Shown here one piece after another: positions 1 to 64,000 of a stretch of 64,000 nucleotides of DNA. The notes below the pieces were generated by a model. The model saw only the letters and a program-made list of their open reading frames with translations, made no database searches and was not told the origin of the DNA. This DNA comes from Candidatus Doudnabacteria bacterium. Its GTDB lineage: Bacteria; Patescibacteriota; Doudnabacteria; UBA920. The stretch spans positions 74,853 to 138,852 of the forward strand of contig CAWINB010000004.1 of the NCBI GenBank assembly GCA_963837465.1. Direction: 5' to 3'. Numbering within the stretch: the first letter of the stretch is position 1; each line of letters begins with the position of its first letter. The position numbers and the translations under genes are program-made.

Positions 1-2073
1 GGGCACGCTTTGTTTGTGACCATTGAGGACATCCTGATTAGATATAAAAGGATGCGGGGATACAAGGCCCTTTGGCAGCCGGGAACCGACCACGCCGGCT
101 TTGAAACCCAGGTGGTATTTGAAAAAAAACTGGAAAAAGAAGGCCGGTCGCGCTTTAAAATGCGGCGCGAAGAATTCTACAAAGAAATTTGGGATTTTGT
201 GCAAAGCAACAAGCACATAACGGAAAATGGTTTAAAAAGACTGGGCGCGTCGTGCGACTGGGACAGGAATATTTTTACACTGGATCCGGAAATTGTAAAA
301 ATCGTCTACGCGACATTTAAAAAAATGTACGCTGATGGCCTAGTCTACCGTGGCGACCGCATTGGCAACTGGTGCTTTAAACACCAAACCGCGCTGTCGG
401 ATTTGGAAACCAAATACGAAGAGCGCGTTGAGCCGTTTTATTATTTTAAATACGGCCCGTTCACTATTGGCACCAGCCGTCCGGAAACAAAATTCGGCGA
501 CAAGTACGTGATTATAAATCCAAACGACAAACGCTACCAACAATACAAAAATGGCGACACCTTTGAAGCTGAATGGATTAGCGGCCCCATTAAAGCCACC
601 ATTATAAAAGACGAGGCCGTGGATATGGAATTCGGCAGCGGCGTAATGACTATAACTCCTTGGCATGACCAGGTAGATTTTGACTTGGCGCAAAAGCACA
701 AACTGGACAAAGAGCGGATTATAGACAAGTTTGGAAAATTGCTTCCGGTTGCCGGAGAATTCGCCGGGATGAAAACCGCGATCGCGCGTCCTTTGATTGT
801 GGAAAAATTAAAAAATAAAGGCTTGCTGGAAAAAATTGACGAAAATTACAAGCATAACGTGCAAGTATGCTACAAGTGCGGCACAATAATCGAACCCCAG
901 ATAATTCCACAATGGTTTGTCGCAATGACAAAGACATTACCTGATGAACGCCCTTCCTTGCGTGATATGGCCGTTAATGCCGTCCAGAACAAAGAAGTGG
1001 AGATTGTCACGGAAAAATTTGAAAAAATCTTTACGCACTGGATGGAAAACCTGCGCGACTGGCCCATCTCCAGACAAATCTGGTGGGGAATCCCGATTCC
1101 GGTAAAATACTGTAAAAACAGTTACGAGTTGCGGGTAACTGGTAATGAATGCAAAGAGCCGGTAATTGACATAGAAAATAAAACTGATACCTGCCCCGGT
1201 TGTCGGGGAGCGCTGGTAAATGACCCCGATACCTTTGATACCTGGTTTTCCAGCGGCCAATGGCCATACGCGACTTTAATGGCTAATGATGTTAAACGCG
1301 GAACAAAAGATTTTGAAACTTATTTCCCGACGCAGGTTATGGAAACCGGCTGGGATATTTTATTCTTTTGGGTGGCGCGGATGATGATGCTGTCTTATTA
1401 TAAAACCGGCAAACAGCCGTTTGAAAAAGTTTACTTGCATGGGTTAGTGAGGGCCGGCGACAGGCAAAAAATGAGCAAGAGCAAAGGAAATGTTGTGGGT
1501 ATTTTGGAAGCCACCGATGAATTCGGCGCTGATGCAATTCGCATGGCTGTAATTTTTTCTTCCGCAGCCGGCAATGACATCCCATTGGCAATGGAAAAAA
1601 TTAAAGGAATGAAGCACTTTGCCAATAAGGTCTGGAATATCGCGAGATTTATTTTGAGCAACACTGTCATTGCCAACACTGTCATTGCGAGGAGCGCGGC
1701 CGACGAAGCAATCTTACCACAGGAAAAGATCGCTTCGGACGCACTCGCGATGACAGCCGCGGACAAAAATATTTTAGCTAAATTAGATGCTGTCATAAAA
1801 TCATCTACCGAACATCTCGAAAACTTCCGCCTCCACGAAGCCGCGCAGGAAATTTACCAGTTTATCTGGCATGAATTCGCGGACATTTACATTGAGGCCA
1901 GCAAAAAACAACTGGCCGATGGACAGTTAAAAGAAAGTACTTACAACTTACTAACTTACAACTTACTAACTGTCCTAAAACTTCTCCACCCTTTTATGCC
2001 CTTTGTGACCGAGGAAATTTGGAGCAAACTTAACCAAAAAAGTTTACTGATGGTAACCAAGTGGCCTCTCTAG
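1..2073 (+). CDS. valS: valyl-tRNA synthetase, 5'-partial (continues upstream of the window; track ORF begins at an in-frame TTG at 10)
   Basis: Class I aaRS motifs: 'WQPGTDHAGFETQ' (ValRS-like), 'SRPET', 'KMSKS'. Reading frame is open to the window edge. Confidence 0.8.
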   Translation, partial: GHALFVTIEDILIRYKRMRGYKALWQPGTDHAGFETQVVFEKKLEKEGRSRFKMRREEFYKEIWDFVQSNKHITENGLKRLGASCDWDRNIFTLDPEIVKIVYATFKKMYADGLVYRGDRIGNWCFKHQTALSDLETKYEERVEPFYYFKYGPFTIGTSRPETKFGDKYVIINPNDKRYQQYKNGDTFEAEWISGPIKATIIKDEAVDMEFGSGVMTITPWHDQVDFDLAQKHKLDKERIIDKFGKLLPVAGEFAGMKTAIARPLIVEKLKNKGLLEKIDENYKHNVQVCYKCGTIIEPQIIPQWFVAMTKTLPDERPSLRDMAVNAVQNKEVEIVTEKFEKIFTHWMENLRDWPISRQIWWGIPIPVKYCKNSYELRVTGNECKEPVIDIENKTDTCPGCRGALVNDPDTFDTWFSSGQWPYATLMANDVKRGTKDFETYFPTQVMETGWDILFFWVARMMMLSYYKTGKQPFEKVYLHGLVRAGDRQKMSKSKGNVVGILEATDEFGADAIRMAVIFSSAAGNDIPLAMEKIKGMKHFANKVWNIARFILSNTVIANTVIARSAADEAILPQEKIASDALAMTAADKNILAKLDAVIKSSTEHLENFRLHEAAQEIYQFIWHEFADIYIEASKKQLADGQLKESTYNLLTYNLLTVLKLLHPFMPFVTEEIWSKLNQKSLLMVTKWPL
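1681..1713 (+). repeat. copy (a) of the palindromic element family GTCATTGC-GAGGAGCGCGGCCGACGAA-GCAATC, in frame inside valS (encodes VIARSAADEAI); immediately preceded by a 15-nt tandem duplication (1659-1688)
   Basis: Near-identical to the intergenic copy at 25644-25670; stem arms ATTGC/GCAAT. Confidence 0.7.
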
Positions 2074-2105
2074 CAACTAAAAACTAAAAACTAATTACTA
2101 AGCTT

Positions 2106-2507
2106 ATGTTCAAAGGATTCAGGCAGTTTATTTTGCGGGGTAATGCCATAGATTTGGCCGTGGGTGTGGTTATGGGCGCGGCTTTTGGCAGTGTGGTTAA
2201 TTCTTTGGTTAAAGATTTGCTGACGCCGCTTATTGGCATACCCGGAAGAATATCCAATTTTTCCTCACTGACGCTGACCATAAACCACAGCCAGTTCGCT
2301 TTTGGCGACTTCTTAAATAATCTGATTTCATTTTTGCTTACGGCCATAGCCGTCTACTTTTTCGTGGTCCTGCCAATGAATACCGTGGTCAACAGGATGC
2401 GCGGAGGCGAAGTTTCGAAACCCAACACAAAAATCTGCCCGCAGTGCTGCAGCGAAATTCCCAAATCCGCTACCCGCTGCGCCCACTGCACCCAGCCGGT
2501 GGAATAG
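2106..2507 (+). CDS. mscL: large-conductance mechanosensitive channel MscL with C-terminal zinc-ribbon-like tail
   Basis: N-terminus 'FKGFRQFILRGNAIDLAVGVVMGAAFG' is typical of MscL. C-terminal C-x2-C...C-x2-C (CPQCC...CAHC). Confidence 0.8.
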   Translation: MFKGFRQFILRGNAIDLAVGVVMGAAFGSVVNSLVKDLLTPLIGIPGRISNFSSLTLTINHSQFAFGDFLNNLISFLLTAIAVYFFVVLPMNTVVNRMRGGEVSKPNTKICPQCCSEIPKSATRCAHCTQPVE

Positions 2508-2587
2508 CTACAAAGGGCAACCCTTGCGCGGGCCATCTGTCATTCGTTTTTACATCCGTGTCTTCCGTGTAAAATTGTCCCAAATTC

Positions 2588-3788
2588 CTATTCCCTCTCC
2601 TTATAAGCTTCAACTCCTTTGGCCAAAACATCCATAGCCTGTTTTAAGTCGCCTGTATTAAGCACGTAGGCAATCCTGATTTCCTGGGTGCCTTTGCCGG
2701 GGGTGATATAAAAATCTTTCATCGGAGTAACCATAACGGTTTTCCCCTGATGCGAAAACTCCCCTATCATAAATTTAACAAACTCTTCGCTGTCGTTAAT
2801 CGGCAGTTTCACCGCCTGGTAAAACGCGCCCTGGGCCGGCTTAAACACCGCGCCTTTTATTTTGGCCAGGCCGTCCGCCACTACCCTTTGCCTTTTTTTG
2901 TATTCCTGCACGACTTTGTTAACGTAAGGGGCGCTGTTTTCCAAAAGCGGCACCAAACCCAGCTGCTCCAAAGTCCCGGCGGAAAGCCGGGCCTGGGCGA
3001 ACTTTAATATGGCGGACATAACATCGGCGTTAAAACTGGACACGCAGCCAATCCTGGCACCGGGCATGGAAAAACGCTTTGACACGCTGTCGGTTAAAAT
3101 TACCTGCTGCCTGATTGTTTTGTCGCTAAGCAGGCAGTAAGGCTTGCCGGCAAAACGGATTTCGCGGTAAGTTTCATCGGAAATAATAAACAGGCTATAT
3201 TTTTTGGCGATGTCGGCTAAAACTTTCAGCTCCCCCGCGCTCCATAATTTTCCGGTCGGGTTGTCCGGGTTTATTATGACAATGGCTTTGGTGCGGGAGG
3301 TGATTTTTTTCTCTATCTCGGCGGCCGGCGGCAAAGCGAAGTTTTTTTCTATGGGCAGCGTCACGGGTACCAGCTTGATGCCGGCCATTACGGAAAAAGA
3401 TTTGTAGCTGGTATAAAGCGGTTCAAAAACAATAATTTCGTCGCCAAAATCCGCCACTGCCAAAAGCGCCAGCATGATAGCCTCGGCGCAACCCACCGTG
3501 GGCAGCATTCTGGTTTAATTCCAGGCTGATGCCAAATTGCTTGTAGTACTTTTGCCAGGCCGCCATATGAGCCTTTATTCCCGGGCTTGGCGCGTAACCC
3601 AAAGTCTTTTCGTCGTATTTTTTTATGACCCGCATAAACTCCGGCGGCGGAGCCAAATCCGGATCGCCCACATTTAACCTAAAAACCTTCACCCCCCTGC
3701 CTTCCGCCGCCTGCATCAACGGCAAAAACTTGCGTATTGGCGAAGCAATAACATTTTGTCCGCGCTTGGAAACTTGTAACTTATCCAT
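2588..3788 (-). pseudogene. class I/II (aspartate-like) aminotransferase interrupted by a single frameshift near 3500-3530
   Basis: Track ORFs 3423..3788 (N-terminal part) and 2588..3508 (C-terminal part) overlap in different frames. Both match the aminotransferase fold (PLP-enzyme-like 'IINPDNPTG', 'SKRFSMPGARIG'). Confidence 0.6.
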
Positions 3789-3881
3789 GATTAGTAAATT
3801 TTAATACTTTTAAGAAAGATTGTTCTTTATCTTTTTTTATTACGTGTTCCCAAATTCTAATTACTTTCCAACCCTTATTAT

Positions 3882-4244
3882 TTAAATAAGCGGTAATTTC
3901 ATGGTCTCTCTTTTATTATTTTCAATCTTTAATCTCCAAAAATCGTCTTTTAATAAATGCTTCCACCTTGGGTACTGCCAACCGTGCCAAAAATCACTGT
4001 CTAAAAAAACACAAATTCTCTTTTTTCTAAATACTATATCTGGTTTCCCTCTGATTGAAGCGGTATTAATTTCGAATTTATTTTTTGTTCTGATTTTTAA
4101 TTCCGCGATAAAATCTTGTTCAAATTTAGTTTCTCTAGAACGTATTTTGGACATTAAATTTGAACGGCGCTTTTTACTTAGCTTATCAGGCGTTCTGATT
4201 TTTTTAAAATTTCTGCCCGAATAATTTTTATAAACTTTTTTCAT
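3882..4244 (-). CDS. vsr: very short patch repair endonuclease Vsr
   Basis: 'RSRETKFE...GKPDIVF...ICVFLDSDFWHG' matches the Vsr signature (RSRNMSRI...GKPD...CFWHgH). Adjacent to a C5 methyltransferase. Confidence 0.75.
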   Translation of the reverse strand: MKKVYKNYSGRNFKKIRTPDKLSKKRRSNLMSKIRSRETKFEQDFIAELKIRTKNKFEINTASIRGKPDIVFRKKRICVFLDSDFWHGWQYPRWKHLLKDDFWRLKIENNKRETMKLPLI

Positions 4245-5287
4245 TCTAAACCAGATTCAAAAATTTCAGAGGCCTTACAGTTTTCCAAATCAGAATCGGA
4301 ACTTTTATTCAGTAAACTTTTCCAAGCTTCAATCCTGTCATTACCTATATTTTTCAATTTCCAATACTCTAATAATTTGTCTTGGGGTATTAAATCAATC
4401 GTCCTGGTTACTAATTTTGCTTTTTCGAAAAGAAGAGCGAATATCTGAGGAACCATAATTTTTTTACCACTAACTTTTAATCCAACCTGTCCGCCGGCTG
4501 TAAAAAAATCCCTCAAATTATGAGTTATGGCATTATAGTCATTAAGCAAAAAGGCTGCGACTCTTTCAAACTTTGTTTTGTTATTGTTGCCAAAAATCTC
4601 TGGGAAAAAAATCATGGATTTAATAATAAAATCCGACTCCTCTTTTTCGTCAAATTTATTTAAAAACCGTACGATCGGCTGATCGTTTTTTGCCATACCT
4701 GGATCTATCCACCATAATTCTTCTCCCGGCTTTAACAATGACCTATAGTGTTCTTTGAATTTTAAAATTGGCTTTGGGTCTTTTCGCAGTGAGTCATAAT
4801 CTAAGTTTAATTTATTAAAGATAGACTGTCCTAAAGGGAGTTCCATGTCAATTTTGTAACGCGGTGAATGGGTCACGGCAACTTCATAGAGACAATCTTG
4901 ATACGGTCTGTATATAATATTAGGAGAGCCTCCCAGTTTTCCAAAAAACATATATATTCGTTCTGTCTCTTCCACCCGAGTCCCCTCCGCGACGCTGTTG
5001 CCCGTGGAAATCCATTTATCTTCGGCGGTAACTTTAACTTCTATGCCATAATATTGATTGGCTATTATGTCAGGAAAGGTCTGCTTACCTGTTTGTCTTA
5101 TAGTGCCATAAAACTTTGTACCCTTTGACGCCAAACACATCTTCGCGAAAACTATATTTTCAAAAGACACCCCATCCATTTTTATGCTGGGCGTCTTTTT
5201 TATTTCTTCCAAACACAAAATCTTAGTTTTTTCCAACAAGTTCCTGAACTCTTCTTCCGTGATTTTTTGACTCTGAATGTAAACCAT
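4241..5287 (-). CDS. putative type II restriction endonuclease (PD-ExK) of the MTase-REase-Vsr operon
   Basis: Lies between the C5-MTase and vsr; 'FPDIIANQYYGIEVKV' is a D...ExK motif. Its start is overlapped by the last 65 nt of the MTase. Confidence 0.45.
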   Translation of the reverse strand: MVYIQSQKITEEEFRNLLEKTKILCLEEIKKTPSIKMDGVSFENIVFAKMCLASKGTKFYGTIRQTGKQTFPDIIANQYYGIEVKVTAEDKWISTGNSVAEGTRVEETERIYMFFGKLGGSPNIIYRPYQDCLYEVAVTHSPRYKIDMELPLGQSIFNKLNLDYDSLRKDPKPILKFKEHYRSLLKPGEELWWIDPGMAKNDQPIVRFLNKFDEKEESDFIIKSMIFFPEIFGNNNKTKFERVAAFLLNDYNAITHNLRDFFTAGGQVGLKVSGKKIMVPQIFALLFEKAKLVTRTIDLIPQDKLLEYWKLKNIGNDRIEAWKSLLNKSSDSDLENCKASEIFESGLE

Positions 5288-6263
5288 TAAGTTTGGAATT
5301 AAGATTCCTATCTAAAAATTCCTCAATACTTTTCGCTATATGCCAAGCCAAAACCGGAGGCACAGCGTTACCTATTTGTTTATACGCGCTAGATGTTGAA
5401 GGTAAAAATTCAAAATCATCCGGGAAAGATTGAATACGCGCCGCTTCTCGAGCGGAAAGCCTTCTTTTTCCATTCCAATGGTATTCAATATTGCCATGGT
5501 GCTCTGTTCTCATTGTTGGACCAGGTTTATTAGCGGAAACCAAGTTATTACCCTGACCTTTATTCTTTTTAGCTTTGGACCAATAATGATTTAGTAAAGC
5601 TCCTTCCTCTTTTTTCTCCAAATCCCCAATCGCTTCTTTTAAAGTAACCCAGTTATTTTTATTCAATAAAGGTTTTGGGTGATCAAAAGGAGGTAGCGCG
5701 TCTTTACGAGTTCCTACTATAATAACCCTTTCTCTCTTTTGAGGAACTCCATAATCGGCTGCTAGTAAAAGCTTATAACGGACATGGTAACCCAAAACTT
5801 CAAAATCTTTTACTATAGTTTCTATAGCGTTATCCATTGTTAGCAAACCTTTAACATTTTCAGCTATAAAAACTAGTGGAGTTGTTCTCTTTACTACTTC
5901 TACCATGCTGCGATACAAAACCCCTCTTTTACCTTCAAAGCCCATTCTTTTACCAGCGTGGCTAAAATCTTGACAAGGAAAACCTCCAAGCACAACATCA
6001 ACATGCTGAGGCAGCGATCTATCAAAAATAGTTCCGGAATGCTTGTTGGCTAAAATTTCGGTGATATTGCCGCAAATAATTTCGTGCTTAAAATATTTTC
6101 TAAAACTTTCACAAGCTGATTCGTCTATATCATTAGCCCATTTTACCTCAAAATTTCTTTTGGAGTACTTTTTACCTAAAAACGTAAAACCCCCAGTGAA
6201 GCCTAAATCTAATCCTCCACAACCTGTAAAGAGCGAAGCTATAGAATATTTTTGTTTTTGCAT
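5223..6263 (-). CDS. dcm: DNA cytosine-5 methyltransferase
   Basis: Motif I 'FTGCGGLDLGF', motif IV 'GFPCQDFSHAGKR', motif VI 'ENV'. Confidence 0.85.
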   Translation of the reverse strand: MQKQKYSIASLFTGCGGLDLGFTGGFTFLGKKYSKRNFEVKWANDIDESACESFRKYFKHEIICGNITEILANKHSGTIFDRSLPQHVDVVLGGFPCQDFSHAGKRMGFEGKRGVLYRSMVEVVKRTTPLVFIAENVKGLLTMDNAIETIVKDFEVLGYHVRYKLLLAADYGVPQKRERVIIVGTRKDALPPFDHPKPLLNKNNWVTLKEAIGDLEKKEEGALLNHYWSKAKKNKGQGNNLVSANKPGPTMRTEHHGNIEYHWNGKRRLSAREAARIQSFPDDFEFLPSTSSAYKQIGNAVPPVLAWHIAKSIEEFLDRNLNSKLNGLHSESKNHGRRVQELVGKN

Positions 6264-6295
6264 AAATTTATTATATTAGTTTTTACTGCATTTTA

Positions 6296-6324
6296 ATAGT
6301 ATACTTTCGTTCACCAATAGTCAA
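6296..6324 (-). promoter_or_regulatory. promoter-operator module copy 1: TTGACT-attg-GTGAAC-gaaa-GTATAC-TAT (gene strand), 17-nt spacer with -10 TACTAT, about 35 nt upstream of the dcm ATG
   Basis: Same 29-bp architecture as the copies at 47664-47692, 54222-54250 and 60853-60881. Confidence 0.6.
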
Positions 6325-6383
6325 CTAATCATAAATGGCTTGAATTGAAGACTTTTTGATTATTTATCCACAGAAATAAAACT

Positions 6384-6415
6384 AAAATCCCATCCTTTTG
6401 AGAGGATGGGATTTT
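6384..6415. terminator. bidirectional intrinsic terminator (AAAATCCCATCC-ttttgaga-GGATGGGATTTT) after the rpoC stop
   Basis: Perfect 12-bp stem flanked by an A-run and a T-run. Confidence 0.7.
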
Positions 6416-6424
6416 AAGAATTTT

Positions 6425-9400
6425 CTATTCCATTACTTCGACGACTGCTTCCATGGCCGAGCCTTCTATTTGCAGGTTTTGGCGGGCAATTTCGTCGGTG
6501 TAACCGGTACCGGCGGGAATGAGTTTGCCGATGATGACATTTTCTTTTAAGCCACGCAAATAATCTGTTTTTCCCGTAACAGCCGCTTCAATAAGCACGC
6601 GGGTGGTTTCCTGAAAACTGGCCGCGGCCAAAAACGAATCGGTGTTTAAGGAGACTTTGGTAATACCCATCAGCAGCTGCTCCGTGGTAGCGGGACGTTT
6701 GCCGGCGGAAACCAACTGTTCGTTAATGGCGCCGAGCTTGGCTTTGTCCACCACTTCGCCGGAAACAAATTCGCTGTCGCCGGAATCATTAATGCGGATT
6801 TTGGAAAACATTTGTTTTACAATAACTTCAATATGTTTGTCGTGGATGTTCTGACCCTGGGAAACGTAGATATCCTGGACTTCCTTGACCACGTATTTCT
6901 GCGCGGCTTCCAAACCCTTAAGTTCCATAATCTGCCCGGGGTTTAAATTGCCTTCTGTCAGCTGCTGGCCTTTGGTCACCAAGTCGCGGTCCTTAACCAG
7001 TAAAGACAAAGCCGCGGGAATGATATATTCCTTGACCTGGTCGCTTTCGTGCACCACGGTGATTTTGCTTTTGTCGGTGCCAAATCCGGATAAGACAACC
7101 AGGCCAGTTGTTTTAGCCTTAATCTGCTTGCCGCTTTCATCCACATACAAAACTTCCCCGGCTTCCACGCGGCTGCCATCTTTAATGGATGACTGCGCGT
7201 TGCCAAGTTCGTAGACATCCGTTTCCACATCCGCGCCCTGGATCCTGACCACCTGTTCTTTGTTGTTGGGCTTGCTGATGTAAACCTGTCCGTCTATTTC
7301 CGAAACCGTGGCCTGACCTTTGGGCTCTCTGGCTTCAAATAATTCTTCCACGCGGGGCAACCCCTGGGTAATATCTTTTACCGAGGCCGAACCTCCGGTG
7401 TGGAAAGTTCTCATAGTCAGCTGGGTACCCGGTTCGCCAATGGATTGAGCGGCCACAATACCTACGGCGGCGCCCATTTTTACCATATCGTTAAAACCTA
7501 AATCGTAACCATAGCACATGCGGCAAACGCCGCGGGGCAGCTTGCATTTGAGCACGCTGCGGCACTTAACTTCCTGCGAACCGGTATCGGCAATGGCCTT
7601 GGCCTGCAAATCATCAATCCCGTGGTTCTTTTCCACAATAACCTGTCCGTCTTTATCTTTCACTTCCTCGGCGGCAACTCTGCCGAACAAGCGGCGGTCA
7701 AACAGTTTGTTCATGCGCTGGCTTTCTTCCTGGGTGATTAGATCGTACTCTTCGGTGCCGCAATCCTCGGAGTTAACCACAATGTCCTGGGCCACGTCCA
7801 CCAACCGGCGGGTCAAATAACCGGCATCGGCGGTACGCATAGCGGTATCGGACATACCTTTTCTGGATCCGTGAGTGGAAATAAAATATTCCAAAACGCC
7901 CAGGCCTTCCTTAAAGCTGCCTTTAACCGGCAGTTCAATAACGTCGCCGGCCGGGTTAACCACCAGTCCTTTCATTCCGGACATCTGGGTGATTTGCGAA
8001 AACGAGCCTCTGGCGCCGCTGGACACAAAATAGTTAACCGAGCCGTATTCGGTAACGGTGCCGACAACCGACTTGGCGATGTTTTCCGAAACATCGGCCC
8101 AAATTTCCACCACGCGGTTTTTGCGCTCTTCTTCGGTAAGCAGTCCTTCGCGGTATTGCTGGTAAGTACCTTCAACTTCGGTGTCGGCTATTTTTAGCAT
8201 TTCATATTTGCCTTCAGGCACCAGCAAATCATCCATACCCCAGGACAGCCCGGATTTTTTCATATAGTAAAAACCGGTGCGCTTGATTTCGTCAATCAGT
8301 TCCGCGGTTTTTTCATTGCCGAGCAAACGGTGCGCCTCGCGGACCAGGGCTTGGAGTTTCTTCTTGTCAAAGTTATCGTTCCTAAAGCCAAATTCCCTGG
8401 GCACGACTTTATTAAAGATAAGCCGCCCAACGGAAGTTTCCGTAAGTTCTCCGTTCTCGCCGTTGTCCAAAGGCAACCTGACTTTAATGGCAGCCTGAAT
8501 ATGCGCGTAGCCGTTGTTGTAAGCCAAAATAGCTTCGGTGGGGTTGGCAAAGACCTTGCCTTCGCCTTTCATACCGGGATGGATGCGGGTAATGTAATAA
8601 CAGCCCACCACCACGTCTTTGTCCGGAGTCATAACCGGATCGCCGCTGGCAGGCTTAAGCAGGTTGTGGGCCGAGGCCATAATTTCCCGCGCTTCTTTTT
8701 GGGCCGCTTCGGTTAACGGCACGTGCACGGCCATTTGGTCGCCGTCAAAATCCGCGTTAAACGCGGCACAGACCATCGGATGCAACTGAATGGCCTTGCC
8801 TTCTATTAATACCGGCTGGAAAGCCTGGAAACCCAAACGGTGCAGGGTCGGGGCGCGGTTAAGCAGTACGTAGTGTCCGCGGGTAACCTCTTCCAAAATA
8901 TCATAAACTTCTGTCCTGCCCTGTTCTATTAAACGATTGGCGGAGCGGACATTATGGGCGAATTCGCGGCCGATTAGTTTGCTGATAACAAAAGGCTTGA
9001 ACAATTCCAAAGCCATCATTTTGGGCAAACCGCACTGGTGCAATTTTAAGTGCGGGCCCACAACAATAACGCTGCGTCCGCTGTAGTCCACGCGTTTACC
9101 CAAAAGGTTTTGGCGGAACCGTCCCTGTTTGCCTTTAAGCATGTCGGCAAGCGACCTTAACTTGCGTTTCTGTCCGGTGGAGGCAGTTACCTCTTTGCCG
9201 TGGCGGATGCTGTTGTCTATTAAAGCGTCCACCGCTTCCTGCAGCATACGTTTTTCGTTTTTGGTAATAACTTCCGGCGCCTTAATTTCCAGCAATTTTT
9301 TTAAGCGGTTATTGCGGTTAATAACGCGGCGGTACAAATCGTTTAAGTCGGACGCGGCAAAACGGCCGCCATCCAACTGGACCATGGGCCGCAAATCCGG

Positions 9401-10345
9401 AGGAATAACCGGCAAAGCCGAAATCAGCATCCATTCGGGGCGCAGTCCGGCGTGGACCAGGGATTTTATTAATTTTAAACGCTTTAAAACCTTGCGCTGG
9501 GCCTGGCCTTCCAGGTTGGGCAGCTGGGTTTGCAAATCCGCCAGCAACTGTTCCAGGTTAACTTCTTCTAAAAGACCCTTGATCCCCTCGGCGCCAATAC
9601 CGGCCGAAAAAACCGGGCCGTACTTTAAGCTTAAGTCGCGGTATTGCAGTTCGCTGATGATTTGATGCTTTTTGATGGATTTAAGTTCGCTCCTGGCCTG
9701 ATCCCGTATGCTTTCCAAACCTTCCAGCTCCTTGCTCCAGGCATCCTTGAGTCTTGTAACTTCCGCGTCAGTTTCCGCTCCGGCCAAATCTTTATCTTTA
9801 TTGGATGGCTTCTGCTGGGTCTTGGTTTTGGCAATCAGGGCTTCGTACTTGTCTTCTATTTCCTTTTTCTTGCCCTTAAACTCCCGTTCAATCTGCTCCA
9901 CAGTCTGCATTCTGGCTTCTTCGTCCACATTGGTAATAATGTGGGCGGCAAAGTAGACGACTTTTTCCAAATCCATAACGCCCAAATCCAAAATCAAACC
10001 CAAACGAGAGGGTACGCCGCGCAAAAACCAAATGTGGGCCACGGGCACGGCCAGTTTAATATGGCCCATGCGCTCGCGGCGGACAGAGGACTTGGTAACT
10101 TCCACGCCGCACTTGTCGCATACAATGCCTTTGTAGCGAATGCGCTTATACTTGCCGCAATAACATTCCCAGTCTTTGATAGGACCGAAAATCTTTTCGT
10201 CAAAAAGCCCGTCCTTTTCCGGACGCTGGGTTCTATAATTAATAGTTTCCGGCTTGGTAACCTCTCCGTGCGACCATTGCAAAATGGTATCCGGGGAAGC
10301 CAGTTTCAGCCTTACACCTTTAAAATCTTCGGTTTGGGTGAACAT
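6425..10345 (-). CDS. rpoC: DNA-directed RNA polymerase subunit beta'
   Basis: 1306 aa; 'NADFDGDQMAVH' catalytic motif; typical N-terminus. Confidence 0.95.
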   Translation of the reverse strand: MFTQTEDFKGVRLKLASPDTILQWSHGEVTKPETINYRTQRPEKDGLFDEKIFGPIKDWECYCGKYKRIRYKGIVCDKCGVEVTKSSVRRERMGHIKLAVPVAHIWFLRGVPSRLGLILDLGVMDLEKVVYFAAHIITNVDEEARMQTVEQIEREFKGKKKEIEDKYEALIAKTKTQQKPSNKDKDLAGAETDAEVTRLKDAWSKELEGLESIRDQARSELKSIKKHQIISELQYRDLSLKYGPVFSAGIGAEGIKGLLEEVNLEQLLADLQTQLPNLEGQAQRKVLKRLKLIKSLVHAGLRPEWMLISALPVIPPDLRPMVQLDGGRFAASDLNDLYRRVINRNNRLKKLLEIKAPEVITKNEKRMLQEAVDALIDNSIRHGKEVTASTGQKRKLRSLADMLKGKQGRFRQNLLGKRVDYSGRSVIVVGPHLKLHQCGLPKMMALELFKPFVISKLIGREFAHNVRSANRLIEQGRTEVYDILEEVTRGHYVLLNRAPTLHRLGFQAFQPVLIEGKAIQLHPMVCAAFNADFDGDQMAVHVPLTEAAQKEAREIMASAHNLLKPASGDPVMTPDKDVVVGCYYITRIHPGMKGEGKVFANPTEAILAYNNGYAHIQAAIKVRLPLDNGENGELTETSVGRLIFNKVVPREFGFRNDNFDKKKLQALVREAHRLLGNEKTAELIDEIKRTGFYYMKKSGLSWGMDDLLVPEGKYEMLKIADTEVEGTYQQYREGLLTEEERKNRVVEIWADVSENIAKSVVGTVTEYGSVNYFVSSGARGSFSQITQMSGMKGLVVNPAGDVIELPVKGSFKEGLGVLEYFISTHGSRKGMSDTAMRTADAGYLTRRLVDVAQDIVVNSEDCGTEEYDLITQEESQRMNKLFDRRLFGRVAAEEVKDKDGQVIVEKNHGIDDLQAKAIADTGSQEVKCRSVLKCKLPRGVCRMCYGYDLGFNDMVKMGAAVGIVAAQSIGEPGTQLTMRTFHTGGSASVKDITQGLPRVEELFEAREPKGQATVSEIDGQVYISKPNNKEQVVRIQGADVETDVYELGNAQSSIKDGSRVEAGEVLYVDESGKQIKAKTTGLVVLSGFGTDKSKITVVHESDQVKEYIIPAALSLLVKDRDLVTKGQQLTEGNLNPGQIMELKGLEAAQKYVVKEVQDIYVSQGQNIHDKHIEVIVKQMFSKIRINDSGDSEFVSGEVVDKAKLGAINEQLVSAGKRPATTEQLLMGITKVSLNTDSFLAAASFQETTRVLIEAAVTGKTDYLRGLKENVIIGKLIPAGTGYTDEIARQNLQIEGSAMEAVVEVME

Positions 10346-10371
10346 ATGGGAAAGTGATTAGTTGATAGTGT

Positions 10372-10397
10372 GTCATCCTGAATTTATTTCAGGATCC
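10372..10397. repeat. short variant (f) of the palindromic element: GTCATCCTGA-atttattt-CAGGATCC, just upstream of the rpoC start
   Basis: Shares the GTCATCCTGA arm with the copies at 26003, 26050 and 32915. Confidence 0.5.
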
Positions 10398-10408
10398 ATT
10401 ATTTATAT

Positions 10409-10513
10409 AATTTCAAATTACAAATATCAAATTTCAAATGAATGGCAAGTGTCAAAGTTTAAAATTGAAACATTAGGATTTTATTTGAAATTTGTAATTG
10501 GAAATTTGAAATT
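10409..10513. repeat. imperfect ~30-bp inverted repeat built from AATTTCAAAT/TTACAAAT units (arms 10409-10439 and 10483-10513) in the rpoC 5' region
   Basis: The reverse complement of the right arm matches the left arm in blocks; followed by a (CT)5 run. Confidence 0.5.
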
Positions 10514-10589
10514 AAACCTGGCCTTTACAAAACTCTCTCTCTCTTTGGTATTCTTGGGTGTCCGAACACTTGGTGTTTAAAGGAGGAGT

Positions 10590-10799
10590 ATGTACGTATA
10601 TTTCGTCGCCTACTGGGACCATTATTTCAATGGCTCCTACAATGATGAAGTGAAAATGGCGCAAAAGATCACTTCTTTGGAGCAGGTTAGGAAGCTGGAG
10701 CAAGAGATCAACAAGAAGAGGAACAAAGCAGCTGCCTCAGGGTCACAATACCACAATGTCAACATTACCTGGTTTCAGCTACTGCGTCGGGAAAAATGA
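10590..10799 (+). CDS. small hypothetical protein (69 aa) on the opposite strand inside the rpoB-rpoC intergenic region
   Basis: 'AAAGGAGGAG' precedes the ATG and a strong intrinsic terminator follows. No recognisable homology. Confidence 0.35.
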   Translation: MYVYFVAYWDHYFNGSYNDEVKMAQKITSLEQVRKLEQEINKKRNKAAASGSQYHNVNITWFQLLRREK

Positions 10800-10838
10800 C
10801 AGGCTGTCATCGCAAACTGCCAGTACATCGGCTGCGCG

Positions 10839-10895
10839 CCCGGTTCCGTCAATTCCGCCAAGCGATGGCGGGTGACGGAACCGGGTCGTTTTTTT
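10839..10895 (+). terminator. intrinsic terminator: 13-bp stem CCCGGTTCCGTCA/TGACGGAACCGGG followed by T7
   Basis: Perfect stem with an inner hairpin in the loop, then tcgttttttt. Confidence 0.7.
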
Positions 10896-10992
10896 GCCCA
10901 CAACAATTTAATTTATAGAGCCTCTGGAGGAGATATTTTTTACGGCTGATGATTATCCTTTGGCGTAAAAATCCGGGATGACAACTCTTAGA

Positions 10993-11033
10993 TTCAGCGT
11001 CTATTCAGCGTACGTATCAGCGACAATTCAGCG
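10993..11033. promoter_or_regulatory. four direct repeats of (T/A)TCAGCG at 11-12 bp phasing, abutting the rpoB stop codon
   Basis: Repeats at 10993, 11004, 11016 and 11027, i.e. helical periodicity. Confidence 0.4.
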
Positions 11034-11035
11034 GC

Positions 11036-14000
11036 TTATTTTTTCTTGTCTTTCTTATACTTCTTACCATCCTTCTTAGGCTCATCGGCAAATAAAGAAG
11101 CTTCAGATGCCATGGGCATCATTGCCGGCATATTGGGGACTATTATTTCCGGCTCTTCGGCGGCAGAGCTTACCGCGCCGTCTTTACCGAGAAGTTCTAC
11201 ATCCAAACAAAGCGACTGAAGTTCTTTGACCAAAACGCGGAAGCTTTCCGGAATATTCGGTTTCTTAATCGGTTCGCCTTTTACAATAGCTTCATAGGTT
11301 TTGCTTCTGCCGACCACATCGTCAGATTTAATAGTCAGCATTTCCTGCAAAGTGTGGGCAGCGCCGTAACCTTCCAAAGCCCAAACTTCCATTTCCCCAA
11401 AACGCTGGCCGCCGAACTGGGCTTTTCCGCCCAAAGGCTGCTGGGTAATTAAGCTGTACGGACCGGTGGAACGCGCGTGCATTTTGTCATCCACCAAGTG
11501 GTGAAGTTTCAAAAAGTACATAACGCCAACCGTAACTTTTTCGTCAAACGGCTCGCCGGTCTTGCCATCAAACAAAACAACTTTGCCGTCTTCGGGCACG
11601 CCGGCTTTTTTAAGTTCCGCCTTAATTTGGTCTTCGTGAATACCGTCCAGTACCGGGGTGGCAATTTTATAACCGAGCTTGTAAGCGGCCATCCCCAAAT
11701 GGGTTTCCAGAATCTGACCGAGGTTCATACGGGACACCACGCCAAGAGGATTTAAGATGATATCGACAGGAGTTCCGTCTGCCATAAACGGCAAATCTTC
11801 CAGCGGAATGACTTTGGAAATAACGCCCTTGTTGCCGTGGCGGCCGGCCATTTTGTCGCCGACCTGGATTTTACGAAGCACGGCCACCGATACCTGAATA
11901 GAGCGGATAACACCGCTGGGGAGTTTGTCGCCGGCATCGCGCGTAAACTGGCGGATGTTGACTACTTTTCCGTATTCGCCGTGCGGCAGGGTTAACGACG
12001 TGTCTTTAACGTCGCGGGATTTTTCACCAAAAATAACTCGCAGCAGTTTTTCTTCGGCCGTTAAGTCTGTTTCGCCTTTGGGCGTGATTTTTCCAACTAA
12101 AATATCACCGGCTTTAACCTGGGCGCCAACGCGGATAATGCCGTTTTCGTCCAAATCTTTTAATTTTTCATCGCCGACGTTGGGGATGTCGCGGGTAACC
12201 TGTTCGGGGCCGAGCTTGGTGTCGCGCACATCTATTTTAAAATCATCAATGTGAATGGAAGAATAGCGGTCCTGCTGAACCACGCGTTCACTAACCAAAA
12301 TAGCGTCTTCGTAGTTGCCGCCTTCCCAGGAAAGGAACGCCACCAAAACGTTCTGGCCCAAAGCCAATTCCCCGCCTTCGGTGGAAGCGCCGTCGGCTAA
12401 AACGTCGCCTTTGCTTACTTTTTGGCCGCGGTTAACACGGGCAATCTGGTTAATGGAAGTTGCTGAGTTGGTGCGCAAAAATTTCAGCAAAGGATATTCT
12501 TTCTTTTTGCCTTTTTCGCCGGCCACGATAATTTTTTCGCCGGTCACGGAAACTACGTCGCCGTCTTCCTCGGCCAAGACCACCGTGCCGCTGTCGCGCG
12601 CGCTCTTGGCTTCCATGCCGGTGCCTACCAAAGGCGCGTCCGGCTTAATGCAGGACACGGCCTGGCGTTGCATGTTGCTGCCCATTAAGGCGCGGTTGGC
12701 ATCGTCGTGTTCCAAAAAGGGAATTAAGGAAGTAGTAACGGAAATAATCTGCTTGGGGGAAACGTCCAGGGCATCTATGTCCGAAGTTTCGGAAATAGAC
12801 GGAACGGAGTGCACGCGCACCGAGGAGCGAGGCTGCACAAAGTAGCCTTTGTCGTCTATTTCAATATTGCTTTGGCCGATAATTAAATGCTCTTCTTCAA
12901 AAGCATCCATATAAACAATTTTGTCCGTGGCCCGGGCTTTAATCCGGACTTCCAAAAGCTGTTCGTTTTTAGCCAATTCTTTGGCCTGGGCCGGGCTGAT
13001 AGTTTGGCCGGCTTTGACTACAACATTACCCTTGGCATCTTTAACATCATAAAAAGCAATTTCATCCACAGAATCTTTGCCGTCATTTTTGGCGTTCTTT
13101 TTAACAAAACGGTAGGGAGTTTCTATAAAACCAAAATCATTTACGCGCGCGTAAGTGGCCAAGTGGGCTACTAGTCCAATGTTTGGCCCTTCCGGAGTGG
13201 TAATGGGACACAATCTTCCGTAGTGGGAACGGTGCACGTCGCGGACTTCAAAACCGGCGCGTTCGCGGCTTAAACCGCCGGGACCCATAGCGCTCAGTCT
13301 GCGCTTGTGCTCCAGTTCGGCTAGCGGGTTGGTCTGGTCCATAAACTGGCTAAGCTGGGAAGATGAAAAGAATTCCTGCATGGTGGCCACAACCGGACGC
13401 ACGTGGACCAGTTGGGCGGGTGTTACAGCGTCAAGATCAGTGAGAGTGGACATGCGGTCTTTGGCAATGCGGGCCATTCTCACCAAACCCACGCGGAAGC
13501 GGGCCTGGATAAGTTCACCCACGGCGCGGACGCGGCGGTTGGCCAAGTGGTCAATGTCATCGGGCGGTTCCTGGGTATTGTTTAAACGGATAACTTCGCG
13601 CACCACGGCAAGCAGATCCTCTTTGGTCAGCAGCGGAGTTTCGTTATCTTTTATGGACAGACGCTGGTTAAATTTGTAGCGGCCTACGTCTGAAAAATCA
13701 TAGCGCTCCAGATTAAAAAACATGCCGGAAATAAGGGATTTGGCATTATCTACGGTAGCCAAATCGCCTGGGCGGATTCTTTTGTAAACTTCTTTGTAGC
13801 CTTCATCACTGTTGGTGGAAGCGTCTTTTTCCAAAGTATTTTGAATGTATTTGGTGTCCGGATCGGTATCAATATCGGCAAAATTGGTTAAAATTTCTTC
13901 GTTGCTTGATAGGCCAAAAACACGCAACAGGGCGGTAATGGGAATTCTGCGTTTGCGGTCAATTTTTACGCCGATAACGCCGGCGGCATCGGTATCCAGC

Positions 14001-14551
14001 TCCAGCCAGGCGCCGCGGTTAGGGATAATTTTGGCGCCGTAGCAGTTTTTGCCGCGGATATTTTCCATGGTGAAAAACACGCCGGGAGATTTAATCAGCT
14101 GGTTAACCACCACGCGTTCCACGCCGTTGATAATAAAAGTGCCGCGCGGCGTCAGTAAAGGGAAATCCCCAAAATAAACATCCTGGGTTTTGGTTTTCCC
14201 GCTTATTTTATTGACCAGCTTGGCCGAAACGTACAAAGGAGCTTCGTAGGTGGTGTTGCGTTCGCGCGAAGTAAACTCGTCATACTTGGGTTTGTCAAAA
14301 AAATAGTCGCCAAAAAACAGCTCCAGGTTCTTGCCCGTAAAATCGCGGATAGGGTTAACTTCGCCAATAAGCGCCTTTAAGCCTTTTTCCACAAACCAGC
14401 GGTAAGAGTTCAACTGGACCTCTATTAAATTGGGCAACAGCGCGGTCTCGTGCTGCTTGGTAAAAAATTTGCGCGCGGGGAATTCTTCCACCCAGGTTTT
14501 GGTGGTAATTTCTTTTGATTTAGTGGCCATTAAGTATGAACTTTCAGCCAA
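11036..14551 (-). CDS. rpoB: DNA-directed RNA polymerase subunit beta (track start is TTG; a more likely start is the ATG 'MATKSK' at about 14530)
   Basis: 1171 aa with typical RpoB conservation throughout. Confidence 0.95.
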
Positions 14552-14635
14552 AACGCACTATTTTGGCTTAATTAAAGCAAAAACTAAACCTTGCTATGTG
14601 AGTCGGTAAGGACTTCCGTGCTTGGTCAAGTACTA

Positions 14636-14700
14636 GGCATTTTTTGAGGATGTTTGGAGATGTAGTCATACTACACCGGAAAACAGCGGAAAAAAATAAC
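14636..14700. repeat. 65-nt element copy 1: GGCATTTTTTGAGGATGTTTGGAGA + hairpin (TGTAGT-cat-ACTACA) + ...CGGAAAAAAATAAC, upstream of rpoB
   Basis: Second copy at 63929-63993. The hairpin stem differs between copies but stays paired (CGTAG-tttac-CTACG). Confidence 0.6.
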
Positions 14701-15206
14701 AAAGTAATTAAACAAGCCCTCTTTGGGGGTTTCATCAATAATATCAATATTTTTAGATAAAACACGGAAGTCCTTTATGGAATATTTTATGTTCTCTATC
14801 TTCCCGAAATCATGGATTGAGGACACAAAACATTCCCTTTTTACACGCATCCCGCTATTTTTTAATAATTGATGGGTTTTGGAAAAAAATTTACTTTATT
14901 TAAAAGCATAAATATTTTTCCAGCCAACGCAAAAAAATTTGCGGGGAACGCAAAAAGGGCCGATCCACAAAGGCTTATAGGCTTACAACATTGTGCATAT
15001 TTTGATTATACTCGTCAACCAAAACTTGTCAAGTCCCGATTCTACCGGAACAAAATCCTTAAAACCCGATATCTTTATACATCCATACTACCACACTTAC
15101 CCACAAACCTCAAACAGTTAATCCACAGGGGAATAAAAGATGGCTCTGATATTTTTTGGTTACTTTAAAATAAAGGCAATACCTTCTTTTAGTGGTGCTT
15201 ATTATT

Positions 15207-15430
15207 TACAAACACATAGAGAATTTTATATATGGATTTGAGTATTTTTTATGTATAAATCATTCACGTATCTACAAAAGTAGAAATTTTATATATGGAT
15301 TTGAGTTTTAGATTCTTATAATATTATAACATATCTACAAAAGTAGAAATTTTATATATGGATTTGAGAGTTCCTGTACGGAAAGGACTGGAATATCTAC
15401 AAAAGTAGAAATTTTATATATGGATTTGAG
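15207..15430 (-). CRISPR. CRISPR array, leader-distal segment: degenerate terminal repeat (15207-15242) plus three intact 36-nt repeats (15270-15305, 15333-15368, 15395-15430); spacers of 27, 27 and 26 nt
   Basis: Repeat on the transcribed (minus) strand is CTCAAATCCATATATAAAATTTCTACTTTTGTAGAT, the canonical Cas12a crRNA repeat 3' hairpin. Confidence 0.9.
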
Positions 15431-15443
15431 TGAACTGCTCTGA

Positions 15444-16403
15444 TTATACCGTACCACTTCGACCGTTTTTGATGAGAGGTTTTAGAGCGGTCTTGGTGTA
15501 GGCCATCGGCGGTTTGTAGCCGATGCTGCTGTGTAATCTTCTATAATTATAGTAGTTAATTTTCTTCTTTACAAACTTAATAACTTCGGTTAAATTGGTC
15601 AGCTCAGATATCTCGCTTTGCAGCTCAGTCTTAAACCTGCCAAAGAAAGATTCCTGTCCTGGATTGTCCGTTGGAGTGCCAGGCTTGGAAAAAGATATCT
15701 TGCCGTGTCCCAGTATCGCTTCCACATAACTGTAACCGGTATACTGACTGCCCCTGTCCTGATGCCAAATCATTTTCTTAAATAATCTTTTTAACAGTTT
15801 GGGACAAGGTGGGAGTCGGCTGATAGTTTTTAAAGCGCTGCAAAACGAATTTAAGACTAAAGTTTCTTCCATGTTGTCATCAATATCGTATCCGTAAACT
15901 GCTTCCCCTAAGTTGTCCTTATGTACACACAAGTAAGCTTTTCCGGTTTTGAACTTCAACTCCGTAATATCCGAAGTAACGGCCTGCAAGGGTTTGGTGA
16001 TATTAGCCTTTAAAAGTAAGTTGGCTTTATCTCCTAAAGCATTTAAAGTTTTTTGAATAAAAGTATCTTTATTCTTTTTAATATTTCTAGGTAGACTAAG
16101 GCCCCAAAGGTTGCTTAATTTAGCCACTTTATCTCGGCCAATAGTAATGCGCTTGTTATCGTTCAGCTCATAGTAAAGCCTTCTTATTCCATAACCAGAA
16201 TTATCTTTTATGACTTTGACAAAGACTGCTTTTAAATGTTTATGGGCAATTTCAAACTTTTGGGTTTTATCACAGGCGTGGTAGTAAGTGTCCTTACTGA
16301 TATTAAAGAGTTTACAGATTTGATTAATCCCAATTCCATCCTGGCCGGCAAACTTGCGACAGTATTCGGCGATGCAAAGCTTGCTTACCCCTGACTGTCT
16401 AAA
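15444..16403 (-). CDS. IS3-family transposase OrfB (integrase core), expressed as an OrfAB fusion by -1 frameshift at T TTT TTA (about 16398-16404); the track ORF 15444..16127 is the Met-initiated portion
   Basis: 'HQDRGSQYTGYSYVEAILGHGKISFSKPGTPTDNPGQESFFGRFKTE...YNYRRLHSSIGYKPP'. The -1 frame is open from the slippery heptamer into 'MAKLSNLWGL...'. Confidence 0.75.
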   Translation of the reverse strand, partial: FRQSGVSKLCIAEYCRKFAGQDGIGINQICKLFNISKDTYYHACDKTQKFEIAHKHLKAVFVKVIKDNSGYGIRRLYYELNDNKRITIGRDKVAKLSNLWGLSLPRNIKKNKDTFIQKTLNALGDKANLLLKANITKPLQAVTSDITELKFKTGKAYLCVHKDNLGEAVYGYDIDDNMEETLVLNSFCSALKTISRLPPCPKLLKRLFKKMIWHQDRGSQYTGYSYVEAILGHGKISFSKPGTPTDNPGQESFFGRFKTELQSEISELTNLTEVIKFVKKKINYYNYRRLHSSIGYKPPMAYTKTALKPLIKNGRSGTV

Positions 16404-16711
16404 AAATTTTTAAGTAAGTTAATTTCCACTTCCTTTTTTCCCAGTAAGGATTCCAGATCACGAATTTGTTGTTTTGCTTGCTCTGTAGTTTTATCTGCTT
16501 TGAGTTCAAAGATGCTGGGACCGTTGTCCAGGAAGTGCCTGCGCCAGGTGGAAATTTGGTTGGGAGCTAAGTTATGCTTCCTGGCCAGTGCTGTAACTTC
16601 CGATTGTTTAAAACTTTCCAGTACCAGGTTAAACTTAAATTGGGCTGAATGTTTAATCTTAGAATTTAATTTGCTGCTACGCTTGTAGACATATTTTTTT
16701 ACATAATTCAT
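16385..16711 (-). CDS. IS3-family transposase OrfA (HTH plus leucine zipper)
   Basis: 108 aa ending at the slippery site; typical OrfA arrangement upstream of OrfB. Confidence 0.75.
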   Translation of the reverse strand: MNYVKKYVYKRSSKLNSKIKHSAQFKFNLVLESFKQSEVTALARKHNLAPNQISTWRRHFLDNGPSIFELKADKTTEQAKQQIRDLESLLGKKEVEINLLKNFLDSQG

Positions 16712-16825
16712 AATGGTTTTAGCAGGGTTACAATTAATTGTATTTTACCCTCTAAAACCTCTCATGCATAGTGGTACGGGAAAGCCAGGACAGATCAGAG
16801 GATTACTACTGGCGCCGGGACTTTG

Positions 16826-17049
16826 ATCTACAAAAGTAGAAATTTTATATATGGATTTGAGTTTTATGGAACGGCGTACAAGCACAGATCTACAAAAGTA
16901 GAAATTTTATATATGGATTTGAGGGGGAATAACCAAGTCGCCGCATTCCATCTACAAAAGTAGAAATTTTATATATGGATTTGAGTATATTCTTTGTGGA
17001 AGATGTGGGCTACATCTACAAAAGTAGAAATTTTATATATGGATTTGAG
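16826..17049 (-). CRISPR. CRISPR array, leader-proximal segment: four intact 36-nt repeats (16826-16861, 16888-16923, 16950-16985, 17014-17049); spacers of 25 (IS-adjacent), 26, 26 and 28 nt
   Basis: Repeats identical to those of the distal segment. Leader 17050-17211 lies between the array and cas2. Confidence 0.9.
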
Positions 17050-17063
17050 TCCGAATTGTTTTA

Positions 17064-17121
17064 GTTTAAGCCAAAAAGAATGCAAATAACAAATAAATTG
17101 TTACGACTTTTTGGCTTAAAC
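17064..17121. repeat. perfect 15-bp inverted repeat in the CRISPR leader (GTTTAAGCCAAAAAG ... CTTTTTGGCTTAAAC, 28-nt spacer)
   Basis: Exact reverse-complement arms at 17064-17078 and 17107-17121. Confidence 0.6.
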
Positions 17122-17211
17122 ATAAGTGGCCAAAAAATAAAGACCAAGGTTTTCAAATCTATATTTAAACTTATACCTTTAGGTATTTTGTTTAATTTTT
17201 AAGGTACATTT

Positions 17212-17493
17212 TTATTTAAAGACTAACACATCTTTCTCTTCGTTAGCCGAATAGCCATAACGAATGACTTTTTTTTGACAGACCAGACAAACTGGAAAAA
17301 TAACAATACTATCGCTATTGGTAAACTGCTTTTTATATACCAATTCTATCTCTTTTAAAATGTTTGTCAATACGCGCGGGCTGTTCTTTATTTCAAAAAC
17401 CGAATACTGAATTCTGCGGCCAAATTTCTTTAAAAATTTGCTGAATTTTGTCCTGGTTTTGTCGTCGGCAAAATCGTAAGAAACTAAAATCAT
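17212..17493 (-). CDS. cas2: CRISPR-associated endoribonuclease Cas2
   Basis: 93 aa starting 'MILVSYDFADDKTRTKFSKFLKKFGRRIQYSVFE'; sits between cas1 and the array. Confidence 0.85.
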   Translation of the reverse strand: MILVSYDFADDKTRTKFSKFLKKFGRRIQYSVFEIKNSPRVLTNILKEIELVYKKQFTNSDSIVIFPVCLVCQKKVIRYGYSANEEKDVLVFK

Positions 17494-17494
17494 A

Positions 17495-18457
17495 TTATTG
17501 AACCTCTTTGTTTAAAATATTAAAGTCAGGAAACTCGCCGCCGCTATGCATAAGAGACCTGTAAAATTTTTGGGTGAATAAATATAAAGCCTCTTTATTG
17601 TCCATAATTGCTTCCATAAAAATTTTGCCGTACTTTTGGCTTTTTTGATAATCTAAAACATATCTTCTGCCTACAACAGAAAAATCTTTACTATCTATTT
17701 GCTTGAGGTTGTAGGATTTTATAAGTTGTTTTTCTATAATACAGCGAAATGGCTCAATGATATCGCAGGTTAGTGATTTCCGCTGGAAAAATAATTTATG
17801 ATAGACCCCTTTGTAGGTATCAAAGCCAAACAGCAATAAAAGCGAATCAATAAAGTTAAATAAAAAAGTATAGCCCATATCCAATAAAAAATTAGGGATA
17901 TCGGGTTTTACCCGCGGCATACGTCTAAGCCAGCCAATTTTCCCAAAATATTCTCCAAAAAATACTCGGCTAAAATTTCCTTCCAGTCCCAATAACTCTT
18001 CAGGATTTCTGGCATTAACGACCTGCGCTAAAAATTCTGCAATCCCAGCTTCAACGTTCAAATCCCTATCTAATAACCTAAACTGGTTTTCCATTTTATT
18101 TGCTACCAATTTTTTTGCCATCCTAAACTCTTTTTCCTCGGGCATAGTGTATTGCATTGACCTAAGCATATAATTTCCCTCTGCCCGCGCGTTAAGGGCG
18201 CCGTATAACCCAAAATTATTACCCAAAAAAAATAAGGAAACCGCCCGCTTGCGGCACTCTTTTACTAAACCAGAGGTAAAAGAAAAGTCCCCGATTACGA
18301 ATATAGCCAAAATGCGGTGGCACGAAGCCTGGTTTATAATTTTTCCCTCTTTTTCAAAAACCACGTTTTCATTTTTAAAGAACAACCGGTTTTTAGCTCC
18401 GTGTTCGGTCTGGACAAATAAAATCTGCTTGGCTTTTAAATCCGGCAAAGTTAGCAT
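17495..18457 (-). CDS. cas1: CRISPR-associated integrase Cas1
   Basis: 320 aa of typical Cas1 length and conservation, adjacent to cas2 and cas4. Confidence 0.85.
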   Translation of the reverse strand: MLTLPDLKAKQILFVQTEHGAKNRLFFKNENVVFEKEGKIINQASCHRILAIFVIGDFSFTSGLVKECRKRAVSLFFLGNNFGLYGALNARAEGNYMLRSMQYTMPEEKEFRMAKKLVANKMENQFRLLDRDLNVEAGIAEFLAQVVNARNPEELLGLEGNFSRVFFGEYFGKIGWLRRMPRVKPDIPNFLLDMGYTFLFNFIDSLLLLFGFDTYKGVYHKLFFQRKSLTCDIIEPFRCIIEKQLIKSYNLKQIDSKDFSVVGRRYVLDYQKSQKYGKIFMEAIMDNKEALYLFTQKFYRSLMHSGGEFPDFNILNKEVQ

Positions 18458-18460
18458 AAG

Positions 18461-19003
18461 TTAGTTCCAAGCTAATGGGCTGTAAATATTATTTTGACAA
18501 TGGGCGCATGAATGTTCGGTAATATCCTTGGGGCTGAAACTTCTCATTTTTTGCAACGTTTGTTCAAATTCTAAAATTTCCTCCGCGCTTGGCAAGCCAA
18601 CTTCATAACGTTTGTTATCGGAAAGGCTGTGTAAAAACATTTTTTCTACTTTATACCCCATTTCTTCCATACAAAACATTTCCGCGTAAAGCTGGTATTT
18701 GTAACCCAAATAAATGTTTTTAATTTTATTTTTGCGCTCTATTAAAGTTTTTCCGGTTTGGTCATATATATCGATCTTGCCAATCAAACCATACCTCTCG
18801 CAATATACATCTATCCCCTGAACAAATCGCTTAGCGCTGGAATAAGTCCCATCTTCTATATTTTCATGCACCAACTTCCCCGCCACCTGCGCAGTTTCGT
18901 GATATCCCCGCTGGTCAAAATTCTCATATATTGTATGCAGATATAAAGACAAAGGACAGTAAAGAAAGTCATTTATTTTGGAAATTTGTATGTAATTTTC
19001 CAT
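18461..19003 (-). CDS. cas4: CRISPR-associated Cas4 (RecB-like nuclease with Fe-S cysteines)
   Basis: 180 aa with an N-terminal 'YCP' and C-terminal 'CAHCQ' cysteines. Order is cas12a-cas4-cas1-cas2. Confidence 0.75.
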   Translation of the reverse strand: MENYIQISKINDFLYCPLSLYLHTIYENFDQRGYHETAQVAGKLVHENIEDGTYSSAKRFVQGIDVYCERYGLIGKIDIYDQTGKTLIERKNKIKNIYLGYKYQLYAEMFCMEEMGYKVEKMFLHSLSDNKRYEVGLPSAEEILEFEQTLQKMRSFSPKDITEHSCAHCQNNIYSPLAWN

Positions 19004-19010
19004 TTATTTT

Positions 19011-22000
19011 TTATTTCTGAACAAAGGAATCCCATTCTGATAAACTAACAAATAAGTCTTTATAAACCAATTTATCTGCGCCGCCTTTGGCCTTCGCGGC
19101 ATCTCTAATTTTATTAATCATATATAAACCTTTTCGAGCTATATTATAAGCTCCATTTGCGTCTCCGTTTATTATTGTTGCCAGACTAAGATTAGCATCT
19201 TTAGGATTACGGCTATCAAAACTGCAAACAGGGCATTGTATAAAATCATCATCCTTTTCAGAACTATTACGAATAGATAGCAATAGGCCAAAATAAAATA
19301 AAAAGTTTTTATAAAATTGCGCCGTCAAATTAGCATTAATTATCGCGTCTGTTATATCCCCTTTTCCACGCCAGTCAATCTTGGATTCGTCAAATAATTC
19401 AATAAACCTTTCTGTAATTTGATAGCTATTAGTAATATAACGCTTTTCTCCATTTTCAATTCTAGGGCTAGTCTTATAGCGAATAACGTCTGAATATAAA
19501 GTCCATTCGTTTTTCCCTGATGGTTTTTCATTACTGAAGTCAGCAATCTTATAAGTAAAAGCGAGCCTATTATTTTTTACCTCGTACTGGATCCGTAAAT
19601 TTTGGATTAACTCTTTTGATTTTTCAACATTTTCGAAAACAGTCTTTAGCCGCGCATCTTTACGGAAACCACAGTTTGGGCAGGTGGTAGAAGTATAAGC
19701 TGGGGCCGTATAGAATATCACACCCGTTTGTCCGGAAAGATTCTGAACACTTTGTATTGGAGAAGTTAGCTGAAAAGCTTTTAAAGGATGACCGAATTCA
19801 CCCTCTTGAGCGTGTTTAAGTACCAAAAAATTCAACTTTTTTACCAATGCCAATTCTAACTTTTGATAAACCTGTTTTTCTATTTTTGTTCTCCCGCGTT
19901 TAAACTTACTATTCAAATCCTCAAATATCACAATAGCATTATACTTTATAACTAAATCGCATAACTTTTTAACGGCGTGGGAAGCATAACCTTCTTTGAG
20001 TTCTTTGATATTTGCTATGGCCTGCCAGTCTAACCGAGCTTGTTTCCGTTGTTTTTCTCTTTCGTCTAATTTTTGGTGATAAGAAATACCATTAACTACA
20101 TTTAGACTCTGATGCTCATTTTCAATAATATTACCCTCGCCATCCAATATACAATAATAACCCAAGTGTTTTTCACCTCGGTCTATACCAATAATATTAA
20201 TCTTATTTTGTACCAACTCCTTATTAACTGCTATGTTAAAATTTTTAGGTGTAATAGCGCCACTATTTGCGTTTAATGATATGGGTAGATGAAGTAATAT
20301 TTTATCTTCCGTGTATCTTTTGTTCCCTATAACATCAATTTTAGTTTTCCTTTCTTTATCAACAACAGACTTAAGTGATTTTGGCCGGAAAAAAACTTCA
20401 GCTCCACCACTTAATTTAAAGACCAAATCGTTCAAATTTTGTTTATCAAATAAAAGTTTGAAGTATGTGGTATGCAGGTTTTCCTTACCGGATGATTTTT
20501 TAGCAAAATCCTTTGAATAAATCTCAAACAAATATAAATGTTTATCTGCCGTTTCTTTAGTTTTTTTATTTGTTCTAATATATACCCCCTGCTCTACATA
20601 AACTTGACTAACCTGTTCAAAATCAAGTTCGTAAGTATTAACCAATTCCAAATCAGCCAGTAAGTCCTTGGTGGCGACATATGTTTTACTAACAAGACTT
20701 TGCAACTCTGGGAACTTTGATATTTTAGTCAGCAGAATTTTGTTAATCCTTTCCAACAATTTTTTCTCAGACATAAGCTTCTTGTCGTCTTTGAAAGTTG
20801 AGCCAAACATGCCTTTATAACTACTTCCAAAAAGACTTGTGGTTTTGAGCTGCTTGTAGACCATTTTTTCATATCGTGCTCCTTTTTCAAATGCAGTAAA
20901 AGCTTCTGGATACTTCTGCCTTTCAAATAATCCTGGGTCATCAGAAATTCCCAGAAAGAACTTTTTATGCTTTTTGAAAATAAAACCACAAAATTGAGCC
21001 GCGCCGGCATCATTTTCAGACCAGCCATCTAATAAATTCCCTTTATCAAAATTCAACTTAACCTTTCTGGTCAAAAATATTTTTTTTGTCAAAAAATTAC
21101 GTAAAGCATCATAATATTTAAAGGCTGCCCAATTATGGTATATATCATTAAATGAATTATAAAAATTGCTTTCAATTTTTATATCTGCAATTTTCTTCTT
21201 CCCTTTTTCTAAAGCTAAATATTTTACCATACGGTATAAGCTTAAAACCGCTTCGGCATAATGCTTTACAATTTCCAAAGACTGTGGGGTTTTATTCCAC
21301 TTTTGTTTCAATAATAACCCAAGCTCTTTATTTGCTTCTTGATAAATCTTTAATAGTTGATAAAATTCACTGAGCCAAATGTTGTAAAAATTATGCAAAT
21401 GACTTTGCGTGGAATCGATTGTCTTAGTTTTAATATATTCTTCCTTAAAAAGATCTTCGTTTTTTATATAGCGTAATGTTTCCAGTGCATTGCTAATTTC
21501 CATAAAACTAACAAAATCCGGTAAATTATCTTTTATATCTTTTTTCTTTTTTTCTTCATTAACAATATTTATAACGGCTTGTTTAAAAATTTCACCATTT
21601 TTAAACCATTTATAGCTTATTGTATTAAAAGCTTGTCCGTTTACATAAATTCCCGATAAATCAAAAGGGGCTTTATCTATGAGCAACGATTTAAATAATT
21701 TTTCAATTTCTGGGATAACTTCATTATTTTCTCTTTCAAATTCGTTTAGTGTGTCTAATAAATTATCATCGTCTTCAATAATTAATCTACCAACTTCTTG
21801 GGCAGATTTCTCGCTTAGAATCTGCTTATACAAAGCCTGAAATAATGGCAATTTTTCTTCTTTGTGTTTCTGCCTATATTCATTAATTTTTTGATTCAAG
21901 CCCTTAGCTCCAACGCCGCCAGCTTCCTTATCTGCGCCAATTATTTTATTATAGACATCAATACCAGATTGCAAAAAACAGTTATTATAATAATCCAAAT

Positions 22001-22718
22001 TAAATATTTTTAAATCCTCCTCGCTAAATGCCAGATCGCCTTGTAGCTGACCTTTATAATATTTATCAAACAGCTCCTTATTTTTGGAAAAAATGGTTAA
22101 GTTTTCATCTATAATACGATTAGCAATTGCCGTATCTTCAGCGCCATCGCTATACAAATTTTCTCTGCTTTGACGAAAATTTCCCAAAGAAGTTGCAAAT
22201 TTTTTAAAAGAATCGATCAAAGCTACCGCTTCTTTATTTTTAATCTCTTGAGACTTTAAGATATCCAAAATTTCCTTTTTGAACAGAAATTTAAAGTCCG
22301 TCGAATTTTCAGCAAATTTTACACCATCGGCCGTATATTTTTCTCTCCACTTATCACCAGCGATTTTAAAATATTCAACAACCTCTCTACGTAGATTCTC
22401 TTTTTCTTTACTAAACGGATTCACTTTACCTTTTAACCCAGTTAAATTGCTACTAGTAAACAGCTCATAAAATTCCTTAAAATCCATTTCAGGGGCCATC
22501 AAGGCATCTATTACAAAACGACGATGTACTTCGTCCAAATATGGTTTTATTTTTTTATAATTTTCCGCTACTAATTTATCTTTTTCAATTATCCGGTTTT
22601 CCACCAACATTTTTAAAGTGTTTCCAACCGGCTTCAACTCAAACCTTAAAGTCTTGGAAAGGGCGTATTTTCCAGTAAATTGTTCAAAAATAGACTTTTC
22701 CTTAATTGTGTTTGGCAT
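19011..22718 (-). CDS. cas12a: Cas12a (Cpf1) type V-A effector nuclease
   Basis: 1235 aa with N-terminal 'YALSKTLRFELKPVGNTL'. RuvC-I 'IGIDRGEKHLGYYCIL', RuvC-II '...VIFEDLNSKFKRGR', RuvC-III 'DANGAYNIARKGL'. Adjacent cas4-cas1-cas2 and a Cas12a-type repeat. Confidence 0.9.
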   Translation of the reverse strand: MPNTIKEKSIFEQFTGKYALSKTLRFELKPVGNTLKMLVENRIIEKDKLVAENYKKIKPYLDEVHRRFVIDALMAPEMDFKEFYELFTSSNLTGLKGKVNPFSKEKENLRREVVEYFKIAGDKWREKYTADGVKFAENSTDFKFLFKKEILDILKSQEIKNKEAVALIDSFKKFATSLGNFRQSRENLYSDGAEDTAIANRIIDENLTIFSKNKELFDKYYKGQLQGDLAFSEEDLKIFNLDYYNNCFLQSGIDVYNKIIGADKEAGGVGAKGLNQKINEYRQKHKEEKLPLFQALYKQILSEKSAQEVGRLIIEDDDNLLDTLNEFERENNEVIPEIEKLFKSLLIDKAPFDLSGIYVNGQAFNTISYKWFKNGEIFKQAVINIVNEEKKKKDIKDNLPDFVSFMEISNALETLRYIKNEDLFKEEYIKTKTIDSTQSHLHNFYNIWLSEFYQLLKIYQEANKELGLLLKQKWNKTPQSLEIVKHYAEAVLSLYRMVKYLALEKGKKKIADIKIESNFYNSFNDIYHNWAAFKYYDALRNFLTKKIFLTRKVKLNFDKGNLLDGWSENDAGAAQFCGFIFKKHKKFFLGISDDPGLFERQKYPEAFTAFEKGARYEKMVYKQLKTTSLFGSSYKGMFGSTFKDDKKLMSEKKLLERINKILLTKISKFPELQSLVSKTYVATKDLLADLELVNTYELDFEQVSQVYVEQGVYIRTNKKTKETADKHLYLFEIYSKDFAKKSSGKENLHTTYFKLLFDKQNLNDLVFKLSGGAEVFFRPKSLKSVVDKERKTKIDVIGNKRYTEDKILLHLPISLNANSGAITPKNFNIAVNKELVQNKINIIGIDRGEKHLGYYCILDGEGNIIENEHQSLNVVNGISYHQKLDEREKQRKQARLDWQAIANIKELKEGYASHAVKKLCDLVIKYNAIVIFEDLNSKFKRGRTKIEKQVYQKLELALVKKLNFLVLKHAQEGEFGHPLKAFQLTSPIQSVQNLSGQTGVIFYTAPAYTSTTCPNCGFRKDARLKTVFENVEKSKELIQNLRIQYEVKNNRLAFTYKIADFSNEKPSGKNEWTLYSDVIRYKTSPRIENGEKRYITNSYQITERFIELFDESKIDWRGKGDITDAIINANLTAQFYKNFLFYFGLLLSIRNSSEKDDDFIQCPVCSFDSRNPKDANLSLATIINGDANGAYNIARKGLYMINKIRDAAKAKGGADKLVYKDLFVSLSEWDSFVQK

Positions 22719-22801
22719 AAGTTTTATTAGGAAAATTTAATTGTTAGGCTTATTTTAGGATAATTTCATAGTTTTTACAAATTTCGAGGCCGTTGACAAA
22801 T

Positions 22802-22830
22802 ATATTAAAACTGCTAAACTGTTTATACAA
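22802..22830 (-). promoter_or_regulatory. putative sigma70-type promoter for cas12a (TTGTAT-17-TAATAT on the minus strand)
   Basis: About 75 nt upstream of the cas12a ATG. Overlaps a plus-strand TTGACA-16-TAAACT promoter-like sequence (22793-22820). Confidence 0.4.
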
Positions 22831-22850
22831 ATGGTCACTAGGCCAACCGA

Positions 22851-22875
22851 GGCTCCCGAAAGGGAGCCGTTTTTT
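22851..22875 (+). terminator. plus-strand intrinsic terminator GGCTCCC-gaaa-GGGAGCC + T6, abutting the mazF-like stop
   Basis: Perfect 7-bp stem with a GNRA-like loop and T-run. Not terminator-like on the minus strand. Confidence 0.55.
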
Positions 22876-23269
22876 ATAGACCTAATAAACCTCCAAGCTT
22901 TTGTTTTATGGCTTGAAGCTGAGCTGGGGATATTTTTCTAACAAGTCTTCTAAACCTTTTTACGCTTACCAGCCGGAGCTGGGACAGGATGACGCTATAC
23001 AGATTTCCCTGATATTCAAGACCGTGATAATAAATACCGATTTTTTCTTTGCTTGTCATTGGCAAGACCCATGCCAACTTTGCGTTAAATTTCCTTACTA
23101 CTAAAACAGGCCTTTCATATAAATCGTTCTTTCCGTCCTGTTCATCACCCAAGTTAACTCCAATACTACACCACCAAATTTCTCTTTCATGAAAGGGTAG
23201 AGTGTCCGGAGCGATTATCTCTAAATTTTTCTTTTCTTTGTTCCAGCCGTCAAAATTTTTTTGATACAT
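22874..23269 (-). CDS. MazF/PemK-family endoribonuclease toxin-like protein (solitary)
   Basis: 'REIWWCSIGVNLGDEQDGKNDLYERPVLVV...VLPMTSK...SVILSQLRLVSVKRF' aligns with the MazF/EndoA core (GDV...GSEQ.G.RP.LV...P.TS...S.VLLDQIRTIDK.RL). No adjacent antitoxin ORF. Confidence 0.65.
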   Translation of the reverse strand: MYQKNFDGWNKEKKNLEIIAPDTLPFHEREIWWCSIGVNLGDEQDGKNDLYERPVLVVRKFNAKLAWVLPMTSKEKIGIYYHGLEYQGNLYSVILSQLRLVSVKRFRRLVRKISPAQLQAIKQKLGGLLGL

Positions 23270-23408
23270 TTATTTTATCTTGTAAGTTATCCGGGAGAAC
23301 TTATACTTACCCCTTCTTATATAGTATACGAACGTTTACCTTATGTAAAGTGCATAGCTATGGCCAATTTAACAACGGTTTTAAAAATGCTATAATTCAG
23401 CCATAGCT

Positions 23409-24389
23409 ATGGACAAGGTTATTGAAATCCAAAATTTAAAGAAAAGCTATCCGCTGGCCAAGGGGAAAAGTTTGGAAGCCATTAAGGGTACGTCTTTTTT
23501 TGTTGGGAAGGGCGAGATTTTTGGGATTTTGGGGCCGAATGGGGCGGGCAAGACTACGACTTTGGAGATTATAGAGGGCCTAAAACGGCAGACTGATGGC
23601 TTGGTAACCGTTTTAGGTTTTAACAACATAACGCAAGCCGATGAAATAAAAAAACGCATTGGGGTGCAGCTGCAATCGGCCGACTATCTCCCCTATTTAA
23701 CCTTAGGGGAATTATTAGATTTATTTGCGTCGCTTTATAGCCCTGTAGCGCAGGCCCCCGGCCTGCCCAAGCAGGAAAAGCAGGCCACGGGCCTGCGCTA
23801 CAAGAAACTCGATTTGCTAAAGCTCGTAGACCTACAAGAAAAAGAAAACGAACAGGTTAAAAACCTGTCCGGCGGCCAAAAGCAGCGTTTTACGATTGCT
23901 ACTTCTTTGGTTAACCGGCCGGAAATTTTATTTTTAGATGAGCCGACCACGGGCCTGGACCCGGCCGCGCGCAGGAATTTGTGGGATTTGGTAAAAAAAA
24001 TCAACGCCCGCGGAATCAGCATTGTCCTGACCACCCACTACATGGAAGAAGCGGAGTTTTTATGCCATCGCGTGGCTATTATGGACCACGGCGAAATTTT
24101 AAAAATAGACGAACCGAGGAAACTTATTGAACAGCTTTCTGGCACTGTGCAGGTTAGTTTTTTAACCAGCGATGACTGCGACGCCGAAATATTCAAATCC
24201 ATAACTGGGGTTAAAAAAGTTTACAGCCAGGCCCCGAAAACCATTATTGATATTGAGAACTTGGATAAAGTTGCCTCGGTAATAGAAAAACTTAAAGCTT
24301 CTAAAATTACTTTCAGCGGCTTTACCGTAAAAACCGCAAGCCTTGAAGATGTTTATTTGCAATTAACAGGCAGAGAATACCAGGAATAG
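23409..24389 (+). CDS. ABC transporter ATP-binding protein
   Basis: Walker A 'GPNGAGKTT', signature 'LSGGQKQR', Walker B 'ILFLDEPTTGLD'. Confidence 0.9.
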   Translation: MDKVIEIQNLKKSYPLAKGKSLEAIKGTSFFVGKGEIFGILGPNGAGKTTTLEIIEGLKRQTDGLVTVLGFNNITQADEIKKRIGVQLQSADYLPYLTLGELLDLFASLYSPVAQAPGLPKQEKQATGLRYKKLDLLKLVDLQEKENEQVKNLSGGQKQRFTIATSLVNRPEILFLDEPTTGLDPAARRNLWDLVKKINARGISIVLTTHYMEEAEFLCHRVAIMDHGEILKIDEPRKLIEQLSGTVQVSFLTSDDCDAEIFKSITGVKKVYSQAPKTIIDIENLDKVASVIEKLKASKITFSGFTVKTASLEDVYLQLTGREYQE

Positions 24390-24420
24390 CAAATAGGCGA
24401 TAGGGATTAGGCAATAGCAT
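24390..24420. repeat. left inverted repeat flanking the four-helix-bundle gene (…AATAGGCGATAGGGATTAGGCAATAGC)
   Basis: Reverse complement shares GATTAGGCAATAG with 24794-24820. Confidence 0.5.
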
Positions 24421-24789
24421 ATGCAAATTCAAAGTTACAAAGATTTAATAGCATGGCAAAAGTCCATAATCCTTGTGAAGATTATTTACAAGATTTGTAA
24501 AGAATTTCCTAAAATGGAGTTATATAATCTTTCCAGCCAGATGCAGCGCTCAGCGATTTCCATACCATCTAATATTGCGGAAGGCTGGGCAAGAAACCAC
24601 AAACTTGAATTCGCCCGATTTCTTTCGATTGCTTATGCATCGGCCGCAGAACTGGAAACTCAAATCATTATTGCAAAAGATCAATATCCGGCTGTTGACT
24701 ACACAGAAGCAGAAAATTTATTATTAGAAATACAAAAAATACTATTTGTTCTTATAAGAAACACCAAATCGGCTGAACAAAAATGGTAG
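24421..24789 (+). CDS. four-helix-bundle protein (23S rRNA intervening-sequence protein family), inserted between the ABC ATPase and permease genes
   Basis: 122 aa; 'YKDLIAWQKS...LSSQMQRSAISIPSNIAEGWAR' is typical of TIGR02436-like proteins. Confidence 0.8.
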   Translation: MQIQSYKDLIAWQKSIILVKIIYKICKEFPKMELYNLSSQMQRSAISIPSNIAEGWARNHKLEFARFLSIAYASAAELETQIIIAKDQYPAVDYTEAENLLLEIQKILFVLIRNTKSAEQKW

Positions 24790-24793
24790 TGCG

Positions 24794-24820
24794 CCCCTAT
24801 TGCCTATTGCCTAATCACTA
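24794..24820. repeat. right inverted repeat flanking the four-helix-bundle gene (CCCTATTGCCTATTGCCTAATCACTA); a related motif lies upstream of rpsT (42451-42487)
   Basis: CTATTGCCTAATC shared in inverted orientation with 24390-24420. Confidence 0.5.
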
Positions 24821-24826
24821 TTTTCT

Positions 24827-25570
24827 ATGAACCCCCTCTATCAACTCTTTCTTGCCCATCTTAAAATTATAATCCGCAACACCAGCGGAGTTTTTTGGAC
24901 GATTATTATGCCGGCGGTCATCTACATTGGCCTGTCGGTTTTGCCCATTGGCGCGGCGATTAACCCACAACTGCGTTATTCCAATTACGTTTTGCCCGGA
25001 ATTTTAGCTATGACTATTATGCAGGGCGGGATTTACGGCCTGGCTTACTGGATGACGGACTTAAAAGCCCTGGGCGTTATCAAACGTTTTTTGGTAACCC
25101 CGCTAAAAATGTGGCAGCTGATTATTGCCGTAGTCGGCGCGCGGCTGGTGCTTATTTTTTCCCAGGTGATAATTCTTACTTTAATCGGTATGGCTATTTT
25201 CCACGCCCAATTCTCCGGCAATATTGTTTCCACTATAATACTGGTATTTTTAGGCGGCTCAATATTCCTGCTGGTCGGACTATTGATAGCCAACTACGCC
25301 ACATCGTACGACACGGCCGCGCCAATAACCACGGGCATCGGGCTGCCTTTAACTTTTTTGGGAAATATTTTTTATCCCATTAGCCTGTTGCCCCACGGCT
25401 TAAGAATTTTCGCGGAACTTTTACCCATAACCTACCTGGCCGACGGCCTGCGCCAGGCCTATTTATACCCTTTTAATTTCGCGGTTATTGGAAAAAATAT
25501 TTTAGTCCTTGCTATTTGGCTGGTCGGGATGCTTATTGTGACAATATCTTTGTTTAGATTAAAAGAATAA
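24827..25570 (+). CDS. ABC-2 family transporter permease
   Basis: 247 aa with six predicted TM segments, downstream of the ABC ATPase. Confidence 0.8.
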   Translation: MNPLYQLFLAHLKIIIRNTSGVFWTIIMPAVIYIGLSVLPIGAAINPQLRYSNYVLPGILAMTIMQGGIYGLAYWMTDLKALGVIKRFLVTPLKMWQLIIAVVGARLVLIFSQVIILTLIGMAIFHAQFSGNIVSTIILVFLGGSIFLLVGLLIANYATSYDTAAPITTGIGLPLTFLGNIFYPISLLPHGLRIFAELLPITYLADGLRQAYLYPFNFAVIGKNILVLAIWLVGMLIVTISLFRLKE

Positions 25571-25605
25571 AAACACCAAAGCAAAAGACTTTGGTGTTTT
25601 TATTA
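25571..25605 (+). terminator. intrinsic terminator AAACACCAAAG-caaaagac-TTTGGTGTTT + T-run
   Basis: Perfect 10-bp stem directly after the permease stop. Confidence 0.7.
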
Positions 25606-25643
25606 TTGCGCTTTTTTTGCAATACCCCACGACTCCGCTGCGT

Positions 25644-25670
25644 TGTCATTGCGAGCGCGGCCGAAGCAAT
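25644..25670. repeat. palindromic element copy (b): GTCATTGC-GAGCGCGGCCGAA-GCAATC, ending 3 nt from the tsaB-like stop
   Basis: Same arms as the in-frame copy inside valS. Confidence 0.7.
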
Positions 25671-25673
25671 CTG

Positions 25674-25991
25674 TTAACATATATACTCGCGGTCAAACTT
25701 ATCTTTAGCCACAGCTTTTACCGGCACGTTCCAGGCAAAGCCCAAAGCCAGGGCGTGGGCAACGCCCATGCGCACGCCGGTGTAGGAACCAGGGCCTTTG
25801 TTTACGATAATCTTTCTAATTTTAGATTTAGGATTTGAGATTTTAGATTTCCGTAAAAATTCACCAAGCTTTGCCAAAACCTGATGGGACTTATGGGGGT
25901 CGATTTTGTAAAATTTTTTTACGGTTTCTTTACCGTCAAAAACCCCAAAAGTGACTTTATTAAAATCTGTTCCGTCTATGTATAGTATCAT
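25674..25991 (-). CDS. TsaB/YeaZ-like (N-terminal Kae1/TsaD-fold) protein, short (105 aa)
   Basis: 'GPGSYTGVRMGVAHALALGFAWNVP' matches the TsaB core. It lacks the usual C-terminal half. Confidence 0.5.
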   Translation of the reverse strand: MILYIDGTDFNKVTFGVFDGKETVKKFYKIDPHKSHQVLAKLGEFLRKSKISNPKSKIRKIIVNKGPGSYTGVRMGVAHALALGFAWNVPVKAVAKDKFDREYIC

Positions 25992-26002
25992 GCCGGTCTG
26001 GC

Positions 26003-26090
26003 GTCATCCTGAGGGAGCGCATCCGACCGAAGGATCTTACAAATTTAAGGGATCCTTCGTCCCTCGGATGCACTCGGGACTCAGGATGAC
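26003..26090. repeat. two inverted copies (c, d) of the element GTCATCCTGAG(G)GAGCGCATCCGAC(C)GAAGGATC, 13 nt apart, forming an ~88-nt palindrome; the TGA in copy d is the Mur-ligase stop codon
   Basis: 26003-26036 is the forward copy and 26050-26090 the reverse-complement copy. Stop codon tca/tga lies at 26081-26083. Confidence 0.7.
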
Positions 26091-27406
26091 GCCGATGTTA
26101 GCTTATTTAATTCTTCCCGCGCCACATCGCGATCATCCCACTCAATCCGTTTATTGCCGGGCAAGACCAAAAACTGCTCACTGCCTTTGCCGGTAATTAG
26201 CACAATGTCGTTTGCCTGGGCAATTTTTAAGGCGTGGGCGATGGCGGCGCGCCGGTCTAAAATTATTTCGTACGGCGGTTTCCTTAATTTAAAGCTGTTA
26301 ATTCCCTGCTCTATATTTGCCGCGATTTCCGCCGGGTCTGAGCCGTAGACGTCGTCGTTGGTCACAATAATATAGTCGGCAAACTGGGCCGCGGTTTTGC
26401 CGAAAATGAATCTTTTGGAACCATCGCGATGGCCGCCCGTGCAGCCGAAGACGTGGATCAATCGGTTGTGGGGAAACAGGCTGGCCGCCTCAAGCGAGCT
26501 TTTAATGGATATCGGTTCGCAGCCGTAATCCACAATTACGCCGAAACCCAGATTATTTTTCACCATTTCCATGCGGCCGGGAGCGCCACGGAAGCTTTTC
26601 AGCAGTTCCGCGGACTTGGCCAAATCCACTCCCAGCATAACCGCGCACGAGGCGGCCAAGCCGGCGTTTTTAGCGTTAAATTCAGCCAGTAAATCAACCA
26701 CAAAAGGCACGCCATCAATGGTAAATTCCGCCGGCGGCGCCATCCTGACCAACCCGGCGTTAAAAACTTTGTCCGCGTCCCGCGCCACGACATTGCCAAA
26801 GCTGACGCCGAATTTTTTATCGGCGGGAAAGCTTAAAAAATAACCGGACATCGCGTCATCCAGATTCACGCCGATTATTTTTCTCGGGAAAAAACTTTTT
26901 TTCCGGGCTTTTCCCAAAGCCCCGAACAATTTCCCTTTGGCCGCCTGGTAGTTGCCAAAACTGCCGTGGGAATCCAGGTGCGCGCGTGAAAGGTTCGTAA
27001 ACAAAGCTATGTCAAAATTAATCCCCAAATGGCGGTTTTGTTCCAGTCCTTCGGAAGTACATTCAATAACCGCGGCTTGGCATTTATTTTTTGCCATAGT
27101 ACGCAATTGCCGCTGCAGCAAAATTTCATTGGGCATGGACAAGCCGTGCTTGTTGATGTTTATGTTCTGCCCATCAAAAAATTCCACCGTTGTAATATAA
27201 CCCGTCCGCGTTCCCGCTCCGTTTAAAATATGCGCCAGCATAGCCGCCGTGGTTGACTTACCCACAGTACCGGTTATGCCAATGACAATCATTTTTCCGC
27301 TCGGGCGCCCATAATAAAAACCCGCGGCTCGGGCTGTTAAACCGTGGTAATAGGGGCGAATAAATTTTAACAAAGGCCGCGGCAACAGGCTTTTGAAGGA
27401 ATCCAT
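26081..27406 (-). CDS. Mur ligase family protein (MurE-like UDP-N-acetylmuramoyl-tripeptide synthetase)
   Basis: 'IGITGTVGKSTTAAML' P-loop typical of Mur ligases; central and C-terminal Mur ligase domains present. Confidence 0.65.
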   Translation of the reverse strand: MDSFKSLLPRPLLKFIRPYYHGLTARAAGFYYGRPSGKMIVIGITGTVGKSTTAAMLAHILNGAGTRTGYITTVEFFDGQNININKHGLSMPNEILLQRQLRTMAKNKCQAAVIECTSEGLEQNRHLGINFDIALFTNLSRAHLDSHGSFGNYQAAKGKLFGALGKARKKSFFPRKIIGVNLDDAMSGYFLSFPADKKFGVSFGNVVARDADKVFNAGLVRMAPPAEFTIDGVPFVVDLLAEFNAKNAGLAASCAVMLGVDLAKSAELLKSFRGAPGRMEMVKNNLGFGVIVDYGCEPISIKSSLEAASLFPHNRLIHVFGCTGGHRDGSKRFIFGKTAAQFADYIIVTNDDVYGSDPAEIAANIEQGINSFKLRKPPYEIILDRRAAIAHALKIAQANDIVLITGKGSEQFLVLPGNKRIEWDDRDVAREELNKLTSASS

Positions 27407-27498
27407 AGACTTATTTTGACAAAATAGCCAAAATTAAGCAATTATTCTATAATACAGCAGACAGAATCCATCTTCTTTGACACAAATTTGACACAAAA

Positions 27499-28353
27499 AT
27501 GCAAATTCAATACCAAAAAATTTCCGGCGGCGCTTTGGAAGGGGTTTGGGAAAACCGCAGGCTGATTTTTTCCGGCCAAACTGACGGCGGCCTTACGAAC
27601 AGGGTAAAATGGTTAAAAAGGTTTTTGTCGGGACGGAAAAACCAACTCCTTAATCTTGGCGCGTCCGAAAATTCAACCATAGACATTTACAGCCTGTTCA
27701 GCAAAAGCGCCAAAGACGCCTGGAAGCAAAGTTTCCGCTTGGCAAAAAAACGCGGCGGCAAACCGGAACTTGAAGAAATTTTTTTGGCCCTGCTCAAGGA
27801 ACTGTCGGTGCAGGAACTGCTTAAGCGCTTGGGCGCCAAAGCGGAAGACGCGCGAATCTTACTGGACAATTATTTAAAACTCAAACAACCGTCCGGCGGG
27901 GAAACCATAACGCGAATTCCTTTTGAAGCTTTTGCCCTGGCCGTAAAATTGCGCGACCATAAAGTCGGGAGCCTGATGCTTTTGGGCGCCCTGCTCAAAA
28001 CCGCGCCCAAAGACAGCATGCTCCAGGCTATTTTCAGCAACATCGGCCTCACCTTGGATAAGCTGGAAGTCTTGGCGGTTTGGCAAGTAAAACTTAATTT
28101 TGATTTTCCGGAAAGCCCCCAAAAAAGCGGACTGCTTGATTGCGCCAGGCAGGCGGAATTTTTGGAGCGGCAGTTTGGTTACAGGTTTGATTTTTCCGCC
28201 ATTGAAACCGCGACAGCTTTATCATCGGCCGACAATAACTCTACCAGAAGGCGCAAAAACACTCTGCGCCTCCTGGTTAAGGCCGGGCTGCTGGCAAAGC
28301 AGGGAAAAAACAAAACTATTTCCGCTTTAATGGTAAAAAAATCTTCAGCTTAG
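27499..28353 (+). CDS. Clp N-terminal-domain-like repeat protein (hypothetical)
   Basis: Two Clp_N-like repeats ('...EEIFLALLKELSVQELLKRLGAKAEDA...'). Confidence 0.4.
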   Translation: MQIQYQKISGGALEGVWENRRLIFSGQTDGGLTNRVKWLKRFLSGRKNQLLNLGASENSTIDIYSLFSKSAKDAWKQSFRLAKKRGGKPELEEIFLALLKELSVQELLKRLGAKAEDARILLDNYLKLKQPSGGETITRIPFEAFALAVKLRDHKVGSLMLLGALLKTAPKDSMLQAIFSNIGLTLDKLEVLAVWQVKLNFDFPESPQKSGLLDCARQAEFLERQFGYRFDFSAIETATALSSADNNSTRRRKNTLRLLVKAGLLAKQGKNKTISALMVKKSSA

Positions 28354-28368
28354 GCTGAAGATTTTTTT
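28342..28368 (+). terminator. intrinsic terminator TCTTCAGC-ttag-GCTGAAGA + T7, overlapping the stop codon
   Basis: Perfect 8-bp stem followed by a T-run. Confidence 0.7.
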
Positions 28369-29465
28369 AAAACCCGGTTTAACCTGCGCATATGCTTATA
28401 AACCCAGTAGCCGAACCTGCTGTTAATCAAATCGTAAGCGCCCGGGTATTGCAGGATGCCGGAGCCGGACTGCGGTCCAAAGCCCAGTTTAAAACGCACA
28501 AAACCGGGCACATCCCCGACCGAGGTTTCCACGCCCCAGAAATCGTAAGCACTCAAGCCTAAATTTTTGGCATCCAGCATGGCCTGCCAATGCAGCAGAT
28601 ACGGCGCCATGACATTTTTATGGTTATAGGACGATCCGCCGAATAAAAATGTCCGGGTGGTGCCAAAATCCACCATGATAGCGGCGGCCAGAAGTTGGTT
28701 CTGTTCGCCAGAAGCGGATCCGCCTCCGGCGGAAAAAACGGCTTTGTAAATATGGAGTTTTAGATCGCCGCGGTTATGGAGAGTAAAAAAATCCGCCAAT
28801 TTTTTATAATAGGAAACCGGAAAAGTATTAAATTTTTGGCGCCTTGATGTTTCCAAAATCAGTTTTAATGCTTCGTCAAAAAATAACCCATGTCCAACGG
28901 AAACATCAAATTCGTCCTTAACTTCGACTTCGTGTTTTTGCGCTACTTTAATGTTATAGCGGGTTTTATGATGCATCTCGGCCAAGAGTTGGTTTTCGGA
29001 TTTTGTAAGGTCAATTAGTAACGTTTTAGCCGGCTGAATATTAACGGTTTTTTTAAGTCGGAGGTCGGAGGTCGGAGGTCGGAGGTCAAATTTTGGCTCA
29101 ACACGGATAAAAACCGAATCTCTAAATTTTTCCCTCAACTTCTCAATTATCAGATTTCCGATTCTCCGATTCTCCGACCTGTCCGACGTAGCCTTGGCGA
29201 AGTTGGATTCTCCGATTTTTCCGGTAACCCATCCGTACGGCGCGTACAAATAATATTTGCCGAAAGGCAACGGCATTTTAATAAGCTGGATAACAGCGGC
29301 GGTTTCCCCGCTTTCCGCTTTCCACTTTAACCTTTTAACTTGCCGTCCAAGGGCTGACTGCCATTCTCCCCACTCCCAGCTCTGCGAAAAACTGCCGCTT
29401 GGGCTTTCTGCCACAAAGCGGTTATAAGATTCTTTATCGGAAGATGATAATTCTGTAAGGTTCAT
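28350..29465 (-). CDS. FemAB-family peptidoglycan peptide-bridge aminoacyltransferase
   Basis: 'YNIKVAQKHEVEVK' and 'FLFGGSSYNHKNVMAPYLLHWQAMLDAKNLGLSAYDFWGV' match FemA/FemX motifs. Confidence 0.75.
   Translation of the reverse strand: MNLTELSSSDKESYNRFVAESPSGSFSQSWEWGEWQSALGRQVKRLKWKAESGETAAVIQLIKMPLPFGKYYLYAPYGWVTGKIGESNFAKATSDRSENRRIGNLIIEKLREKFRDSVFIRVEPKFDLRPPTSDLRLKKTVNIQPAKTLLIDLTKSENQLLAEMHHKTRYNIKVAQKHEVEVKDEFDVSVGHGLFFDEALKLILETSRRQKFNTFPVSYYKKLADFFTLHNRGDLKLHIYKAVFSAGGGSASGEQNQLLAAAIMVDFGTTRTFLFGGSSYNHKNVMAPYLLHWQAMLDAKNLGLSAYDFWGVETSVGDVPGFVRFKLGFGPQSGSGILQYPGAYDLINSRFGYWVYKHMRRLNRVLKKSSA
29058..29087. repeat. tandem heptamer (TCGGAGG)x4 inside femAB (encodes DLRPPTSDLRL); a partly complementary GATTCTCC x2 lies about 80 nt away
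   Basis: Direct 7-nt repeats counted from the femAB start codon. Confidence 0.6.
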
Positions 29466-29481
29466 AGCGTAAGAAAGTGTT

Positions 29482-29644
29482 CCATCCCGGAATTTTTCAG
29501 TGGCAGATCATGGTTCTCTGAAAAATATCCGGCCCGTCCGCCAAAGCTTTAGCGGCGGCGGAGATCCAGGCACGGGTTTTGTTCTGGATCCCGGATATTT
29601 TTTGTCGCCTATTATTGACGCCTGTACAAAAAATTCCGGGATGG
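29482..29644. repeat. 163-nt structured element with perfect 16-bp terminal inverted repeats (CCATCCCGGAATTTTT / AAAAATTCCGGGATGG) and nested internal inverted repeats, between ruvA and femAB
   Basis: Outer arms 29482-29497 and 29629-29644. Inner arms CTGAAAAATATCCGG (29518-29532) and CCGGATATTTTTT (29592-29604), plus hairpins ATCCAG/CTGGAT and CCGCC/GGCGG. Confidence 0.6.
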
Positions 29645-29650
29645 GAGCAC

Positions 29651-30208
29651 CTAATGTTTTCCTAACATCTTGAGTGATTGCTTCAGTTGTTCACTTTGGG
29701 GCTTTGAGCTGTCAATTTTATTTATAACTTCCCGGACTTCGCGCTGGTTGTAGCCCAAAGCCAACAAGGCGTCAAAAACTTCACTGCTTGCCGCAGGTGA
29801 ACTGCCGGAGAGCGAGCCAACTTTACTTTTGAGTTCGACGATGATCTTCTCCGCGGTCTTAAGCCCCACTCCGGAAATTCTGGTAAACACCCCCGCGTCC
29901 TGGTTGGCAATGGCCTGGCGCACGGCATCGGCAGGGGCTGACGATAAAATAGCCAGCGCGACTTTTGGCCCGACTCCGGAAACCGTAATTAAAAGTTCAA
30001 AAAACTGCAGGCTGGAAAAATCCGGCAACCCAAACAAGCTCTGCCCGTCATCGCTGACCTTCATATAGGTATATAAAGCTACTGTACCGCCAATCTTGTT
30101 TTCCAAAATTTCCGGCGTCACAAAAACCTTATAGCCAATCCCCTGGTTTTCGAGGATAATATAAGTCAAACCTTTTTCTAAGATTACGCCTTTTAAATAA
30201 GAGATCAT
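29651..30208 (-). CDS. ruvA: Holliday junction DNA helicase RuvA
   Basis: 'MISYLKGVILEKGLTYIILENQGIGYKVFVTP' and a C-terminal HhH domain. Confidence 0.9.
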   Translation of the reverse strand: MISYLKGVILEKGLTYIILENQGIGYKVFVTPEILENKIGGTVALYTYMKVSDDGQSLFGLPDFSSLQFFELLITVSGVGPKVALAILSSAPADAVRQAIANQDAGVFTRISGVGLKTAEKIIVELKSKVGSLSGSSPAASSEVFDALLALGYNQREVREVINKIDSSKPQSEQLKQSLKMLGKH

Positions 30209-30369
30209 TTACCCACCTAAATTTTGCCCGAACAGTCAGGCAAACCTAATTATCTAAAAACAGTACCGTATGTTTTCCCAAACTTCCCGCAAAATTTTGG
30301 CGGGTGAACTAATTTTAGCATTATAAAAACCCATTGACAAAAGACGCAACTAAGCATAGATTTGTCTTA

Positions 30370-30758
30370 TATAACCTGGGTTAAGGATCGCGGCTGCGCA
30401 AGCAGGTTGTCCGTCTTTTGCAAGACTAATGAATTAACAAACTTTCGAGATGTTAATCCCGCGATCCAAGCCTAATGTTTTCGGGAGCCGACCCTGGGGG
30501 TTGGATGCTCATTATCCAGCCGTTTTCCGCGCAGACGGAACCTGCAAGGATATGGGTAGTCGGCTTCCGTCCAGTACCAAGCCATAGTAATTAAAGAGGA
30601 ATTGGGCATGCGACCTGATTTGCCGCAGGTTGTAAAATCCGTTTGCCCGGATTTTGAGCCCAGGATTAGTTTTAATTCCTGACAGGCGCGCCGCCAGAAC
30701 GCCATAAGTCAGAACCCGGGCTCGAGTAGTTCCTTCTCCTCCTGCCCGGCTTTTTTTT
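30370..30758 (+). ncRNA. candidate ~390-nt structured ncRNA (class unresolved; 3' region AGUCAGAACCCGGGCU resembles the RNase P RNA P4 3' strand ACAGAACCCGGCUUA)
   Basis: TTGACA-17-TAGATT promoter-like sequence (30334-30362) and intrinsic terminator CCCGGGC...GCCCGGC + T8 (30715-30758). Local pairing GGATCGCGG (30385-30393) with CCGCGATCC (30459-30467). No convincing ORF in 600 nt. uvrB has its own downstream -10 (TATATT about 30789). Confidence 0.35.
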
Positions 30759-30805
30759 GTTCGCCGATGCTGGTATGCTAATAATTGGTATATTGATATT
30801 AAGCT

Positions 30806-32902
30806 ATGTCAAAATTTAAATTACAATCCAAGTTTAAACCTGCTGGCGACCAACCCAAGGCTATTGAAGGCTTGATTAAATCTATAGAGGCCAAGCGCCG
30901 CTACCAGACTTTGCTTGGAGTAACGGGCTCGGGAAAAACCTTCTCCATGGCGAACGTGGTACAGCATTTCCAAAAACCCACGCTCATCATCAGCCACAAC
31001 AAAACTTTGGCCGCGCAGTTGGCCGCGGAGTTTCAGGAATTTTTTCCGGATAACGCCGTGCACTATTTTGTTTCCTATTACGATTACTACCAGCCCGAAG
31101 CCTATATCCCCCGCTCAGATACCTACATAGAAAAAGACACCCAAATTAACGAAGAGATAGACCGTTTGCGCAACGCGGCCACGCAATCGCTTTTATCCCG
31201 AAAAGATGTGCTGATAGTAGCCAGCGTTTCCTGCATTTACGGGCTTGGCAACCCCGCCAATTATTTGGAACTGTCCCTGCCGGTAAAAAAAGGCCAGTCG
31301 CTTAAACGCGACAAGCTAATTAGAAGGCTAACAGACCTCCAGTATCATAGAAACGATCTTGAGCTGGAGCGCGGAAGTTTTAGAGCCAAGGGCGACGTGG
31401 TGGAAATTATTTTATCTTCCGAGGACACCGTTATCCGTATGGATTTTTTTGGCGATGTCCTGGAGAATATAGAACGTCTGGACGTGGTAACCGGCCGCAA
31501 AATCGAAAGCTTAAAGGAATTTATTATTTTCCCGGCCAAGCATTTTGTGACGCCCGAAGACAAGCTTAAGGAGGCCACGGAAAATATCCGGCGGGAACTG
31601 GCTGACCAGATTAAAAAATTCAAATCGCGGGACAAGCTTATAGAAGCCCAGCGCGTAGAACAGCGCACCAATTTTGACCTGGAAATGCTCACCAACACCG
31701 GTTTTGTTTCGGGCATAGAAAACTACTCCCGCCAGCTGGAAGGCCGCGAAGCCGGCAGTCCGCCTTCCACATTAATTGATTATTTTCCCGATGACTTCCT
31801 TTTATTTATAGACGAATCCCACCAGAGCATCCCGCAAATTGGCGCCATGTACGAGGGCGACAAATCGCGCAAAACCACTTTGGTGGATTACGGCTTCCGG
31901 CTGCCCAGCGCTTTGGACAACCGGCCGTTAAAATTCGCCGAGTTTGAAAAAAAAATCAACCAGGTAATTTTTGTTTCCGCCACGCCGGCCGAGTTTGAAA
32001 TAGAAAGAAGCCTGACGCAAAAAGACACCAAGTTCGTCACAAAGTCCAAACGTACACAAGAGGAGCAAAGCATTATAGACGCGCGCGGGAAATTAAAACA
32101 AATGGATCCGCCTTCAATTGTTGAGCAAATTATCCGCCCCACTGGACTGCTTGACCCAACAATAGAAATCAAACCCATAAAAAACCAAGTGGATGATTTA
32201 ATGGAGCGGATTAAAGAACGGATAAATAAACACCAGCGCGTTTTGGTGGCAACCTTAACCAAGCGGATGGCCGAAGAGTTGACCGAATATTTAAAAGAAG
32301 ACGGCGTAAAAGTCCAGTACCTGCACAGCGATGTGGATACTTTTGAGCGTTTGGAAATACTACGCGACCTGCGCTTGGGAGTTTTTAATGTCTTGGTGGG
32401 AATTAACCTATTACGGGAAGGCCTGGATTTGCCGGAAGTTTCCCTGGTGGCAATTTTGGACGCGGACAAAGAAGGTTTTTTGCGCAGCGAAACTTTTTTT
32501 ATGCAAATGATGGGCCGCGCGGCCCGCCACTTAGAGGGCCATGTGGTAATGTATGCCGATAGGATTACCGGGAGTATGGATAGAGCTATAAGCGAAACCA
32601 CCCGCCGCCGCAAACTCCAGGAAAACTATAACAAAAAGCACGGCATTACCCCGCAGTCCATAAAAAAAGCCATAGCCGATTCCCGCCTGGCCGGCAGCAA
32701 AAAAGAAATTGAAGCTGTTGACGACGAGGCCAAGCAGATTGATCCGAGCAAAATGAACAACGAAGAGATAAAATTCTACATGGACGAACTGGAACAACAA
32801 ATGGACTTGGCCGCCAAAAACCTGGAATTTGAACTTGCGGCGAGACTAAGGGACAGAATTGATGAGATAAAAAAAGTGCAAAAACTGACAGCAAAAAGAT
32901 AA
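30806..32902 (+). CDS. uvrB: excinuclease ABC subunit B
   Basis: 'LLGVTGSGKTFSMANVV' Walker A, helicase motifs and a C-terminal UVR domain. Confidence 0.95.
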   Translation: MSKFKLQSKFKPAGDQPKAIEGLIKSIEAKRRYQTLLGVTGSGKTFSMANVVQHFQKPTLIISHNKTLAAQLAAEFQEFFPDNAVHYFVSYYDYYQPEAYIPRSDTYIEKDTQINEEIDRLRNAATQSLLSRKDVLIVASVSCIYGLGNPANYLELSLPVKKGQSLKRDKLIRRLTDLQYHRNDLELERGSFRAKGDVVEIILSSEDTVIRMDFFGDVLENIERLDVVTGRKIESLKEFIIFPAKHFVTPEDKLKEATENIRRELADQIKKFKSRDKLIEAQRVEQRTNFDLEMLTNTGFVSGIENYSRQLEGREAGSPPSTLIDYFPDDFLLFIDESHQSIPQIGAMYEGDKSRKTTLVDYGFRLPSALDNRPLKFAEFEKKINQVIFVSATPAEFEIERSLTQKDTKFVTKSKRTQEEQSIIDARGKLKQMDPPSIVEQIIRPTGLLDPTIEIKPIKNQVDDLMERIKERINKHQRVLVATLTKRMAEELTEYLKEDGVKVQYLHSDVDTFERLEILRDLRLGVFNVLVGINLLREGLDLPEVSLVAILDADKEGFLRSETFFMQMMGRAARHLEGHVVMYADRITGSMDRAISETTRRRKLQENYNKKHGITPQSIKKAIADSRLAGSKKEIEAVDDEAKQIDPSKMNNEEIKFYMDELEQQMDLAAKNLEFELAARLRDRIDEIKKVQKLTAKR

Positions 32903-32947
32903 TATCTTTTTGCTGTCATCCTGAGGAGCGCATCCGACGAAGGATCC
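32888..32947. repeat. perfect 13-bp hairpin ACAGCAAAAAGAT-aat-ATCTTTTTGCTGT overlapping the uvrB stop, immediately followed by palindromic element copy (e) GTCATCCTGAGGAGCGCATCCGACGAAGGATCC (32915-32947)
   Basis: Exact reverse-complement arms; element identical in arms to 26003-26036. Confidence 0.7.
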
Positions 32948-32965
32948 CTTACTTAAAAACCGGCA

Positions 32966-33826
32966 TTACGCCTGTTTTTTTATAACCTTCTCATAAGGCT
33001 CGGCCGATTCCCAAGCGAACTCAAACAAAATCTTAATAGCGTGGCTTATTTCTTTGCTTGTAATGCTTACCGCGAATATAGTTGGCCGAAAAGAAAAAAA
33101 TACTACAGTGTCGCCAAAAATGGCGTTGTCCGTTAAAAAGTTTTTTTCATTCGGCAAAAACCGCGCCTGGTAATTTTTGTCTTTGGTTGCAATTTTTGCG
33201 TATTCCAAGTTCTCTTTAGAGTATCCCATAACATCGCGCACGGTTAAATTTATTTCCTGGGCTCTTTTCAAAAATTGCACCAGGGTTTCCGGGTCCACTT
33301 TTAAAGCATCCGCGGGAGTGCCAAAAAACCAGACCTCGTTAGCGGAATAAATTTTTTGATAAATTTGTTTTACACCCTCTTTGCCCTCAAATAATTGGAC
33401 ATTGGGTTTTTCCTTTTTGGCGTTAAATAAGGCCAATAAATTTGGCATTGTGCTTTTAAGCAATTCTTCTTTTTTGCGCAAATCGTAAATCAGCTTTTCC
33501 GGCGACTCGGCCGTGTACAAAGCTTTTTTGGCGCGCGGAATAATGCTGACAATCCCCTTTTGCTGGAGCTCATCCAAAATTAAATAGGTAGTCGGGCGTT
33601 TAAGCCCCGCTTTTGCGGCAATTAACTGCACACTCGCCGTCCCCAATTCCAAAAGGGCCAAATAAACTCCGGCCTGTTTTTGGTTTAATCCTGTTTGATT
33701 TAAAACATCGGAAATCTCCATATATTTTACTCGGCAGCATTCCTTAAGTTTGTAATCAAGGGTTCCTTCGGCTGCACTCAGGACGACAGCTATGTTAAGT
33801 ATAAATGATGTTTGTCGTTTTGTCAA
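32966..33826 (-). CDS. TrmB-family HTH transcriptional regulator, paralogue 1 (track start is TTG; likely true start is the ATG 'MEISDVLNQ' at about 33721)
   Basis: 'LNQKQAGVYLALLELGTASVQLIAAKAGLKRPTTYLILDELQQKGIVS' is a TrmB-type wHTH. Paralogue at 40907-41677. Confidence 0.7.
   Translation of the reverse strand: MTKRQTSFILNIAVVLSAAEGTLDYKLKECCRVKYMEISDVLNQTGLNQKQAGVYLALLELGTASVQLIAAKAGLKRPTTYLILDELQQKGIVSIIPRAKKALYTAESPEKLIYDLRKKEELLKSTMPNLLALFNAKKEKPNVQLFEGKEGVKQIYQKIYSANEVWFFGTPADALKVDPETLVQFLKRAQEINLTVRDVMGYSKENLEYAKIATKDKNYQARFLPNEKNFLTDNAIFGDTVVFFSFRPTIFAVSITSKEISHAIKILFEFAWESAEPYEKVIKKQA
33761..33787. repeat. divergent copy (h) of the palindromic element (reverse orientation: GTCGTCCTGAGTGCAGCCGAAGGAACC) in the TrmB-1 upstream region
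   Basis: GTCNTCCTGAG...CGAAGGANCC skeleton conserved. Confidence 0.45.
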
Positions 33827-33839
33827 TTTTTATGACAAA
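33819..33839. promoter_or_regulatory. palindrome TTTGTCA-attttta-TGACAAA upstream of TrmB paralogue 1 (candidate autoregulatory operator)
   Basis: Perfect 7-bp arms. Confidence 0.35.
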
Positions 33840-33904
33840 TAAATATATAAGCCTATAAATGCTTTATTTATGGGTAATTAATGATATAAACTAAGTCATT
33901 ATTA

Positions 33905-33933
33905 TTGACTATCTTGTATATTTATGACATAAT
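33905..33933 (+). promoter_or_regulatory. conserved promoter copy 1: TTGACT-17-CATAAT (…TTATTGACTATCTTGTATATTTATGACATAATA…) driving the plus-strand gene at 34026
   Basis: Near-identical 35-nt block at 41774-41802, next to the other TrmB paralogue. Confidence 0.6.
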
Positions 33934-34025
33934 AGCGAGTTACAATCAAGTAACAAACCTCCCAACTCCGGAGCGGTTGGCAAAGGTAACCTAAGCTCTA
34001 ACACAAAGCCTTAAGGAGGCAAAAA

Positions 34026-34562
34026 ATGAAGACGCAAATCGGTTGGACAAAGATGGCATGGACATTAGTGACCGCCCTCGTTCTTGGACTCATCATCTAT
34101 CCGCATCAACGCCGAGAGAAGAAGGTTGCGGCGGATACTGCCACACTTCGCGGCCGCCTGCTCGGCAATAAGAATTACCGCAACTTTGAAGTCGGCCTGG
34201 AGGAGTATAACATCTCCCTGGTTGACCACGGCGAAATAGAAGTCGAACTGCGCGACCGGCGCGTATGTCACGGCAGCACAAATCCTGATGATGTTTGTAC
34301 CGCCATCATTTGGAGAATGGATGTCCACGGAAAATTCATCAGCCGCGAGACCTACAACTTCAACCACGGGATAAATGTCGGGGTCGGCCGCATCGACAGC
34401 ATTGGACCTAAGGAAGATTATCGTCAGGTGGCGAGTTACGGGATAGGCAACGCGATCCCTTATACCTTTCAGGTCTATCCTTACAGTCCTAAAGACAGGC
34501 GCCTGTACTACTTTCAGCAGCAAATCGACGCGCTGCTGAAAGACATCCCTCCGGCAGCGTAA
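34026..34562 (+). CDS. hypothetical membrane-anchored/secreted protein (178 aa)
   Basis: SD AAGGAGG 8 nt upstream; N-terminal TM segment 'MAWTLVTALVLGLIIY'. Confidence 0.5.
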   Translation: MKTQIGWTKMAWTLVTALVLGLIIYPHQRREKKVAADTATLRGRLLGNKNYRNFEVGLEEYNISLVDHGEIEVELRDRRVCHGSTNPDDVCTAIIWRMDVHGKFISRETYNFNHGINVGVGRIDSIGPKEDYRQVASYGIGNAIPYTFQVYPYSPKDRRLYYFQQQIDALLKDIPPAA

Positions 34563-34643
34563 CTACTTCAGGCGGGCGGCGATGACAACATCAACCGCCC
34601 TGCCCACTTTACTTTTTTGAATTCAACAAAGTTTTTTGACCTT

Positions 34644-34673
34644 ACCTTAGTAAATAAAATTTGTTTACCGAGG
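34644..34673 (+). promoter_or_regulatory. operator/promoter motif copy 1: ACCTTAGTAAATAAAATTTGTTTACCGAGG (imperfect dyad CCTTAGTAA...TTACCGAGG) preceded by TTGACC
   Basis: Second copy at 35036-35065 with perfect 9-bp arms. Confidence 0.5.
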
Positions 34674-34739
34674 TAGGGCCATAAACCCTAGTTCCCAGGA
34701 ACGCTCCAAACAAACTCCCCACAATATTAAGGAGAGTGT

Positions 34740-34970
34740 ATGACACAGCGCAAAGAACAGTACTTCGTTATCTCGTACCGAGATAACGGCTACTACGAGG
34801 ATGACTTAGACTGCTACACTTGGGAGTCTGACCTCCAATTCAAAGGAGCAGCCGGGCCCTTTGAAAAAGCCGAGGCGCAAGCCTGGGCAGACAAGGGCAA
34901 TAGGGTTGATAAAGAGTGGCACTACAAAATAGTGCCAAAACTGAAACTCAACCTTTTGGCTCGACTGTAA
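34740..34970 (+). CDS. hypothetical small protein (76 aa)
   Basis: SD AAGGAGA upstream; preceded by the operator motif. Confidence 0.45.
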   Translation: MTQRKEQYFVISYRDNGYYEDDLDCYTWESDLQFKGAAGPFEKAEAQAWADKGNRVDKEWHYKIVPKLKLNLLARL

Positions 34971-35035
34971 CTTCGCTAACCGCCCCGCAGGTCTGTGCGG
35001 GGACGGCAAGACTCTTCACCGATTCTTGCCGCTCT

Positions 35036-35065
35036 ACCTTAGTAAGTAAATTTTGTTTACTAAGG
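35036..35065 (+). promoter_or_regulatory. operator/promoter motif copy 2: ACCTTAGTAAGTAAATTTTGTTTACTAAGG (perfect arms CCTTAGTAA/TTACTAAGG)
   Basis: Upstream of the lipoprotein-like gene; preceded by two GC hairpins (34980-35030). Confidence 0.5.
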
Positions 35066-35141
35066 AGGAGAATACATAATTTTTTCCAGGTAACTTGTTT
35101 ATCTAAACAATAAATGGTAACCGGGTTTCCTGGAAAAAGTT

Positions 35142-35651
35142 ATGAAAAAACTAATTACTACCATTCTGTTTGCGATATCCACGTGCGCAAGCCTGACCGC
35201 CCAAACCCCCAATGAGCCGCAACTCTCATTGGAAGAACAAAAGATAAAGCTTAAAAAGCTGGCGCAAGACCTGCGCTTGAGCGTTGCTTTTATAAGCTTT
35301 GAGGCAGAAAAACTGCAGACGGCGACCACAAAGGCCAAAAAAGCCAAGGAAACGGACGACGAGTTCTCGGCCAAGAAAGAAGTCCAAAAAGAAGCAGGTA
35401 AATTGTTTGGGCTCGTTAAGAACTATGGGGGCTTATACCCACATCTCCAGCAGGAGTTTGATAAAATCCTCAACTCTTTTGAAGTGTTCAGACCCAAATC
35501 TGACGACCCCGACTACCTTAAAAAAACGACGGCGGAAAATAGCCGTGAGATGGAGCTTCTGGCGTGGTACAACAAACTCTGCGCGGGAACACAGCTTCCA
35601 AATAATCTGGTAAAGATTATGAGGGAAGCCAAGACTGCCACAGAGCAATAA
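35142..35651 (+). CDS. hypothetical secreted/lipoprotein-like coiled-coil protein (169 aa)
   Basis: Signal peptide 'MKKLITTILFAISTCASLTAQ'. Confidence 0.5.
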   Translation: MKKLITTILFAISTCASLTAQTPNEPQLSLEEQKIKLKKLAQDLRLSVAFISFEAEKLQTATTKAKKAKETDDEFSAKKEVQKEAGKLFGLVKNYGGLYPHLQQEFDKILNSFEVFRPKSDDPDYLKKTTAENSREMELLAWYNKLCAGTQLPNNLVKIMREAKTATEQ

Positions 35652-35869
35652 ACCATACCCGGCGCGAGACTCAAAACCTCGCGCCCCTATCTTAGCAAAT
35701 AAGCTTTATTTGTTGAGATAGGGATGTCCACTAAATTGACAACATATTAGTTAAATAAATTGCTTTAAATTAATCTTAGTATATAATTAACTTAAATAGA
35801 GACGGCTTAAATAAGCTATTCTCTTTATCTAAATAATTTAATCCCAAATTTTGGGAGAAATAAATATGT

Positions 35870-36622
35870 ATGAGAGATTTAGGAAGCACGCCTCTGGATG
35901 CTGTGGAATGGAAAGCTCCGGACACTGGGGCTGGAAGCCCTGAAGAAGGAAGCCCGCAGGCCAAAGCCGCAAAAATTATTGAAATATCAAAAGCCAATGC
36001 CTTACAGATTACTGAGAGAGAAGGAAAACCGGGCTGGGCTCCTTATGAAGACAGGTTGGCTGTTGCGGAGCGTAACTGGATATCGCAAGCCATGAAAGGC
36101 AACCAAGACCAGGCGGTTTTGGGAATTTTACAGCAACGATTGGCAGAAATAGACGAGCAAGTCCCAAACATGCAGGAATATTTACAGGATAGAGCAGCAG
36201 CGGAAGACAGTCTTGAAACGTATAGGGCTGGGATTGAGAATTCTAAAAAGGAAGCCAAAATTCTTTTGGAGCAAAAATTACCCGCCATAGAGGCTGCCTT
36301 TGCAGATTTTCCCCAAGAATTAAAAATAAATATTGCGGATAATAATGGTAAAAATATAGTGGCTTTGGATGACAGTCCTAATATGGCGATTGTGCACCAA
36401 AGGGAGCTGGGACAGCAAAAGTTTCCCGGCAAAACCGAGCAGCTGGAAAGTTTTTTAGACCAAGCCGGAAAAATTGTTACTACTTTTCCTAAACTGGAAG
36501 GAGAATACAACCTTGGTTTAATATGGCATAAAGAAAAAAGTATTACCGTCGGCAAACTATTAAAAGAAATTAAGTCCGCCCTTGAAGCGGCGGAAAAAGT
36601 TAAAACCCCGGAAACTCTTTAA
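35870..36622 (+). CDS. hypothetical protein (250 aa)
   Basis: Long ORF with coiled-coil-like composition and no recognisable domain. Confidence 0.45.
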   Translation: MRDLGSTPLDAVEWKAPDTGAGSPEEGSPQAKAAKIIEISKANALQITEREGKPGWAPYEDRLAVAERNWISQAMKGNQDQAVLGILQQRLAEIDEQVPNMQEYLQDRAAAEDSLETYRAGIENSKKEAKILLEQKLPAIEAAFADFPQELKINIADNNGKNIVALDDSPNMAIVHQRELGQQKFPGKTEQLESFLDQAGKIVTTFPKLEGEYNLGLIWHKEKSITVGKLLKEIKSALEAAEKVKTPETL

Positions 36623-36640
36623 ACAAGAGGGTTTATTATT

Positions 36641-37360
36641 TTGATTATGAACGAAACGGGAAGCAACAACGAAGAATTAGCCAATTGGCATCCGCCCGAA
36701 GAACCCAAAAAACCTTCGCGTTTTGGCAGGACTTTGGGCGCTGTAAACAGATTCAAAGACGCCGCAACAGAAGCGGCGGCTGGACAGTTTGCCAAGGGCA
36801 TGAAAGCCGCAAGGAATTTTGATACAGAGGCGGTTTTGACAGCGGCACAGGCGGCAGTGGATAGCGCCGCAACTGTCGGTAAGGATCTTGCCGGACGAGG
36901 CGCGGAGGTTGCAATCAATTTTAAAGATAGTGCTATTAAAACTTTTGAGGGTGAAAGATTCCGACAGCTTACTGCAACCCTCCAGGAAGTATTAACTTCG
37001 CCGGAAGCCCGTAAAGTTCTGGAAAAATTGCCCTTTGCCCGTGGGATTGTAAAAATTATTGAGGGCGGCGTGGGCACAACCATGGAACGGGAATCTTTAA
37101 GTGTATTCGGCAGAATGAAAAAAGTTGTCGGCGGAGGTAAAGATTTAGCGGTGGATACTCTGGGCGGAGAGGCTATAAAGGGAGCAAAAATTTTACAAGC
37201 GTTAATTAATGCCGGGCCCGATATTTTATCCCAAGTTGGGCATGCGCTAAAGGCCAGAGAAGTTAAAGGCGCGGAAACAATAGCGGCTTTGGCAAGTTTT
37301 ATGCAGGAACACCCAACCATCATAAACTTCTTAAGCGGCAAATTGCCGTCAAAAAGATAA
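36641..37360 (+). CDS. hypothetical Ala/Gly-rich protein (239 aa)
   Basis: Long ORF 18 nt after the previous gene (operon-like). Confidence 0.45.
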   Translation: MIMNETGSNNEELANWHPPEEPKKPSRFGRTLGAVNRFKDAATEAAAGQFAKGMKAARNFDTEAVLTAAQAAVDSAATVGKDLAGRGAEVAINFKDSAIKTFEGERFRQLTATLQEVLTSPEARKVLEKLPFARGIVKIIEGGVGTTMERESLSVFGRMKKVVGGGKDLAVDTLGGEAIKGAKILQALINAGPDILSQVGHALKAREVKGAETIAALASFMQEHPTIINFLSGKLPSKR

Positions 37361-37365
37361 TACTT

Positions 37366-37536
37366 ATGACCCAAGACCAACTAAACCAAATTTTAGATCA
37401 GCTTATTTCCTTAGGCGGGAATAAAGACGAATTGGAAATGTGGAGGGCCTTATACTTGACTTTACCTCAGGAAAAACAGGAGCAATTGGATAAAAATTTC
37501 AAACGGGAACTGGAACTGCTAAAAAATCAAGCCTGA
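37366..37536 (+). CDS. small hypothetical protein (56 aa, below the track cutoff), whose stop is embedded in an intrinsic terminator (37530-37553)
   Basis: ATG 6 nt after the previous stop; AGCCTGAT-aaa-ATCAGGCT + T5 at the 3' end. Confidence 0.3.
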   Translation: MTQDQLNQILDQLISLGGNKDELEMWRALYLTLPQEKQEQLDKNFKRELELLKNQA

Positions 37537-37567
37537 TAAAATCAGGCTTTTTAAATCCACGGATACC

Positions 37568-40500
37568 TTGATTTTTGGGTCAAAATACTATAAAGTTTGT
37601 TGTATGAAAAATTCATGGATTAACAATTATTTTGACGGGTTTACAATAGAAAAAGGGCGGGATTACTTTAACCAAAACAGGGTAAAGAGTATTAAATTTG
37701 AAGACGATGAATTAACGGCAAAAGTTTGGGGTACCGGCGCAAACCCTTACGATACAAAAATTCATCTGGAAAAAAGCGGAATATGTCACACCGAATGCAG
37801 TTGTCCAATAGGAGACGGCTGCAAACATTGCTCGGCTCTGGCTTTGGCTTACTTATCGGAGCAAAATAACCTGGCCTTGCCAACCATTAACGCGGCCGCC
37901 AAACAGGTTGTAAGCGGGCCTCCGGTAAAAATCGGCGCGTGGCAAAAATTTTTGGAGCCGATAATCGGCGGCAAACAGGAAACAAACAGCGACGCCGCGA
38001 CTCCGTGGCGCCTGCAAATTATATTGCGAACCAATGAGCCGGATTATTACCAAGAGGGTGTGGCGGAAGGCGCCGAACTACTGGTGGAACTTCGTCCGCA
38101 AAAAGTACATAACCAAACCGGCAAAACTATTTTCAGCGGCGTGGAATGGAACAGCCTGGAAAACTTAAAAACCCGCGACTATCAATATTACGTCCACGAG
38201 CCGGACAAACAACCCCCCAGAAGCCAAATAATTTGGCTTTGTAATTTACACGACGCCTTAAACCCGGACACCGGTTATTATTTTTCATCCAAAGACTGGC
38301 TGCCGGTGCCCGCCAGAAAAGCCGCGGATGTTTTTCGGTTGCTGTTAACAGCCGAAGAATTCGGCATAGACATAAAAGACCTGGCCGGCATTAAAGTAAA
38401 TATCAGCAACAAACCGGTAAAAAATTCTTTGGTAATAACCGAAGCCGGCAATAATGTAACTATCAGCCCTGAACTGACCCAGGACGGCAAAGTCATTGAT
38501 ATGGAAAGCCTGGAAACGGGAAGGCCGCCTGTTTTTGTCCTTTTGACCGGCAAACAGCCGAATTCCAAACAGCCGCTGGAGCTGAGACCTGTAATTCAAG
38601 CCGGCGCCGGCGTTAAAAAATTTGAAAGGCCTCTGGCAATACCGCAAAATGAACTTGACCAGTTTGTTAAAGAGTACCTGCCGCTGCTGGCCAGGGATTT
38701 TTATATAATTTCACAAACTGAAAAAATAAAACCGCCGATTTTAGGTGATCCGGTTTTAAACATATCCGTAAATAAAATATCTCCCCAATCCATAGGCATA
38801 GAAAATTATCTTGCCTACAATAACCGGCGCCTGGATTTGGCAAAAAATGATATTTATCTGGATAACGGGAACGAAGCGCCAATAGCCAGAAATTTGCGGC
38901 TGGAAAACCGTTTGAGCCGCGTAGTGACGGAAAAAATAATAGCGGCCGGCATTAAAACAGCGGCCAGGGAACAATTTACGCTGGCCGGCGCCGAAGCCAA
39001 AAGTTTTTTGGAAAAGGTTTTGCCGTCGCTGCGCGAACATCAGAACATTATTCTGGAGTCCGCCGCCGATTTGCCCCGGTTTGAAGAAGTGCTTGGGGCT
39101 CCAAAAATAGAAATTGAAATGGAGCAGGGGCAAAGCCAGGATTGGTTTGACCTCCAGCTAAAAATTTTCGTTGATGGCGCCAGCATACCTGTCGCAGAAA
39201 TTTTAAACGCGCTCGCGCAAAACAGCACCCTGTTGTTTTTGGCGGACGGCAGGTACATAGATTTAAGCAAAAGTCCGGAAATCCAAAAACTCCAGGCCCT
39301 GCTCAAACGCGCCAACAAGCTAAAAGACGTGGCCGGCGGCAAGCTCTCCATAAGCAAGTTTGAAGCCGGATGGTTCGAACAGCTTAAAGAACTCGGCATT
39401 GTGGCCAAGCAATCCAAACTTTGGGAAGACAGTGTGGGAAAACTAAAAAATTCTTCCGCTCCGGAATTGCTGCCGCATCCAAAAAATTGGCAGCACAAAC
39501 TGCGGGATTACCAACTGGAAGGCTTTTCCTGGCTGAACTTTTTGGCCGAAAACAACCTGGGCGGAATTTTGGCCGATGACATGGGCCTGGGCAAGACTGC
39601 TCAAAGTATTGCCCTGATATGCAAAGTTGCGGAAACAACCAAACTGCCCACCCTGATAGTAGCCCCAACCAGCGTGGTGGAAAGCTGGGATATGGAACTT
39701 AAAAAATTCGCGCCGGAACTTAAAACGGCAATTTTAAGGAGCGGCGACAGAAAAGCCGCGCTTAAAACGCTGGGCAAAAACCAGGTAGTGATAACTTCTT
39801 ACGCCCTTGTCAGGCGCGATTTTGAAATTTTAAAAAAACAGGTCTGGAAAATGCTGGTACTGGACGAAGCTCAAATGTTGAAAAACTACCAGTCGCAAAG
39901 CTACGGGCTGATAAGACAATTAAATGCCGGTGTAAAAATAGGGCTCTCCGGCACGCCAATGGAAAACAATTTAAGCGAGCTCTGGTCGGTTTTTTCCATA
40001 GTTTGTCCCGGACTGTTTTCCGATATTGAGCACTTTAAGGAATTTTTCCAAAAACCAATAGAAAGATTTTCCAATAAGGAAGCGCTGGACAGCCTGCGCA
40101 AACAAATCCGGCCTTTTATAATGCGGCGCAAAAAAGAACTGCTGGGAAAAGAATTGCCGGCAAAAATTGAACAAATTTCCCTGATGGATTTACAGGGCCG
40201 CCACCGAAAAATTTATGACCTCTGGCTGGCCAAGCAGAGGCAACTGGTTTTGGGGTTAATTGAACAGGGCGGGATGAAAGCCAACCGCTTTGCCATTCTT
40301 ACCGCCCTTACCCGCTTAAGGCAACTTTGCCTGCATCCGGCATTGGTGGATAAAAAACACCTGTCGGTGGAAGCTGTAAAAGTAGAAGGGCTGATTGGAC
40401 AAATTGAAGCCATTGTAGACGGCGGCCACCAGGTGCTGGTATTTAGCCAGTTTACCGGTTTTTTGGAAATTATCAGAAGCAGGCTTTCCGCGGAAGGCTA

Positions 40501-40876
40501 TTTTTATTCCTACATAGACGGCTCGGTAAAAAAACGCCGCGAAGAAATTGACAAGTTCCAGTCGGGCAAAACAAAAATTTTCCTCATTAGCCTTAAAGCC
40601 GGCGGTTTTGGGTTAAATCTGACGGCGGCCGATTACTGCATTATGCTTGACCCATGGTGGAACCCGGCGGCCGAAGCCCAGGCCATAGACCGCGCCCACC
40701 GCATTGGCCAGACCAAACAGGTTATGGTCTACCGCTTCATCGCTAAAAATACCATAGAGGAAAAAGTTTTAAAACTTCAGGAAAAAAAGCGCTCCCTGTT
40801 TAAAAATGTCCTGGACGAAGGCGAATTCTTCTCGCAAATGATTACCGAGGATGACATAAAATCCATTTTGGAATAA
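37568..40876 (+). CDS. SWIM zinc-finger / SNF2-family helicase (likely start at the Met at about 37604)
   Basis: N-terminal SWIM 'CSCPIGDGCKHCSALALAYL'. C-terminal SNF2 ATPase 'LRDYQLEGFSWL...DDMGLGKTAQSIAL', 'DEAQMLKN', 'LSGTPMENNLSELWSVF' and helicase-C 'DRAHRIGQTKQVMVYRFIAKNTIEEKV'. Confidence 0.85.
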   Translation: MIFGSKYYKVCCMKNSWINNYFDGFTIEKGRDYFNQNRVKSIKFEDDELTAKVWGTGANPYDTKIHLEKSGICHTECSCPIGDGCKHCSALALAYLSEQNNLALPTINAAAKQVVSGPPVKIGAWQKFLEPIIGGKQETNSDAATPWRLQIILRTNEPDYYQEGVAEGAELLVELRPQKVHNQTGKTIFSGVEWNSLENLKTRDYQYYVHEPDKQPPRSQIIWLCNLHDALNPDTGYYFSSKDWLPVPARKAADVFRLLLTAEEFGIDIKDLAGIKVNISNKPVKNSLVITEAGNNVTISPELTQDGKVIDMESLETGRPPVFVLLTGKQPNSKQPLELRPVIQAGAGVKKFERPLAIPQNELDQFVKEYLPLLARDFYIISQTEKIKPPILGDPVLNISVNKISPQSIGIENYLAYNNRRLDLAKNDIYLDNGNEAPIARNLRLENRLSRVVTEKIIAAGIKTAAREQFTLAGAEAKSFLEKVLPSLREHQNIILESAADLPRFEEVLGAPKIEIEMEQGQSQDWFDLQLKIFVDGASIPVAEILNALAQNSTLLFLADGRYIDLSKSPEIQKLQALLKRANKLKDVAGGKLSISKFEAGWFEQLKELGIVAKQSKLWEDSVGKLKNSSAPELLPHPKNWQHKLRDYQLEGFSWLNFLAENNLGGILADDMGLGKTAQSIALICKVAETTKLPTLIVAPTSVVESWDMELKKFAPELKTAILRSGDRKAALKTLGKNQVVITSYALVRRDFEILKKQVWKMLVLDEAQMLKNYQSQSYGLIRQLNAGVKIGLSGTPMENNLSELWSVFSIVCPGLFSDIEHFKEFFQKPIERFSNKEALDSLRKQIRPFIMRRKKELLGKELPAKIEQISLMDLQGRHRKIYDLWLAKQRQLVLGLIEQGGMKANRFAILTALTRLRQLCLHPALVDKKHLSVEAVKVEGLIGQIEAIVDGGHQVLVFSQFTGFLEIIRSRLSAEGYFYSYIDGSVKKRREEIDKFQSGKTKIFLISLKAGGFGLNLTAADYCIMLDPWWNPAAEAQAIDRAHRIGQTKQVMVYRFIAKNTIEEKVLKLQEKKRSLFKNVLDEGEFFSQMITEDDIKSILE

Positions 40877-40879
40877 AAT

Positions 40880-40909
40880 ACCGGCTTAGGCTTTAGCGCC
40901 GGTTTTTTA
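40880..40909 (+). terminator. intrinsic terminator ACCGGC...GCCGGT + T6 after the SNF2 gene
   Basis: Stem followed by a T-run; overlaps the 3' end of the convergent TrmB-2 gene. Confidence 0.5.
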
Positions 40910-41677
40910 ATTTACCACTTTCTCATAAGGCTCGCTTGCCAGCCAGGATGTGATAAACAGCGCTTCCAGGGATTCATAAATTCCCCTGCTGGAGATTTGC
41001 ACGGCAAAAATATAGGGTTGGTAGGAAAAAAATGCCGCGGTGCCATCAAACAGAGCGTTATCTGTCATTAAATTCATACCGGCGGGCAAAAACCTATGCT
41101 GGTAGTTCTCGCTGTGCTGCATTTTTTTTGCGTAATTAATGTCTCCCTCGTTACGGCTTAAAAGTTCCCGAAATTTCATTTTGCCCTCCAGGGCTGTTTT
41201 CATTATTCGATTGGGATAATCCGGAAACACACTTTCAATATCGCGGATTGTACAGAAAAAATCCACTTTTTTTGCCTGTAAAATTCTTTCGTAAACTTCA
41301 GCCACAGCCTCTTTTCCCTCAAAAAACTGAACTTGGGGTTTTTCTTTGCGTTCAGATTCATTATAAAGAGCCTCAAGGTTGGGTAAAAATCTTTTATAAA
41401 GCTCCTTGGTTTTTTCCAGCTCTCCTAAAATTTTCCCCGGGCCGACGGCAACATACAATTTTCTACCCCCTTGCGGCACCGAAGAAACCAGGCCTTTATG
41501 CTGAAGGCTTTCCAAAACAACATAGGTAATAGGCCTTTTAAGCGCGGCCTTTGGTCCTATTTTGTAGGCAGAAGACGGTCCCAGCTCAAGCAAAGCCAAA
41601 TAAACCCTGGCTTCTTTATCACTTAACCCTGCCTTGTTTAACACTTCTGCTAATTCCATATATACAGTATATATCAA
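40907..41677 (-). CDS. TrmB-family HTH transcriptional regulator, paralogue 2
   Basis: 'LNKAGLSDKEARVYLALLELGPSSAYKIGPKAALKRPITYVVLESLQHKGLVS'. Similar length and C-terminal domain to paralogue 1. Confidence 0.7.
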   Translation of the reverse strand: MIYTVYMELAEVLNKAGLSDKEARVYLALLELGPSSAYKIGPKAALKRPITYVVLESLQHKGLVSSVPQGGRKLYVAVGPGKILGELEKTKELYKRFLPNLEALYNESERKEKPQVQFFEGKEAVAEVYERILQAKKVDFFCTIRDIESVFPDYPNRIMKTALEGKMKFRELLSRNEGDINYAKKMQHSENYQHRFLPAGMNLMTDNALFDGTAAFFSYQPYIFAVQISSRGIYESLEALFITSWLASEPYEKVVN

Positions 41678-41773
41678 ATCTTAAATTTAGTCAATATTTT
41701 TGATTATTATATTATATATCATAAAAAAGCTTATAAATAAAGCATAATATAACATTTAGTCTATTCTATGTTA

Positions 41774-41802
41774 TTGACTATATGTCATATTTATGACATA
41801 AT
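41774..41802 (+). promoter_or_regulatory. conserved promoter copy 2: TTGACT-17-CATAAT with internal dyad TATGTCATA..TATGACATA
   Basis: Matches 33905-33933; drives the plus-strand gene at 41837. Confidence 0.6.
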
Positions 41803-41836
41803 ACATTGTCAGGATAATTAAACGAAAGGATTTCAT

Positions 41837-42265
41837 ATGCATAATGAAAAAAGTTATAATTCTGATTTTTTATTGTTTCAACCGATTTTTAAAAAAGAAA
41901 GCCAGCTAGAAGGAGGTGTTAATATGGACGAAACTTTAGGGAAAATAGCCGTTGAAATGGACAGGCTCGCAGAAAAACAGGCCAATAAAATTGGCTGGAA
42001 CAGAGACATGAGGCGCTTCACTGAAGGATGCCTATATTGCACAGCAAGGTGCCATTTACGCGGCCAGCCCGATGTGCGGCATGATTTTTTAGAAGACCTT
42101 TGGCAGATTCTCCCGGCTTACGGAATAAACCCCCTGCCAATCCAGGAAGCCTTTAAACAAAAGTTGTTGGAAAAACCATGGACTACAACGGTTGCATATC
42201 GTCGAGAGGATATCTTAAAGTTGGTTGCCGATCAGCTTATCAATCGGGCAGCTAAGTCTAAATAA
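41837..42265 (+). CDS. hypothetical protein (likely true start at the ATG at about 41924, preceded by GAAGGAGGTG)
   Basis: Strong SD before the internal Met 'MDETLGKIAV'; no recognisable domain. Confidence 0.45.
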   Translation: MHNEKSYNSDFLLFQPIFKKESQLEGGVNMDETLGKIAVEMDRLAEKQANKIGWNRDMRRFTEGCLYCTARCHLRGQPDVRHDFLEDLWQILPAYGINPLPIQEAFKQKLLEKPWTTTVAYRREDILKLVADQLINRAAKSK

Positions 42266-42450
42266 AAAATAAAACTATCAATTATGGGGAACATTGCGAC
42301 ATGCTCCCCTCCGTTTTTGAGAACTTGATAGCAATTCAAGCTTTCAAAAATGGAAAATATCACTATTGCCCTAAAATATGTTTTCTGCTAAACTATTTCC
42401 ATCCCGGTAAAAAGTTGCTGCTATTTACCTGGGTCCGTGTCCTATTTTAT

Positions 42451-42487
42451 GCTATTCCCTAATCACTAATCCCTATTCCCTAAATTT
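42451..42487 (+). repeat. GCTATTCCCTAATCACTAATCCCTATTCCCTAAATTT motif immediately upstream of the rpsT ATG; related to the inverted repeats flanking the four-helix-bundle gene
   Basis: Shares CCTAATCACTA with 24794-24826, which likewise abuts a start codon. Confidence 0.45.
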
Positions 42488-42751
42488 ATGCCCAACACCA
42501 AATCGGCCGCCAAGGCCATGAGACAGTCTGTTCGCCGCAGAGAAAAAAACTTGGCCAGCAAAGATAAGTTCAAGGACGCGGTTAAGGAAGTAAAAAAACT
42601 TATTGCCGCCGGCAAAAAAAGCGACGCCATGGAAGCCATGAAAGCCGCCATGTCCTCACTGGACAAAGCCGTTAAGAAAAATGTTATCAAAAAAGGCAAA
42701 TCATCGCGTCTGAAATCCAGAATCGCGAAAGCAATCGCGAAAATCAAATAA
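42488..42751 (+). CDS. rpsT: 30S ribosomal protein S20
   Basis: 'MPNTKSAAKAMRQSVRRREKN...'; 87 aa. Confidence 0.9.
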   Translation: MPNTKSAAKAMRQSVRRREKNLASKDKFKDAVKEVKKLIAAGKKSDAMEAMKAAMSSLDKAVKKNVIKKGKSSRLKSRIAKAIAKIK

Positions 42752-42756
42752 CATTA

Positions 42757-42783
42757 AAAATCCTCCGCATGGAGGATTTTTTA
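42757..42783 (+). terminator. intrinsic terminator ATCCTCC-gcat-GGAGGAT + T5
   Basis: Perfect 7-bp stem and T-run after rpsT. Confidence 0.75.
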
Positions 42784-42871
42784 GCAAAGACTTCGCTGGA
42801 ACCCAATTTTAAAAATCCTTTATGGCTAAAGTAGCGGCAATTTCGCCTGAAAATTATTTTTAAAACAGGCT

Positions 42872-45733
42872 CTAATAGCTCCAATTTAAGTCCCCCTGAT
42901 TAGTTGTTATTTTAATCAACGCTAACCCATTTAAAGTTTTATTAATTTTTCCAGTTTGGTCTTTACCTATTAACAGGGTTTTATTCAGCATGTAAATGGC
43001 TAAAATATTATAGTCTTTTTTGGATTGTACCTGCTGGGTCAGGACTTGCGGGACGCCTTTTCTGTCAAATGACCAATCAAAGTGTAAAAGGTTGGCGCTT
43101 AAGTCCGCGGCTTTGCCATTATAGGTCAAGGATTTAATGTCGGCCTTAAGCGTATTCTTCCTGCCTTTGCCCTGCAAGGTCATTATGGTTCGGTTGCCCG
43201 CGGCATCGGTAGCTGTAATAACATCGTCCTGGTCTAAAACCTTAAGGCTTGGACGGCTGATTAAGCTTGACGTGGAAGACAATAAAGCAGGAAGAGTATC
43301 TGTCGCGGTAAATTGCAGGTCCTCCAGGTCGGGATTAAACCGCACAACCAACTCCGGCGCGGTTTTATCTATTGTAAAGACAATGGTTTGGTGCTGTTCG
43401 TTGTTGCCGGCTTTATCCGTGGAGAAAAAACTTACGGTATGGATGCCTTCTGAACTTACCACAACCGGCTGGTCATAAGCTTGGTAACCGCTGCCATCCA
43501 AACTATATCGCGTATTTAAAACTCCGGATGTTTGGCTTGAGTTATTGCCCGCCACAGGATCGATGGCGGACAAACCAACGCTGACATTGCTGCTGTAATA
43601 TCCGATCTGTCCCATAGTGCCTGTAATGGTGGAAGTGGAAACGGGAGCCGTAATATCAGCGGACTGATTCGCGTTAATAACCGAAGAAGGCATAACCGTA
43701 ACCGGAACGCTGGTGGCCGTAGCCCGTAAACTTAAAGTTGTCGGTCCCCCGCTGCCAAGATTAACAGATCCGGTCAATGACGGGGTTACGGGAAGATTGC
43801 TAAAGACCTGGGTTTGGGTTACATTGTTGCCGTCTATACTTTGGTCATCCAGGGTAAAGGTACCGGAGCCTACGCCAGTTAAGTTGATATTATAAGTTTG
43901 CCCGTCATCGTCAGGTAAAAATACGTACTTATGATCGCCCCATACTTCGTAATCGGCTCCCGGAATATCGTTTTGCATGGAGCCGTTGGAAGCGACTTGG
44001 GAAATATTACCTGACTGGTCGGTAACGGATATCGCCACAGGGCTTTTAATCTTAATCTGCTCACCTTTAATTTCACAAAGCTTGGGGTTGGCCTGGACCG
44101 CGTCGTGGGTTAAAATTTTTCCATCCGTATCAAGCCGACTGCCAGTTAAAATATTAACTATTTGCTGTCTAATGCCGTCTGCCGATGGCATTTTTCCATG
44201 TTCCGCTTTCGGCGCGAAAAATACGTGATCGGGATCAGCAGGAATGGTTTGCGCGCTCAGCAGCGGCACAGTACCGTCGCCGCTGGCATCAACCGGAAAA
44301 TCATAAACAGAAGAGCCGTCCTCCTGGACACTTTCCGTAAACTTGCCGAAGGTCGCGGTTTTACAACCAATAATATTATACACATCAACGCCATTGTTGC
44401 GGATATCATAGTTATCAAAATCGGCGGTACGCAAAGCATGGCTGTTGGCAAGAGCCGCGCTGTTTACCAAATGCTGATTTTCAAACTCCGCGACCGTGCT
44501 ATTGTAATCCAGGTCTTTGCCCTCATCTATGAGCGAAACAAAAGGATCGGACTTATTTAAAAAACTGCCTACCTGCCGGCCATACTGCGCGTCCGGAGCC
44601 AAGTCATAAGCGATGGGCAGGTTTTGGGAGATTTGCTTCATCTCCTGATCATTCAGGTCCGGTACGCTAAAACCATCGCCATTTATTAAAGCCTTAAAGG
44701 CTTTTGGGGCTCCCAGGTTTGGGACGCCTACAAACACAACCTTGTTTAAAAAGCTTGGCTCATTATTGTTGGCACTATCCATTACATATTTTTTTACAAT
44801 TAAGCCCCCGGTACTATGCGCCACAAGATTAACCTAACCTATGCCGGTCTGTAAAATTATGGAATCAATTTTATTTTTTAATTGCCTTACAACATCATCG
44901 CTCACCCCATAACGCCAATCATAAGGAAAAACAAATAAATTTTGATTTTCAGTATATCCTTGACTGGTAAGCTGGCTTATCAGACCCGCGGAATAATTAT
45001 ATAACTGAAAGGGGTTTCTTATTATATCCCCTGTTTCTACATCAGCATTGGACGGAACTAAGTCCGGGCTAAAACCCAAAGGGTTCATGAAAGAATCGCT
45101 GTCAAATGGATTTTTAGCCATTCTTGGGATGTCGGCCCACAGTAAAGTATTGTTTTGGAATATTTCCGTACCCAACAAGCCAGGGACAATCAGCACAGGC
45201 CGCGGAGCGCCTGGGTCGGCAATAGAAAAAGAAGCGGAAACAACCTCGGAACTTCCGTAATAATCATTGGCGCTAAAAGAGGCTTTAAATCCGCTTTGAA
45301 AATTTGGGTTTGTAAAAACATTGTCACAAAGAGGGCAGTTTAAAAGCGTATTATGATCGTCATCCCAAATCTGGAAGCGCGCCCCGCTAATAAAACGCAG
45401 GCTAAAATTAATGGTGCCCGCGGGCAGGATAAACGTACTGGTTTGTAAATTTGAAAAATTATCGACCAAATTGCAGTTGCTGTCAAAAATATCCAAGCCC
45501 GGCACAATAATATTTTGTCCATTGTTATTTTCATTATCCAAAAGCCGCAAATGAATTCTTAAAAGCCCATTCGCATAGTCGGCGGACGTAAAACTATCCA
45601 AAAAATGATTATCATCGCGGTAGCTAACACCTCTGCAAACCGCGCCGCCGCCAATAGGAATAGTAACAGCCGCAAAAGCATAATAAGGCAAAATAAATAA
45701 CCCCGGAACCAAAACCAAAAAAATTTTTCTCAT
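42872..45733 (-). pseudogene. large secreted lipase/PGAP1-like alpha/beta-hydrolase with C-terminal beta-rich surface domains, interrupted by one in-frame TAG (44834-44836) five codons upstream of the GHSxG-like nucleophile motif
   Basis: Track ORFs 44834..45733 (signal peptide, 'PVLIVPGLLGT') and 42872..44824 (begins V-N-L-V-'AHSTGG') are in the same frame: ...QTGIG-TAG-VNLVAHSTGG. Confidence 0.6.
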
Positions 45734-46095
45734 AATACTTTCACTTTAATTTTTAATACCGAAAATTTATTGTGGCCGATAATAAATAAAGGTTCCCCGC
45801 CGCAAACAGCGGGGTATTACCGCAACTACGCTTCGCGGCAAGCCCGCGGGGCGGGGCATTGAACCTGTATTAACCCCTCTCGGCTCTCAAAGTAAATAGC
45901 AAGCTATTTACTTTGACTCGCTCTACGTCGCGAATAAAAATATTGCTGAAAATGTGCTTATGAGATTTATCATTTTTTATTATAAACTTATCCCTTTTAT
46001 AAATTTATGCTTTATTTAAGCATAACAGTTATAAATCTGTTGTCAAATAAGGTTATTTTAATTAAAAAGGCTTAATTATAATAAGTTATCCACAT

Positions 46096-46131
46096 AAAAA
46101 TCACCCTTTGGCTAAGCAAAGGGTGATTTTT
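46096..46131. terminator. bidirectional terminator AAAATCACCCTTTG-gctaagc-CAAAGGGTGATTTT downstream of the DUF3276-like gene
   Basis: Perfect 14-bp stem flanked by an A-run and a T-run. Confidence 0.65.
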
Positions 46132-46139
46132 ACCAAAAG

Positions 46140-46370
46140 TTATTTAACTTTTTCCGCCATCTCCTGGATTGCCTGGTTAAAATTTGTGAGATGATCCTGA
46201 AAAACAGTAAGCGAGCTTCTAAATTTCCTGCCGTCTTTGTTAATACTGCTTTCGGTAATAGTAAGGTACTTATTACCGTTCTTGGCCGCTTTGACGTCAA
46301 AAAAGTAAGTCTTGTTGCCTGCCTTTAAGTTGGCGGAGTGGAGCGCCGGCGCGTGTAATTGTTCGGGCAT
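46140..46370 (-). CDS. DUF3276/PUR-like small nucleic-acid-binding protein
   Basis: 'KAGNKTYFFDVKAAKNGNKYLTITES' resembles the DUF3276 family ('GKRTYFFDVKATRSGDYYLTITES'). Confidence 0.45.
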   Translation of the reverse strand: MPEQLHAPALHSANLKAGNKTYFFDVKAAKNGNKYLTITESSINKDGRKFRSSLTVFQDHLTNFNQAIQEMAEKVK

Positions 46371-46531
46371 ATATTTTGTGTTGGTTTATAATGCGACCTT
46401 TCATCCGGAAACTGGAATCTATTTTAAAAATCCTTTACGGCTGAAGTAGCGGGATCTCGCATAAAAATTATTTTTAAAATGGGTTCCGATTCTGCTGGCG
46501 AATTAGTCTTGGATTTTAATTTAAGATGGTG

Positions 46532-47527
46532 TTATTTCTTATTGATTAAATTTACCACCAGTTTAACCATAATGTCTTTATCCTGGGGTTTACTTTCGGC
46601 AATCAGCAGAGCCAGAGCGGCCAGGGCGCTGTCGTTGATTTTTCGTTCGCCGGTTTTGTTGCTGTAGAGCGCGTGGTTCTGGACCAGATAAAGCATAAAT
46701 ATCAACGAACCGATTCTTTTGTTGCCATCGGCAAAAGGATGGTCTTTAACCAAAAAGTACAGCAAATGCGCGGCTTTTTCCTCCAAACTGGGATAAAGCT
46801 GTTTGCCGTTATAAGTCTGTCCAATGTTGCCCAGAATGGCTTTAAATTTTTCTCCCACTTCCTGGCCGAACAAATCTCCGGCTTCTTTTTTTGCCCCAAG
46901 CCGGGTCTTAAACACAACAATACTTTTTTGCAAGTCTGCATAATCCAAAACCGCGGCCGCGCGGCTGCTTACGCCCTCCAGTCCCAGTTCGCCCTTATCG
47001 TATTTATTCAGTAAAGCCCAGGTAGCGGAATAGTCTGTAATAATTTTAAGCAGATCTTTTTCGTAACCTTCGGCGCGGCGGCTTTCCAGCACATTTTGGA
47101 ACAACCTGGCAGTATCCTGCAGCTCTTTCATTTTGAGGTCGTGCTCTTGCATCAAGCGCCGCTCGTTGATTAGGTAACCTTTTAGCAAGTAGTCTTTTAG
47201 TTTTTTTGTAGCCCAAATTCTAAACTGGGTTGCCCGCGAAGAATTAACCCTATAGCCTACGGAAATAATAAAATCCAGATCATAAAATTTAACCGGTTTG
47301 TCTGAATTAGCAATGTGCAAAAATTGCACATTGCTTTTTTCGCTTAATTCAGATGAATTTATTATATTTTTAATATGTTTTCCGACCGACGTACGATCTG
47401 TCTGAAACAATGCCGCTAATTGGGCTTGCGTCACCCATACTGTATCTCCTTCTATGCGTACTTGGAGTTCCGCGCCTGCTTGAGGCTTATAAATAATGAT
47501 TTCGCCTTTGTTTATTTGTTCAGTCAT
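46532..47527 (-). CDS. Fic/DOC-family protein with N-terminal RhuM-like DNA-binding domain
   Basis: Fic motif 'HPFADGNKRIGSLIF'; N-terminus 'KGEIIIYKPQAGAELQVRIEGDTVWVTQAQLAALF' is RhuM-like. Confidence 0.75.
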   Translation of the reverse strand: MTEQINKGEIIIYKPQAGAELQVRIEGDTVWVTQAQLAALFQTDRTSVGKHIKNIINSSELSEKSNVQFLHIANSDKPVKFYDLDFIISVGYRVNSSRATQFRIWATKKLKDYLLKGYLINERRLMQEHDLKMKELQDTARLFQNVLESRRAEGYEKDLLKIITDYSATWALLNKYDKGELGLEGVSSRAAAVLDYADLQKSIVVFKTRLGAKKEAGDLFGQEVGEKFKAILGNIGQTYNGKQLYPSLEEKAAHLLYFLVKDHPFADGNKRIGSLIFMLYLVQNHALYSNKTGERKINDSALAALALLIAESKPQDKDIMVKLVVNLINKK

Positions 47528-47663
47528 AAAAAGTACCTTTATATAAGACAGTTCTTGCTTTTCCAGAATTGCTTTTTGTAAAACCTTTTCATTATCCTAA
47601 ATCTTAAAAAACTTATAGTTCGTTTTTTAACTGTTTCCAATACAGAAACAGTTGATACTTATT

Positions 47664-47692
47664 ATAGTAAACTATCGTTCACCAATTGTAAA
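47664..47692 (-). promoter_or_regulatory. promoter-operator module copy 2: TTTACA-attg-GTGAAC-gata-GTTTAC-TAT, about 135 nt upstream of fic
   Basis: Same 29-bp architecture as the other three copies. Confidence 0.6.
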
Positions 47693-47740
47693 GCCCTTAA
47701 TAATAAGGGTTAAATAAACTATCGCTTTAGTTATGCACAG

Positions 47741-48379
47741 TTATATTTCAAAGCTTTCCAATTGTTTTTTAATGCCTGCCACAGACTGCTCTGTAATATC
47801 TTCGGGGTTGATGGAACAACGTTCAAAAATCTGTCGTTCCATTTGCCGCATAGCGTTTTCAAAATTATCCCGCGCTTCTGAACTATCTTTATGATGCTTG
47901 TAACGCGCGCGCAAATCGGCCAACCTTTGCTCCAAACTGACCACGCCATGCGGCCCTACGCGGTCATCGCAATACTCCACAATTTTTTTGCCAAAATCCG
48001 CGCCGGCGGCGTTTGCCGGAGCGCCCAAAAAACTTACAGAGTCTATTAATTCCAAAACCCTGGCGCTTACCCCCAGCTCCCCGGCAATTTGTAAATGCGC
48101 CTGATGTTCGTTATTGCCGTATTTAGCCCGATACTCATCCTGAACTTTTTGCCAATAGCCAATATCAATATTAAAATTCAGCAAATTTTTTGTAACCCCA
48201 AGGTCAAACTTAATAATGTTACCCATATCGTGCAGCAGGCAGGCTTTAATAATATTGCCGTCGTCGACTTGGCCGCTAAAATTTTGGCAGATTATTTTCG
48301 CCACGGCCGCCACCCTAAGCTGATGCTGGGCCAACTGCGGCATAATTTTATATTTTTTATAGATTTCTAAAATATTCAT
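47741..48379 (-). CDS. HD-domain phosphohydrolase
   Basis: 'ACLLHDMGNIIKF' HD motif. Confidence 0.6.
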   Translation of the reverse strand: MNILEIYKKYKIMPQLAQHQLRVAAVAKIICQNFSGQVDDGNIIKACLLHDMGNIIKFDLGVTKNLLNFNIDIGYWQKVQDEYRAKYGNNEHQAHLQIAGELGVSARVLELIDSVSFLGAPANAAGADFGKKIVEYCDDRVGPHGVVSLEQRLADLRARYKHHKDSSEARDNFENAMRQMERQIFERCSINPEDITEQSVAGIKKQLESFEI

Positions 48380-48531
48380 ATTATCACCTATCTTAAAAAT
48401 ACCAGTTTGTTTACACCTGGTCTTGTTACTTAACCCTAACGCAAAATACCATCCGTCAACTCCTCCACCGTTAGAACGATGGCTTTTTTTATATAATTTC
48501 CGCCGATGTAAATTTTGATTTTGTTAATATT

Positions 48532-49071
48532 CTAAAAAAACCCTTCCATAATCTCAATAATTCTTTTTAGCGTGGCGTTTTTGATTCTTGTCGTTTCAAT
48601 AACTGTCTTCGTAAAAAGTTTCTCGCACTTAATTTGGGTTAGCGTCTTGTCTCCATTTAGATAATTTTTTTGAAAACGCTTCTTTAGGGCGGCAGACATA
48701 TCATTGGCGTGATTTGCCGATGGTTCTAAAATTGACAATAGCAAACATTCCAAACAGGGTGTATTTTCCACTACTTCAATATTTCTATTGGAAGCTTCTT
48801 CTCTGGCCACAGCCATTTCTCCTTCGCTTTTATCATTATCCAGGATAACAACTCTCTTATCAAAGGCAGAAAAATCGTTACCCGCATCTACAACAATGTC
48901 TCTGGCGCTGCCGCCTTTACCCCTTCTTACGGTCACGGCAACATTTTTGCCATAGGCAAATAAGCTTTTAAGATGCCTTAAAAAGATTTCTTCATTAAGA
49001 CCTTCCCCATAAACCAAAATTGTCCTGTTTGCCGAGCGCGGTTTTTTCTTATATGGATCCGTTCGTGACAT
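48532..49071 (-). CDS. small TOPRIM-like protein (RloB/DUF4276-like) paired with the upstream ATPase
   Basis: 'TILVYGEGLNEEIF' (conserved Glu) and 'VVILDNDKSEGE' (DxD) are TOPRIM-type motifs; 19 nt downstream of the ATPase gene. Confidence 0.5.
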   Translation of the reverse strand: MSRTDPYKKKPRSANRTILVYGEGLNEEIFLRHLKSLFAYGKNVAVTVRRGKGGSARDIVVDAGNDFSAFDKRVVILDNDKSEGEMAVAREEASNRNIEVVENTPCLECLLLSILEPSANHANDMSAALKKRFQKNYLNGDKTLTQIKCEKLFTKTVIETTRIKNATLKRIIEIMEGFF

Positions 49072-49089
49072 TTTGTTTTACTGTTACTT

Positions 49090-50304
49090 TTAAAGCTTTG
49101 GAACGGCACCATAGGCTCCGGCCATATATTTAGCGTAGTAGTTATCATCCGCCCGTACGCCACTAACCTCATCCAAACGCCAAGATTCACTTTCATTACT
49201 TTGGTTTTTTTCTACGAATACTAACTGATATTTATCCAATTTACTTAAAATTATATGGCTATGAGTGCTAAATAAAAGCTGGGCATTCTTAGGGTTGGTT
49301 TCCGGCTGGATAAATAGATCAAAAAGCGAAAGTAATATCTCAGGATGCAGACTGGAGTCCATTTCATCAAACACGGCAATTCCTCCTTTATCCAATACTT
49401 GTAAAATACTTTTTAAAAGAACAAATAACTGTTTAGTTCCTGAAGACTCATAAATAATCGGAAGGGCTTGTTCTTGGCCATTGTATGAGTGAATGCCCGT
49501 GATGTTTATTTGAAAACCATTCCCGGATGGCTTTTTGTCTATATTAATACCCGCCAATCCAAGATCAAAACGAGATAAAAGCTTTTCTGCTTTTTCTTTC
49601 AAAGCCTTATTATCGTTATAAAAAACCAAAGCATCAAACCATTGAGGCATTGCGTTATTCAACATTGGATCTCCCATCCAACCAGTCTCACTGGCATTCG
49701 TCTCTAGTCCCTGCCAAAATTCTGCGATCTCCTGGCTTTCCTTATGGTTTAAACGGGCCGCTGCCGAAATAACGCTAGCATTTTTACGCAATAAATTTAA
49801 ATTTTCAAAACCTTTAGGCAAGCCGAAGCCCTCGCCGTCAAAAGTATAAGCTGCTGATTGAGGGTTCCATGTTCGGACAAATAACGTTTTGGTCCCCATT
49901 TTTTCTTTTGCCATACTTGTGAGTTTTAACTCTTCCAAAAAAATCTTGGTTTTGTCTAAAATAAAGCTATACGTATAAATTTTTTTATCAACTTCAAACA
50001 CAACAGAAAGCTCTGTTTGCTGATCTTTCTTCTCTCCAAAAGCAAACGATTGTACTGCAATAGGAAATTCTGGCGGCATTGTAAACGAAGTAACAATAAG
50101 CCATTTAAAAAATGGTAAAACTTTAAGCAAGTTAGTTTTGCCTGAGGCATTAGAACCTATTATCGTTTCTACTTTTGAAAGCCGGGTGCCGGAAGGGGCT
50201 ACAAAATATCCATAATTTTCCGGAGCATTGTCGTTCACGACAAAATCAAGGGTTGTCAAGTCCCCAAAAGAATAAAAATTCTTGCAAGAAAAAGAATGGA
50301 TCAT
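49090..50304 (-). CDS. AAA/ABC-type ATPase of the OLD/RloA/AriA class (AAA_21-like)
   Basis: Walker A 'GSNASGKTNLLKV' near the N-terminus and a Walker B/D-loop region 'GIAVFDEMDSSLHP'. Confidence 0.6.
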   Translation of the reverse strand: MIHSFSCKNFYSFGDLTTLDFVVNDNAPENYGYFVAPSGTRLSKVETIIGSNASGKTNLLKVLPFFKWLIVTSFTMPPEFPIAVQSFAFGEKKDQQTELSVVFEVDKKIYTYSFILDKTKIFLEELKLTSMAKEKMGTKTLFVRTWNPQSAAYTFDGEGFGLPKGFENLNLLRKNASVISAAARLNHKESQEIAEFWQGLETNASETGWMGDPMLNNAMPQWFDALVFYNDNKALKEKAEKLLSRFDLGLAGINIDKKPSGNGFQINITGIHSYNGQEQALPIIYESSGTKQLFVLLKSILQVLDKGGIAVFDEMDSSLHPEILLSLFDLFIQPETNPKNAQLLFSTHSHIILSKLDKYQLVFVEKNQSNESESWRLDEVSGVRADDNYYAKYMAGAYGAVPKL

Positions 50305-50398
50305 AATTGTTCTTTCTTAGTTTATTGTTTAATGTAAGACCAGTTTAGCATGTATTAAGTAAATTTGCAAGTATTTATACAAAAATTTGTATAAAATA

Positions 50399-50427
50399 CC
50401 AAAAAATGCCTCTTTTTAGGCATTTTT
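50399..50427 (-). terminator. terminator hairpin AATGCCT-cttttt-AGGCATT flanked by A/T runs (downstream of the type IIG fragments)
   Basis: Perfect 7-bp stem with a T-run on the minus strand. Confidence 0.5.
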
Positions 50428-50527
50428 GACCTTTGTATATCCTATTAACATGACTTTTCCACAACCACCTACTGGGCAAACTTCTTGTACTGTTCAAACA
50501 AGAACTCCAGCCATTCTGCGTTTAGCA

Positions 50528-53389
50528 CTATTTTACTTCAATAATCTTGATTTCCTCATCCGTCAAACCATATAGCTTATAAATTTCCTGGTCGATTTTT
50601 TTGTCAGTTTTGACGATTTCATCTTTGAGCTTTTGCCAATCATTGGAGTTTGCTTGAGTTTTTACTAATGAATGATTGAGTTCAACTATTTTGTCTACCA
50701 AAACGGCAACTTGCTTTTGTTCTGTAGCGCTGGGAACGTAAATAGGAATATTAAGAATCGGTTCTTTGTCGATTTGAAGCATATCACCTTGCATTTTGCC
50801 TTTTCCTCGAAGCCAAAAATAGTTTAGCTTTGAATTTAAAAGCCCAGTTAGGTATTTTAGATTGGAGCGATTTGTACTTATGACAAAATAGGTCTGTGAT
50901 ACAAAACAGGGAAAGTCAACATAAGAAAACCTTGGGATATCGGTTTTGCGTATTGAAAAAACGCTAGGTCCGAGAAATAATTTCTCCTCACGGGCTCAAT
51001 GCAAACCATAAGGTCCAAATGATGAGGTGATAACACTTTTGTATCTGCTAAGATGTTTTTTTATTTCAGGATAACTATCAATTTTTTTTGCAACTTTACT
51101 ATCTGTATAAATTATCCAAAAACTATTTTTGGGGTTAATGTTGTAACGATTTATTTGCTCTGAAGTATAAAAGGGTCTTATAAGCTTTCTCTCTTCTGGG
51201 GATAATTTTAGACTACTAAGCTCATCATTAGATAAAACAAATATCCCTTCCCCTAATACGGCCCCGTGAATTAATGAAAGATGGGGACGAATTACAGACT
51301 CCTGGGGAGCCACAATACCTTGGCCAACTTCTTTATCGGTGAGTTCAAAATTTTTTTTACTTTCTAATTTATCAAAAATTGAGCCGAATTCTTCGTTCGC
51401 AAAAGTAATATTTTTACCAATTAATTTTTGGGGTTCAATTTCGATTTTCTTTTTAGCTGACAAAATATCAGAAACCAATTTACCTTCATCAATATTTTTA
51501 TCTGTAATCCTTAAATATTCTATTGGGTATTTTTAGCGTGGCTCGCCTTTTTTAAAAACGTAAATCATTGTTTGAATGCCAGCATCTTCAAAAACTTTGT
51601 AATCTCCGAAGTCGATAAAAGTAATTAACTCACCTTCATTCAGAATTTTATCTCTAAAAATACTTGCTCCGGCATTAGTCACCCAGTTATTAGGGGCTAT
51701 AAAACTCATCGTGCTGTTATCTTTTAAAAGGTCAATTGACATACAGGCAAACATTGTCCAAATATCCATTTTGCCTTGATAGTAAGGGCTGCTATGTAAA
51801 CCATCAAATGCGCTTTTATTTACAAACTCTTTAATATATGGCGGGTTGCCGATTATACAATCAAAACCGCCCTGTTTAAAGACTTCCGGGAATTGGTCTT
51901 GCCAGTCAAAGGGTTTTTTGGAACGGAACTCGGAGCCGAAGTGTTTTTTTAGTTCTTCATCTGTACCAGAAATTAAGGAATTGCCATTTTTTATGTTATT
52001 ACCAAGATTGGGTAGTTTTATCTGTGAATCGCATACCGCCAAGAGTAGGTTTAAACGCGCAAGTTCAACGGCTTGTTCGTCTAAATCTACGCCATAAATA
52101 TTATTTATTAAAATTTGTACTTTTAAAAATGGCTCGTTCTTAGCCCCAAATTCTTCATATTTTTTTAGGATTTTTTCAAATGCGGCAATTAAAAAAGAAC
52201 CGCTTCCGCAGGCTGGATCTAGGACTTTTATTTTTTGCAAATCATTTATGCTTTTGCACTTATCCAAGACCGGACAGAGAGCATTTTGGACTATATATTC
52301 CACAACAAACCTGGGGGTATAATAAATGCCGTGTTCTTTGCGTTTTCTTTTATCTTTGGCCAGGTCTAAATCCTTGCCGAACAAAGTTTTTTTGGACTGT
52401 TCCAATTTATAGCCCAAATAGTTTTCGTAAACAGCGCCTAAAACATCGGCCGGAATGGCAGAAAAATCATATTCAAAATAGTCTTTATCTCCATACAAAA
52501 TTTCAATTGATTTTTCTGTAGCGCCGCTAAATTCTTCCCATTGCTCAAAAGGGTGAGGGGAGAATAGGTTAGAGTTATAAATATTGTCTAAATAGCGAAA
52601 TTTTTCTACCATGGCCTGATAAGGACTGCTTTGGCCTGATGTACCGCCGGCTTTCCATTGATTAATTAAAGGCCTAAGGGTTTGTGGCTCTATTTTTCTA
52701 TCCTCTGCGACGCGTATAAAAATTAAACGGTCAAGTAATTTTTGCACGCCCTCGTCAATTAAATATGGGGAAACTTTTTGGTTCCAACTTGTAAAGGCCT
52801 CTGTTAAAATCTTGCGGCTGTCGTTTAAATCTTTTGCTAATTTTTCAGTAACAGAAACCTTCTGGAGCTTCTTTCCGACTTTCTCGGCCTCTCTGTCCAA
52901 AACATCTTCAGTAAACGCTTGTTTGGACAACCACCATAATTCTTCAAAGCGAGTTAAATATTCCTGATATGTAAAAGATAGATACTTTTTACCTGCCAAA
53001 GATTTTTCCGGAGAAAGAGCGTTAAACACCATTAATCCTTCAAAATCGCTTAAGGCAGCCCAAGTAACACCCTTATTCCAAGAATAGCGTATGGCCTGCT
53101 TGGCATGATCTTCACGATATAAGTCCACCGAAAACTTTTTAGCTTCCAGATAAAATTTAATTCTGCCATTTAAATAAAAACCGTAATCAACTCTATCCTT
53201 ACTGATTTGCTCCTCGGCTGTTACTTCATTTCTTTGCAAAAAATCCCAGCCTAAAGCTGAAAATAAGGGCTCTATAAAACCCTTTTTTGTTTCTTCTTCA
53301 CTATATTTTGCCAATTTTCCGGCGACTTTTTCTGTCTGGTACTTTTCTACTAACTTAACTATCTGCTTTTTTGCGAGTTCTTTTTCCAT
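50528..53389 (-). pseudogene. type IIG/IIL (MmeI/Eco57I-like) restriction-modification enzyme split into three ORFs (53389-51533, 51478-50996, 50794-50528)
   Basis: N-terminal PD-ExK 'VDYGFYLNGRIKFYLEAKKF', gamma-class N6-adenine MTase motifs 'VLDPACGSGSFL' and 'IIGNPPY', TRD-like middle fragment, C-terminal '...LYGLTDEEIKIIE'. Total length is about that of MmeI. Confidence 0.6.
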
Positions 53390-53436
53390 TGTTTGTCTTA
53401 TTAAAATAACACCCTTATAAATTTTTATACATCAAA

Positions 53437-53466
53437 ATAAAAAAATCCAACGCTGGTCGGTTGGAT
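53437..53466 (-). terminator. intrinsic terminator for the rnh-like gene (AATCCAAC-cgaccagc-GTTGGATT + T7 on the minus strand)
   Basis: Hairpin plus T7 in minus orientation. A separate plus-strand hairpin with T6 lies at 53531-53584. Confidence 0.5.
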
Positions 53467-53673
53467 TGTTTCTAAAACACAAAGCCCCGCGCCAGCATGA
53501 GCCTTACGGCTCCATGGCCTTTCGACCATGACCCAACGAAGAGTAGCTGAACACGGGGTTCAGTATTTTCGTTGGGTTTTTTCATGCCATGCCCGGGCCC
53601 TTGGGGGGCTGCGGGTTTAGGCATATTAAGTTGTTAGCCTTATTTTAGGGTAATTTTAGGTTTTTTACAAATT

Positions 53674-54201
53674 TTACCCCCTCTGCAGCCGGCTGTATTC
53701 TTCGTTGGCAACTTTGTCCGCGGCTCTGGCCCAAAAACTGCCGCGGCTGTGGTGGAAGTAGGAAACTTTGGCAAAACGCCTTTCCAGTTTTTTAATTTCG
53801 TCAAACAGCGGCTTAATACGCTCCGAGCGCAGGCAATAAATTCCATTGAGTTGCCCCACTACCACCTCGCTATCCATCCAAACCTCCACTTCCCTCCTGC
53901 AAAACCCCGGCGCGCGATCGAGCGCGAAAATAACGGCCGCGTATTCCGCCTGGTCAATTGTAACATCGCCTAAATATTTAGCTCTTTGCTCAACTACTTC
54001 ATCACGACCACCAACCATAACGTAGCCGCAAGCGGATTTGCCCCGCGCCTTATGCTGTGGAATATGCTGTCTGTTTTCCGGCACGCGGCAACAGGCATCG
54101 CAAATAATTTTTAAAAATGGATAGCAAAAATACGCTGCCAATTTCTCGCCAACGGCAATATCCTGCAAATAATAAAAACTGTTTAAGGTAAATTTGGGCA
54201 T
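53674..54201 (-). CDS. ribonuclease H-like (RNase HI/RVT-associated RNase H family) protein
   Basis: 'ACGYVMVGG...QAEYAAVIFALDRA...EVEVWMDSEVVVGQLNG...' carries the DEDD-type RNase H core. Confidence 0.6.
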   Translation of the reverse strand: MPKFTLNSFYYLQDIAVGEKLAAYFCYPFLKIICDACCRVPENRQHIPQHKARGKSACGYVMVGGRDEVVEQRAKYLGDVTIDQAEYAAVIFALDRAPGFCRREVEVWMDSEVVVGQLNGIYCLRSERIKPLFDEIKKLERRFAKVSYFHHSRGSFWARAADKVANEEYSRLQRG

Positions 54202-54221
54202 ATTAAAATTAGTATACTTTT

Positions 54222-54250
54222 ATAGTATACTATCGTTCACCTATTGTCCA
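54222..54250 (-). promoter_or_regulatory. promoter-operator module copy 3: TGGACA-atag-GTGAAC-gata-GTATAC-TAT, about 20 nt upstream of the rnh-like ATG
   Basis: Same 29-bp architecture as the other copies. Confidence 0.6.
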
Positions 54251-54305
54251 GTGGATAACTTTTTACAGCAGAGATTATAAAAAGTTAATCGTTAAATGTT
54301 AAATG

Positions 54306-57152
54306 TTAAATGTCTAACCTATCCATCTCCCCCCAATTATTCCCGACCTTGGCTTCCACCCGCACGGGAACCGAAAGCTTTATGGCGTTTTCCATTAAGG
54401 GGATGAGTTTTTTGGCCCAAAATTCCACTTTATCTTCTTTAACCTCAAACACCAGTTCATCGTGAACCTGAAGAAGCATCCGGATTTCCTGACTTGTTAC
54501 CAGTAACTTGTCACTAGTCACTTGTTTGTGAATGTTAATCATCGCCACTTTAATAACGTCCGCCGCCAAACTCTGAATGGGAAAATTCACGGCGGCGCGT
54601 TCGGCCGCGGCGCGTATAAAAAATTGCGAGGATTTAATTTCCGGGAACTTGCGGACGCGGCCAAGCTCGTTACGCACAAACCCCTCCTGGTTAACCTGTA
54701 GCTTAACCTGCTCTATATATTGCTCCACGGCCGGGTAGGCTTCAAAATATTTTTTAATAAACTGCTTGGCATCGGCATTGCTGACTTCGCCAATACGCGA
54801 TGAAAGCCCAAACGATGAAAGTCCGTAAAGAATGCCGAAATTAATGGTTTTAGCGTCCCGGCGCATATCTTTGGTTATTTTGTCGGCAGGCACCCCAAAA
54901 ATTTCCATGGCTGTTTGGCTGTGAATATCTTCACCTTTTTTAAACACCTCCATCATCTTTTTATCTTTGGCCAAATGCGCCGCGACGCGCAGTTCAATTT
55001 GCGAATAGTCGATGGACAGCAATTTATAGCCTTTTTCCGCCACAAAAGCCTGCCTTACCTTGCTTCCCATCCCCTCACCTTTAACCGGAATGTTTTGCAG
55101 ATTCGGGTCTACCGAAGACAGCCTGCCCGTTGCCGCGATGGTCTGGTTATAGCTGGTATGGATGCGTCCGGTTTTTTTATTTACCAATTCCGGCAGGGCC
55201 AGCAAATAGGTGGATTGTAATTTGGACAGTTCGCGGTACTGCATAATTTTGGCAATGACCGGATGCTGGCCCAGCATTTTTTCCAGCTCGTCGGCGGCCG
55301 TGGAAAGTCCGCTCTTGTTTTTCTTGTTCATAACAGGCAACAGGCCCATTTTTTCAAACAAGACTTCCTTCATTTGCTTGGGTGAGTTTATATTAAACTC
55401 TTCCCCCGACAGCTTATAAATTTCACTTTCCAGTTCTTTAATGTCTATTTCCGCCTCGGCCGATAACCGGTTTAAAAACTTGGCATCCACCTTAATGCCA
55501 TTTTGTTCCATATTGGCCAAAACTTCTATAAGCGGAATTTCAATTTCGTTAAAAACTTTTTCCAAGCCCTCTTCCTTTAATTTTGGCGCAAATAATTCTT
55601 TGAGCCGCAAAGTCATGTCCACATCTTCACAGCAATACCAGGAAACTTTTGCGGGATCAACTTTATCCATGGTTATTTGCGTTTTGCCTTTGCCGATAAG
55701 CTCCTCTATTGGCTGCATTTGATAACCCAGCTCGTTAAAAGCCAGCGCTTCCAGGTTATGCTGGCGGGTACCGGCGTTTAATAAATACGACGCGATCATA
55801 GTATCAAAATAGAGAGGCGCCAGGTTACAGGTATTGGATTTAAGGGCCTCGAGGTCGAACTTAATGTTGTGGCCGGTTTTTTTTATTTTTTCATCGACCA
55901 GTAATTTTTTTAAGCTATGGGATGCCGATGCCAAAGCCGCGGACACATAATAAGCCTCGCCGGCTTTAGAACAAAGGCCTATGCCCACCAGTTCCGTATC
56001 CACCGATGTCAAACTTGTTGTTTCTGTGTCTATAACAATTTCTTTTTCTCGCGCTAATTTTTTTAAAGCCTTTTCCAGTTTTTCCTGGGTGTCTAAAAAT
56101 ATATAGTCCTGTTTGAATTTCCTATCGGAGACATTTTTTTCCAGTGGAGAGCTATCGTCACTAACCGCTAATCCCTCTTTATCCGCCGAAGCCTTGTCGA
56201 AGGCGGAACCCCTGTCAACTTGTCCCTGCCCCTTCGGCAACTTGCTCAGCAAACTCCTGAACTCCAATTCCTGGAAAAGTTTTACCGTAGTTTGCAAATG
56301 GGGCGCGTCCAAATCGTACTTTGGCACATTTATTTCCACAGGTACACTGCAATCTATTGTGGAAAGTTCAAAAGACATCCGTGCTTCTTTTTCCTGGGCC
56401 TTAAGCAATTCCAAAACCCGCGGCTTTATTTTAGCGCCGGTTTTTTCCGCGGTAATGGCTTCATACAAACCATCAAGTGATTTAAAATCTTTCACCAACT
56501 CGGAGGCGGTTTTTTCGCCAATACCTTTTACGCCCGGGATGTTATCGGACGGGTCGCCCCGCAGGGCTTTATAACTCACCATTTGGTCGGGATTCAAACC
56601 ATAGCGCGCCCTTACGGCCTTGGGGTCATAAACCATGGTATCGCTGATACCTTTGCGCATGGTGTAAATTTTTACGCAAGTCTCTACAAGCTGCAAAGTA
56701 TCCAAATCCCCGGTGACAATAAAAACTTCGCAGTCGTTTTTGCAATGCTCACAAATTTTTTTAGACAGCGTACCCAGCAGATCATCGGCCTCAAATCCTT
56801 CTTTTTCGTAAATAGAAATATTCAACCCGCGCACCACTTCCTTAACCCGGGGGATTTGGTCGTAAAGCTCCTGGTCACTTTTGACCCGGTGCGCCTTATA
56901 CTGGTCATAAGCCAAATGCCTAAAAGTGGGTCCTTTTAAATCAAAAGTACAGGCAATGTGGGTAGGCTTAATATCCTTTATGGCCTTAAGTAATATTAAA
57001 GTAAAACCATATACTGCGTTGGTTTGTTCGCCGCTCTTGGTATTTAAAACCGGGATGGCATGATAACCGCGGTGAATAAGCGCGTTGCCGTCTATGAGCA
57101 TGTAGCGTGATTTTGATGATGTTGGCATAAAGCTATTATAAACCATCGGCAC
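54306..57152 (-). CDS. polA: DNA polymerase I (5'-3' exo, 3'-5' exo and polymerase domains; GTG start)
   Basis: 948 aa with the Pol A family motif 'DYSQIELRVAAHLAKD'. Confidence 0.95.
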   Translation of the reverse strand: MPMVYNSFMPTSSKSRYMLIDGNALIHRGYHAIPVLNTKSGEQTNAVYGFTLILLKAIKDIKPTHIACTFDLKGPTFRHLAYDQYKAHRVKSDQELYDQIPRVKEVVRGLNISIYEKEGFEADDLLGTLSKKICEHCKNDCEVFIVTGDLDTLQLVETCVKIYTMRKGISDTMVYDPKAVRARYGLNPDQMVSYKALRGDPSDNIPGVKGIGEKTASELVKDFKSLDGLYEAITAEKTGAKIKPRVLELLKAQEKEARMSFELSTIDCSVPVEINVPKYDLDAPHLQTTVKLFQELEFRSLLSKLPKGQGQVDRGSAFDKASADKEGLAVSDDSSPLEKNVSDRKFKQDYIFLDTQEKLEKALKKLAREKEIVIDTETTSLTSVDTELVGIGLCSKAGEAYYVSAALASASHSLKKLLVDEKIKKTGHNIKFDLEALKSNTCNLAPLYFDTMIASYLLNAGTRQHNLEALAFNELGYQMQPIEELIGKGKTQITMDKVDPAKVSWYCCEDVDMTLRLKELFAPKLKEEGLEKVFNEIEIPLIEVLANMEQNGIKVDAKFLNRLSAEAEIDIKELESEIYKLSGEEFNINSPKQMKEVLFEKMGLLPVMNKKNKSGLSTAADELEKMLGQHPVIAKIMQYRELSKLQSTYLLALPELVNKKTGRIHTSYNQTIAATGRLSSVDPNLQNIPVKGEGMGSKVRQAFVAEKGYKLLSIDYSQIELRVAAHLAKDKKMMEVFKKGEDIHSQTAMEIFGVPADKITKDMRRDAKTINFGILYGLSSFGLSSRIGEVSNADAKQFIKKYFEAYPAVEQYIEQVKLQVNQEGFVRNELGRVRKFPEIKSSQFFIRAAAERAAVNFPIQSLAADVIKVAMINIHKQVTSDKLLVTSQEIRMLLQVHDELVFEVKEDKVEFWAKKLIPLMENAIKLSVPVRVEAKVGNNWGEMDRLDI

Positions 57153-57156
57153 CCTA

Positions 57157-57203
57157 TAAAAAAGGGCGCCCCTTTGCGAGGGGCGCCCTGTTAAATATTT
57201 TTT
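57157..57203. terminator. bidirectional terminator A6-GGGCGCCCC-tttgcga-GGGGCGCCC-T-run between polA and the upstream gene
   Basis: Perfect 9-bp GC stem. Confidence 0.7.
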
Positions 57204-57211
57204 GGGTTTGG

Positions 57212-58150
57212 CTAATTTTGCTGGCCGGATGGCGGAGGCGGCGGTCTTTGGCCGGGCATTTGCGGCGGAGTGGAGCTGGGAGTGGTGGATGAATTCATTA
57301 TCATATAAGGAAAATGGCCGCGCGGCATATGCATTAAGCCGGGCGGGCTGCTGCTGGCTTGTCCGGCGCCGGAAAGCATAGGAGGCCGGCAGGAAGTTGG
57401 GGAACAGGACACAGCGCCGTTATCTTCTTTTATGCAAAATCCCGGCATAAAAAGTCCTGATGATGTGGAAGAAGCGGTCGTTGTTGAGTTTGGAGATGAA
57501 GGGGGAGTTTGCGGCTGTAAGCAGGGTGTGCCGGAACTGCCGCCTTCGGATCCGCCGGCCTTTTTGGTCTTAAGCGCGAATTCCGCCGCGGCTGTATTGT
57601 TGCCGCTGGCATCTGTTACCCACAAAGTGACGTGGTAAAGCATAGAGGGTTTCAGTATAGAGCCGGTTTGGACAGTGCCGGTAGCGCTGGTTAAGCCGCT
57701 TGCCAGGACATAAGTGCCTATGGTAATGCTGCCTGTGCCGCTTAATCCTCCTGAAACCGAATAAGAGATATTGTAGTTCCAGCGGCCCAAAGTGCTGTCG
57801 TAACTTACGGCCTTGGCGGAAATTTTAGCGGTTGGCACGGCGTTAGTGGCTTCCAGGGATGAATCGTCAACAGTTGTTTGGCTGACAACCGATATGGAAT
57901 CGCCCAAAACCTGGGTTTTGGCCGGCATACGCATAGCAACATAGGGACTCGGGTCGACCGCCGAGCTTACTTCCGGATAAGCCAAAGCGGCCATACTGAC
58001 TGTGGATCCGGCCGCGAACAATACAAAGGCAAAAGCAACGGCCGGGCTCATTGGACTTAAAAAAATTGCCTTGCTCCAGGCCACCAAAGACGATTGCGCC
58101 GCCGGCTGCCCAGGCTTTGTCCAGCCTTTCCTGTAGGTGTATGGGTTCAT
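57212..58150 (-). CDS. hypothetical membrane-anchored surface protein with Pro-rich C-terminus
   Basis: N-terminal TM segment; Ser/Thr/Gly-rich; C-terminal 'QRPPPPPSGQQN'. Confidence 0.5.
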   Translation of the reverse strand: MNPYTYRKGWTKPGQPAAQSSLVAWSKAIFLSPMSPAVAFAFVLFAAGSTVSMAALAYPEVSSAVDPSPYVAMRMPAKTQVLGDSISVVSQTTVDDSSLEATNAVPTAKISAKAVSYDSTLGRWNYNISYSVSGGLSGTGSITIGTYVLASGLTSATGTVQTGSILKPSMLYHVTLWVTDASGNNTAAAEFALKTKKAGGSEGGSSGTPCLQPQTPPSSPNSTTTASSTSSGLFMPGFCIKEDNGAVSCSPTSCRPPMLSGAGQASSSPPGLMHMPRGHFPYMIMNSSTTPSSTPPQMPGQRPPPPPSGQQN

Positions 58151-58471
58151 ATTTTTGTTTTCTGATGCAAAAATCTGGGATTTGCCTGATTTTGGACAAA
58201 GCCTGACTCTACTACATCAATAATTAATTTTTATTTTTGTTTCTATATACTCGCGCTAATTTTGGCACGAATATTATTTTTTGGAACTAGTAAATGCATT
58301 ATAGCAGATAATAAGATTTCTGTCAAAACTTTTAAAATATGCAAAATAAAAAACCGCGCCGCACATCATATCCTCAGATACAATGGCGCACGCGGTTCTC
58401 GCAGGCTCTTTGGTACGGTAGCCTACCGCCAACCCACCGCAATGTGCGGAGATCGGAGAGAAGAAATTAGA

Positions 58472-59494
58472 CTAGTGGGGAATGGAGACGTTCGCGCTTG
58501 GAAGACTCGGTAACTCGACGATGCTCTGCGCACTATAGACCACATCATCGTACGCAACCCCTGAAGGCGAAAATACCATAACTCGAAACGTAGTTGGCTG
58601 ACGAACGCTAGACAACGGATACGGAACGCGCTGAGTGAACTGCTGGAGAATGGGCTGACCTACCGGCGCCGCCAAAATTGGCCAGAAGCCTGGGATACCG
58701 ATGCTATTAAAAGCTGCCGTTACATTGTTTCCATTGACCAGCCAAGTAAATGATACTTCCGACTGCGCCAACGTCGATGACACACCGGCGATCAGCTGGA
58801 CATTTGTCGGTTGACCAGGGATATTATAAAGAATAGTACCTGTCGCCGGGGACAAGCTAACGCTAAGCGTAGACGGAACAGTCGCGTAACCCGACGACGG
58901 GAAAAAATCCGTCGAGTCGCCATTTATGTTGGTATATAGGTACAGAGCTACCTGCGCCGGCTGACCTTCATTGCCGATGTCCGCGTTATTGAACGAGAAA
59001 GCGAAGCTGGTCCCGTCGAACTGGAAATCATCAGCGTTTAAACTATTTTGGGTGCCAGGAGTGAGGGTCGCACCGAACTGCGTCACAGAAATCAGCGCGC
59101 TGTATGGATCGAAGCTCCGACTTTGGTTCGAAGGCAACGTAATGGTAAAGTTGCCGTTTACCTTTATGCCGCCGGAGTCAAGCAAGTGAATATAGGCGCC
59201 GGTCCTCAATGGGTCTGTGACTTGAAGCCGGAAAGCCGTTTTTAGGCCATTGCTCTGGGCGCAGAATGATATCAACCTTCCGGGAGGTACGGCCACCGTG
59301 ACCGGACCGGTTGACACTGGTGCTGTTGTACTCTGGGGAGTAATACAAACCGGCATCGGATCTGCGACCTCAAAGATGCCAGCGTCTGCTGCCATGGCTT
59401 TCAGGGGCCGAGTCGTCTGGGCTGTAACGGCGACTGGAAAAAATAGCGCCGCGGAAACGAGAAAGAGAAAACGCGTCATGTTGTGATACTCCAA
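58472..59494 (-). CDS. hypothetical secreted beta-rich protein
   Basis: Signal peptide 'MTRFLFLVSAALFFPVAVTAQT'. Confidence 0.5.
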   Translation of the reverse strand: MEYHNMTRFLFLVSAALFFPVAVTAQTTRPLKAMAADAGIFEVADPMPVCITPQSTTAPVSTGPVTVAVPPGRLISFCAQSNGLKTAFRLQVTDPLRTGAYIHLLDSGGIKVNGNFTITLPSNQSRSFDPYSALISVTQFGATLTPGTQNSLNADDFQFDGTSFAFSFNNADIGNEGQPAQVALYLYTNINGDSTDFFPSSGYATVPSTLSVSLSPATGTILYNIPGQPTNVQLIAGVSSTLAQSEVSFTWLVNGNNVTAAFNSIGIPGFWPILAAPVGQPILQQFTQRVPYPLSSVRQPTTFRVMVFSPSGVAYDDVVYSAQSIVELPSLPSANVSIPH

Positions 59495-59988
59495 TCTACT
59501 TTGAGATAACTACATCACCAAGAAGCCCTGCAGGGTAACTCCTTGGGCGGGGACAAAAATGAAACTTTCATTTCTAACTTCGCCCAAGGAATCCAAATTT
59601 TCTTCTCTTAAAATCCTCCTACGGATTTATTTAAAGAACAAAAAAGTAATCGGCACGGTTTGTGCAGATTAACTCAAAATTGTACCTTATTTTAGGGAGT
59701 TTGTCAATATCAAAATTATTAAAACCGCATATTTATGCGGAATTAGAGGATGGAGATTACAAATTTATTGCTGATATACTGATAGGAACACTTATTTTAT
59801 GATATATTTACAATTCTCTTGAATTTAACACCTTCACGACCAAAGTGAACCAACAAGCCAAGTTGGAGGTTTAAGGCTTTTAAATAATTTAAAGTTTGCT
59901 GTATGTGGTTCCTGGAAACGCGTAAATGAGATCAATAGTGTTTTTTGTTTCCATCCGTATATCAGTAACAAATTAGTAATCCCTATCC

Positions 59989-60828
59989 TTATTTAAACTG
60001 TTTGTTATTTTTAAGTACAAAACGCCGGCCGGGCAGGTAATTACTTTTGGATACTACGCTCCTGCCGGTTTCTTTTTCTGTTTCTTTTCTGGCTTTGCCG
60101 GCTACGCTGCCGCCTCTTTGGGCTACTTTTTTGTTGTTTAAAAATGTTGTCGGTTTTTCTATTTGGGAAATTTCGGTTGTGACCCGTTCGCCAAGCATAG
60201 TAAATATAAGCTCCAGGTCGGTCATATGGTCCGCAAATTTTCCTGTTTCAGATCTTTAAGTTTTTTGTATTGGCCCGGAGTCATTCCAAAAGTCGCTTTG
60301 GAAATTTCCGCGGTCAGGATTTCATAGTTTTTTTGTTCGCTCACGCCTCTGTTTTTCCATTCGTCGGTCAGCTCCTCCCTAATGGCAATGCCACGCATTC
60401 GCTTTTCTATCCAACCGTCGGGATAACCTTTAAGTTTATAAAGCATCCCGCGTCCTTTTTGTGGCCAGTTCGGGATCTTCTATTTCCTGCACCCGCTCAT
60501 AGCCAACTTTGGCCAGCCATCGCTTAAACGGCTCGGCCTTGGGAGATGGAATGGACTGGACTATACGAAAAATGCCTTCTGTATTGGCGCAGTCGGTTTC
60601 GCGCATTTTTCCATCCGGGGCTTGTAACTTCAACCATCGACAAATTGTCGATAGTTCAAGGCCGTCTTCCGTTTTAACCCTGACTTTCATTTTATACCAA
60701 TAATCATTGGCGTTTAAGCTGTCAGTAAGAGCCGCGATAACATCCACAACCGAAAACCACCAGTCATTTTGGTGTATGACTTTTCTTATTTCCTTACCTT
60801 TAAACAAGGCGATTGCTGTTGTTTCCAT
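59989..60828 (-). pseudogene. dinD-like (DNA-damage-inducible protein D; Bro-N/KilA-N-type N-terminus) gene split by two frameshifts into ORFs 60828-60436, 60446-60222 and 60225-59989
   Basis: Consecutive fragments align along E. coli DinD ('...WFSVVDVIAAL...', '...AEPFKRWLAKV...', '...MTDLELIFTMLGERVTTEI...'). Overlaps of 11 and 4 nt indicate frame changes. Confidence 0.55.
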
Positions 60829-60852
60829 AATTCTAAAGTTAATCTTTTTATT

Positions 60853-60881
60853 ATAGTAAACAAACGTTCACCTTTTGTCAA
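60853..60881 (-). promoter_or_regulatory. promoter-operator module copy 4: TTGACA-aaag-GTGAAC-gttt-GTTTAC-TAT, about 25 nt upstream of the dinD-like ATG
   Basis: Same 29-bp architecture as the other copies. Confidence 0.6.
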
Positions 60882-60942
60882 TGCGGAAAGCTCTTTTACA
60901 ATTTGACGGGCAATTGTCAATTGTTAAAAGCTAATTGTTGTC

Positions 60943-62661
60943 CTACCCCTCCCCTGCCACCCTAAACACCTCCTCAACATCCGTAACCCCCTCCAAAGCT
61001 TTTAACAGGCCGTCCTGGGTCATGGTTATCATTCCCTGGGAGACGGCGATTTTTTTGAATTCGGCCATGGAGGTGTTTTCGGCCAGTATCAGTTTTTGCA
61101 CGGCTTCGGTGTTTTCCAGGACTTCGTAAATGCCAACACGGCCCTGGTAGCCGAGATGCCTGCATTGGTCGCAGCCGGAAGCGTGGTAAAACTGCAAATC
61201 TTTGGGTAGTTTAACTCCGGCATCGGCAGGGATTTGTTTTAAAATATACTGGATTTTTTCCATAACTCCGGGCGCAAGCAGAGCCGGTTTTTTGCAAGTC
61301 TGGCACAGGCGGCGCACCAGGCGCTGGGCCAAAACAGCGGAAAGCGCCGGCGCCACCACAAAAGCTTTAATGCCCATATTCAGCAAACGCGGAATCGCCC
61401 CGGCGGCATCGTTGGTATGCAGAGTAGAAAAAACCATATGTCCGGTCAGCGCCGCCTGCATAGCCACTTCTGCGGTTTCCTGGTCGCGGATTTCACCGAC
61501 CATCACAATATCCGGGTCCTGCCGCAAAATAGCGCGCAAACCCTTGGCAAAATCAAAATCCACGTTGTGGTCTATGGGAGTTTGCACAATCCCCTCCAGC
61601 TTGTATTCCACCGGATCTTCCAAAGTAATAATTTTTACGCCTGGCTCGTTAAGCTGGTTTAAAAAAGCGTACAGGCTGGTGGTTTTGCCGCTGCCGGTGG
61701 GGCCGGTGGTAATAATCATACCGTTGGGCTTTTGCAATTGCCGCTCCAATACGCTTAAAGCCTGGTCGGAAAAACCCAAATCTTTTAATTTTAAACTGGT
61801 GGCGCCCGTGCCCAAAAGCCGCATAACAATTTCTTCGCCGTAAGCGCTTGGCAGGGTGGAAACACGCACGTCTATGGCTTTGCCCAAATAGTGGAAAGTA
61901 ATGCGCCCGTCCTGCGGGATGTTGTCAACATTTAGCTTAAGCTTGGATAAAATTTTAATGCGGGTCACAATCGTGCGCTGCAAATCTTTGCTGATATGCA
62001 GCATGTCCTGCAGCACGCCGTCCACCCGGAAACGCAATTTCACGAAATGATCTTCCGGTTCAATATGGATGTCGGAAGATTTATAAAACATGCCCGCGCC
62101 AAAAATAATTTCCAGAAGCCCGCTGCCGTTTATCTTTTTTTGCTCGTCTTCGGACTTAAGCAAATCCAGCAGCTTGCCGTAATCTTCCTGCTTTTCCACG
62201 CGCACGGACTCGTCGGCGAGTATTTTGGGCCGCGCAACCTTACTGTAAAATTTTAAGGTCTGCTGCAGGCTTTTTTGGGAAATAAAATACAGGGTGACTT
62301 TATTTTTTTTGGACAGTTCCGCGACTTTTTCCAAAAGCAACGGATGGCGCGGCTGGGTCACGCCAACGCGCAGGTCGTTCAGCTCCTTGTAAAAAGGTAC
62401 GGCGCCCATTTCTTTGGCCTCATCCTCGGTAAAAATGCCGAGCACGCTCAAATCCACGGGAAAATGATGCAGGTCAATGTAAGGCAAGCCCAGACTGCCC
62501 GCCTTTCCTTGGGTTTCTTCTTCCTGCATTTTGCGGTTTAGGTCGTCCAGGCTTTCCTGCAGCTGCTGGGGAGTGCCGGATAAAAATCTGTCGCTCATTT
62601 TTTTTGTTTCAGAAACTTTTAATTTCGTTTTTCTATTATAACATCGGCTATAAAAAAGCAA
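60943..62661 (-). CDS. pilB: type IV pilus assembly / type II secretion ATPase (PilB/GspE family)
   Basis: Walker A 'GPTGSGKTTSLYA', 'VGEIRDQETAEVAMQAALTGHMVFSTLHTND', C-terminal Zn-binding CxxC...CxxC. Confidence 0.85.
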   Translation of the reverse strand: MLFYSRCYNRKTKLKVSETKKMSDRFLSGTPQQLQESLDDLNRKMQEEETQGKAGSLGLPYIDLHHFPVDLSVLGIFTEDEAKEMGAVPFYKELNDLRVGVTQPRHPLLLEKVAELSKKNKVTLYFISQKSLQQTLKFYSKVARPKILADESVRVEKQEDYGKLLDLLKSEDEQKKINGSGLLEIIFGAGMFYKSSDIHIEPEDHFVKLRFRVDGVLQDMLHISKDLQRTIVTRIKILSKLKLNVDNIPQDGRITFHYLGKAIDVRVSTLPSAYGEEIVMRLLGTGATSLKLKDLGFSDQALSVLERQLQKPNGMIITTGPTGSGKTTSLYAFLNQLNEPGVKIITLEDPVEYKLEGIVQTPIDHNVDFDFAKGLRAILRQDPDIVMVGEIRDQETAEVAMQAALTGHMVFSTLHTNDAAGAIPRLLNMGIKAFVVAPALSAVLAQRLVRRLCQTCKKPALLAPGVMEKIQYILKQIPADAGVKLPKDLQFYHASGCDQCRHLGYQGRVGIYEVLENTEAVQKLILAENTSMAEFKKIAVSQGMITMTQDGLLKALEGVTDVEEVFRVAGEG

Positions 62662-62710
62662 AAGCGGGCGATTAGCCCATCAGTGCGTCAGATAATCAGC
62701 TGGCTGCTGT

Positions 62711-63877
62711 TTACTGACTACTGATTAACAGCCCACTTTCCAAGCTCTTCAAAAAACGCTGCTGCAGCGCTTCCAGGGTTTGGCCGTCAAAATCCTGTTC
62801 AACAACCCTGTGGCGGCCGAAAGATATATCTAAAACTTTGGCTTCCGGCCCAAGAGCTGACAAAAAACCTTCCAGCGGCAAAGACTCATGGATGGCGACC
62901 AGCAGTTTGGCCGAAGATTTATCCGGCTGGGCCAAAAGCGCTATTAACCTATAGCCGCTGACGCTGTCCACAAACTCCTTTAAGGCCGGCAGCAAGTCCA
63001 GCGGCGAACTTTGGGCTTTTTCAAAATCAGCCGGAGCCAGGGCCGAGTAAATAATTTTAGCGTCTTCCAGAATTGTCATGCGCGCCAGGGCCCGGCCCCA
63101 GAGCTTGAGCAGGGACAACGGCTTGGTTTTGTAAATATTTTTTATAATTTCCTGCTGCCTGCCGCCCAATGCCACCAGTTCGCTGGCCTTGAGGAAACTT
63201 TTGGGCGTGGTTTGGGCGTGCTGGAAGCTGGAAGTTTTTTCTATAATGCCGGTTAAAAGGCAGGTGGCAATATCCTGGTCGATGACCTGGGATTCATAAT
63301 TTAAAAACAGTTCGGCCAAAATTTCCGAAACCGAAGTGGCCGTAACATCCACTAAATTTACGGCGCCGAAATAATCATTGCCTGCCTGGTTATCTATATT
63401 AATTTTCGGGGTTTCAAAAAACAGGTCGGTATTCTGTTCATAAAGCAATCCCGATTCTTCGGGCGATTTCAGCCCCAGGCAAAAAATAAGGTCCAGCGGA
63501 AATTTCTCCTGCGCGAACTTTAAGTCGCTTTCCGTAAACTGCCGGTCTTTGGCCTTGAGATAAATATCAACCCTGTTGTCCTGCTTTTGATAACTGACCT
63601 CGGCCAGTTCTTTATCCCTGGTGTCCACGGTTATAACCAAACTTTTGCCGGCGTCCAGTTGCGGCCTGACCGCTTCCCAGCCCGGCAAAAATTTAAGATT
63701 TTCCGGCACAGGCCCGCTGCCGGCCAAAGAAACGTCTTTTTCCAGTTTGGTTAAAAACAGCCTCAGCGCCAAAGCCGAAGCCAGGGCATTGGCCGTAACC
63801 TGAGCAGGCAGGCTGATAAGGATTTTTTGGCTCTTCTTTATTTGTTCAAAAATTTGTTCTTGTACGGATAGTTCCAT
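62711..63877 (-). CDS. DHH/DHHA1-superfamily NrnA-like protein with degenerate catalytic motifs
   Basis: Architecture and 'NIDNQAGNDYFGAVNLVDVTATSVSEILAELF' resemble NrnA, but the DHH motif is replaced (DNQ) and the N-terminal DxD is absent. Confidence 0.4.
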   Translation of the reverse strand: MELSVQEQIFEQIKKSQKILISLPAQVTANALASALALRLFLTKLEKDVSLAGSGPVPENLKFLPGWEAVRPQLDAGKSLVITVDTRDKELAEVSYQKQDNRVDIYLKAKDRQFTESDLKFAQEKFPLDLIFCLGLKSPEESGLLYEQNTDLFFETPKINIDNQAGNDYFGAVNLVDVTATSVSEILAELFLNYESQVIDQDIATCLLTGIIEKTSSFQHAQTTPKSFLKASELVALGGRQQEIIKNIYKTKPLSLLKLWGRALARMTILEDAKIIYSALAPADFEKAQSSPLDLLPALKEFVDSVSGYRLIALLAQPDKSSAKLLVAIHESLPLEGFLSALGPEAKVLDISFGRHRVVEQDFDGQTLEALQQRFLKSLESGLLISSQ

Positions 63878-63928
63878 ATAAAATTAAACCGGCGAAACGT
63901 CAGAGATTCCGCGCTTGGCCGCTAACGA

Positions 63929-63993
63929 GGCATTTTTTGAGGATGTTTGGAGACGTAGTTTACCTACGGCGATAAACACCGGAAAAAAATAAC
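63929..63993. repeat. 65-nt element copy 2, upstream of the nrnA-like gene (hairpin CGTAG-tttac-CTACG)
   Basis: First 25 nt and last 14 nt identical to 14636-14700; the hairpin has compensatory substitutions. Confidence 0.6.
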
Positions 63994-64000
63994 GACGTTA

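What the first reader, a model, noticed from the sequence alone, without database searches (positions are those of the whole stretch)
15428..16800. Apparently intact IS3-family element inserted exactly at a repeat-spacer junction, splitting the CRISPR array
Between repeat 4 (ends 15430) and the next repeat (starts 16826) lies a 1367-bp element. It has 28-bp terminal inverted repeats beginning TG (21/28 identical), an OrfA, and an OrfB (DDE/rve) reachable by -1 frameshifting at the heptamer T TTT TTA. The trinucleotide GAG is duplicated on both sides (the last 3 nt of the repeat and the first 3 nt after the IS). This indicates a recent, precise transposition into the array. The insertion separates 3 distal spacers from the leader-proximal units and could attenuate or terminate pre-crRNA transcription, so it may inactivate older immunity.
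Basis: seen in the sequence. Interest (0 to 1): 0.68.

Follow-up and report, generated by a model that had tools for sequence, protein, structure and literature searches.

The report
IS3 insertion sequence splitting Cas12a array
A small, apparently still functional jumping gene of the IS3 family has landed cleanly between two units of a Cas12a CRISPR array in a tiny-genome (Patescibacteria/CPR) bacterium; this kind of event is already well known from other bacteria, so the finding is real but ordinary.

Summary
A 1367-bp element (15431-16797) lies between two perfect CRISPR repeats. It has TG...CA ends, 21/28 inverted repeats, an HTH orfA, and an rve/DDE orfB reached by -1 slippage at T TTT TTA. 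GAG flanks it on both sides. Three of five assessable relatives of the same IS clade carry perfect 3-bp duplications. Removing the IS and one GAG leaves a 25-nt spacer, the commonest length in arrays with this repeat. So GAG is a true target-site duplication.

The array is type V-A, read on the minus strand. cas12a-cas4-cas1-cas2 (22718-17212) are followed by the leader (17211-17050), four repeats, the IS, three repeats and a degenerate last repeat. The cut-off "older" spacers are therefore those at 15243-15394.

The IS is co-oriented with array transcription. It has no predicted intrinsic terminator on that strand. Both neighbouring repeat-spacer units are intact. Loss of distal immunity is possible but unshown.

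No empty site or second copy was found. The transposase is at most 61% identical to any protein found. IS insertions in CRISPR arrays are well documented (IS6110 in M. tuberculosis). Verdict: a new member of a known kind, of low interest.

The parts
15431..16797 (-). IS3-family insertion sequence, 1367 bp, with genes on the minus strand (co-oriented with the CRISPR transcript)
   Evidence: The ends match those of relative L017 to the terminal base. It is single copy in the window.
16770..16797 (-). Left inverted repeat (orfA side): TGATCTGTCCTGGCTTTCCCGTACCACT on the minus strand
   Evidence: pair I2 (21/28). Aligned to the L017 left end.
15431..15458 (-). Right inverted repeat (orfB side), ending ...CAGTTCA on the minus strand. 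The orfB stop codon lies 13 nt from the tip.
   Evidence: pair I2. Aligned to the L017 right end. Coordinates checked.
15428..15430 (.). Target-site duplication copy 1 (GAG). It also forms the first 3 nt (CTC) of the next repeat on the crRNA strand.
   Evidence: Relatives show 3-bp duplications: L018 TGC, L028 GGT, L029 CTT.
16798..16800 (.). Target-site duplication copy 2 (GAG), appended to the 3' end of spacer 4
   Evidence: The spacer-length statistics make the 25-nt spacer the most likely original.
16385..16711 (-). orfA, 108 aa, helix-turn-helix (HTH_Tnp_1)
16400..16406 (-). Slippery heptamer T TTT TTA for -1 programmed frameshifting
   Evidence: It is conserved in the same frame in L017. 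Between it and GTG 16127 the orfB frame has no start codon.
15444..16400 (-). orfB frame (318 codons plus stop): HTH_21 and the rve DDE catalytic core. The OrfAB fusion is 422 aa with D248, D319, E354 and K361.
16709..16766 (-). Predicted RNA hairpin in the IS 5' region whose outer stem pairs with the orfA AUG. It would form in transcripts that enter from outside the element.
   Evidence: z = -2.3. L017 has the same architecture (z = -3.1). Its function is inferred.
16801..16825 (-). Spacer 4 (25 nt, CAAAGTCCCGGCGCCAGTAGTAATC), the unit immediately upstream of the IS in transcript order
16826..17049 (-). Leader-proximal half of the array: repeats 1-4 and spacers 1-3
15207..15430 (-). Distal half of the array: repeats 5-7, spacers 5-7 and a degenerate terminal repeat (15207-15242)
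17050..17211 (-). CRISPR leader between cas2 and the first repeat
   Evidence: 76-86% identity to the cas2-to-array spacers of L003, L007 and L011, and 99% to L001.
17212..22718 (-). cas12a (22718-19011), cas4 (19003-18461), cas1 (18457-17495), cas2 (17493-17212)
   Evidence: TIGR04330 713 bits, TIGR04328, TIGR04329, TIGR01573. (LbCas12a and FnCas12a structures, E about 1e-123 to 1e-125; best chain 8qwd 6e-159).

Best explanation
A single copy of a previously uncatalogued IS3-family insertion sequence transposed into a seven-spacer type V-A (Cas12a) CRISPR array of a Patescibacteria (CPR) bacterium. The staggered cut was made on the 3 bp GAG/CTC that form the first three nucleotides of repeat 5 on the crRNA strand. 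After repair, one copy of the triplet still completes repeat 5 and the other is appended to the 25-nt spacer 4. No repeat or spacer was damaged. The element looks transposition-competent. OrfA and the OrfAB fusion would be made from one mRNA by -1 slippage at U UUU UUA. OrfAB carries an intact DD(35)E(+7)K core, and both ends are intact.

The IS lies in the same direction as pre-crRNA transcription (leader, R1-S4, IS, R5-S7, rpoB promoter). Spacers 1-3 are unaffected. Spacer 4 keeps its 5' handle and probably still gives a working guide, with an untrimmed or differently trimmed 3' end. Spacers 5-7 now depend on read-through of 1.37 kb of IS, or on fortuitous promoters inside it, so their crRNAs are probably reduced rather than abolished.

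A conserved hairpin at the IS 5' end pairs with the orfA start codon. It would limit transposase translation from read-through transcripts coming from the CRISPR leader.

Shown here: anatomy, family, duplication and polarity. Inferred: transposition competence, the effect on crRNA levels and the role of the hairpin.
For: - IS anatomy and family.
- Catalytic D, D, E and K are invariant among 18 clade members, with D-35-E spacing.
- The frameshift heptamer is conserved in frame in L017, and the -1 frame is coding between the slip site and the called orfB start. There is no alternative start in the orfB frame before GTG 16127.
- The ends are conserved to the last base with L017, and similarity stops at the ends.
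- 3-bp duplications occur in 3 of 5 assessable relatives. The chance of at least 3 of 5 is 4e-5.
- The 25-nt spacer is the modal length: 56 of 155 spacers in arrays with the same repeat core, against 20 of 155 for 28 nt.
- Polarity: cas12a-cas4-cas1-cas2 lie on the minus strand, directly upstream. The repeat folds into the Cas12a-type 5-bp stem and 4-nt loop at its 3' end only on the minus strand. The terminal repeat at the far end is degenerate. The leader is conserved next to cas2 in related loci.
- No terminator-like site lies inside the IS on the minus strand.
- The 5' hairpin covers the AUG in the window and in L017.
- Host: the rpoB relatives and the IS relatives are named Patescibacteria or Parcubacteria, and the source contig is 868 kb.
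Against: - No uninterrupted version of the array was found. The duplication therefore rests on analogy with relatives and on spacer-length statistics, not on an empty site.
- No second copy is available, so activity and age are unknown.
- Two relatives (L017 with 2/3 matching, L026 with none) lack a perfect duplication.
- The RNA downstream of the slip site folds no better than shuffled sequence, z = 0.06, so no frameshift stimulator is evident.
- Promoter-like matches in the region are no more frequent than in shuffles, 8 against 9.0 +/- 3.0. Outward promoters in the IS and the IS's own promoter are therefore guesses.
- The hairpin comparison rests on two sequences only.
- Rho-dependent termination and transcript stability cannot be assessed from sequence.
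Confidence: 0.85

Rival explanations
1. There is no target-site duplication. The native spacer was 28 nt and happened to end in CTC (GAG on the plus strand). The IS sits at the junction either without a duplication or after recombination between two IS copies that removed intervening units.
For: 28-nt spacers exist in this array (spacer 1) and make up 13% of spacers in related arrays. Two relatives lack a perfect duplication. No empty site was recovered.
Against: A chance GAG match has probability 1/64. Relatives of this clade make 3-bp duplications. 25 nt is the modal spacer length. No second IS copy that could have recombined is seen in the window.
Confidence: 0.08
2. Assembly artefact: a multicopy IS was wrongly placed between two repeat-ended contigs during assembly of the 868-kb contig.
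For: Short-read assemblies of the same or a closely related strain break at the first repeat (L001 and L023). Arrays and IS elements are both classic sites of misassembly.
Against: The junctions fall exactly at the conserved IS tips, with a matching 3-bp duplication and a spacer of normal length. A chimeric join would not produce this. No other IS copy or fragment occurs in the 64-kb window. The exact OrfA and OrfB proteins are recorded on one contig only.
Confidence: 0.04
3. The insertion is old and the element is a dead, fixed relic. The distal spacers are already non-functional remnants, so the event has no present consequence.
For: It is single copy. Spacers 6 and 7 are very AT-rich and of low complexity, and the terminal repeat is degenerate. 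No protospacer was found for spacer 4.
Against: Both reading frames, the slip site, the catalytic residues, both ends and the duplication are all intact, and the six flanking repeats are identical to each other. Decay would be expected to have hit at least one of these.
Confidence: 0.15
4. Targeted insertion: this IS clade prefers CRISPR repeats or similar hairpin-bearing repeats. Precedents are IS6110 at the M. tuberculosis DR locus and the Tn7-like elements that use CRISPR repeats as attachment sites.
For: The insertion lies exactly at a repeat edge. There is precedent in PMC7820667 and PMC11837452.
Against: None of the five relatives examined sits in a CRISPR array, and their duplicated triplets differ (TGC, GGT, CTT). 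None of 15 related arrays carries an IS.
Confidence: 0.04

Closest known systems
IS6110 in the direct-repeat (CRISPR, type III-A) locus of Mycobacterium tuberculosis
   Same: It is an IS3-family element of nearly the same size (1,361 bp against 1367 bp). It has 28-bp terminal inverted repeats, overlapping orfA and orfB, and a 3-bp target duplication, and it splits one CRISPR array into two (PMC7820667).
   Different: IS6110 sits inside a repeat and breaks it, whereas here the duplication leaves both flanking repeats whole. IS6110 is multicopy and drives deletions, whereas here only a single copy is seen. The host is a CPR bacterium and the array is type V-A. The transposase is at most about 30% identical to IS3-family transposases on plasmids of cultured bacteria.
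IS elements in Xanthomonas citri CRISPR arrays (ISRso19-like, IS21 family), and IS insertions that inactivate cas genes
   Same: These are natural IS insertions in a repeat or spacer of an otherwise intact array, or in the cas operon, and they are used as strain markers (PMC6889575; PMC10359306).
   Different: The IS family is different. In those cases related strains supplied the uninterrupted state, which is not available here.
Tn7-like transposons that target CRISPR repeats, and phage PhiAP1.1, which integrates into CRISPR repeats
   Same: These are mobile elements that reside inside arrays. For PhiAP1.1, spacers downstream of the insertion are reported not to be transcribed (as cited in PMC11837452).
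   Different: Those elements recognise the repeat as an attachment site. No such preference is seen for this IS clade.
Protection of IS10/Tn10 from outside transcription by an RNA fold-back that hides the transposase start codon (Davis, Simons and Kleckner 1985; from my own knowledge, not checked here)
   Same: A hairpin formed only when transcription enters from outside would pair the orfA AUG with terminal-repeat sequence.
   Different: This is a prediction from two sequences. The IS's own promoter and transcription start are not known. The IS family is different.

Membership tests
IS3 family of insertion sequences | DDE transposase with an rve (integrase core) domain, a DD(35)E motif and K/R seven residues after E | tested here: met
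   Pfam rve, rve_3 and rve_2 match, and NCBIfam transpos_IS3 scores 163.6 bits against a cut-off of 160. D248, D319, E354 and K361 are invariant in 18 relatives, and the D-to-E spacing is 35.
IS3 family of insertion sequences | Two consecutive, overlapping reading frames (orfA with HTH, orfB in the -1 frame) joined by programmed -1 frameshifting at a slippery heptamer | tested here: met
   The frames and the X XXY YYZ heptamer T TTT TTA are present. The heptamer is conserved in frame in L017. There is no independent start for full-length OrfB. Actual slippage was not tested, and no significant downstream structure was found.
IS3 family of insertion sequences | Imperfect terminal inverted repeats of about 20-40 bp ending 5'-TG...CA-3', and a total length of 1.2-1.55 kb | tested here: met
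   The IRs are 28 bp with 21/28 matches, the ends are TG/CA, and the length is 1367 bp.
IS3 family of insertion sequences | Short (3-5 bp) target-site duplication | tested here: met
   GAG lies on both sides. Perfect 3-bp duplications occur in relatives L018, L028 and L029. There is no empty site to confirm it directly.
IS3 family of insertion sequences | Copy-out-paste-in transposition through a circular intermediate with a junction promoter | not testable with these tools
   This needs reads or an experiment. No convincing -35/-10 pair across abutted ends was seen by eye.
IS3 family: named subgroup (IS2, IS3, IS51, IS150, IS407) | Clustering of OrfB with the subgroup's reference elements | tested here: inconclusive
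   The best tblastn matches on 72,556 plasmids are all annotated IS3 family, but at 30% identity or less. The close relatives (47-61%) are all from uncultured Patescibacteria-type metagenome contigs. No ISfinder comparison was possible.
Type V-A (Cas12a) CRISPR-Cas locus | Cas12a effector with cas4-cas1-cas2 followed by the array on the same strand | tested here: met
   TIGR04330 scores 713 bits, and the type-V-specific Cas4 and Cas1 models and Cas2 all match. Cas12a structures match at E 1e-123 to 1e-159, with IGIDRGE and FEDLN motifs visible.
Type V-A (Cas12a) CRISPR-Cas locus | 36-nt repeat ending in AAUUUCUAC-loop-GUAGAU, forming the 5' handle stem-loop upstream of each spacer | tested here: met
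   On the minus strand the repeat is CTCAAATCCATATATAAAATTTCTACTTTTGTAGAT. It folds into a 5-bp stem and 4-nt loop at the 3' end, z = -2.8. The same repeat core occurs next to cas genes in 15 metagenome loci.
Type V-A (Cas12a) CRISPR-Cas locus | Self-processing of pre-crRNA by Cas12a, with no tracrRNA | not tested
   This is inferred from family membership (Zetsche 2015, Fonfara 2016; my own knowledge). The RNase residues were not checked.

The most novel reading that the evidence does not exclude
The co-oriented IS may have become wired into CRISPR expression. Transcription from the CRISPR leader would run through the element. Cas12a cleavage in repeats 4 and 5 would excise a discrete spacer4-transposase RNA. 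The conserved 5' hairpin would gate its translation. IS activity and crRNA supply for the older spacers would then be coupled. Alternatively, this CPR-specific IS3 clade may have a preference for CRISPR repeat edges.
Probability: 0.05. Interest if true: 0.5.

Novelty: new member of a known kind. Interest (0 to 1): 0.22.

Why it matters
IS insertions are a recognised way for CRISPR loci to be remodelled or disabled, so the event itself teaches little that is new. Three things give it modest value.

1. It is a clean, fully resolved example in a CPR/Patescibacteria genome. CRISPR-Cas is rare in this group (PMC6509639), and mobile-element biology there is poorly described.
2. It defines a new IS, at most 61% identical to any protein found among 5.8 billion clusters. 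The IS belongs to a CPR-restricted IS3 clade with 3-bp duplications and a U-rich or A-rich slip site.
3. Cas12a needs only the upstream repeat, and the duplication preserved both neighbouring units. The locus is therefore a natural test of how much a 1.4-kb co-oriented insert lowers distal crRNA output.

It also serves as a strain marker for this population.

Tried and rejected
- Uninterrupted array: the exact spacer-4 sequence gave no hit in metagenome contigs. The 15 metagenome loci that share the repeat core share no spacer and carry no IS. Contigs of the same or a near-identical strain (L001, L023) end in the first repeat.
- Other IS copies: none in the window by blastn or tblastn. A 32-nt IS-end pattern gave no hit in genome contigs and another gave none in viral contigs. 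Exact OrfA and OrfB look-ups were not on record, although the cluster look-up shows each on one 868-kb contig.
- Cas1-based search of species-representative genomes returned nothing, so the source species is apparently not in that collection.
- Protospacer test of 25 against 28 nt: two sub-patterns of spacer 4 gave no hit in viral contigs.
- Self-targeting or IS-targeting spacers: none of the 7 window spacers or the 155 related spacers matches the IS or the window beyond chance.
- Frameshift-stimulating structure: the fold is no better than shuffled sequence.
- Hybrid promoter across the IS end and the repeat: none convincing by eye. The promoter scan is at background level.
- The apparent similarity between spacer 4 and the L017 left flank (GCGCCAGTAG against GCGCTAGTAG) lies at a different distance from the IS end. 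I treated it as chance.
- CRISPR-repeat targeting by the clade was rejected on five non-CRISPR insertion sites.
Full report
**1. What is in the sequence**

The 36-nt unit ATCTACAAAAGTAGAAATTTTATATATGGATTTGAG occurs seven times without a mismatch. The copies start at 15270, 15333, 15395, 16826, 16888, 16950 and 17014, and none is expected by chance. Spacing is 62-64 bp, except for 1431 bp between the third and fourth copies. An eighth copy at 15207-15242 keeps only the half adjoining the spacer.

The extra DNA is 15431-16797, 1367 bp. Its 28-nt tips are inverted repeats with 21/28 matches, starting TG and ending CA (pair I2). A further 16-nt perfect inverted match, ATGAGAGGTTTTAGAG, lies just inside both tips. 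GAG precedes and follows the element.

**2. The element is an IS3-family insertion sequence and looks intact**

- Both genes are on the minus strand. orfA (16711-16385, 108 aa) matches HTH_Tnp_1 and positions 1-80 of NCBIfam transpos_IS3. The downstream frame matches rve, rve_3, rve_2, HTH_21 and positions 99-368 of transpos_IS3, at 163.6 bits against a cut-off of 160.
- orfB lies in the -1 frame relative to orfA. The orfA-frame codons AAT TTT TTA give the heptamer T TTT TTA at 16406-16400. Slipping there yields a 422-aa OrfAB.
- In the orfB frame there is no ATG, GTG or TTG between the slip site and GTG 16127. Full-length OrfB can therefore only be made by frameshifting.
- In an alignment with 17 relatives, the catalytic D, D and E, and the K seven residues after E, are invariant, and the D-to-E spacing is 35.
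- The nearest relative found among 5.8 billion protein clusters is 61% identical (P0001, on locus L017). The next ones are 46-56% identical. The few that carry names are called IS3 family transposase from Parcubacteria or Patescibacteria.
- Against 72,556 plasmids of mostly cultured bacteria, every hit is an IS3-family transposase at 30% identity or less. This is a new IS within a CPR-associated branch of the IS3 family.
- L017 has the same heptamer in the same frame, and its -1 frame is coding downstream of it. L018 has A AAA AAT at the equivalent place.
- L017 also aligns with the window element up to exactly the terminal TG and CA. Similarity ends there, which fixes the boundaries independently of the inverted repeats.
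- The RNA downstream of the slip site is not unusually structured, z = 0.06.

**3. Is GAG a target-site duplication?**

No uninterrupted copy of the array could be found (section 7), so I tested the idea in two indirect ways.

The first test used five relatives that lie on contigs with both flanks:

| Locus | Left flank | Right flank | Result |
|---|---|---|---|
| L018 | TGC | TGC | perfect 3-bp duplication |
| L028 | GGT | GGT | perfect 3-bp duplication |
| L029 | CTT | CTT | perfect 3-bp duplication |
| L017 | CTA | CCA | 2 of 3 match |
| L026 | AAC | TAA | no match |

The chance of three or more perfect triplets in five is 4e-5. The clade therefore makes 3-bp duplications, as IS3-family elements typically do.

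The second test used spacer length. Removing the IS and one GAG leaves a 25-nt spacer. Among 155 spacers from 15 metagenome arrays with the same repeat core, 25 nt is the commonest length (56), and 28 nt is less common (20). Both results favour a true duplication. I put the alternative, a native 28-nt spacer that happens to end in CTC, at about 8%.

**4. The array and its direction**

- The genes at 22718-17212 on the minus strand are cas12a (TIGR04330, 713 bits), a type-V cas4, a type-V cas1 and cas2. The Cas12a aligns with solved Lb, Fn and As Cas12a structures.
- On the minus strand the repeat reads CTCAAATCCATATATAAAATTTCTACTTTTGTAGAT. It folds into a 5-bp stem and 4-nt loop at its 3' end, the Cas12a handle.
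- The 162 bp between cas2 and the first repeat is conserved at 76-86% with the equivalent stretch in three related loci.
- The degenerate repeat lies at the far end.

Transcript order is therefore: leader (17211-17050), R1-S1-R2-S2-R3-S3-R4-S4, IS, R5-S5-R6-S6-R7-S7, degenerate repeat. The three spacers that the IS separates from the leader are the ones at 15243-15394.

The duplicated triplet is the first three bases (CTC) of repeat 5. One copy still completes that repeat, and the other is appended to spacer 4. All repeats and spacers remain whole.

**5. Likely consequences (inferred)**

- Cas12a cuts its own pre-crRNA within each repeat and needs only the repeat upstream of a spacer (established for the family; my own knowledge).
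- Spacers 1-3 are untouched.
- Spacer 4 keeps its handle but now runs into IS sequence instead of a repeat. It probably still guides, with a different 3' end.
- Spacers 5-7 need transcription through the IS. The IS genes point the same way as the array. No intrinsic terminator is predicted inside the IS on that strand; the only minus-strand candidate is at 14954-14938, beyond the array.
- Two promoter-like matches face outward near the orfB end. One is TTGTAA-17-TATAAT at 15574-15546. The other is a TATAAT at 15449-15444. Such matches are no more frequent here than in shuffled sequence.
- I therefore expect reduced, not abolished, distal crRNAs. The claim that older immunity is inactivated is unproven.
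- Read-through RNA entering the IS folds into a hairpin (16766-16709) whose outer stem pairs with the orfA AUG, z = -2.3. L017 has the same design with different inner sequence, z = -3.1. This resembles the fold-back protection of IS10 against outside promoters. It would keep leader-driven transcription from boosting transposase. With two sequences it is only a lead.

**6. Context**

- The rpoB relatives, up to 88% identical, and the few with names, point to Patescibacteria. The source contig is 868 kb.
- In a relative (L024), the ABC-transporter ATPase gene lies directly beside rpoB, with no CRISPR locus. In the window, the PemK/MazF-like ORF, the four cas genes and the array with its IS (about 15040-23400) lie between these two landmarks.
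- G+C is 33% for the cas genes, 39% for the IS and 43% for the window.
- The array ends about 170 bp from a perfect TTGACA-16-TATAAT promoter (15032-15005), conserved in relatives upstream of rpoB.

**7. What could not be obtained**

- Spacer 4 and the IS ends gave no exact match in the metagenome, genome or viral collections.
- The 15 arrays that share the repeat share no spacer.
- Contigs of the same strain stop at the first repeat.
- Exact-protein look-ups for OrfA and OrfB returned nothing retrievable.
- Age, copy number in the rest of the genome and population polymorphism therefore remain open.

**8. Comparison with what is known**

- The closest parallel is IS6110 in the M. tuberculosis CRISPR locus. 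It is an IS3-family element of 1,361 bp with 28-bp inverted repeats, a 3-bp duplication and a split array (PMC7820667).
- IS elements in Xanthomonas citri arrays (PMC6889575) and IS insertions into cas genes (PMC10359306) show that the phenomenon is general.
- Elements that actively target CRISPR repeats exist (PMC11837452). The five non-CRISPR insertion sites of relatives argue against targeting by this clade.

**9. Verdict**

This is a real, cleanly resolved IS3-family insertion with a 3-bp duplication in a Cas12a array of a CPR bacterium. It is a new member of a known kind. Its functional effect on the three distal spacers is plausible but unshown. Interest is low (0.22).

Noticed in passing
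window 15040-23400: The whole type V-A CRISPR-Cas locus and a PemK/MazF-like toxin ORF (22874-23269, minus strand) lie between an ABC-transporter ATPase gene (23409-24389) and the rpoB promoter. A relative with 88% identical RpoB (L024) has the ABC gene directly next to rpoB and no CRISPR locus. The locus therefore looks like an AT-rich (33% G+C) acquired island placed immediately upstream of rpoBC.
   Followed up: partly
window 15005-15032 (-) and 14938-14954 (-): A perfect sigma-70 consensus promoter (TTGACA-16-TATAAT) is followed about 50 nt later by a terminator-like hairpin with a T run, upstream of rpoB. The segment is conserved in relatives L024 and L025. It may be an rpoB leader or attenuator. 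Read-through from the array or the IS would run into it.
   Followed up: partly
window 24421-24789 (+): A gene for a 23S rRNA-intervening-sequence protein (PF05635, E 2e-33) sits between the ABC ATPase and ABC-2 permease genes. Those two genes are adjacent and overlapping in relative L024.
   Followed up: no
window 53499-53623 (-): The only Rfam match above threshold in the window is LOOT RNA (RF03000), 65.6 bits, full length.
   Followed up: no
window 17068-17117: The CRISPR leader contains a perfect 11-bp inverted repeat (AAGCCAAAAAG ... CTTTTTGGCTT) with a loop of about 28 nt, just upstream of the first repeat. The near-identical strain L001 differs by a 1-nt deletion in the loop. It has no T run, so it is not a typical terminator.
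   Followed up: no
L017, L018, L026, L028, L029, L030: The CPR-associated IS3 clade splits into two types by 5' untranslated region. The window element and L017 have the ATGAGAGGTTTTAGAG-type hairpin. The other five share GCTAAGGAAGATTTGGTA. Slip sites also differ (T TTT TTA against A AAA AAT).
   Followed up: partly
L009 and L011 (metagenome contigs Ga0209541_10174773 and Ga0209542_10068092): These two contigs, from two related samples, carry the same run of spacers with the repeat identical to the window's. They appear to be the same array sampled twice. L009 has one abnormally short (14-nt) gap between repeats.
   Followed up: no
window 15306-15332 and 15243-15269: The two oldest spacers are extremely AT-rich, and spacer 6 is partly palindromic (TTATAATATTATAA). 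This is unlike the four leader-proximal spacers.
   Followed up: no

What the first reader, a model, noticed from the sequence alone, without database searches (positions are those of the whole stretch)
22719..23408. Solitary MazF/PemK-like toxin gene directly upstream of cas12a, with overlapping face-to-face promoters and a plus-strand mini-transcript terminator
A 131-aa MazF-fold protein (22874-23269, minus strand) is the first gene upstream of cas12a in the same orientation. No MazE-like antitoxin ORF is adjacent; the next gene upstream is a divergent ABC transporter. In the 155-nt gap a minus-strand TTGTAT-17-TAATAT promoter (for cas12a) overlaps a plus-strand TTGACA-16-TAAACT promoter-like sequence. 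That plus-strand sequence is followed about 30 nt later by a perfect plus-strand intrinsic terminator (GGCTCCC-gaaa-GGGAGCC-T6) abutting the mazF-like stop. This could encode a roughly 50-nt RNA that acts as an RNA antitoxin or as an antisense regulator of cas12a or the toxin. Either would link toxin activity to the CRISPR locus.
Basis: inference. Interest (0 to 1): 0.55.

Follow-up and report, generated by a model that had tools for sequence, protein, structure and literature searches.

The report
MazF toxin with convergent small-RNA partner
The lone MazF-type toxin gene beside cas12a belongs to a mobile two-gene cassette whose second gene is a conserved 49-nt small RNA read towards the toxin's stop codon, probably an RNA antitoxin, and its position next to CRISPR is incidental.

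Summary
The sequence features are real. The ORF at 22874-23269(-) is a MazF/PemK-family protein that keeps the catalytic Arg and Thr/Ser, and no protein antitoxin lies next to it. The plus-strand TTGACA-16-TGcTAAACT promoter and GGCTCCC/GGGAGCC-T6 terminator are conserved. In about 150 homologous loci the toxin gene is followed on the opposite strand by the same unit: a near-consensus promoter, a start at ACAAAUGG, hairpin P1, an NCGAG linker and a hypervariable terminator hairpin whose U-tail reaches the toxin stop codon. These loci are mostly Patescibacteria, plus Saprospiraceae, Methylocystis and a gammaproteobacterial MAG. Twelve of 13 base pairs show compensatory changes. A scan with the RNA core alone found a convergent toxin gene in 58 of 64 loci. 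No conserved protein neighbour exists, and Rfam has no matching family. None of the other loci carries cas genes, and the three closest Cas12a loci lack the cassette, so the proposed CRISPR link is not supported. Distant homologues on Campylobacter, Helicobacter and Nitratiruptor plasmids and prophages share the layout. pVir of C. jejuni 81-176 hosts the published cjrA/cjpT RNA-antitoxin system, but I could not verify that CjpT is this gene. Best reading: a toxin-antitoxin cassette with an RNA antitoxin. Antisense action (type I-like) is slightly favoured over direct toxin binding (type III-like).

The parts
22874..23269 (-). MazF/PemK-family toxin gene (131 aa). It has an N-terminal extension of about 28 aa. 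R53 and T72/S73 align to the catalytic R29 and T51/T52 of E. coli MazF.
   Evidence: Pfam PF02452, 38 bits. AF2 model with Foldseek top hits all MazF. hhalign to EcMazF. Homologues: 555 clusters at 90% identity and 1538 clusters at 50% identity with E<=1e-10.
22793..22798 (+). -35 box (TTGACA) of the small-RNA promoter
   Evidence: TTGACA or TTGACT is present in 66 of 88 homologous sRNA genes, and the spacer is 16-17 nt in 83 of 88.
22812..22820 (+). Extended -10 box (TGc-TAAACT) of the small-RNA promoter
   Evidence: The -10 box ends 6 nt before the conserved ACA in 71 of 88 loci, which places the start at A22827.
22827..22875 (+). Predicted 49-nt small RNA: ACAAAUGGUCACUAGGCCAACCGAGGCUCCCGAAAGGGAGCCGUUUUUU. 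It converges on the toxin gene, and its last 2 nt overlap the toxin stop codon.
   Evidence: CM hit at 22818-22876, 62 bits, E 9e-13. Fold z = -4.2. Covariation: 12/13 pairs compensatory and 95.9% of cells paired. No Rfam family matches.
22832..22845 (+). Hairpin P1 (UGGUC-ACUA-GGCCA). It covaries across loci (GGCC/GGCC, GGAC/GUCC, GACC/GGUC, GGC-UUCG-GCC).
22851..22875 (+). Hairpin P2 plus G and a U6 tail: the intrinsic terminator of the small RNA. The stem sequence is hypervariable between loci but always pairs.
23321..23349 (-). Candidate promoter of the toxin gene (TTTACA-17-TACTAT, 9/12), about 50 nt upstream of the ATG. A consensus match only.
   Evidence: It is not conserved in relatives. 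In 26 of 62 relatives a TGnTAAAAT box ends 5-9 nt before the ATG instead.
22752..22780 (-). Context, not part of the cassette: the best candidate cas12a promoter (TTGTAA-17-TAAAAT, 9/12), lying between the sRNA promoter and the cas12a ATG.

Best explanation
The toxin gene (22874-23269, minus strand) and the convergent 49-nt small-RNA gene (promoter 22793-22820, transcript 22827-22875, plus strand) form one mobile toxin-antitoxin cassette. The toxin is a MazF-family endoribonuclease and the small RNA is its antitoxin.

Mechanism I commit to:
1. The RNA is made in excess from a near-consensus, probably constitutive promoter.
2. It ends at its own terminator, exactly at the toxin stop codon.
3. 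The toxin transcript has no terminator of its own, so it reads through the complement of the RNA gene.
4. The small RNA therefore pairs perfectly with the 3' end of the toxin mRNA and triggers its cleavage and decay. This is type I-like, as in the convergent B. subtilis txpA/RatA and bsrG/SR4 pairs and as reported for cjrA on C. jejuni pVir.

The cassette landed by chance between an ABC-transporter operon and cas12a, and it has no dedicated role in CRISPR. At most, toxin read-through adds to cas12a transcription and the cassette stabilises the region.

Shown: the RNA gene's conservation, structure, promoter and obligate linkage to the toxin; the MazF fold and catalytic residues; the absence of a protein antitoxin and of cas synteny.
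Inferred: transcription of the RNA, toxicity of the protein, the antitoxin role and the antisense mode.

My estimates: the RNA gene is real and partnered with the toxin, about 0.9; it is the antitoxin, about 0.7; it acts by antisense, about 0.45.
For: - The RNA gene follows the toxin gene on the opposite strand in essentially all 82 protein-found loci.
- Conversely, 58 of 64 loci found with the RNA core alone carry a convergent toxin gene 28-54 nt away. Three are cut by a contig end and two have a divergent toxin.
- Structure is supported by covariation: 12/13 pairs compensatory, 0 of 500 shuffles reach the observed values, and slid controls give 44-70% paired against 95.9%.
- The promoter is conserved in position although its spacer sequence is not.
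- No conserved protein neighbour exists, and the small local ORFs have no Pfam match.
- The toxin keeps the MazF fold and active-site residues.
- Remnant toxins with an intact RNA gene, and extra toxin-less RNA genes, fit antitoxin behaviour.
- Several MAGs carry two cassettes: L036/L037, L053/L064, L033/L077 and L041/L085.
- For antisense action: orientation and abutment to the stop codon are the most deeply conserved features. They persist in Campylobacter, Helicobacter and Nitratiruptor plasmid and prophage homologues (32-38% identity) whose RNA sequences are unrelated (the CM gives no hit).
- The P2' hairpin lacks a U-tract in the toxin direction.
- CjrA on pVir of C. jejuni 81-176 is published as an antisense RNA antitoxin of a type I system (PMC10470494, PMC7826846). 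The only toxin-like gene annotated on that plasmid is this family's homologue.
Against: - There are no expression or toxicity data.
- Pure cis-antisense action does not explain why the unpaired nucleotides (A-x-AAAUGG at the 5' end, and GAG before P2) are at least 90% invariant down to 40% toxin identity while P2 drifts freely.
- No consistent toxin-sense terminator lies beyond the RNA gene (10/82 loci against a 7.6% background), so the extent of the overlap is unknown.
- The identity of CjpT with the pVir PemK-like gene could not be checked because the paper is not held.
- Classical type I toxins are small membrane peptides, not 131-aa RNases.
Confidence: 0.45

Rival explanations
1. Same cassette, but the small RNA neutralises the toxin protein directly (type III-like). 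The single-stranded 5' ACAAAU, next to hairpin P1, sits in the MazF RNA-binding groove as a pseudo-substrate or as a retained cleavage product. The convergent layout would then serve only compact co-inheritance.
For: - Near-invariant unpaired nucleotides (ACAAAUGG, GAG) contrast with a hypervariable P2 stem.
- MazF enzymes recognise short single-stranded motifs such as ACA or UACAU (established knowledge), and the fold and catalytic residues are kept.
- Toxin-less extra RNA genes with intact promoters occur in L010 and L012.
- There is no cognate-specific pairing with the toxin translation-initiation region.
- The family has a conserved N-terminal extension with invariant K4, W9 and K13 that canonical MazF lacks.
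Against: - The convergent, stop-codon-abutting layout is conserved even where the RNA sequence is not, and protein binding alone does not require it.
- There are no tandem RNA repeats and no ToxN/AbiQ-type toxin.
- The probable relative cjrA is described as antisense/type I (PMC10470494).
Confidence: 0.3
2. The small RNA is not an antitoxin. The pair might be a dedicated RNase plus its substrate or cofactor RNA, or the RNA might regulate something else in trans. The protein might be non-toxic, or controlled by an unlinked factor.
For: - No experimental data exist for this clade.
- PADLOC and NCBIfam give no hit for the protein.
- The strongly conserved RNA sequence could reflect a trans target.
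Against: - Linkage is near-obligate in both directions.
- Catalytic residues are kept.
- The cassette moves among unrelated contexts and mobile elements, and occurs in multiple copies per genome, which is typical toxin-antitoxin behaviour.
- Toxin remnants sit beside an intact RNA gene.
Confidence: 0.12
3. One reading: the toxin and/or the small RNA is functionally coupled to the type V-A CRISPR locus. It would act as an antisense regulator of cas12a or as a CreTA-like safeguard.
For: - The cassette is adjacent to cas12a on the same strand, with no terminator between them in the toxin direction.
- Type I toxin-antitoxin modules next to CRISPR arrays exist in C. difficile (PMC5961336).
Against: - None of 146 other cassette loci has cas12a, cas4, cas1 or cas2 nearby.
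- The three closest Cas12a loci lack both the toxin and the RNA.
- No repeat-like sequence lies near the toxin.
- The RNA is transcribed away from cas12a and ends before any cas sequence.
Confidence: 0.05
4. The plus-strand element encodes a small protein antitoxin: the 36-aa ORF at 22831-22941, which starts at the conserved ATG.
For: The ATG within ACAAATGG is conserved, and spurious ORFs beginning 'MATRPTE...' cluster across 14 loci.
Against: - P1 length varies by non-multiples of 3, so the frame is not kept.
- The substitution pattern preserves base pairs rather than codons.
- The ORF would run through the terminator without a conserved stop codon, and there is no ribosome-binding site.
- There is no Pfam match.
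Confidence: 0.02

Closest known systems
cjrA/cjpT type I toxin-antitoxin system of Campylobacter jejuni 81-176 plasmid pVir (Shen et al. 2016, Mol Microbiol 101:909; cited in PMC10470494 and PMC7826846)
   Same: A protein toxin is controlled by an antisense small RNA on a mobile element. pVir carries a solitary PemK/MazF-family gene (RS08830) that is 34% identical to the window protein (E 6e-8). A convergent TGATATAAT promoter lies about 95 nt downstream of it, and a GC hairpin abuts its stop codon.
   Different: I could not verify that CjpT is that gene. The Campylobacter RNA is about twice as long and unrelated in sequence, and model R1 does not detect it. The Patescibacteria clade has its own conserved RNA family with invariant ACAAAUGG and GAG.
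Convergent type I systems of Bacillus subtilis (txpA/RatA, bsrG/SR4) - from established knowledge
   Same: The toxin mRNA and the antitoxin RNA are transcribed convergently and overlap at their 3' ends. The RNA promotes decay of the toxin mRNA.
   Different: Those toxins are small membrane peptides and the overlaps are about 100 nt or more. Here the toxin is a 131-aa MazF-fold RNase and the RNA is about 50 nt, ending at the stop codon.
Type III systems ToxIN, CptIN and TenpIN
   Same: An RNA antitoxin acts against an endoribonuclease toxin. ToxN has a Kid/MazF-like fold (established knowledge; PMC8860590 for E. coli ToxIN).
   Different: Type III RNAs are tandem repeats upstream of the toxin on the same strand, separated from it by a terminator and processed by the toxin. 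Here there is a single non-repeated RNA, convergent and downstream, with its own promoter. The toxin matches PemK_toxin rather than ToxN.
Canonical type II mazEF / pemIK / kis-kid
   Same: The toxin shares the fold, the GxEQxG...RP loop, and the catalytic Arg and Thr/Ser.
   Different: There is no MazE/PemI protein gene in the window or as a conserved neighbour. The protein has an extra N-terminal helix and a 5-residue loop insertion, and no PDB sequence match.
CRISPR-linked toxin-antitoxin modules (C. difficile type I modules next to arrays, PMC5961336; CreTA, from established knowledge)
   Same: A toxin-antitoxin module lies physically next to a CRISPR-Cas locus.
   Different: The association is not conserved here (0 of 146 loci), and there is no repeat-like creA element.

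Membership tests
MazF/PemK toxin family (Pfam PF02452) | Profile match above the curated cut-off | tested here: met
   38 bits against 23.1, residues 29-126
MazF/PemK toxin family (Pfam PF02452) | MazF/Kid beta-barrel fold | tested here: met
   AF2 model (pLDDT 66.5, moderate). The Foldseek PDB hits listed (top 50 of 58 with E<=0.001) are all MazF-family (MazF, MoxT, YdcE), TM 0.54-0.68
MazF/PemK toxin family (Pfam PF02452) | Catalytic Arg (EcMazF R29) and Thr/Ser (T52) | tested here: met
   hhalign aligns ERP53 to HRP29 and PMTSK to PCTTQSK. R53 and P54 are invariant in 45 homologues.
MazF/PemK toxin family (Pfam PF02452) | Sequence-specific endoribonuclease activity and toxicity | not testable with these tools
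   Needs expression and cleavage assays
Type II toxin-antitoxin system (mazEF-like operon) | Adjacent co-transcribed protein antitoxin (MazE/PemI/AbrB or RHH) | tested here: not met
   No such ORF in the window. No conserved neighbour family across 82 loci.
Type I toxin-antitoxin system | Antitoxin is an RNA complementary to the toxin mRNA | tested here: inconclusive
   The convergent RNA gene overlaps the stop codon by 2 nt. Full complementarity requires toxin read-through, which is inferred from the lack of a U-tract.
Type I toxin-antitoxin system | Toxin is a small hydrophobic peptide | tested here: not met
   The toxin is a 131-aa soluble MazF-fold protein. Known exceptions exist (SymE, RalR).
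Type III toxin-antitoxin system (ToxIN/CptIN/TenpIN) | Tandem-repeat RNA antitoxin upstream of the toxin on the same strand | tested here: not met
   No tandem or direct repeats near the toxin. The RNA is single, downstream and convergent.
Type III toxin-antitoxin system (ToxIN/CptIN/TenpIN) | ToxN/AbiQ-family toxin | tested here: not met
   Pfam gives only PemK_toxin, and PADLOC gives no hit.
Type III toxin-antitoxin system (ToxIN/CptIN/TenpIN) | RNA binds and inhibits the toxin protein | not testable with these tools
   Needs EMSA, co-purification or a structure
CRISPR-coupled toxin-antitoxin module (CreTA-like or array-associated) | Conserved synteny with cas genes or arrays | tested here: not met
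   0/82 and 0/64 loci carry cas genes. Three Cas12a relatives lack the cassette.
CRISPR-coupled toxin-antitoxin module (CreTA-like or array-associated) | Repeat-like (creA-type) guide element near the toxin | tested here: not met
   The repeat 3' handle matches only the array, plus one 3-mismatch site at 40372.
Any Rfam 15 RNA family | Match at the gathering score | tested here: not met
   The only match at gathering score anywhere in the window is LOOT, elsewhere. In 22700-22900 there are only sub-threshold matches, E 0.5-9 and 11-17 bits against gathering scores of 44-100.
cjrA/cjpT (C. jejuni pVir) | Toxin homologous to CjpT | not testable with these tools
   The pVir PemK-like gene is a homologue and the only toxin annotated on pVir. 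The primary paper is not held.

The most novel reading that the evidence does not exclude
A large MazF subfamily (about 1500 clusters at 50% identity, concentrated in the tiny genomes of Patescibacteria) is neutralised not by MazE but by a roughly 50-nt promoter-to-terminator RNA that binds the toxin directly through its invariant 5' ACAAAUGG and hairpin P1. That would be a single-copy, non-repeat RNA-protein toxin-antitoxin type distinct from both type I and type III. It would mean that many 'orphan type II toxins' in databases are mis-typed.
Probability: 0.3. Interest if true: 0.8.

Novelty: new variant of a known kind. Interest (0 to 1): 0.62.

Why it matters
- Databases annotate these proteins as 'type II PemK/MazF family toxins' with no partner. 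Here the partner turns out to be an unannotated small-RNA gene that is absent from Rfam.
- This would extend RNA-antitoxin control to the best-studied toxin fold.
- It would explain a class of 'solitary' toxins.
- It would add one of the few conserved small RNAs known in Patescibacteria, with an easily testable promoter-to-terminator unit.
- It gives a clean genetic test for telling antisense action from protein-binding action.
- It is also a caution against reading function into adjacency with cas genes.

Tried and rejected
- Rfam at gathering and at E-value thresholds gave no family for the element.
- NCBIfam and PADLOC gave no hit for the protein.
- A profile search of PDB sequences found no relative.
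- The viral-contig scan found no relative.
- A creA-like degenerate repeat was searched for and is absent.
- Trans pairing of the RNA with the toxin start region: cognate pairs are no better than non-cognate or shuffled pairs (-15.4, -15.8 and -16.4 kcal/mol).
- A toxin-sense terminator beyond the RNA gene is not enriched.
- The small-peptide reading of the plus strand is rejected on frame shifts and pair-preserving substitutions.
- Model R1 on Campylobacterota homologues gave no hit, so their similarity is architectural only and was read by eye.
- Attempts to obtain Shen et al. 2016, or any text naming CjpT's family, failed.

Full report
**Observation.** The window carries a type V-A CRISPR locus on the minus strand:
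- cas12a at 19011-22718, cas4 at 18461-19003, cas1 at 17495-18457 and cas2 at 17212-17493;
- a CRISPR array whose 36-nt repeats end in TCTACTTTTGTAGAT and which is split by an IS3-family element.

The first gene upstream, 155 nt away on the same strand, is ORF 22874-23269 (131 aa). It matches Pfam PemK_toxin above the curated cut-off (38 bits against 23.1). NCBIfam and PADLOC give no hit. The next gene is a divergent ABC ATPase (23409-24389). The five ORFs of 26-44 aa that lie mainly in the two flanking gaps have no Pfam match.

On the plus strand of the 155-nt gap the scan finds TTGACA-16-TAAACT (22793-22820, 10/12, preceded by TG). It also finds the terminator GGCTCCC-GAAA-GGGAGCC at 22851-22868, followed by G and T6. 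The T-run overlaps the toxin's TAA stop codon. A better cas12a promoter candidate lies at 22780..22752.

**The protein.**
- Hundreds of homologues at 65-79% identity exist, nearly all about 130 aa. They come mostly from Patescibacteria (CPR) MAGs, plus Saprospiraceae.
- A profile search of 1.84 billion representatives gives 1538 clusters at 50% identity with E<=1e-10, matched end to end.
- No solved structure is detectable by sequence.
- An AF2 model of moderate quality (pLDDT 66.5) retrieves only MazF-family structures: M. tuberculosis MazF-mt1, E. coli MazF, S. aureus MazF and relatives, with TM 0.54-0.68.
The catalytic Arg (R53) and Thr/Ser (T72/S73) are therefore kept. R53 and P54 are invariant in 45 homologues.
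- The family adds an N-terminal segment of about 28 residues (helix 6-18, with invariant K4, W9 and K13) and a 5-residue loop insertion.

**Synteny.** The closest homologues sit in unrelated contexts, for example after an amino-acid kinase-family (PF00696) gene or next to hypothetical genes. A scan of one genome per species returned 80 further loci. By tblastn, none of the 82 loci has cas12a, cas4, cas1 or cas2 within the 3-kb flanks fetched. The three closest Cas12a homologues are only 37-39% identical. Their loci have no PemK gene upstream and no match to the RNA model. Adjacency to cas12a is therefore idiosyncratic.

**The conserved element.** The roughly 90 nt after the toxin stop codon is conserved in every context. 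Read on the strand opposite the toxin, it consists of:
- a -35 box, TTGACA or TTGACT (66 of 88);
- a 16-17-nt spacer of variable sequence (83 of 88);
- a -10 box, TATAcT, TG-extended in 46 of 88;
- exactly 6 nt in 71 of 88;
- then ACAAAUGG, hairpin P1, NNCGAG, hairpin P2 and a GUUCGUUUU-type tail that reaches the toxin stop codon.

The predicted start is the A of ACAAAUGG. In the window this gives a 49-nt RNA at 22827-22875. It folds into the two hairpins at -21.5 kcal/mol, z = -4.2.

A covariance model (R1, 65 positions, 13 pairs) finds a hit directly after the toxin gene, on the opposite strand, in all but a few loci. The exceptions have insertions (L041, L083), are cut by a contig end (L073) or show only a divergent hairpin that continues to the contig end (L086). 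In the 64-kb window the model hits only 22818-22876 (62 bits, E 9e-13).

On the model-fitted alignment 95.9% of cells pair and 12 of 13 pairs show changes on both sides. None of 500 shuffles reaches the observed values. Sliding the partners gives 44-70% paired. That alignment leans towards the structure. However, the raw sequences show the same thing by eye: P2 stems are almost all different yet always complementary, and P1 switches between GGCC/GGCC, GGAC/GUCC, GACC/GGUC and GGC-UUCG-GCC. The unpaired A-x-AAAUGG and GAG are at least 90% invariant. Rfam 15 has no such family.

**Linkage in the other direction.** Scanning metagenome contigs with the RNA core alone returned 64 loci:
- 58 have a convergent toxin gene 28-54 nt beyond the pattern;
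- 3 are cut by a contig end;
- 2 have a more divergent toxin 139 nt away;
- 1 has none.

Several loci keep the RNA core next to a toxin remnant (L110, L116, L129, L135). L010 and L012 carry a second, toxin-less RNA gene of another subtype with its own promoter. No protein family recurs among the neighbours. The only 'cluster' is spurious ORFs that read through the RNA. Several MAGs carry two cassettes. Saprospiraceae copies lie in a prophage-like region and keep the RNA at 70.9 bits. A cultured Methylocystis also has it (L074, 51 bits).

**Wider family.** In the plasmid and phage collections, homologues at 32-38% identity occur on the following:
- C. jejuni 81-176 pVir;
- C. coli plasmids;
- Helicobacter suis and other Helicobacter plasmids;
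- Nitratiruptor plasmids;
- Campylobacter phages: the CJIE4 prophages, PC10 and CJLB-13.

They are annotated as solitary PemK/MazF toxins. R1 does not detect an RNA there. By eye, however, each locus I read has the same layout on the opposite strand: an extended -10 box 60-100 nt downstream, internal hairpins, and a GC hairpin abutting the toxin stop codon.

pVir of 81-176 is the plasmid on which cjrA, 'an antisense sRNA ... [quoted passage not shown] 2016). The PemK-like gene is the only toxin annotated on pVir. I could not obtain the primary paper to confirm that CjpT is this gene, so that link is an inference.

**Mechanism.**
*Shown:*
- a structured, promoter-to-terminator RNA gene obligately paired with an apparently catalytically competent MazF-family gene;
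- the pair moves as a unit among unrelated sites and mobile elements;
- no protein antitoxin accompanies it.

*Inferred:* the RNA is the antitoxin.

*For antisense (type I-like) action:*
- Orientation and stop-codon abutment are the deepest conserved traits.
- The hairpin has no U-tract in the toxin direction, so toxin transcripts should read through the complement of the RNA.
- cjrA is a probable precedent.
- In 26 of 62 relatives a TGnTAAAAT box ends 5-9 nt before the toxin ATG (controls 1-2 of 62), and SD-like motifs are rare (3 of 62). The toxin mRNA there is probably leaderless, which leaves only its 3' end as an antisense target.

*For direct binding (type III-like):*
- The invariant unpaired nucleotides are not explained by cis-antisense pairing.
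- MazF enzymes are known to prefer short single-stranded motifs such as ACA.
- Toxin-less RNA genes exist.

*Tests that gave no signal or were inconclusive:*
- The RNA pairs with its own toxin's start region no better than with non-cognate or shuffled ones.
- A toxin-sense terminator beyond the RNA gene is not enriched.

I commit to the antisense mode at about 0.45, with direct binding at about 0.3.

**Relation to CRISPR.** Nothing beyond position supports a link. In this genome, toxin read-through could add to cas12a transcription, and an addictive cassette could incidentally stabilise the locus, as proposed for the C. difficile array-adjacent type I modules (PMC5961336). Both are untested side effects.

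**Verdict.** The small-RNA idea is strongly supported by comparative evidence. The CRISPR link is not supported. The finding is best filed as a new variant of RNA-antitoxin systems built on a MazF toxin, together with a previously uncatalogued small-RNA family.

Noticed in passing
window 15222-17062: The V-A CRISPR array is split by an IS3-family insertion (orfA 16385-16711, orfB 15444-16127, minus strand). Four repeats lie on the cas2 side (17014..16826) and three or four beyond the IS (15395..15222).
   Followed up: partly
window 53499-53623 (-): LOOT RNA (Rfam RF03000), 65.6 bits against a gathering score of 46.4. It is the only Rfam match in the window at gathering score.
   Followed up: no
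window 24421-24789 (+): A 23S_rRNA_IVP-family (four-helix bundle) gene sits between the ABC ATPase gene and the ABC-2 permease gene.
   Followed up: no
window 19011-22718 (-): This Cas12a has no homologue above 39% identity among 5.8 billion proteins, and its own sequence was not returned by the search.
   Followed up: partly
L010 3511-3575 and L012 3552-3615 (minus strand of each locus): A second, toxin-less small-RNA gene of a different subtype (ACAAAG-[C/U]GCCG-[U/C]AAGGCU-CCGAG...) has its own promoter (TGCTATACT extended -10; a clear TTGACT -35 only in L012). It lies in tandem just upstream of the cognate RNA gene.
   Followed up: partly
L110, L116, L129, L135: Toxin remnants (only the last 25-57 residues are detectable) lie next to an intact small-RNA core. 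L120 has the RNA core with no toxin at all.
   Followed up: partly
Toxin start regions of L007-L040 and others: In 26 of 62 relatives an extended -10 box (TGnTAAAAT or TGnTATAAT) ends 5-9 nt before the toxin ATG, and SD-like motifs are almost absent (3 of 62). This suggests leaderless toxin mRNAs. The window copy lacks this box.
   Followed up: partly
L151 (C. jejuni pVir 30634-31140), L152 (Nitratiruptor plasmid), L157 (phage CJIE4-1), L158 (H. suis plasmid): Distant homologues (32-38% identity) on plasmids and prophages show the same convergent promoter-hairpin layout ending at the toxin stop codon, with unrelated RNA sequences. The Nitratiruptor copy also has an RHH-like 62-aa ORF just downstream.
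   Followed up: partly
L002-L005, about 220 nt downstream of the toxin: A 58-aa AbrB/MazE-like ORF lies on the toxin strand, beyond the RNA gene and a terminator. It was not seen in the other loci, so it is probably part of a separate module.
   Followed up: no
L159-L161: Saprospiraceae copies (70% identical toxin, RNA at 70.9 bits) lie between a Phage_rep_O gene and a LexA/S24 repressor-like gene. This is a prophage-like context and indicates transfer of the cassette across phyla.
   Followed up: partly

Follow-up and report, generated by a model that had tools for sequence, protein, structure and literature searches.

The window, i.e. the whole stretch of DNA that was analysed, comprises 64,000 nucleotides, and its sequence identifies the source organism as a relative of Candidatus Doudnabacteria (CPR). 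Its UvrB shares 86% identity with proteins from Doudnabacteria MAGs. The genes ruvA and uvrB are oriented divergently on either side of a gap of about 600 nt (30209-30805), and the features found in and around this spacer are compiled in Table 1. The divergent adjacency of the two genes is kept in approximately 45 loci of relatives, with spacer lengths between 73 and 2839 nt. About 30 of these relatives have a long spacer that contains an equivalent promoter and terminator, followed by an extended -10 element of uvrB. The only ORFs inside the spacer of the window are short (31-77 aa) and none of them is conserved among the relatives, which agrees with the original prediction of a non-coding region. 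Comparison of the spacer with those of the relatives by means of BLASTN and nhmmer yielded promoter and terminator blocks only, plus a weak match in locus L004. A distant BLASTN search against a phage collection gave no match, and a description of an RNA from the ruvA/uvrB spacer was not found in the literature.

Table 1. Genes and predicted features in and around the ruvA/uvrB spacer (numbering of the window).
Feature	Position	Strand	Characteristics and basis
ruvA	29651-30208	-	DNA-repair gene, left flank of the spacer
GC palindrome CCCGCAAAATTTTGGCGGG	30286-30304	-	In the 5' leader of ruvA, outside the RNA gene
Divergent ruvA promoter, TTGTCA-17-TAAAAT	30312-30340	-	With upstream TG; promoter scan
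RNA-gene promoter, TTGACA-17-TAGATT	30334-30362	+	Sigma-70-type; 10/12 consensus positions
Hairpin H0 (UAAC-CUGG-GUUA)	30372-30383	+	5' end; fold of isolated module
Module A	30385-30467	+	Cloverleaf-like four-way junction; predicted fold and covariance model R1
Module A, P1	30385-30393 with 30459-30467	+	Perfect 9-bp inverted repeat
Module A, arm 1	30394-30405	+	GCAA loop
Module A, arm 2	30413-30426	+	Predicted fold
Module A, arm 3	30433-30457	+	Predicted fold
Module B	30482-30569	+	Long irregular hairpin; inverted repeat and fold (z = -1.7); window-specific
SD-like motif AAAGAGGAAUU	30593-30603	+	A/U-flanked, Shine-Dalgarno-like; 5' edge of module C; predicted single-stranded
Module C	30604-30661	+	Three-way junction; fold (z = -2.8), recurs in relatives
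Module C, Pa	30604-30607 with 30658-30661	+	GGGC with GCCC; fold
Module C, Pb	30612-30617 with 30626-30631	+	Fold
Module C, Pc	30634-30641 with 30648-30655	+	AAAAUCCG with CGGAUUUU; fold
Module D	30661-30703	+	Two small hairpins; fold; window-specific
Intrinsic terminator	30716-30758	+	Predicted; 6-bp all-G/C stem, 22-nt loop, T8
Extended -10 of uvrB, TGgTATGCT	30771-30779	+	Alignment with relatives
uvrB	30806-32902	+	DNA-repair gene, right flank of the spacer; ATG at 30806

The rightward promoter that had been proposed in the original prediction is borne out by the relatives: TTGAC(A)-N15-19-TAnnnT is present at the equivalent site in 28 of 30 spacers, and within the spacer, BLAST retrieves from relatives only a block of 35 nt around the promoter (87-94% identity). 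Transcription would start near position 30369. The -35 element of this promoter and that of the divergent ruvA promoter occupy identical base pairs; this arrangement is conserved, as is the block ATTTTAGCAnTATAAAAAnCCnTTGACAAA at the ruvA promoter. The palindrome noted earlier upstream of ruvA is indeed present, but was repositioned to the ruvA leader and is no part of the RNA gene. The stretch 30284-30308 is 80% complementary to 30208-30232, which contains the Shine-Dalgarno (SD) sequence and the start codon of ruvA. The palindrome is absent from the spacers of the relatives.

At the 3' end, the hairpin plus T8 was found as proposed and could be placed more exactly. Its stem is formed by CCGGGC (30716-30721) and GCCCGG (30744-30749), and the T-run (30751-30758) ends 48 nt before the ATG of uvrB. 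The loop is pyrimidine-rich and carries the anti-SD-like sequence UUCCUUCUCCUCCU at 30729-30743; the terminator loop of L005 is near-identical to it. Its loop exceeds 8 nt, which is the sole reason why the consensus scanner missed this terminator. The hairpin and T-run recur in relatives, and TGnTATnAT follows directly 3' of the T-run in L004, L095, L081, L001, L161, L163, and L034. The original assumption that uvrB has its own -10 element is thus in accordance with the relatives. Positions 30749-30776 are 93% identical to L004 (BLAST block), and the uvrB leader from the extended -10 to the ATG is A/U-rich and lacks an SD sequence. A promoter and an intrinsic terminator of its own, both predicted and both conserved, are properties of an independent sRNA or stable-RNA gene. 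The RNA is predicted to reach from about 30369 to 30758 on the + strand, which corresponds to approximately 390 nt, and its gene is probably highly expressed.

Fold of the predicted RNA and contents of the spacer in relatives

The + strand between 30365 and 30760 folds with -141 kcal/mol (z = -3.7). Folding of four isolated modules yielded z-values of -2.2, -1.7, -2.8, and -2.3. According to these models, the body of the RNA is composed of autonomous structural modules arranged in series: H0 with the four-way junction is followed by a long hairpin, then by the three-way junction and finally by two small hairpins. Two parts recur in relatives with compensatory changes: H0 plus the four-way junction (30372-30467) and the three-way junction (30604-30661).

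The position of H0 is taken by a hairpin of other sequence in L004, L090, L096, L095, and L106. In module A, the complementarity between 30385-30393 and 30459-30467, which was part of the original prediction, turned out to be a perfect inverted repeat. Covariance model R1 of this module scores the window with 69 bits and five relatives with 58-94 bits. In P1 and arm 1, 94.5% of the cells are paired, compared to 39-59% if the partners are slid, and both sides have changed in four pairs. A search of 400 kb with R1 recovered only its six training sequences, and the R1 family was therefore not enlarged. Module A lacks a T-loop and a 3' CCA; a search of the window spacer relaxed to E <= 10 gave no tRNA match, and neither did ARAGORN.

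The architecture of module C is present in L004, L081, L095, L106, L164, and L165 with one copy per locus. It is restricted to the sense strand of the ruvA/uvrB spacer (964 kb, both strands searched). In L001, a shorter module C without Pc was recognised by eye. Because MAFFT gave no structural alignment, the helices of module C were delimited manually and then tallied with a script. Pa is formed by local GGGC-GCCC pairing in all 8 members. The sequence of Pb varies and yet the helix forms in 8 of 8 members; six of them contain no non-standard pair, L001 contains one, and L165 two. In Pc of L081, a G-C pair has changed to A-U. The G-U pairs of Pb and P1 are compatible with the + strand only. 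The covariation is based on 6-8 sequences, which were partly aligned by hand.

In module B, a closing stem of 11 bp (30482-30492 with 30559-30569) surrounds two sub-hairpins. By eye, a hairpin of this kind that likewise starts with UUCGGGAGCCG was recognised in L011 only, and neither BLAST nor nhmmer found a homologue of module B in the relatives. The two hairpins of module D are formed by 30661-30665 with 30677-30681 and by 30685-30688 with 30700-30703; sequence searches found no homologue of this module in the relatives. There is therefore no sign of selection on modules B and D. Compensatory changes in modules A and C (6-8 sequences) and the absence of a conserved ORF are again properties of an independent sRNA gene. 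The conserved signals and the covarying helices thus argue strongly for the promoter-to-terminator transcript that had been proposed as a candidate.

The spacers of relatives often contain real tRNAs or odd tRNA-like genes, as identified by means of Rfam and ARAGORN. At the position of module A, tRNA Ala, Asn, Arg, or Trp is found, or tRNA-likes with abnormal anticodon loops. L014 contains extra genes in this slot, and a transposase-type HTH protein in L002 is encoded by the sole credible ORF found there. Among relatives, modules have been exchanged for one another or lost, or tRNAs and aberrant tRNA-likes have taken their place, so that the locus behaves like an operon slot for stable RNAs. 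The neighbouring FemAB-family gene was considered as a partner of the tRNA-like cassettes, but this idea was dropped because Asn, Arg, and Trp are unsuitable tRNA identities for it.

With Rfam 15 and the gathering score, LOOT was the only match in the whole window, at a position far from the spacer. At E <= 10, the region 30150-30860 yielded three chance-level matches, none of which is RNase P RNA, tmRNA, 6S or SRP RNA. The application of Rfam to 17 and then to 10 loci of relatives (E <= 5 for the latter) detected tRNAs only. ARAGORN found neither a tRNA nor a tmRNA in the window and no tmRNA in 20 loci of relatives, and the models of ROOL and GOLLD did not match the window. The family is absent from Rfam.

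A divergent housekeeping RNA of one of these four types, overlooked by the standard models, has to be considered. The length would suit RNase P, the tRNAs in the relatives indicate a stable-RNA context, and two short strings resemble motifs of RNase P RNA type A. GAGGAAUUGGGC (30596-30607) is loosely similar to what we take to be CR-I of E. coli M1 (GAGGAAAGUCCGGGC), and UCAGAACCCGGGCU (30709-30722) is similar to what is presumably CR-V of M1 (ACAGAACCCGGCUU). The RNase P-like string at the 3' end had already been pointed out in the original prediction. AGUCAGAACCCGGGCU can in fact be read at 30708-30723, but the CCGGGC within it forms the 5' side of the terminator stem; CAGAACCCGGG overlaps this stem and is not conserved in relatives. 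Furthermore, in all 8 members the GGGC of the CR-I-like string pairs locally with a GCCC that follows 50 nt later, and only about 110 nt separate the two strings, which is too close for type A. A P4 pseudoknot in which a 5'-proximal CR-I and a 3'-proximal CR-V enclose the specificity and catalytic domains was not found. Unlike a catalytic core, the body of the RNA diverges fast, and even genomes with 86% identical UvrB proteins do not share it. A tmRNA, which is marked by a tRNA-like domain with T-arm and CCA-ended acceptor stem and by a tag reading frame, was detected neither by ARAGORN nor by Rfam, in agreement with the original view that tmRNA is unlikely. Given that the models of RNase P, tmRNA, 6S, and SRP RNA failed in the window (E <= 10) and in the 17 plus 10 loci of relatives, a housekeeping RNA of this kind is hardly credible.

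SD-like and anti-SD-like motifs

The unbiased k-mer document frequency is headed by SD-like and anti-SD-like motifs. The SD-like motif occurs in 25 of 28 family RNAs, compared to 4.1 +/- 1.9 (maximum 10) in dinucleotide shuffles and 2 on the antisense strand of the same set. The anti-SD-like CCTCC is present within the last 60 nt of 16 of the 28 RNAs, the expectation from shuffles being 2.6 +/- 1.6. Roughly every second terminal hairpin of the family carries it, versus 4 of 228 background sites with a hairpin plus T-run. The loop of the window (30722-30743) carries CUCCUCCU and is a C/U-rich anti-SD-like loop. The predicted loop exposure of the anti-SD-like motif has a median percentile of 0.73; for the SD-like motif, the prediction gives no more than average accessibility (median percentile 0.46), and its MFE partner is not consistent from one RNA to the next. 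GGAGG-like and CCUCC-like hexamers are each approximately 3-fold enriched all along the family RNAs, and part of the motif signal may simply be due to helices with a purine and a pyrimidine strand. Three further ideas were dropped: a CsrA sponge, since GGA motifs occur at about chance frequency; a boxA antiterminator, the likeness being on the wrong strand; and 16S 5'-end mimicry, for which the likeness was too weak.

SD sequences are rare among the 38 long ORFs of the window, even if starts are picked to favour them, and the initiation regions of ruvA and uvrB in relatives lack them. The genome thus seems to be SD-poor. The SD-like motif might nevertheless belong to the mRNA of a micro-protein: it is a canonical SD located 8 nt upstream of ATG 30608, which opens an ORF of 24 codons (MRPDLPQVVKSVCPDFEPRISFNS), and in L002 it precedes the real HTH ORF of 116-128 aa. 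However, ATG, GTG or TTG at a distance of 3-12 nt is missing in most family members. Where ORFs follow the motif, they comprise 1-60 codons of unrelated sequence, and no such peptide is conserved among the family RNAs; the long open frames of L001, L004, and L081 encode unrelated Arg/Pro-rich strings. In the closest homologues of module C, the AUG of the window is replaced by ACA, AAA or AUA, and this region evolves by compensatory base-pair changes. A micro-protein is therefore very improbable.

The terminator lies on the strand of uvrB and close to its ATG, and the adjacency of RNA gene and uvrB is conserved. The RNA could consequently be a cis-acting uvrB leader or attenuator, in which transcripts from the strong upstream promoter would be gated at the terminator, e.g. 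if the SD-like element or a bound 30S subunit competed with the CCUCC-containing hairpin, with read-through adding to uvrB expression. An alternative structure of SD-like and anti-SD-like sequences is possible in principle (duplexes of -8 to -18 kcal/mol). On the other hand, the complementarity between the SD-like region and the RNA's own terminator is not higher than between non-self pairs (permutation p = 0.24), and the distance between motif and terminator varies from 100 to 330 nt among relatives. This pairing would not open the terminator, because CCUCC is mostly located in the loop and not in the stem. Moreover, the T8 terminator is predicted to be strong, uvrB has the conserved extended -10 downstream of the T-run and thus no apparent dependence on read-through, and the corresponding transcription unit of relatives contains real tRNAs. 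The 3' end of the RNA shows neither co-evolution with the initiation regions of ruvA (p = 0.96) and uvrB (p = 0.12) nor specific complementarity to them. We consider a role as uvrB leader improbable.

The RNA product might also be largely irrelevant, if the locus served promoter competition with ruvA or was a slot that gathers decaying tRNAs and mobile debris. The shared and conserved -35 base pairs would fit this view, as would the very fast turnover of the body, the transposase HTH fragment of L002, the aberrant tRNA-likes, and the extra genes of L014. It does not account for the compensatory changes that uphold the helices of modules A and C, for the strong and strand-specific enrichment of both motifs, for the conserved terminator, and for a fold better than that of shuffled sequences. 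The chance that the product is irrelevant is consequently small.

In the four relatives inspected for this point (L012, L085, L003, and L004), the SD-like motif is located approximately 10-15 nt after the 3' end of a tRNA or a junction. The transcript could therefore be a polycistronic precursor from which several small RNAs are released, with module A as tRNA-derived punctuation for RNase P or RNase Z, the A/U-rich SD-like linker as processing or protection site, and a 3' piece that resembles the 3' external transcribed spacer of a tRNA operon. Besides the motif position in these four relatives, the tRNAs and tRNA-likes found in place of module A and the cloverleaf topology of this module point in the same direction. 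Against it, module A has no tRNA-model match even at E <= 10 and lacks both T-loop and 3' CCA. Such a precursor appears rather unlikely. It overlaps with the best explanation and does not exclude it.

Proposed role and comparison with known RNAs

The recurrence of promoter, terminator, and modules at the same place in many relatives is more than chance. We infer that the spacer very probably contains a real, independent gene for a structured non-coding RNA of a new family. This family is best read as lineage-specific and modular, its members filling the ruvA/uvrB spacer within a single branch of Candidatus Doudnabacteria. Two elements appear to be kept almost everywhere: an SD-like element that precedes a stable helix and not an ORF, and a CCUCC in or beside the terminator loop.

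On this basis, the following mechanism can be proposed tentatively. The SD-like element would engage the 3' end of the 16S rRNA on 30S subunits, and the bound subunit would be a STAB-SD-like anchor that shields the downstream module once upstream tRNA or tRNA-like modules have been cut off. Such protection would be unnecessary in four relatives whose motif is located just upstream of a tRNA. The CCUCC loop of the terminator would act as a seed for pairing with GGAGG-type sequences, either of the few SD-bearing mRNAs or of the RNA's own SD-like element. In this model, the RNA would act in trans as a regulatory or stable RNA with a link to the ribosome or to translation, and would be neither a housekeeping ribozyme nor a uvrB leader. 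Taken by itself, this SD/anti-SD mechanism is possible but doubtful; for the reading that combines the structured RNA gene with it, we regard the chances as about even. A bolder version has little probability: an abundant modular RNA with one canonical SD and a 16S-like anti-SD loop, co-transcribed with tRNAs or tRNA-like cassettes, would represent a new class that docks on the otherwise idle anti-SD of 30S subunits and delivers or sequesters the attached structured or tRNA-like modules.

Several known RNAs offer precedents for parts of this proposal. In STAB-SD of B. thuringiensis cryIIIA, an SD sequence binds the 16S 3' end on the 30S subunit and blocks 5'-to-3' decay. RNAIII is a long RNA of many hairpins, whose gene has a promoter and a terminator of its own; in RNAIII and RsaE, C/U-rich anti-SD motifs in hairpin loops pair with SD sequences and block translation. 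E. coli 3'ETS-leuZ, ROOL, and GOLLD are non-coding segments that are co-transcribed with tRNA genes or adjoin them and have functions of their own. ROOL and GOLLD are named as large structured RNAs in PMC12286853. Ribosomes at the strong SD of B. subtilis hbs mRNA block RNase J1 (PMC5737220), and S. aureus icaR is controlled by pairing of a 3'-UTR with an SD (PMC3868564).

Similar to STAB-SD and hbs, the family of the window has an A/U-flanked GGAGG-type motif that precedes a stable helix, usually without an ORF. A STAB-SD does not initiate an adjacent ORF, and most copies of the family motif (25/28 RNAs) indeed lack a start codon at the spacing of a ribosome binding site. In contrast to these mRNA elements, the motif of the window lies within a predicted tRNA-linked, non-coding transcript, and the CPR genome in question appears to be SD-poor. 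Like RNAIII, RsaE, and the icaR 3'-UTR, the family carries a C/U-rich anti-SD-like motif in the terminator hairpin loop or the 3' region; it displays, however, neither sequence nor structure homology to these RNAs, no Rfam match, and no co-evolution with the initiation regions of its neighbours. Compared to ROOL, GOLLD, and 3'ETS-leuZ, the copy in the window is without a tRNA, and the RNA is smaller and far more variable. RNase P RNA type A is of similar size; however, its covariance model fails and the relatives share no conserved core.

Significance

CPR organisms are uncultured and have tiny genomes and unusual ribosomes. To our knowledge, almost nothing is known about their regulatory and stable RNAs. 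The RNA family of the ruvA/uvrB spacer is readily recognisable by its fixed address, its conserved signals, two modules with covariation, and two motifs of diagnostic value. Metatranscriptomes can be searched for it, and hundreds of MAGs are available for modelling it. The case also cautions that the likeness of short motifs is insufficient to assign RNase P. It is unusual that tRNAs, aberrant tRNA-likes, and unrelated structured modules interchange within one transcription unit, and equally unusual that an organism which seems to be SD-poor retains a pair of SD and anti-SD motifs in an RNA without coding function. If docking on the ribosome were true, the RNA would be a functional relative of tmRNA and of ribosome-associated regulatory RNAs with another architecture. 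Should the motifs make no contact with the ribosome, a new structured RNA family would still have been found. If they do, the finding would bear on the purpose of the conserved 16S anti-SD in lineages that rarely use SD-led initiation.

Probable transcription unit between ruvA and uvrB

The original prediction had placed an independent non-coding transcript in the 597-nt spacer between the divergent genes ruvA and uvrB. This reading is well supported by a promoter, a terminator, a separate -10 element of uvrB, and covarying helices. ORFs within the spacer are short and unconvincing, and none is conserved in relatives. The proposed promoter is real as a consensus match, the T-run ends 48 nt ahead of the uvrB ATG, and the 9-bp long-range complement of 30385-30393 with 30459-30467 is perfect. 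The terminator was overlooked by a simple terminator scan, because only loops of ≤8 nt were allowed. The RNA and ruvA promoters share the base pairs of their -35 elements, which implies mutually exclusive binding of RNA polymerase; the arrangement is kept in relatives.

Features of the ruvA-uvrB region and of the LOOT RNA locus (window coordinates)
Feature	Position	Strand	Description
FemAB-family gene	28350-29465	-	directly downstream of ruvA; aminoacyl-tRNA-dependent peptidyltransferase-like (Pfam FemAB, E = 2.6e-34)
ruvA	29651-30208	-	
ruvA leader palindrome	30286-30304	-	GC palindrome in 5' leader
ruvA promoter		-	TTGTCA-17-TAAAAT with TG
Shared -35 base pairs	30334-30340		TTGACAA/TTGTCAA
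RNA gene promoter	30334-30362	+	TTGACA-17-TAGATT
H0	30372-30383	+	small 5' hairpin
Module A	30385-30467	+	cloverleaf-like four-way junction
Module B	30482-30569	+	long irregular hairpin
SD-like stretch	30593-30603	+	predicted single-stranded, A/U-rich, with AAAGAGGAAUU
Module C	30604-30661	+	three-way junction
Module D		+	two small hairpins between module C and terminator
Terminator stem	30716-30721 with 30744-30749	+	6 bp, all G/C; 22-nt pyrimidine-rich loop, UCGAGUAGUUCCUUCUCCUCCU
Terminator T8	30751-30758	+	
uvrB	30806-32902	+	
LOOT RNA (RF03000)	53499-53623	-	65.6 bits, full length; between two minus-strand ORFs

The UvrB protein matches Candidatus Doudnabacteria MAG proteins (Candidate Phyla Radiation) at 86% identity; the closest RuvA relative shows only 83% identity. 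About 45 loci with divergent neighbouring ruvA and uvrB genes (designated L001, L004 and so on) were sampled from species-representative genomes, metagenomes and Logan/JGI/ENA assemblies. Their spacers measure 73-2839 nt and are long in about 30 loci. By means of BLAST and nhmmer, the RNA body was nearly unrecoverable; only three segments were found, namely a common promoter block (ATTTTAGCAnTATAAAAAnCCnTTGACAAA), the terminator plus uvrB promoter block, and an 18-nt stretch around AAAGAGGAATTGGGCA. Despite the near absence of such matches in the body, the spacers follow a single plan when compared side by side: a near-consensus promoter precedes 210-690 nt of G+C-rich hairpins and a strong hairpin with T6-T8, and an extended -10 (TGnTATnAT) for uvrB lies directly after the T-run. 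A simple pattern detected the RNA promoter in 28 of 30 long spacers. As promoter and terminator are followed by uvrB's own extended -10, uvrB is independent of the upstream unit, which is therefore a gene of its own. It is very probable that the spacer harbours the predicted gene for an independent non-coding transcript.

Two further arrangements were seen near ruvA. In the window, the leader palindrome is capable of self-folding; alternatively, the 25 nt at 30284-30308 show 80% complementarity to 30208-30232, which contains the ruvA SD (AGGUGGG) and start codon. A translational switch could be at work here, one restricted to the window, since ruvA looks leaderless in several relatives. The first ~100 nt of the L004, L095, L161 and L165 spacers, between ruvA and the common promoter, contain direct and inverted TTGACAAAA/TTGTCAAT repeat arrays that are absent from the window and may represent operators or decoy -35 elements.

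Structural modules and tRNA-like cassettes

The fold of 30365-30760 (+) has an energy of -141 kcal/mol (z = -3.7, dinucleotide shuffles). The minus strand of the region is well folded, too (z = -3.1), and the strand is therefore not assignable by folding energy alone. Each module adopted the same fold in isolation, with z values of -2.2 (H0 plus A), -1.7 (B), -2.8 (C) and -2.3 (D plus terminator).

Module A is common to the window and L004, L095, L106, L090 and L096. Its covariance model scored the window copy with 69 bits and found no match elsewhere in 400 kb. Standard pairs make up 94.5% of the cells in helix P1 plus the first arm, compared to 39-59% with partners slid, and four pairs are altered on both sides. 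The sequences of the other two arms are unrelated among members, and hairpins are still formed. In L081 and L002, this topology recurs in a junction whose sequence is wholly different. Module C is common to the window and L004, L095, L106, L081, L164 and L165, and occurs in a shorter form in L001. Its helix Pb differs in sequence in nearly every member; it is formed in all eight, six of them having no non-standard pair. Helix Pc is kept as AAAAUCC...GGAUUUU, and in L081 a G-C pair is replaced by A-U; being invariant, Pa (GGGC paired to GCCC) is uninformative. A search of both strands over 964 kb with a loose pattern of the whole module C yielded one occurrence per locus, in this spacer and on the sense strand only. 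Read on the opposite strand, the G-U pairs of Pb and P1 would turn into A-C mismatches, in agreement with the orientation of promoter and terminator. Modules B and D had no homologue among the relatives' loci; only L011 opens a module B-like hairpin, with the same UUCGGGAGCCG. The covariation evidence, drawn from 6-8 partly hand-parsed sequences, is small in extent but consistent.

Two other conserved sub-modules without Rfam match were noted in this slot in relatives: an 80-nt block of 85% identity in L007 (spacer 351-426) and L010 (485-564), GCCGAAA.GAUGGUCGGGAAGUA.CCGCCGCGGCU...GUUAUGCCGGAGUA, and a block common to L161 and L163, CGCUCUCG.UGGG..GCGAGAAAAAGGG.CGGCA.

At or beside the position of module A, several relatives contain genuine tRNAs: Ala-UGC in L012, Asn and Arg in L085, Trp in L090, and one in L163. 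ARAGORN further reported tRNA-like genes with 2- or 4-nt "anticodons" there in L003, L014 and L097, and insertion-bearing tRNA-like sequences were recognised by eye in L003, L100 and L102. The unit therefore behaves as a stable-RNA operon with exchanged cassettes. The window copy contains no tRNA and no match to a tRNA model. The abnormal sequences (L003 spacer 427-506 plus an adjacent tRNA-like; L014 2812-2887; L097 2164-2236; 'tRNA-???' in ARAGORN; also L100 and L102, with loop abnormality or large insertions) are predicted to share a transcript with the family RNA and could act as tRNA mimics that do not decode. The synteny of the FemAB-family gene next to ruvA is kept in relatives; a tie between this gene and the tRNA-like cassettes is unlikely.

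Known RNA classes and coding potential

A scan with Rfam 15 yielded nothing for the window spacer at gathering score or E ≤ 10, and tRNAs only in the relatives' spacers. LOOT RNA is the sole gathering-score match in the 64-kb window. ARAGORN found no tmRNA in the window or the relatives' loci, in agreement with the original prediction. The suggested likeness to RNase P RNA did not hold: no covariance model matched, the CR-V-like string is a terminator arm that is not kept in relatives, the CR-I-like GGGC is paired locally, and these two strings, likened to conserved RNase P elements, are only ~110 nt apart.

A micro-protein mRNA was considered, as an ATG located 8 nt past the SD-like motif opens a 24-codon ORF in the window. 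This was rejected, because most relatives lack a start codon at RBS distance, and the ORFs that do follow the motif (1-60 codons) are unrelated in sequence. The longest open frames elsewhere in the relatives' RNAs translate into Arg/Pro-rich nonsense. The sole genuine ORF in this slot encodes a transposase-type HTH domain protein in L002 (116-128 aa; HTH_32/HTH_29, E about 1e-7), at ~nt 118-560 of the RNA body between SD-like motif and terminator. The product of the spacer is an RNA, not a protein.

SD-like and anti-SD-like motifs

In an unbiased tally of the k-mers that 28 RNA bodies have in common, GGAGGA, GAGGAA, AAAGAGG and TCCTCC ranked highest after T-runs. An A/U-flanked NGAGGR is present in 25 of the 28 RNAs (dinucleotide shuffles 4.1 ± 1.9, maximum 10; antisense strand 2), and CCTCC occurs within the 60 nt that precede the T-run in 16 (shuffles 2.6 ± 1.6). 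Among hairpins followed by a T-run, CCTCC is present in about half of those that end the family RNAs, compared to 4 of 228 at other places in the window and these loci. In L081 and L086 the motif is extended to CACCUCC, the 16S 3'-end sequence. Both hexamer classes are ~3-fold enriched throughout the RNAs, and part of the motif signal may therefore stem from purine/pyrimidine helices.

The SD-like motif typically lies ~10-15 nt past the tRNA or junction and 5-10 nt ahead of a stable helix. Its predicted accessibility is average (median percentile 0.46); the anti-SD-like motif is somewhat exposed (0.73). The MFE partners of the SD-like motif differ inconsistently between RNAs. No co-evolution was detected between the SD-like region and its own terminator (self versus non-self duplex test, p = 0.24), or between the RNA 3' end and the initiation regions of ruvA (p = 0.96) or uvrB (p = 0.12).

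The genome seems to use few SDs. A GGAGG-type sequence precedes few of the 38 long window ORFs, even with starts chosen to favour SDs, and in relatives the sequence around the ruvA and uvrB starts is rich in A/U and lacks an SD. Most of the 38 starts have A/U-rich sequence ahead; a clear exception is the ORF starting at ~34026 (AAGGAGGCAAAAAATG).

Precedents for such motifs exist. STAB-SD sequences bind ribosomes for RNA stabilisation instead of translation start, in RNAIII SDs are paired by anti-SD motifs located in 3' or terminator hairpins, and tRNA-operon spacers can have functions of their own. In hbs mRNA, ribosome binding at the SD stabilises the RNA and does not serve translation start (PMC5737220); in icaR, an anti-SD motif of the 3'-UTR pairs with the SD (PMC3868564). 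These are the nearest functional precedents, and none is homologous to the window RNA. The SD-like motif might dock on the 30S subunit, leading to protection or ribosome association, and the anti-SD loop might serve as a pairing seed. This mechanism, suggested by strongly enriched motifs in an apparently SD-poor sequence background, is tentative and rather doubtful. For the independent transcript and this mechanism combined, our overall judgement is evenly balanced.

No description of a ruvA-uvrB spacer RNA was found in the literature searched. The RNA family, likewise absent from Rfam, has a modular build and is confined to one lineage and a single genomic address. Judged from a shallow alignment, a phylum group that is almost unexplored gains a new and concrete family of structured RNAs, marked by an odd pair of motifs.
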